A stretch of 15,540 bases of DNA. It comes from Deltaproteobacteria bacterium TL4 (GTDB lineage Bacteria; SAR324; NAC60-12). The stretch is from NCBI GenBank assembly GCA_051382335.1, contig JBBCAX010000354.1, forward strand, positions 1 to 15,540. The letters are read 5' to 3'. The position numbers and the translations under genes are program-made. Below are positions 1 through 15,540 of this stretch, piece after piece (within the stretch, counting starts at the first letter, position 1; every line of letters begins with the position of its first letter). The notes under the pieces are model-generated. The model was not told the origin of the DNA and did no database searches. It saw only the letters and a list, made by a program, of their open reading frames with translations.

Positions 1-98
1 CTTTTACCTGAAATAGAAAGCTTGCTAACATAGAAAATCCCTTTAGATGGAACGTTAAAATGCCTTAAAAACGCCATGTATAGCAAGTTTTTTTAGAA

Positions 99-2015
99 AT
101 GAACAGCCCTGGTGGTGGAATACGAGTTAAAGAAGAAGCTGAGGATTTATCACAGAAACGGGATGAAGCAAAAAAACAAGCCCTGCAAAAAGCGAAGGCC
201 CGTACCCTGGCCCGACAACAAGCGCTTGCGGAAAGAATGGCGACGGCTGCCAATCAGTTGGCAGCGGCAATGAATGAATCGGCTGCGGCTTCTGAAGAAT
301 TAGGAAAGACCATGGAAGTGGTTGCCACTACCGCAGAAGAAGGCAGTGCCAATGCAGAGGAATCACAAACAGCGATTCAGCAAATCAAAAATACAGCGAT
401 CAACAGTAATCAAAAAGCCTCCGAGTCTTTGGAAAGAATCAATGCGATTCAAAAATTGATTCGAATCACCAGTATGGATATTAACCGCCTGATTACAGGC
501 GTCGATATCGCGGCCACAAGAAATCTTGAATCGGCAAAATTGATTGGAGAGATGGAACAGCAATCGATAGAAATTGGAAATATTGTGGGAACTGTGGTTC
601 GTATTGCGGATCAAACCAATCTTCTGGCTTTGAACGCCGCGATTGAGGCAGCTCGGGCCGGAGAACATGGTCGTGGATTTGCGGTCGTTGCCGATGAAGT
701 TCGCAATCTGGCTGAAACCAGTGAACAAAGCGCTCGGAACATCAGCAATGTGGTTGGAGAAATCCAGGAGCAGGTCAAAGTTGTTGCCAAGCAAGTGGAG
801 GACATGGCGAATAGTACCCGTGAAGAAGTGGAAAAAGCAAAAGGAATTACTACGGATCTTTCACAAGTGGAGAAAGATGTCATTGAAGTCTCCGAAGGGG
901 CGACTGAGATTAACAGAAATGCCCAACAACTTCAGAAAGGAGCAGAAGAATTTCTTGCAGGAGCGGAAACCATAGCGGCAGCGTCAGCAGAGTCGGCATC
1001 CGCTTGCGAAGAAGCCTCCAAGTCGGTGGATGAACAAAATAAAGCGTTTGCGGAAATGAACAACGCTATTACGGAACTGGCTGAAATGGCCGATGAGTTG
1101 AAAACTTCGACTGATGCGCAAAAATCTGCTGAAGAAGTCGCGGCAATGGCTGAAGAATTATCAGCCAACGCAGAAGAAGCGAATGCTGCCTCCGCCCAGA
1201 TCATGAGTGCCATTGAACAGATTTCCAAAGGTTCAAAACAACAACTGGACGCCGCTACAAAAGGTCAAGAGTTGGGTGCGCAATTAGAAACAGCCGCTAC
1301 GGCTATGAATGAAAAATCGCTGAGTTCTATAGAAAAAACAAAAGCAGCTCAGGAACTTCTTGCTAAAAATAAAATCAATATTGATAGTACAATACGCAAC
1401 ATTGCAAAATCTGCGGATGATTCCGTTGAAACAGCCAGTAGTCTTAAAACTCTGGGAGAAAAAGCCCGCCAGATTGATAAAATTGTGGATGCCATTGTCA
1501 ATGTAACCATTCAAACCAATATGCTGGCGGTTAATGGCTCGATTGAAGCGGCTCGTGCGGGTGAATTTGGAAGAGGGTTTTCTGTTGTCGCGGGAGATAT
1601 TCGAACCCTGGCTAACGAGTCTGCTGAAAACGCAGATAAGATCAAGGATATGGTACGAGCTATTCAAACTCAGATTTTTACGGTTTCTGCCGATATTGAA
1701 GGCTCTGCCGTTAATGCGCGACAGGAAGTTCTCAACGCAAAAAAATCTACTGAAAATATGAATCAAATTGACTCCGATATCAAAGATGTTCTTGCCGGTG
1801 CGCAGGAAATTGGGGACGGTGCCAATCAGGCCTTGTCTGCCTTGGAGGAGGCAAACAAAGCCGTTCAAGAAATCGAAAAAGCAGCGATTGAAGCGAACCA
1901 GAACACAAACGAAGCCGCAAAAGCCGCTGAAGAAGGAAGTCGTTCCATGCAGCTTATCGCCGAAGCGATTGAAGACATTGCTTCTCAAGCGGATGAAATG
2001 CAAAATATGGGATAG
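99..2015 (+). CDS. Cytoplasmic methyl-accepting chemotaxis protein with two signalling (MA) hairpins, DosM-like; no TM or sensor domain
   Basis: Two MCP tip motifs 300 aa apart: [38 protein letters not shown] (from aa 169) and [38 protein letters not shown] (from aa 469). A/E/S/Q-rich heptads with methylation-like EE pairs; no hydrophobic segment. Start codon uncertain. Confidence 0.93.
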
Positions 2016-2107
2016 TGGAATTTTAGAAGTTAAGTAATAGATCAGAAATATTTACTACGATTTGGTTTGGACCAATCTAAAATTCTAATTCTAAACATGA
2101 GGAAAAT

Positions 2108-4069
2108 ATGGCTTTACAAACAAACTCGGGCACTGAACAAAAAGAAAGGGAACTGGTGACCTTCCGTCTGGATGAACAGGAATTTGGACTGAGCATCATG
2201 AATGTTCAAGAAATTGTCAGGATGCTTGAAATTACCAGAATTCCAAGAGCACCCGTTTATGTAGAAGGCATTGCCAATCTGCGCGGTAATGTGTTACCGG
2301 TCATCAATACGAGGCAACGATTTTCTATGAGTCATGCTGATGCCACAGACCGAACCCGTGTCGTGGTTGTGGATGTGAACGGTAAAAATGTAGGACTCGT
2401 CGTCGATGCGGTGAGCGAAGTGATGAGGGTCCAGGAAAGCAGCATAGAACCTCCCCCCAAGGTTGTTTCCGGCGATCTGGATGCGGACTTTCTGGAAGGC
2501 GTACTCAAGCTGAATCAGGGAGAGCGGTTGGTCATGACCCTCAACCCGGAAAAGGTCTGTGATATTCAAGTGATCGCTCAGCAGAAGACGACCGAGCTGG
2601 CTCAAGGAGTAACCCGCGGACAGACCGAAACCGGAACCAAGGAAACTCTGGATGAACAGCAGTTGGTGACCTTCACACTGAGAGGAGAAGAATATGCTCT
2701 GGATATTCAGTCGGTTCGTGAGATTATTCGGATTCCAGAAGTGGTCAAGGTGCCTCGGGCTCCTTCTTATGTGAGGGGACTCATCTCCCTCCGTAACCGA
2801 CTTCTTCCCTTGATTGACTTGCGGAATCTCTTCAGTCAACCCCTGATCAAAGAAGAACAGCAGGAGCAGATTGCCCTCCTCCAGGAAAAACAGGAAGCTG
2901 GAAATCAATGGTGGACGAATCTCAACGCGGTGTTGAAAGAAAACCATAAAGAAAATGAACTTCTTCAAATCCCGGTCTTTTCGCTGAAAGATTGGGCCAC
3001 GTCTTCTCATGTGAATCATGAGTTGATGAAAACGGTTCTGGAAAAACTGGCCAAGGTTGTTGCTGCGTTGGAAAACGCTACATTGGAACTGAATCGAATC
3101 CCTTTTAAAAAGGTCAGTCCCTATGTCAATACGACGATGACGCCCTTGGTCAAACGGATGAATGAATTGTTCAAGGAACTCGCTCTGGCCACAGAAAACA
3201 ACGATGAACAGCGAGTGGTCGTTGCTGAATCCAACGGTTTTCCTTTTGGTTTGATTGTGGATAAGGTCAATGAAGTCATGCGAATTGAGAAACGTTTAAT
3301 TGATCCACCCCCCAGTATGGTTTCTGAAGACGAAAAGCAAAAAGTCCAAGGAGTTGCCAAACTCAATAAAGGGAAACGTTTGATCATGATCCTTGACAGT
3401 AAAAACCTTCTGGAAATGAAGGTTTTGAAAGAACTGGCAAATTCCCATGAGCAGAATGTTGAGGCGGAGACCTCCACACTGGAGCAGCAATCCATTGAGG
3501 AAGAACAATTCGTGACTTTTCGTTTGGAAAATGAGGAATTTGGAATTCGGATCATGCAAATCCAGGAAATCAATCGTTTGACGGAGATAACCAAAGTGCC
3601 CAAAGCACCAAACTTTGTCTCAGGGGTTACGAATTTACGGGGAACCGTAGTGCCGGTCGTTGATTTACGGATTCGCTTCTCCATGGAAACCAAAGAGGCC
3701 GATGATCGTACAAGGGTCGTGATTATCGATGTGGATGGCAAGAAAACCGGCTTAATTGTGGATCAGGTTCACGAAGTCCTGCGTTTGTTGAAAGCCGATA
3801 TTGAGCCGCCACCCGAAGTTGTCTCTTCCGACAGTACCAATGAATTCATCAGTGGTATTGGTAAGTTGAACAAAGGAAAGCGAATGTTAGTGCTTCTGGA
3901 TGTGGAAAAGATTTTGACCCGTTCCGAAAAAGCGCAATTGTCTCAAGTAGCCAGTAACCTCAAAGAGTCAAAGAACAATGTGACTCCTGCGGGAACGGCT
4001 AAACGCGTCGATTCTACGGCACCAAAGAGCACGTCCGTACGCAAAACCTTAAAAAAAGCAGACGAGTAG
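2108..4069 (+). CDS. cheW: Triple-domain CheW scaffold protein with ~115-aa helical insert in the second CheW domain
   Basis: Three repeats of LVTFxLxxEx(F/Y)xxxIxxVxEI...VPxAP..V.G...LRG...P.IDLR...GL.VD.V.EV (aa ~15-152, ~185-436, ~467-605). RBS GAGGA upstream of ATG 2108. Confidence 0.93.
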   Translation: MALQTNSGTEQKERELVTFRLDEQEFGLSIMNVQEIVRMLEITRIPRAPVYVEGIANLRGNVLPVINTRQRFSMSHADATDRTRVVVVDVNGKNVGLVVDAVSEVMRVQESSIEPPPKVVSGDLDADFLEGVLKLNQGERLVMTLNPEKVCDIQVIAQQKTTELAQGVTRGQTETGTKETLDEQQLVTFTLRGEEYALDIQSVREIIRIPEVVKVPRAPSYVRGLISLRNRLLPLIDLRNLFSQPLIKEEQQEQIALLQEKQEAGNQWWTNLNAVLKENHKENELLQIPVFSLKDWATSSHVNHELMKTVLEKLAKVVAALENATLELNRIPFKKVSPYVNTTMTPLVKRMNELFKELALATENNDEQRVVVAESNGFPFGLIVDKVNEVMRIEKRLIDPPPSMVSEDEKQKVQGVAKLNKGKRLIMILDSKNLLEMKVLKELANSHEQNVEAETSTLEQQSIEEEQFVTFRLENEEFGIRIMQIQEINRLTEITKVPKAPNFVSGVTNLRGTVVPVVDLRIRFSMETKEADDRTRVVIIDVDGKKTGLIVDQVHEVLRLLKADIEPPPEVVSSDSTNEFISGIGKLNKGKRMLVLLDVEKILTRSEKAQLSQVASNLKESKNNVTPAGTAKRVDSTAPKSTSVRKTLKKADE

Positions 4070-4074
4070 CTTCT

Positions 4075-5145
4075 ATGAAACAATACGGTGTATTGATAGC
4101 AGATGATTCAGCGTTGATGCGTCAAACCTTGAAGAAAATTATTGATGCTGACAAACAGCTTTTTGTGGTGGGAACAGCCAGAGATGGGAATGATGCCGTT
4201 CAAAAGGCGAAAGATTTGCGTCCCGATGTTATTTCTATGGATATCAATATGCCGGGGCTTGATGGTATTACGGCCTTGCAGATCATCATGCAGGAACAAA
4301 TATGTCCTGTCGTGATGGTTTCTTCCCTGACGCAAGAAGGGGCCGTAACCACTTTTGAATGTCTGGAGTTGGGAGCCTTTGATTTTGTTGGCAAACCCGG
4401 AGGAACGGTGAGTTCCGATATGAATTCCGTAGCTAGGGAATTGGTAACGAAACTCAAAGAGGCGGCCAAATCCAAACCCTTTGAGAAAAGCAAAATTCTG
4501 CAAGCTCATCATGGAAAACGAACCAGTTTCGCCCTCCCTCCAAACAGAATCCCCATTCAAAAAAGTTCCAAGTTTGGGTATAACGCAGTGGCCATTGGGA
4601 TTTCAACAGGGGGTCCCAAAGTAATCTTTGATGTTTTATCCATATTGCCCCCGGATCTCAATGCCGCCATCTTTATGGTGCAGCACATGCCCCCAGGATT
4701 TACGGCAAGTTTTGCGGAACGTCTGAATCGCAATTCTACGATCCCTTTTGAAGAAAGTCGTGCGGGAACTTCGATTAAACCCGGAAGAGGATACCTGGCC
4801 CAAGGTGGATTTCACATGAAACTTCATCAGAAGACCGATGGAACTCCTGTAATTCGTGCGACATCCCGTCCAGAGCATCAATTCACACCATCCGTGGATG
4901 TAATGATGGAATCGGTTCTTGAAGTTTATGGAAAAGACACCATTGGGGTTTTGATGACGGGAATGGGCGATGATGGTGCCAACGCAATGGTTAAAATCCG
5001 GAAAGCCGGAGGATTCACCATTGCGGAAAGTGAGGAAAGCGCAGTCGTGTTTGGTATGCCTCAACAGGCTATTGCACGCGGAGGTGCGGACATTGTCGTC
5101 CCCTTGTGGGACATTGCGGCTGAAATTGCGAAAGCGGTTATGTAA
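4075..5145 (+). CDS. cheB: Chemotaxis response regulator protein-glutamate methylesterase CheB
   Basis: N-terminal REC (VLIADDS, SMDINMPGLDG, FVGKP). C-terminal methylesterase triad motifs GISTGG, VQHMP, LMTGMGDDGA, plus VVFGMP. Confidence 0.96.
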   Translation: MKQYGVLIADDSALMRQTLKKIIDADKQLFVVGTARDGNDAVQKAKDLRPDVISMDINMPGLDGITALQIIMQEQICPVVMVSSLTQEGAVTTFECLELGAFDFVGKPGGTVSSDMNSVARELVTKLKEAAKSKPFEKSKILQAHHGKRTSFALPPNRIPIQKSSKFGYNAVAIGISTGGPKVIFDVLSILPPDLNAAIFMVQHMPPGFTASFAERLNRNSTIPFEESRAGTSIKPGRGYLAQGGFHMKLHQKTDGTPVIRATSRPEHQFTPSVDVMMESVLEVYGKDTIGVLMTGMGDDGANAMVKIRKAGGFTIAESEESAVVFGMPQQAIARGGADIVVPLWDIAAEIAKAVM

Positions 5146-5190
5146 ACGAGGTTAATTCAATCGTTAAAAATTAAAAAATATGGAATTATT

Positions 5191-6087
5191 ATGACAAAAA
5201 ATGATCCAGCCTCTTATCTTGAATCAGGAACCAATGAACTCAAAATCCTGGAATTTTCCGCGGGAGGACTGCACTTTGGTTTGAATATTTTAAAAACCAG
5301 CCGAGTTCTGAATACTCCGGAACGCTTAACCAGTCTGGTTAACGCGCCTCCTTTCCTGATTGGAATCATGGATAATCTGGGGGTGACGGTTCCCGTGATT
5401 GATTTGGCAAAATTTTTAAAATTGAAGGAAGAAAAAAGAAAAGAAAAGGAACCCCTGAAAGGACGGATCATTGTTACGGAGTTCTTTGGACAGGTGAATG
5501 GGTTTTTCATTGAGCGGGTGCATTACGTTCATACTATCTTATGGAGAAAGGTTTTTGACTCCAATGAGATTTTGGGAAATCTGGGCAGTGATTATGTCAT
5601 TGGGATTGTACGACCTGATGAAAAAACCAATATTCTGCTGCTGGATTATGAAAAAATCATTCTGGAACTGAGTCCTGAATTAAAGAGAGAGGAATTAGGA
5701 AAGATTCCTGACGATTTTCAAGGAAATCAACGTAAGGTTTTGATTGCTGAAGATTCTTCGGCCGTCAGGGATATGTTGACACTGGAATTGAGTGAACGGG
5801 GATTCGAGGTGCTTTCGGTCAAAGATGGAATGGAGGCTTTGGAAGTCTTCAGGAACACCCCTGACCTTTCATTGGTAATTTCGGATGTGGAAATGCCACA
5901 ACTTGAAGGGCTGAGTTTGACCAAAATAATCAAAGAGGAAAATCCTAAAATGCCGGTCATCGTCTATTCTTCCATTGGGGATCCAGGAATGAAAGAACGG
6001 GCAAAAGCAGTAAACGCGGATTTTCATGTGACCAAACTTAACATTGACGAATTGATCGATTCAGTACGGCAACTTCTTAAACAGTAG
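5191..6087 (+). CDS. cheV: CheV (CheW domain + receiver domain)
   Basis: CheV-type N-terminus (LESGTNELKILEF...FGLNI; IIVTEF; LLDYEKII) plus C-terminal REC (LIAEDS, VISDVEMP, YSS, TK). Confidence 0.9.
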   Translation: MTKNDPASYLESGTNELKILEFSAGGLHFGLNILKTSRVLNTPERLTSLVNAPPFLIGIMDNLGVTVPVIDLAKFLKLKEEKRKEKEPLKGRIIVTEFFGQVNGFFIERVHYVHTILWRKVFDSNEILGNLGSDYVIGIVRPDEKTNILLLDYEKIILELSPELKREELGKIPDDFQGNQRKVLIAEDSSAVRDMLTLELSERGFEVLSVKDGMEALEVFRNTPDLSLVISDVEMPQLEGLSLTKIIKEENPKMPVIVYSSIGDPGMKERAKAVNADFHVTKLNIDELIDSVRQLLKQ

Positions 6088-6129
6088 TTGCCAATGCTTG
6101 TTTTCAACAATAGAAACCAGAAGTGGTTC

Positions 6130-6225
6130 GTTCTACGCATTTTTTGCCCAAGATATTTTTTGATTTTGAGAAGGTAACCTTAGTCCCTCCGGGACTAAAA
6201 ACAATGGGCAAAAAATGGTAGGAAC
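6130..6225. repeat. Short MITE-like element, family A, collapsed copy with a single GTCCC-N3-GGGAC hairpin
   Basis: Imperfect terminal IR GTTCTACGCATTTTTTGCCCA (6130-6150) / TGGGCAAAAAATGGTAGGAAC (6205-6225). Hairpin TTAGTCCC-TCC-GGGACTAA at 6180-6198. Closely matches both ends of 7031-7310. Confidence 0.85.
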
Positions 6226-6286
6226 AGCATAGGCTCTAAGATAGCCGAATTCTACAGCCTAGAATCGCCACTAATGAAGGTACACT

Positions 6287-6985
6287 ATGGCAGAAGAACA
6301 TACAGAAATTAAAACCAGAATCTCATATTTAATTCACGATATTGAGCCGTCTCTCGCTTCCTTTCAAAGCGTCTTGCGACTGCTCAAAACGAATCAGTAT
6401 GATCCCAAGAATCCTTTGCATCAGCGTCTGATAGCCAGTTGTGATTCAGCCATGGCTTTTTCCAAGGATCTGCTGCAAAACATGTTGGAGTATTCCCGAT
6501 TGCACAAAATCGGGATTTCGTTGATCCCTGACTGGATCGAATGGGAAAAGGTACTGGAAGAGATGCTCTCTCTTTCTCTGGCACTATCGCAGGAAAAAGA
6601 AATTCTGATTGTTTGGGAAGTAGAGGAGGGCGGATTGAAGTCTTTTAGTGATTCAAGGCTGATGAGACGTATTTTGAACAATCTGGTGATTAATGCGATT
6701 CAGAACGCTCCCTCCCATTCTACCATTGGGCTGCGATTTAGCAGAAAGGGGGACTCTGTACAGGTTTTGATTCAGGACGAGGGACCCGGATTACCCGCAG
6801 AGCAAATGGAGTCTATTTTTCAGGAACATGTACAATGGAAACTGCGGAAAACCAAACAATACAAAGGCGTGGGCTTGGGCTTGAGCTTTTGCAAGGAGTC
6901 CTGCGTCTTGCTCGGTGCGTCTCTTTCTGTTCAGAACCGAAAACCGCATGGATTGGAATTTACGCTGATCTTACCAAACCAGTGA
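6287..6985 (+). CDS. Histidine kinase core only (HisKA + HATPase_c), no sensor domain
   Basis: Atypical H-box LIHDIEPSL at aa ~15, N-box NNLVINAIQNA, G1 DEGPGL, G2 GVGLGL. RBS GAAGG upstream. Confidence 0.85.
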   Translation: MAEEHTEIKTRISYLIHDIEPSLASFQSVLRLLKTNQYDPKNPLHQRLIASCDSAMAFSKDLLQNMLEYSRLHKIGISLIPDWIEWEKVLEEMLSLSLALSQEKEILIVWEVEEGGLKSFSDSRLMRRILNNLVINAIQNAPSHSTIGLRFSRKGDSVQVLIQDEGPGLPAEQMESIFQEHVQWKLRKTKQYKGVGLGLSFCKESCVLLGASLSVQNRKPHGLEFTLILPNQ

Positions 6986-7030
6986 AGGCATGAGTCGGCC
7001 CTAAAATTTTGCTAGATTGCTGGATCCTAA

Positions 7031-7310
7031 TTCCTGGCATTTTTTGCTCAAGATTTTTTTTATTTTGAGAAGGTAACCTTAGTCCCGAAGGGACGATTGA
7101 AAATAGCCCCGCGATTTATCGCTGGGGAAACCATTTCCCTATTGTTCCAAGTCCCGTAGGGACGGCTGAATTGAAGGGTACCGTGGCCATTTTCAGTCGT
7201 CCCTACGGGACTAAAGAGATAGGGGTTTCATCTTCCCAGCGATAAATCGCTGGGCTATTTTCAATCGTCCCTCCGGGACTAAAAAACATTGGGCAAAAAA
7301 TGGTAGGAAC
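7031..7310. repeat. MITE-like element, family A, full copy carrying a REPIN-like nested palindrome (7079-7282)
   Basis: Same ends as 6130-6225. 48-bp IR arms 7079-7126 / 7235-7282 (2 mismatches) and inner 21-bp IR 7150-7170 / 7192-7212 (1 mismatch). Four GTCCC-N3-GGGAC units at 7082, 7151, 7199, 7267. Confidence 0.9.
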
Positions 7311-7326
7311 CCCATGGACTCTAACA

Positions 7327-7520
7327 TATAGATGTTCATTCAAATCAATTCATTTGAGTCTAACCCCGACTGTGGAGTGCTAAAGCTTACTTTGGCCAAA
7401 TCCAAAGAAAGGCCTTCGCCTTTCTGGCCAAAGCAAGCTTTGGTACTCCTGAAACAGCGTAGTTTAAACGGATCTCGCGACAGGATGAGTTTTCTGAATT
7501 TATTTAAATGAACGTCTATA
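7327..7520. mobile_element. MITE-like element, family B (194 bp, TATA-ended TIRs) carrying an inverted GGAG-type REP doublet
   Basis: TIRs TATAGATGTTCATTCAAATCAATTCA (7327-7352) / TGAATTTATTTAAATGAACGTCTATA (7495-7520), 23/26 match. Internal IR GGAGTGCTAAAGCTTACTTTGGCCA (7374-7398) / TGGCCAAAGCAAGCTTTGGTACTCC (7425-7449). Related sequences recur at 15180-15374. Confidence 0.8.
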
Positions 7521-7569
7521 GCAAAATTCCAGGGACTAGGGTACAAGTCATAATTGAAAAAGGGTTGTT

Positions 7570-7974
7570 ATGGAAAAAAAGAATTTCAAAATTTTAGTCG
7601 TTGATGATGAGCCTGCCATTGTGGATCTTTTTGATCGGTGGTTGGGATTTGAATATAAAGTTACTGGATTCAGCAACTCCTGGAAAGCCCTGCAAGCCTT
7701 CAAAAATGAAGGATATCATTTGGTGATCACTGATATCATGATGGATCAGGTGGATGGTTTTGAGTTTCTGAAAGCGGTACAGCTCCTCAAACCTCATGTG
7801 AACACCATTGTGATTACGGCACATAAAAGTTTAAGTAACGCTGTTCGATCCCAACAACATGGTGCGGATTATATGTTTTTTAAACCTCTGGAACTGGAAG
7901 AGATTCAGAAAGCCGTAGAAACCTTATATAAACGCTATTGTTACTGGATAGATTTAATCAGTAATTTATCTTAA
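7570..7974 (+). CDS. Single-domain response regulator (REC) with short C-terminal tail
   Basis: ILVVDDE, VITDIMM (phosphoacceptor Asp), VITAH, FFKP. RBS AAGGG upstream. Confidence 0.9.
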   Translation: MEKKNFKILVVDDEPAIVDLFDRWLGFEYKVTGFSNSWKALQAFKNEGYHLVITDIMMDQVDGFEFLKAVQLLKPHVNTIVITAHKSLSNAVRSQQHGADYMFFKPLELEEIQKAVETLYKRYCYWIDLISNLS

Positions 7975-8026
7975 CTCGTCAGTGAGTTTAAATTCTCTGG
8001 CGCTTTAGGCATAAATTTACACCTAA

Positions 8027-8183
8027 GGCGAAAACTTGAAATATCTTTACCAAGATTGCGCCGGATTTTTTTTTAATTTTTAAGGCGCTTGATTGTTTGC
8101 GTACTGGAGTATGTGAGCAATCAAGGAAGAAGAAAATTGGAAAAAAGACAAGCAAGATGGTAAATTTTTTTCAGGTCTTCGCC
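8027..8183. mobile_element. MITE-like element, family C (157 bp) with TAA target-site duplication and central hairpin
   Basis: IR AGGCGAAAACTTGAAATATCTTTACCA (8026-8052) / TGGTAAATTTTTTTCAGGTCTTCGCCT (8158-8184), 22/27. TAA at 8024-8026 and 8184-8186. Hairpin at 8088-8125. Confidence 0.7.
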
Positions 8184-8206
8184 TAAAGTACAAAAGGTAA
8201 AAAATA

Positions 8207-9112
8207 ATGAATTTTTTAAACAGGAAGGAATCAATGAACAATCCCAATAAACACTCAAGTTTCACAAGTGTAATAGCCAGGAATCATGAAAAAATTCTGG
8301 ATAACTGGATCAACACTATTCGAAATTCGTCTTTTGAGCTGCAATCCCTACAATTGATATCGATGGAAGAATTGAGTGGACAGGCACGCAATCTGTTAAA
8401 ATTGTTATCCTTGGTACCCGATGACGCGAATTATAGCGATCTGAAAGGAAGTGAATTTGATGATTTAAAAGATATGCTGAAAGAAATCAGTATGTCCCGA
8501 GCGAAACAGGGATTCAACCCTTCAGAAACCACCGTATTCATTTTTTCAATCAAAGAATCAATAATTCCCTTTCTTCTTGAAGCAGAGCAAGAGAAGGGGG
8601 AAGTGCTTGAGCAAGTGATCCAGCTGAATAAATTGATTGATATTCTGGGATTGTTTGCGTTTGAACAGTATGTGTCCACCCGTGAGGAGATCATCAGCCA
8701 GCAAAGCAATTCTCTTCTGGAACTGTCCACCCCAATTTTGAAACTGTGGCATGGGATTGTGTTACTGCCCTTGATTGGAGTGGTTGATACCGCACGAGCG
8801 TCCCAAAGTATTGAGCGACTTTTGCATGCGATTGTCGATACCGAATCCTCTGTGGCGATTCTGGATATTACGGGTGTTCCTGTGATTGATACACGGGTTG
8901 CCCAAACTCTGTTAAAAACGGTAAATGCCGCTAAAATGCTGGGAGCTCAAACCATCATTACTGGAATTAGTCCCGAGGCGGCGCAAACGTTAATTAAGCT
9001 GGATATTGAAATTCAATCCTTATACACCGCCAGCACGATGCAGAGAGGTCTCGCTAGAGCTTTTGAAATGCTTGGTAAAACTGTAACTGATTTTTCAAGG
9101 AAACAATTATGA
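8207..9112 (+). CDS. rsbR: Stressosome sensor/scaffold RsbR (RsbRD_N-type helical N-domain + STAS)
   Basis: ELSTPILKLWHGIVLLPLIGVVDTARA and ILDITGVPVIDTRVA, with both canonical phospho-Thr equivalents; ITGISPEAAQTLI. N-domain motif SRAKQGFNPSET. True start may be ATG 8234 (AGGAAGGA upstream). Confidence 0.92.
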   Translation: MNFLNRKESMNNPNKHSSFTSVIARNHEKILDNWINTIRNSSFELQSLQLISMEELSGQARNLLKLLSLVPDDANYSDLKGSEFDDLKDMLKEISMSRAKQGFNPSETTVFIFSIKESIIPFLLEAEQEKGEVLEQVIQLNKLIDILGLFAFEQYVSTREEIISQQSNSLLELSTPILKLWHGIVLLPLIGVVDTARASQSIERLLHAIVDTESSVAILDITGVPVIDTRVAQTLLKTVNAAKMLGAQTIITGISPEAAQTLIKLDIEIQSLYTASTMQRGLARAFEMLGKTVTDFSRKQL

Positions 9113-9480
9113 AGGTTCCTATTCTGAAACTCAAAAATATTTTACTCACTTCCATTCAGGTTGAGCTTACGGATGAAGATGCCATTGAATTTCAAAATGA
9201 TGTTTTAAACAAGGTAATCTCTTGTGAAGCGGAGGGGGTAGTGATTGATATCAGTTCCATGGAAATTGTGGACTCTTATATGGCCAGAGTCCTGAGCGAC
9301 ACGGTCAACATGGTTCAGCTTTTGGGAACACAAACCGTGATTTGCGGGATTCAGCCTGATGTGGCCTTGACGCTTATTGAAATGGGCAGAGAATTGCTCG
9401 GAGTAAAAACAGCTTTGAATCTCGATAAGGGAATTGAAATTTTGGAAGGTATCATGAAGAAACAGGAGGTAAAGTCATGA
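9109..9480 (+). CDS. rsbS: Stressosome antagonist RsbS (STAS)
   Basis: MKVPILKL...LLTSIQVELTD..., VVIDISSMEIVDSYMA (phospho-Ser), GIQPDVALTLIEMG, TALNLDKG. ATGA overlap with rsbR. Confidence 0.95.
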   Translation: MKVPILKLKNILLTSIQVELTDEDAIEFQNDVLNKVISCEAEGVVIDISSMEIVDSYMARVLSDTVNMVQLLGTQTVICGIQPDVALTLIEMGRELLGVKTALNLDKGIEILEGIMKKQEVKS

Positions 9481-9881
9481 CCTTTCCCAGTTTGAAAATT
9501 GAGATCCATTCCTATGATTCTGTGATTGAGGCTCGCCAGTCTGGAAGAGATATCGCTAGAAAATTGGGATTTGGGTCTGCGGATCAAACCCGTCTGGCAA
9601 CAGCCATTTCCGAGTTAACCCGGAACGTGATTCATTACGCGAAAAAAGGGGTATGTTGGATTTATGATGAATCGGATGAGAAGACGCGGAAAATCAGAGT
9701 GGTTGTGGAAGATCATGGACCTGGAATCCCTGATATTGAAAAAGCCATGACTGATGGATATACAACAGGACGAGGTTTGGGCGCGGGTTTACCCGCAACC
9801 AAAAGGCTGGTCAGTCAGTTCGATATTAGTTCTCAGCCTGGTTTGACCAGACTGACAATCGCCATGATCCGACACAAGTAA
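9477..9881 (+). CDS. rsbT: Switch Ser/Thr kinase RsbT (copy 1)
   Basis: ARQSGRDIARKLGFGSADQTRLATAISELTRN, EDHGPGIPDI, DGYTTGRGLGAGLP. ATGA overlap with rsbS. Confidence 0.93.
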   Translation: MTFPSLKIEIHSYDSVIEARQSGRDIARKLGFGSADQTRLATAISELTRNVIHYAKKGVCWIYDESDEKTRKIRVVVEDHGPGIPDIEKAMTDGYTTGRGLGAGLPATKRLVSQFDISSQPGLTRLTIAMIRHK

Positions 9882-9906
9882 ACCCGAAACTATAACTTTT
9901 TACTCA

Positions 9907-10123
9907 CTCATGTTACGTGTATAGATTTTGCGGAAAGCTGTATTTTGATCGAGAGTCCGGTTCTGCGACAAAGGGCTTGGGGGATAGGGCATGGGACATG
10001 GATGAGTGTTCGAACATAAATGCTTTCCAATCCCTATTCCCCACCCCCTATTCCCTCTTGACTAGATTTCGACTGTTTTTCGCGGATTATGATGTACCGC
10101 AAAATTCAGACACGTAACATCAA
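9907..10123. mobile_element. MITE-like element, family D (217 bp) with 11-bp target-site duplication and internal heptamer repeats
   Basis: TIR core ATGTTACGTGTATAGATTTTGCGG (9910-9933) / CCGCAAAATTCAGACACGTAACAT (10097-10120), 21/24. Flanking direct repeat CTTTTTACTCA (9896-9906) / CTTTTTAATCA (10124-10134). Internal G-rich and C-rich heptamer tracts. Confidence 0.8.
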
Positions 10124-10143
10124 CTTTTTAATCAAATATTTTT

Positions 10144-10563
10144 ATGGATGAATCCGTTATCATTTCAGTCATCAAAGAACAGGATGTAGCGCAGGCTCGT
10201 CAAAAAGCGATTCAGTTATCAGAACAGATCGGAATGAAAAAACCAGAAACGTATTACATTGCGACCAGTGTTTCTGAGTTGGCAAACAATCTTTTTTTCC
10301 ATACCATTCGCGGTGGAACCCTTTATTTAAATGTGCTGAAAACGCCCGGAAAAATAGGAGTGGAGGTGATTGCCGAAGACACAGGACCGGGAATTCCCAA
10401 TCTTGAAAAAGCAATGACGGATGGCTTTTCCACAAACGGAGGTATGGGAAGCGGACTTCCTGGAGTCTCCAGGCTGATGGATGAATTCCAAATTTTTTCT
10501 GAGGTCGGCAAAGGGACAAAAGTGGTCGCAAGAAAATGGCAATCTTGCCTAATTCGTAATTGA
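10144..10563 (+). CDS. rsbT: Second RsbT-family Ser/Thr kinase (anti-sigma regulatory factor)
   Basis: DVAQARQ, IATSVSELANN, EDTGPGIPNL, DGFSTNGGMGSGLPGVSRLMDEF, GKGTKVVARKW. Confidence 0.88.
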   Translation: MDESVIISVIKEQDVAQARQKAIQLSEQIGMKKPETYYIATSVSELANNLFFHTIRGGTLYLNVLKTPGKIGVEVIAEDTGPGIPNLEKAMTDGFSTNGGMGSGLPGVSRLMDEFQIFSEVGKGTKVVARKWQSCLIRN

Positions 10564-10800
10564 TTCATCAGTGATCAGTTTTCAGTGATCAGGAATCAGT
10601 TTGATATGTGGCAAGTCAAGAGAACTCTTATGCTTGGAAAAAGGACCATCATTTTTAGCAATATCGCATAAACAGGGAGATTGCTTAAAAAACATGTCTC
10701 TTTTTCAAGCACCACAAAATTTCGTTGTTTGATAATGCGTTCCGCTCATTATACTGAAAACTGATTACTGAAAACTGATCACTCACGAGTAATTGATTCA
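10556..10800. repeat. Insertion-like segment bounded by a 12-bp direct repeat, with inverted tracts of TCAG-N3 heptamer repeats
   Basis: GTAATTGATTCA at 10556-10567 and 10789-10800. (TCAGnnn)x5 at 10568-10602 and inverted (ACTGAnn)x4 plus one degenerate unit at 10753-10787. Confidence 0.75.
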
Positions 10801-10803
10801 ATC

Positions 10804-11382
10804 ATGGAAATTTTTCATACCACACGAGCCTTATGCGGAGATTCGCACTGTGGAGATATGTGTTACATTAAAGAATACGAACAAAAAACCATTTTAACTG
10901 TGATTGATGGGTTAGGACATGGGATCTTTGCGGAAGCCGCAGCTTTTGAGGCAGTTGCCTACCTGACAAAACATGATCAGGAAACCATGAAAGATATCTT
11001 TTTTGGCTGCAGTGCGGCAATTAACTCAACAAGAGGGGTGGCCATGGGAATCGGAATCGTGAATCTGAAGGAAAATACCTTAACCTTTGGAGGAATTGGA
11101 AACGTTGAACTGATCATCGTTGGAAAAAATTCTAAACGCAGTGGCAGCGATCCCGGGATTGTCGGAGTGCGGTATCGAAAGTTGAATCCTGTGGTTCTGC
11201 CTTTTGAACCAGGAGATCTTGCGGTGCTTTATACGGATGGGATTCACAGGAACATGGACCTTTCACAATATGCGGATGTAAACCCCGTTGACTTATCCAA
11301 GCTGGCAGAACGTATTTTAAACGATTGGGGGAAGGCTCATGATGATCAGGGAATTCTTTTATGCAAGAGAGAACTTTTGTGA
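10804..11382 (+). CDS. rsbX: RsbX-like PP2C/SpoIIE-family feedback phosphatase
   Basis: Metal-binding motifs CGD, VIDGLGHG, LYTDGI, HDD; TRGVAM and GIGNVE typical of RsbX. Size 192 aa; position directly after rsbRST. Confidence 0.85.
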   Translation: MEIFHTTRALCGDSHCGDMCYIKEYEQKTILTVIDGLGHGIFAEAAAFEAVAYLTKHDQETMKDIFFGCSAAINSTRGVAMGIGIVNLKENTLTFGGIGNVELIIVGKNSKRSGSDPGIVGVRYRKLNPVVLPFEPGDLAVLYTDGIHRNMDLSQYADVNPVDLSKLAERILNDWGKAHDDQGILLCKRELL

Positions 11383-12440
11383 ATAAACCGTCAGGGGTGG
11401 AAGCCCAATATTATGAATTACTCAAATCTTATGTTTCTTCTCCAGACGAAAGCGTGAGGATGGAAGCTGCCGATTTGGGATTTAAATTGGTGAAAACCCA
11501 TATTTTGCCTGAGGAAGTCATTGAACTTCATGAGAATGCCTATTTCCAATTAGCCAAAGAATTGCCTGGCTTGAAACTCAACGAGGTTCTGCACTTGTCC
11601 GATCTTCTGATGGAATTGTTCATGGGATTCAGTTTGGCCTTTCAGGAACAATTGGTGCGTCAGCACGTTGAGAAAGAGTTGAGGGCCTATAATGAAGAAT
11701 TACAATTGAAAAACCAGGAACTGAAAGAGACTCAAGCTCAACTCATTCAAGCTGAAAAAATGAGCGCAGTGGGAACAATGGCCGCAGGAGTTGCTCATGA
11801 ATTGAATAATCCGTTGATGGGAATTCTGAATTATCTTCAGTATTGCGCAAAACATACAGAACATCACAATAGAATTCACCCTATTCTCGAAAGTGCTGAA
11901 AGAGAAACCAATCGCTGTATCAAAATTGTTCAGAATTTATTAACCTTTGCCCATGTGGGAAGTCAGAATGGGCGATGCTATCGAAAAGAAAATCTGGGAG
12001 TTTTTTTCGAGCGTATCTTCAGTTTGTTGAATTACCAGATTGAAAAACGACAGATCACGGTTTCTCAACAAATCAATGCAAAGACTCCTGAAGTCTGGGT
12101 GGATTCCAATCATATTCAGCAAGTGTTTCTGAATTTAATTTCTAATGCGGTGGATGCTTTGGAAGAGGCGGAGGAAAAACTCATTGAAGTCCACATTCAT
12201 CCCGTCGAAGGAAAGGTACGAATCTCCATTAAAGACACGGGGAAGGGGATTCCTCCCGAATTGATTTCAAAAATTTATGACCCGTTTTTCACGACGAAAC
12301 CTCCTGGAAAGGGAACAGGCTTGGGGTTGTCCATTTGCCGTACCATTGTTGAAGAACATCAAGGGGAAATCTTTTGTGAAAGTGAGCCTGGAAAAGGTTC
12401 TGTTTTTACCGTTATATTGCCTCAGCGTTCTGATTCGTGA
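11379..12440 (+). CDS. Histidine kinase with N-terminal RsbU_N (RsbT-binding) domain
   Basis: N-terminus QYYELLKSYV...ILPEEVIELH...DLLMELFMGFSLAFQE resembles the B. subtilis RsbU N-domain. Coiled coil, H-box AAGVAHELNNPL, QQVFLNLISNA, DTGKGI, PFFTTK, GTGLGL. GTG 11379 overlaps the rsbX stop (GTGA); the ORF track starts it at 11361. Confidence 0.88.
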   Translation: MNKPSGVEAQYYELLKSYVSSPDESVRMEAADLGFKLVKTHILPEEVIELHENAYFQLAKELPGLKLNEVLHLSDLLMELFMGFSLAFQEQLVRQHVEKELRAYNEELQLKNQELKETQAQLIQAEKMSAVGTMAAGVAHELNNPLMGILNYLQYCAKHTEHHNRIHPILESAERETNRCIKIVQNLLTFAHVGSQNGRCYRKENLGVFFERIFSLLNYQIEKRQITVSQQINAKTPEVWVDSNHIQQVFLNLISNAVDALEEAEEKLIEVHIHPVEGKVRISIKDTGKGIPPELISKIYDPFFTTKPPGKGTGLGLSICRTIVEEHQGEIFCESEPGKGSVFTVILPQRSDS

Positions 12441-12505
12441 ATCGGGGCTCGTAGTCGGTTTTTCCCTTGGTTTGGAATTCTTATGGATCAAAAAGAGAGT
12501 TTTAT

Positions 12506-13171
12506 ATGAATAAACAGATACTGGTTATTGATGATGAAGTTGCCATTCGACAATCGTTTGTTCTTGCACTTGAAGATATGGACTACTCGGTGGATACGGT
12601 GGATTCCGGTTTGGAAGGAATCGAGGCAGTGAAAAAACAAGCCTACGATCTCATTTTTCTGGATTTGAAAATGCCGGGGTTGACCGGGGTACAGACTCTT
12701 CGTGAATTGAGGAAGCTGGATCAGCAGGTTCCGGTTTACATTGTTACGGCGTTTCATCAGGAATTTACAGATCAACTACGGCTCTTGCAGGAAGAGGATA
12801 TTGAGTTTGATCTTTTACAAAAACCCATTGGATCGGAGCAGATTATCTGGATTACAAACAACCTTTTGGAGGAAGCACCCATTGAAGAAATCCCGTTTTT
12901 GCTCAAATTGTATGTAGCCGGCGATACGCCACGATCCAGAAGAGCCATTGACAATGTGGAAGCATTTTGCAAGGAGACCATTCCGTCTCAATATGTCCTG
13001 GATGTCATTGATGTTTTATTGAATCCTCAGGAAGCACTGAAAGAACAAATCATCGCGACACCAACCCTCGTGAAAGTAAAGCCTCTTCCAGTTGAAAAAA
13101 TCTTTGGGAATTTTTCAGAGAAACAAAAGGTTTCGCAAGGACTCCGAATCTATATCAAAAAGAAGGAATGA
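12506..13171 (+). CDS. Receiver domain fused to C-terminal KaiB domain (REC-KaiB)
   Basis: REC motifs ILVIDDE, IFLDLKMPG, IVTAF, QKP. KaiB signature LKLYVAGDTPRS..A...VIDVLLNPQ.A....IIATPTLVKVKPLPV..I.G..S...KV..GL (12893-13156). ATG 12506 with AAGAGAG RBS is preferred over the ORF-track start 12467. Confidence 0.92.
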   Translation: MNKQILVIDDEVAIRQSFVLALEDMDYSVDTVDSGLEGIEAVKKQAYDLIFLDLKMPGLTGVQTLRELRKLDQQVPVYIVTAFHQEFTDQLRLLQEEDIEFDLLQKPIGSEQIIWITNNLLEEAPIEEIPFLLKLYVAGDTPRSRRAIDNVEAFCKETIPSQYVLDVIDVLLNPQEALKEQIIATPTLVKVKPLPVEKIFGNFSEKQKVSQGLRIYIKKKE

Positions 13172-13177
13172 CTGATG

Positions 13178-13198
13178 GAGAATGAGGAATGGGGAATG
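13178..13198 (+). repeat. Three heptamer repeats (nnGAATG)
   Basis: GAGAATG-AGGAATG-GGGAATG in the short gap after the REC-KaiB gene. Confidence 0.55.
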
Positions 13199-13226
13199 AA
13201 AAAAAGGTCACTACTGTTGGGGTATT

Positions 13227-15074
13227 ATGAAAATATTAATATTAGATGATGACATTCAGATCGTTCAGATCCTTAGGAAGCATCTGAGTCGTTTTGATTA
13301 TGAATCGGCATTTATCGTTAACCCTCAGCTTTTATTTACGAGGTTGGAACATGAAACGTTTGATTTGATTTTATTGGATTATTATCTTCCGGGGACGAGT
13401 GGTTTGACCATTCTTCGGCAATTGAAAGAATCATCGCAGTATCAGGAGATTCCAGTGATCATGATCACAAGTGACAACTCCAGCAACCTTTTATCGGAAT
13501 GTTTTGAGTATGGCGCGGAGGATTTTATCGCCAAGCCCATTGATCCTGTGGTTCTTAAAGCAAGAACCAAAGCGATTTACAAAACAAGCCTCTATAAAGA
13601 AGCCTTGCGAGTCAGTCGGGCCGGTTTTCGGAATATTGTAGAAAAAAGTGTGGATGGTATTGTCATTGTAGATTTGGAAGGAGTGGTTCATTTTATTAAT
13701 CCAGCTCTGGAATCTCTTTTTGGCTGCAAGAAACAGGATTTATTAGGGAAAAAAATGGGAATGCCTATTGTTAGTGGCGAATCCATTGAAATTGATGTTA
13801 TCCACAGTACAGGGGAGATGGGGATTGGTGAGATGAGGGTCACCGAAACCGAATGGGAAGGAAAACCGGCTTATCTGGCAAGCTTGAGAGATATTACCGA
13901 ACGCAAAAAAGCAGAAGAAGAACTGAGAAAGTTGTCCAGTGCCATCGAACAAACTACGGATCAGGTGGTGATTACGAATAAAGACGAAATCATTGAATAT
14001 GTCAATCCCGCATTTGAACAGCTCACGGAATATACCAAAGAAGAAGTGATCGGCCAATCTCATAAAATTCTGTGGTCAGGAAAAGATAAGCCTCAAATCT
14101 ATGAAAACCTTTGGGAAACCATTCTGTCAGGAGAAAATGTTCATGCAGAATTCATCAATAAAAAAAAGAATGGCCATCTCTATTATGAAGAAACCACGAT
14201 TTCGTCCATTAAGGATGTGGAGGGAACCATCTCCCATTTTGTGTTTACTGGAAAGGAAATTACTGAGAAAAAAAGAGTAGCGCTAGCGCAACAGGAAAAA
14301 TTTGCGTCTCTAGGACGAATCGCAGCGGGAATTGCGCATGAAATCAATAACCCTAATACTTTCATTCGGGGACATGTTCAGACCTTACAGTTTTATTGGA
14401 AATGGTTGCAACCCGTTTTACAGGAGTCCATGCTTTCCCATGCTGATGTCAAAGTGGGACAAAAAAACTTCTCCTTTCTAGTTGAGGATACACCGTATCT
14501 TCTAGAACAGGTGGTAGAAGGGACGACCCGGATCAAATCCATTATCGATTCCATGCGTACTTTTGGAAAACAGTCTGATAATTTTGTCGAAGTGAATCTG
14601 AATGAATTGATTGGTCAAACCTGCACTATGTGTCATTACTTATTAAAAAATATAAGCTCCGTTGAAATTTCCCTTCTGGAAAACGCTCCATTTCCCCTCA
14701 TTACGGGAGATCCCTCTCAATTGATGCAAGTCATGGTGAACCTGGTCACCAATGCTGCGGATAGCATCGAGGCCAACAGTAGAGAAAAACACCAAAAACG
14801 CATCGCGATAAGTTGTTTTCCCAAAAATGAAGGATATAGTTTACAGATTGAGGATAATGGGTGCGGTATTGATGAATCCGCTCTTTTTCATCTTTTTGAA
14901 CCGTTTTATACCACCAAACCCGTCAGTAAAGGAATTGGACTTGGATTGCATATTTGTTATAACATCATTCATAATCATGAAGGAACCATTACCGCAAAAA
15001 ATCGTTTGGATGGAGGCGCTATTTTTGAGATTTGGCTGCCTAAAAAACAGGAAGCCATCCCTGTTTCGAAATAG
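13227..15074 (+). CDS. Hybrid cytoplasmic histidine kinase REC-PAS-PAS-HisKA-HATPase
   Basis: REC (LILDDD, LLDYYLP, MITS, AKP); PAS1 ending RDITERK; PAS2 YVNPAF...KEITEKK; H-box AAGIAHEINNP; QVMVNLVTNA, DNGCGI, PFYTTK, GIGLGL. No TM helix. Confidence 0.93.
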   Translation: MKILILDDDIQIVQILRKHLSRFDYESAFIVNPQLLFTRLEHETFDLILLDYYLPGTSGLTILRQLKESSQYQEIPVIMITSDNSSNLLSECFEYGAEDFIAKPIDPVVLKARTKAIYKTSLYKEALRVSRAGFRNIVEKSVDGIVIVDLEGVVHFINPALESLFGCKKQDLLGKKMGMPIVSGESIEIDVIHSTGEMGIGEMRVTETEWEGKPAYLASLRDITERKKAEEELRKLSSAIEQTTDQVVITNKDEIIEYVNPAFEQLTEYTKEEVIGQSHKILWSGKDKPQIYENLWETILSGENVHAEFINKKKNGHLYYEETTISSIKDVEGTISHFVFTGKEITEKKRVALAQQEKFASLGRIAAGIAHEINNPNTFIRGHVQTLQFYWKWLQPVLQESMLSHADVKVGQKNFSFLVEDTPYLLEQVVEGTTRIKSIIDSMRTFGKQSDNFVEVNLNELIGQTCTMCHYLLKNISSVEISLLENAPFPLITGDPSQLMQVMVNLVTNAADSIEANSREKHQKRIAISCFPKNEGYSLQIEDNGCGIDESALFHLFEPFYTTKPVSKGIGLGLHICYNIIHNHEGTITAKNRLDGGAIFEIWLPKKQEAIPVSK

Positions 15075-15179
15075 ACATTAGCCCAATACCCGTAAATGAA
15101 GTCATGTTTATTATAAATTTCAGCATGTTATGCAGTATAAGCGTAAGTTCTCAATAAGTGTGAAGGAAACTTATTCTAA

Positions 15180-15336
15180 TTGGAGTGCTAAAGCAAGCTT
15201 TGGCCTTGGAGTGCTAAAGCAAGCTTTGGCCTTGGAGTGTTAAAGCAAGCTTTGGCCTTGGAGTGTCAAAGCTTGCTTTGACCAGTACAGGGAAAGCTTT
15301 TCTTTGAATTTTGCCAAAGCAAGCTTTGGCACTCCA
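15180..15336. repeat. REP-like array: four tandem 26-bp units plus one inverted unit
   Basis: TTGGAGTGCTAAAGCAAGCTTTGGCC at 15180, 15206 (identical), 15232 (1 change) and 15258 (diverged). Inverted copy GCCAAAGCAAGCTTTGGCACTCCA at 15313-15336. No spacers. Confidence 0.92.
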
Positions 15337-15348
15337 TATAGATTCCAA

Positions 15349-15374
15349 TGAAATTATTTAAACGAACATCTATA
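15349..15374. repeat. Right terminal repeat of a family B element
   Basis: TGAAATTATTTAAACGAACATCTATA matches 7495-7520 at 23/26. No clear left TIR found. Confidence 0.75.
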
Positions 15375-15382
15375 GCCCAATA

Positions 15383-15539
15383 CTAGGTCGTCTAAATCGG
15401 CCAAAATAGCCTGCTCAAAAAATGGACCTGCAAGAATGGCTCACGAACCCTTATTTTCTACGGGTTTCCTCCAATTTTTCAGAGGGCCAAAAAGTGGGCA
15501 AAAAAATCACATCAAAAAGGCATGTTTTGGACGACCTAG
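15383..15539. mobile_element. MITE-like element, family E (~157 bp including CTAG ends)
   Basis: CTAGGTCGTCTAAA (15383-15396) / TTTGGACGACCTAG (15526-15539), 13/14 inverted match. Non-coding interior; lies at the window edge. Confidence 0.6.
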
Positions 15540-15540
15540 A

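Follow-up and report, generated by a model that had tools for sequence, protein, structure and literature searches.

To our knowledge, KaiB has been studied almost solely as a partner of KaiC. The PAS domains of KidA from S. elongatus bind KaiB in its fold-switched state, and PAS genes have been reported beside kaiBC outside cyanobacteria, according to Kim et al. 2022 (PMC9478674). In B. subtilis, Tyr28 of RsbU is required for binding of RsbT (Baral et al. 2025, PMC12143880); fusions of the RsbU_N domain to kinases in stressosome operons have already been described, and in the available text of that paper their control by RsbT is proposed, not demonstrated. RsbU_N also starts some proteins encoded downstream of minimal stressosomes, as noted by Heinz et al. 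2022 (PMC9237108). A search of the literature outside subscription journals returned no paper combining 'stressosome' and 'KaiB'.

The window analyzed here (15,540 nucleotides from Deltaproteobacteria bacterium TL4) is a whole contig of an assembly that comprises 445 contigs and is 100% complete by markers. Eight co-directional ORFs lie between positions 8207 and 15074 (Table 1); all eight genes of the original prediction are real, and the ORFs and Pfam matches agree with the domains assigned to them. Four-base overlaps of start and stop codons join rsbR to rsbS, rsbS to rsbT1 and rsbX to HK1, whose GTG start overlaps the rsbX stop, in confirmation of the predicted GTGA coupling. Promoter and terminator scans gave results at chance level (13 vs 15.4; 6 vs 6.6). 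As had been claimed, rsbV, rsbW, sigB, kaiA and kaiC domains are absent from all 14 window proteins scanned with Pfam. With rsbV and rsbW missing from the window and sigB from the genome (top Sigma_B score 85 bits, cut-off 315), the locus does not represent the SigB general stress pathway.

Table 1. Coordinates of the features of the locus, numbered along the window
Feature	Position	Strand	Domains and remarks
rsbR	8207..9112	+	RsbRD_N and STAS (Pfam); stressosome co-antagonist
rsbS	9109..9480	+	STAS (Pfam)
rsbT1	9477..9881	+	HATPase_c_2 (Pfam); switch serine kinase; likely binds RsbU_N
Inverted-repeat element 1	9910..10120	.	arms of 24 nt, 88% complementary
'rsbT2'	10144..10563	+	HATPase_c_2 (Pfam); RsbT-like ATPase domain
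Inverted-repeat element 2	10556..10800	.	arms of 41 nt, flanked by identical 12-nt direct repeats
rsbX	10804..11382	+	PP2C/SpoIIE phosphatase domain; feedback phosphatase
HK1	11379..12440	+	RsbU_N (11406-11639), HisKA (His140), HATPase
REC-KaiB fusion	12506..13171	+	receiver 12506-12877, KaiB domain 12905-13150
HK2	13227..15074	+	REC (Asp51), PAS*, PAS, HisKA (His371), HATPase; likely output
PAS* (short PAS) of HK2	13611-13922	+	first PAS domain of HK2

The last three genes, HK1, REC-KaiB and HK2, belong to a cassette that we found at 50 loci in genomes and 116 in metagenomes, in several bacterial phyla and one archaeon, and that comprises a distinct subfamily of kinases, a dedicated receiver, an adjacent or fused KaiB and, frequently, an effector that carries a short PAS domain (PAS*). 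No published description of it was found in a search of the literature outside subscription journals. The receiver has KaiB behind it at all 50 genome loci and at 115 of the 116 metagenome loci, seven and ten of which, respectively, are fusions; when Legionellales were queried without a KaiB term, kaiB again followed the receiver in six of seven genomes (three of the four previously unseen). While all 18 control genomes with KaiB have kaiC adjacent to it, the gene occurs in 12 of the 50 cassette genomes and inside the locus in four; the 38 genomes without it include two single-chromosome records (L026, L048). Across all 166 pattern loci kaiC is nearby in 12, and the order kaiB-kaiC-PAS* follows the same receiver in L117 and L176. 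The predicted synteny stands in part: a stressosome precedes kinase, receiver and KaiB in 15 of the 166 pattern loci, always coupled via a degenerate RsbT-like domain, but the conservation is in distant lineages, and 40 relatives from the same family or order yielded neither RsbT1 nor the cassette receiver. The chemotaxis genes upstream were left out of the cassette because their identity to the counterparts at other cassette loci is only 26-41%.

The KaiB domain of REC-KaiB, the sole KaiB in the genome, is assigned to the KaiB family by its profile match (over the Pfam cut-off, E 2.3e-20; PDB KaiB matches to E 2e-20) and by its modelled fold, which superimposes on Legionella KaiB (PDB 4kun) with an rmsd of 1.1 Å. 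The domain is intact, with Pro174, Thr185 and Pro186 invariant across 127 non-redundant cassette copies and the proline-containing ATPT loop retained. Both KaiB models have the thioredoxin-like order, though AlphaFold2 also assigns this order to a KaiB whose preferred fold is the ground state (PMC10808063). The three best matches are kaiC-adjacent KaiBs (51-53%); our tree (169 rows and 93 columns, from a quick search only), which lacks the strength to resolve a single clade, groups it weakly with them. Searches of the genome with the TIGR02655 and PF06745 models and with 26 KaiC proteins found no kaiC (best match RecA); kaiA was not found either, and consequently neither a KaiABC nor a KaiBC clock is recognizable in the assembly. 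The candidates for KaiC are RecA/DnaB-type ATPases only, and no kaiC fragment was found. Since KaiC was not found, KaiB likely works as an adaptor, controlled by phosphorylation, for the next kinase and not as a clock part.

HK1 consists of an RsbU_N domain fused to the kinase core of the cassette subfamily: it scores 327 bits on the upstream-kinase profile, from which it was excluded, against 215 for the next of 161 ORFs of the genome. The RsbU_N match is well above the cut-off (Pfam E 2.5e-10, 40.8 bits vs 25.5) and extends to the B. subtilis RsbU structure (E 3.4e-10). Glu24 of RsbU is kept in HK1 and in 23 of 23 homologues, while Leu27, equally constant in the homologues, is Arg in HK1. 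Among the RsbT-contact residues, Tyr28, Ile74 and Ile78 are changed to Met and Arg91 to Gln, the tyrosine and isoleucine changes being typical of the 23 homologues. None of the 166 other pattern loci carries RsbU_N, nor does any of the 119 other top matches to full-length HK1, and a word-based search with the RsbU_N region returned the query alone; an exhaustive search revealed two RsbU_N fusions with the cassette signature (P0242, P0243), which are sequences without genomic context.

Kinase and receiver covary at one column pair (Z 13.3 vs 8.0 ± 0.9 shuffled), which shows charge swaps (D-K in 61, R-D in 10, D-R in 4 and K-D in 3 of 84 cases); in HK1 and REC-KaiB both residues are changed, to S and Q. 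No covariation above shuffles was found in the remaining five of the six domain pairs, among them receiver-KaiB (n = 111), KaiB-PAS* (n = 37) and kinase-KaiB. The kinase histidine, the receiver residues Asp9, Asp10, Asp53, Thr81 and Lys106, and the cognate covariation identify a two-component pair with intact catalytic and phospho-acceptor residues. The predicted transfer from HK1 to the receiver of REC-KaiB fares well, as the two are members of co-travelling, co-varying subfamilies, and on this cognate-pair evidence HK1 very probably phosphorylates Asp53.

The genes upstream form an rsbRST(X) module, with adjacent STAS proteins and kinase and a SpoIIE match of rsbX over the Pfam cut-off; rsbR is present in a single copy in the genome. 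The stressosome core of the predicted relay keeps its phosphorylation sites: Ser56 of RsbS lines up with the serine that was replaced by Ala in a Listeria RsbS structure, and Thr195 and Thr229 of RsbR with the two threonines mutated in the Listeria RsbR structures. RsbS groups with RsbU_N-type modules (support 91/93), and RsbT1 has an arginine typical of them (4 of 4 RsbU_N-type RsbTs, 0 of 17 cassette-type rows), which agrees with the predicted action of RsbT1 on RsbU_N. As RsbU_N provides the coupling here and the stressosome genes cluster with modules of the RsbU_N type, the joining to the cassette suggests a second, independent wiring. 'rsbT2', with intact ATPase motifs, had been taken for a second switch kinase; given the gene order, it more probably represents the N-terminal half of a two-domain RsbX, encoded by a gene of its own. 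The rsbX product groups with the phosphatase halves of such proteins (support 92/96). We also considered T2 as the original RsbT of the cassette: its scores against RsbTs exceed those against RsbX halves, but it lies outside the clade of cassette RsbTs. The gaps of 262 and 240 nt on either side of 'rsbT2' hold inverted-repeat elements that the original prediction did not mention. The first (folding z -4.5) has two copies of about 220 nt on other contigs (83-86% identity); for the second (z -8.1) no further copy was found in the genome, and once it is removed T2 and rsbX are 7 nt apart.

PAS* is encoded in the gene after kaiB at 25 of the 50 genome loci, in kinases, GGDEF/EAL and HD-GYP effectors, and also follows kaiBC pairs (G008, G149, G195). 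It accounts for two of 55 PAS matches in the source genome; the second PAS* gene has no kaiB beside it. Among control genomes with strong PAS*, six of nine lack KaiB, and at one locus (L238) PAS* comes after the receiver and kaiB is missing. No target of HK2 itself was found in the contig.

We consider it an evenly balanced proposition that this operon joins an RsbU_N-type stressosome to a mostly KaiC-free kinase-receiver-KaiB-PAS cassette in which KaiB serves as an adaptor on PAS* of HK2. Stress would free RsbT1, which by homology probably binds RsbU_N and changes the activity of HK1; HK1 would then phosphorylate the KaiB-fused receiver, while T2 and RsbX would probably reset RsbR and RsbS. 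From gene order and the KidA precedent, KaiB in its thioredoxin-like fold may, with about equal chances either way, bind PAS* and regulate HK2. Action on the neighbouring kinase had been offered originally as an alternative to KaiC, and it is the better of the two, with the partner of KaiB being inferred only. We counted against this explanation the occurrence of PAS* behind kaiB in only half of the loci and its occurrence without KaiB (the control genomes, L238 and the second PAS* gene), the changes of Tyr28, Arg91 and Leu27 in RsbU_N, the nearness of KaiB to kaiC-adjacent KaiBs, the lack of receiver-KaiB and KaiB-PAS* covariation, and the two strong hairpins within the operon.

A rather unlikely alternative is that KaiB acts upstream or in cis, binding the receiver or HK1 and tuning phosphorylation, and that the receiver hands the signal on to the effector by phosphorelay or by direct binding to PAS*. 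The constant adjacency or fusion of receiver and KaiB, locus L238 and the REC domain that HK2 itself carries (Asp51) are consistent with it, as are the binding of fold-switched KaiB to the CikA pseudo-receiver described in PMC6378743 and the fold that RsbU_N has in common with the C-terminal part of KaiA according to PMC11372060. However, KaiB covaries with neither receiver nor kinase, the fusion model gives no confident arrangement of the domains (pTM 0.57, linker pLDDT < 50), and KaiB cannot depend on RsbU_N, because the 166 other pattern loci are all without that domain. It is improbable that KaiB is what remains of a kaiBC operon since lost, in an ordinary stressosome and two-component relay, possibly broken by the inserted elements: kaiB-kaiC-PAS* orders after the same receiver, the patchy distribution (0 of 40 relatives) and the hairpin insertions would fit, but the domain is intact, with its three invariant residues, has been retained across several bacterial phyla and in an archaeon, and forms in-frame fusions at 17 loci. 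The reading predicted first, in which REC-KaiB, once phosphorylated, would control a KaiC ATPase that is present elsewhere in the cell but missing from the assembly or highly divergent, is very unlikely despite the 445 contigs, the nearest KaiBs, the 12 pattern loci with kaiC nearby and the ATPT loop, because neither kaiC nor a fragment of it was found in a 100%-complete assembly and most cassette genomes (38 of 50, two of them single-chromosome) are without kaiC.

To the preferred adaptor reading we add a joint proposal, the three parts of which, taken together, are doubtful: that the phosphorylated receiver took over the role of KaiC, capturing fold-switched KaiB; that the slow fold switch of KaiB provides a KaiC-free delay or memory, by which kinases and c-di-GMP enzymes would answer lasting stress only; and that stressosomes were plugged in at least twice independently, once via a dead RsbT-like domain and once, here, via RsbU_N. 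A cassette that keeps KaiB, mostly without KaiC, suggests that KaiB has a function apart from the clock in two-component and c-di-GMP signalling, and this bears on the origin of clock parts. The locus also allows the control of a histidine kinase by RsbT via RsbU_N to be put to the test, with input, kinase, receiver-KaiB and effector encoded in one run as soluble, reconstitutable proteins.

Among known systems, the minimal stressosomes of the Vibrio vulnificus type likewise comprise rsbR-S-T-X without rsbV, rsbW and sigB, followed by signalling genes; in the part of that report available, however, their RsbR carries a globin domain instead of RsbRD_N, and the locus described here differs by an extra RsbT-like gene before rsbX and an output that includes KaiB (Heinz et al. 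2022, PMC9237108). With RsbT-RsbU of B. subtilis it shares the four-helix RsbU_N input joined to an effector, but four of the contact residues are replaced and the core of HK1 is that of the KaiB-cassette subfamily (PMC12143880, as far as available). Its KaiB resembles in family and fold those of the KaiABC and KaiBC timers of S. elongatus and R. sphaeroides and that of Legionella, but is fused to a phosphorylatable receiver in a genome where neither KaiC nor KaiA was found. Kai homologues beside two-component genes and without a canonical clock are also known from the KaiC-kinase-single receiver modules of Pseudomonas, which, as far as described in the text available (bioRxiv 10.1101/2022.01.26.477890), have KaiC without KaiB and are thus a mirror image of this locus, and from KaiA3-KaiB3-KaiC3, which, according to the available part of PMC11372060, needs KaiC3 and has a receiver fused to KaiA, not to KaiB. 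KidA, finally, is like HK2 a PAS-bearing enzyme, and the binding of KaiB that we infer for HK2 has its precedent there; KidA, in the available account, works inside the KaiABC clock, whereas here the effector is a kinase and there is no KaiC (PMC9478674).

The eight-gene run is most plausibly interpreted as a stressosome coupled to a KaiB signalling cassette that lacks KaiC, i.e. a kinase, a dedicated receiver and an adjacent or fused KaiB, often followed by an effector with a short PAS subtype (PAS*); the gene run is real, and it is not a clock. The window makes up contig C354 of the assembly. All eight genes of the original prediction, from 8207 to 15074, were recovered with their named domains by ORF calls and domain search. 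Four-base start/stop overlaps are found at rsbR/rsbS, rsbS/T1 and rsbX/HK1, and the remaining gaps in the run measure 262, 240, 65 and 55 nt. Inverted-repeat elements occupy both long gaps; near-full copies of the first occur at two other places in the genome, and the second is flanked by identical 12-nt repeats, its removal leaving 7 nt between T2 and rsbX. From these overlaps, elements and spacing, the run looks like one putative operon with two later insertions. The fragmentation of the assembly is probably due to further intergenic repeats (see the table), one of which matches >200 times across about 108 contigs. Upstream lie chemosensory genes, on a contig from which cheA is absent; such genes, of types differing from the window's, occur near the cassette in 16/166 loci. 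Next come a kinase-like protein and a lone receiver, each of them a possible target or modulator of HK2.

Features discussed, with positions in the window unless a genome (G000, the TL4 genome) and contig are named
Feature	Position	Strand	Content
Chemosensory genes	99-6087		638-aa protein with two MCP signalling matches, four-CheW-domain protein, CheB, CheW-REC protein
Intergenic repeat	6088-6286		
Kinase-like protein and lone receiver	6287-7974		232 aa, ATPase domain, no HisKA match; receiver
Intergenic repeat	6986-7569		
T1	9477..9881	+	RsbT-like
T2	10144..10563	+	RsbT-like
rsbX	10804..11382	+	
HK1	11379..12440		RsbU_N-HisKA-HATPase
REC-KaiB	12506..13171		Receiver (phospho-acceptor Asp53)-KaiB fusion
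HK2	13227..15074		REC-PAS-PAS-HisKA-HATPase
Intergenic repeat	15075-15540		
Second PAS* protein	G000:C158:8720-10324		Receiver-like N-terminal start; no kaiB nearby
RsbT-like protein	G000:C240:434-1468		345 aa; RsbT-like N-terminal domain, C-terminal part without Pfam match; beside a gene judged CheR-like by sequence

The genome (6.59 Mb, rated 100% complete and 2.61% contaminated) encodes no KaiB besides that of REC-KaiB, whose predicted action on a KaiC encoded elsewhere found no partner: TIGR02655 gave no match, PF06745 returned RecA, DnaB and similar ATPases (named from their own sequences) and tblastn with 26 KaiC proteins RecA only, in a fragmented assembly (445 contigs) that cannot prove absence. 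Searches of the genome gave no match for KaiA and none over the cut-off for SigB.

A DNA pattern over the receiver and KaiB motifs retrieved 50 loci from 185,579 species genomes and 116 from metagenomes, two overlapping sets, the latter with many short contigs. KaiB follows the receiver in 50/50 and 115/116 of them, respectively (the exception, L148, is a contig end), as a fusion in 7 genome and 10 metagenome loci and otherwise as an adjacent gene. Since the pattern itself requires this spacing, a receiver-alone search was added, scoring only 21-28 candidates per genome; it matched 1/151 genomes of the phylum of G082, 7/201 Legionellales and 1/201 of the class of G073, with kaiB next in all except G244 (locus L238); of the four genomes newly found, three have it. 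Hosts include Pseudomonadota, Thermodesulfobacteriota, Planctomycetota, Chloroflexota, Acidobacteriota, Bacillota and one Thermoplasmatota archaeon; seven REC+KaiB clusters were among 30 ESM Atlas matches. Among 40 relatives neither the cassette receiver nor RsbT1 was found, and four carry an unfused KaiB. Tandem receiver-kaiB-receiver-kaiB duplications occur at L050, L131, L168, L182 and L195.

KaiC-like matches were obtained in 12/50 cassette genomes, whose completeness is not given, and inside the locus in 4/50; two single-chromosome records (L026, L048) have the cassette without kaiC. In contrast, among 151 control genomes of one phylum, 20 have KaiB, and once G082, itself a cassette genome at the centre of the set, and G143, whose match is partial at 27.5 bits, are set aside, kaiC lies beside kaiB in 18/18, in two as a contig-edge piece; the control being one phylum of non-independent kin, Fisher values for this contrast are too strong. 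The minority of pattern loci that keep kaiC (12/166) suggests that the cassette descends from kaiBC operons. Five loci with kaiC after receiver-kaiB, or kaiBC upstream of the cassette (L117, L176, L190, L222, L171), are possible intermediates.

A full kinase immediately precedes the receiver in 37/50 genome loci. Behind inputs that vary (PAS, Cache, GAF, 7TM, REC), these kinases have the motif HELNNPxMGILNxxQYCxKHT in common; a redox role for the QYC cysteine, kept in their DHp domain, is possible. On a profile built without it HK1 scored 327 bits, the runner-up among 161 genome ORFs reaching 215. A single kinase-receiver column pair shows covariation (Z 13.3 vs 8.0+-0.9 for shuffles), in the form of a salt bridge with swapped charges, and both residues are altered in the window; as the pair matches the usual kinase-receiver interface, HK1 very likely phosphorylates Asp53.

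The predicted neighbourhood was recovered in part: rsbR-S-T precedes the cassette at 15 pattern loci and two found later, but the RsbU_N profile matched none of the 166, and each of these stressosome-linked loci has a kinase whose N-terminus is a degenerate RsbT-like domain (hhalign 96.3%, E 1.7e-9), where HK1 has RsbU_N. Four of five RsbU_N loci in a 301-genome sample, three of the four being near-identical kin, run in the order rsbR/S-T, a two-domain RsbT-like + PP2C gene and an RsbU_N kinase with a non-cassette core. The cassette-type clade excludes the window's RsbT, RsbS and RsbX in their respective trees (support 89/86, 91/93, 92/96; none starred). An arginine corresponding to B. subtilis RsbT Arg19 is present in T1, T2 and 4/4 RsbU_N-type RsbTs and in 0/17 cassette-type rows; a second is retained in T1 and missing in T2. 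Gene order, trees and arginine pattern argue that the operon is probably a chimera joined inside HK1, T2 and rsbX being probably a split two-domain RsbX. RsbU_N is fused to the cassette kinase signature in two further proteins. Compared with the RsbU contacts (PMC12143880), HK1 is mixed: Glu24 is kept, Tyr28 lost as in 23/23 homologues, and Leu27 changed in HK1 alone. Protoglobin domains in cassette-linked RsbR proteins (L030, L037, L054, L056) make oxygen a possible input to the cassette.

PAS* lies in the gene after kaiB in 25/50 genome and 25/115 metagenome loci, in kinases, GGDEF/EAL and HD-GYP enzymes, and also after kaiBC pairs. The first PAS of HK2 is PAS*, one of two such domains among 55 PAS matches in the genome; the second PAS* protein is a possible second target. 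Within the fetched loci HK2 most resembles kinases whose genes follow kaiC in Accumulibacter-type operons (31%). KaiB is predicted to bind PAS*; KidA PAS domains bind fold-switched KaiB directly (PMC9478674). Against this, 6/9 control genomes with strong PAS* are without KaiB, L238 passes from receiver to PAS* with kaiB skipped, and KaiB-PAS* covariation is blank. Both KaiB models match Legionella KaiB and have the thioredoxin-like order, a state towards which AlphaFold2 shows a bias (PMC10808063).

Our literature search returned no publication describing the cassette and none containing both 'stressosome' and 'KaiB'. The components have precedents: PMC9478674 and PMC6378743 place KaiB binding of PAS and pseudo-receiver domains within the clock, and RsbU_N-kinases, as well as two-component outputs of minimal stressosomes, are already described in PMC9237108 and PMC12143880.
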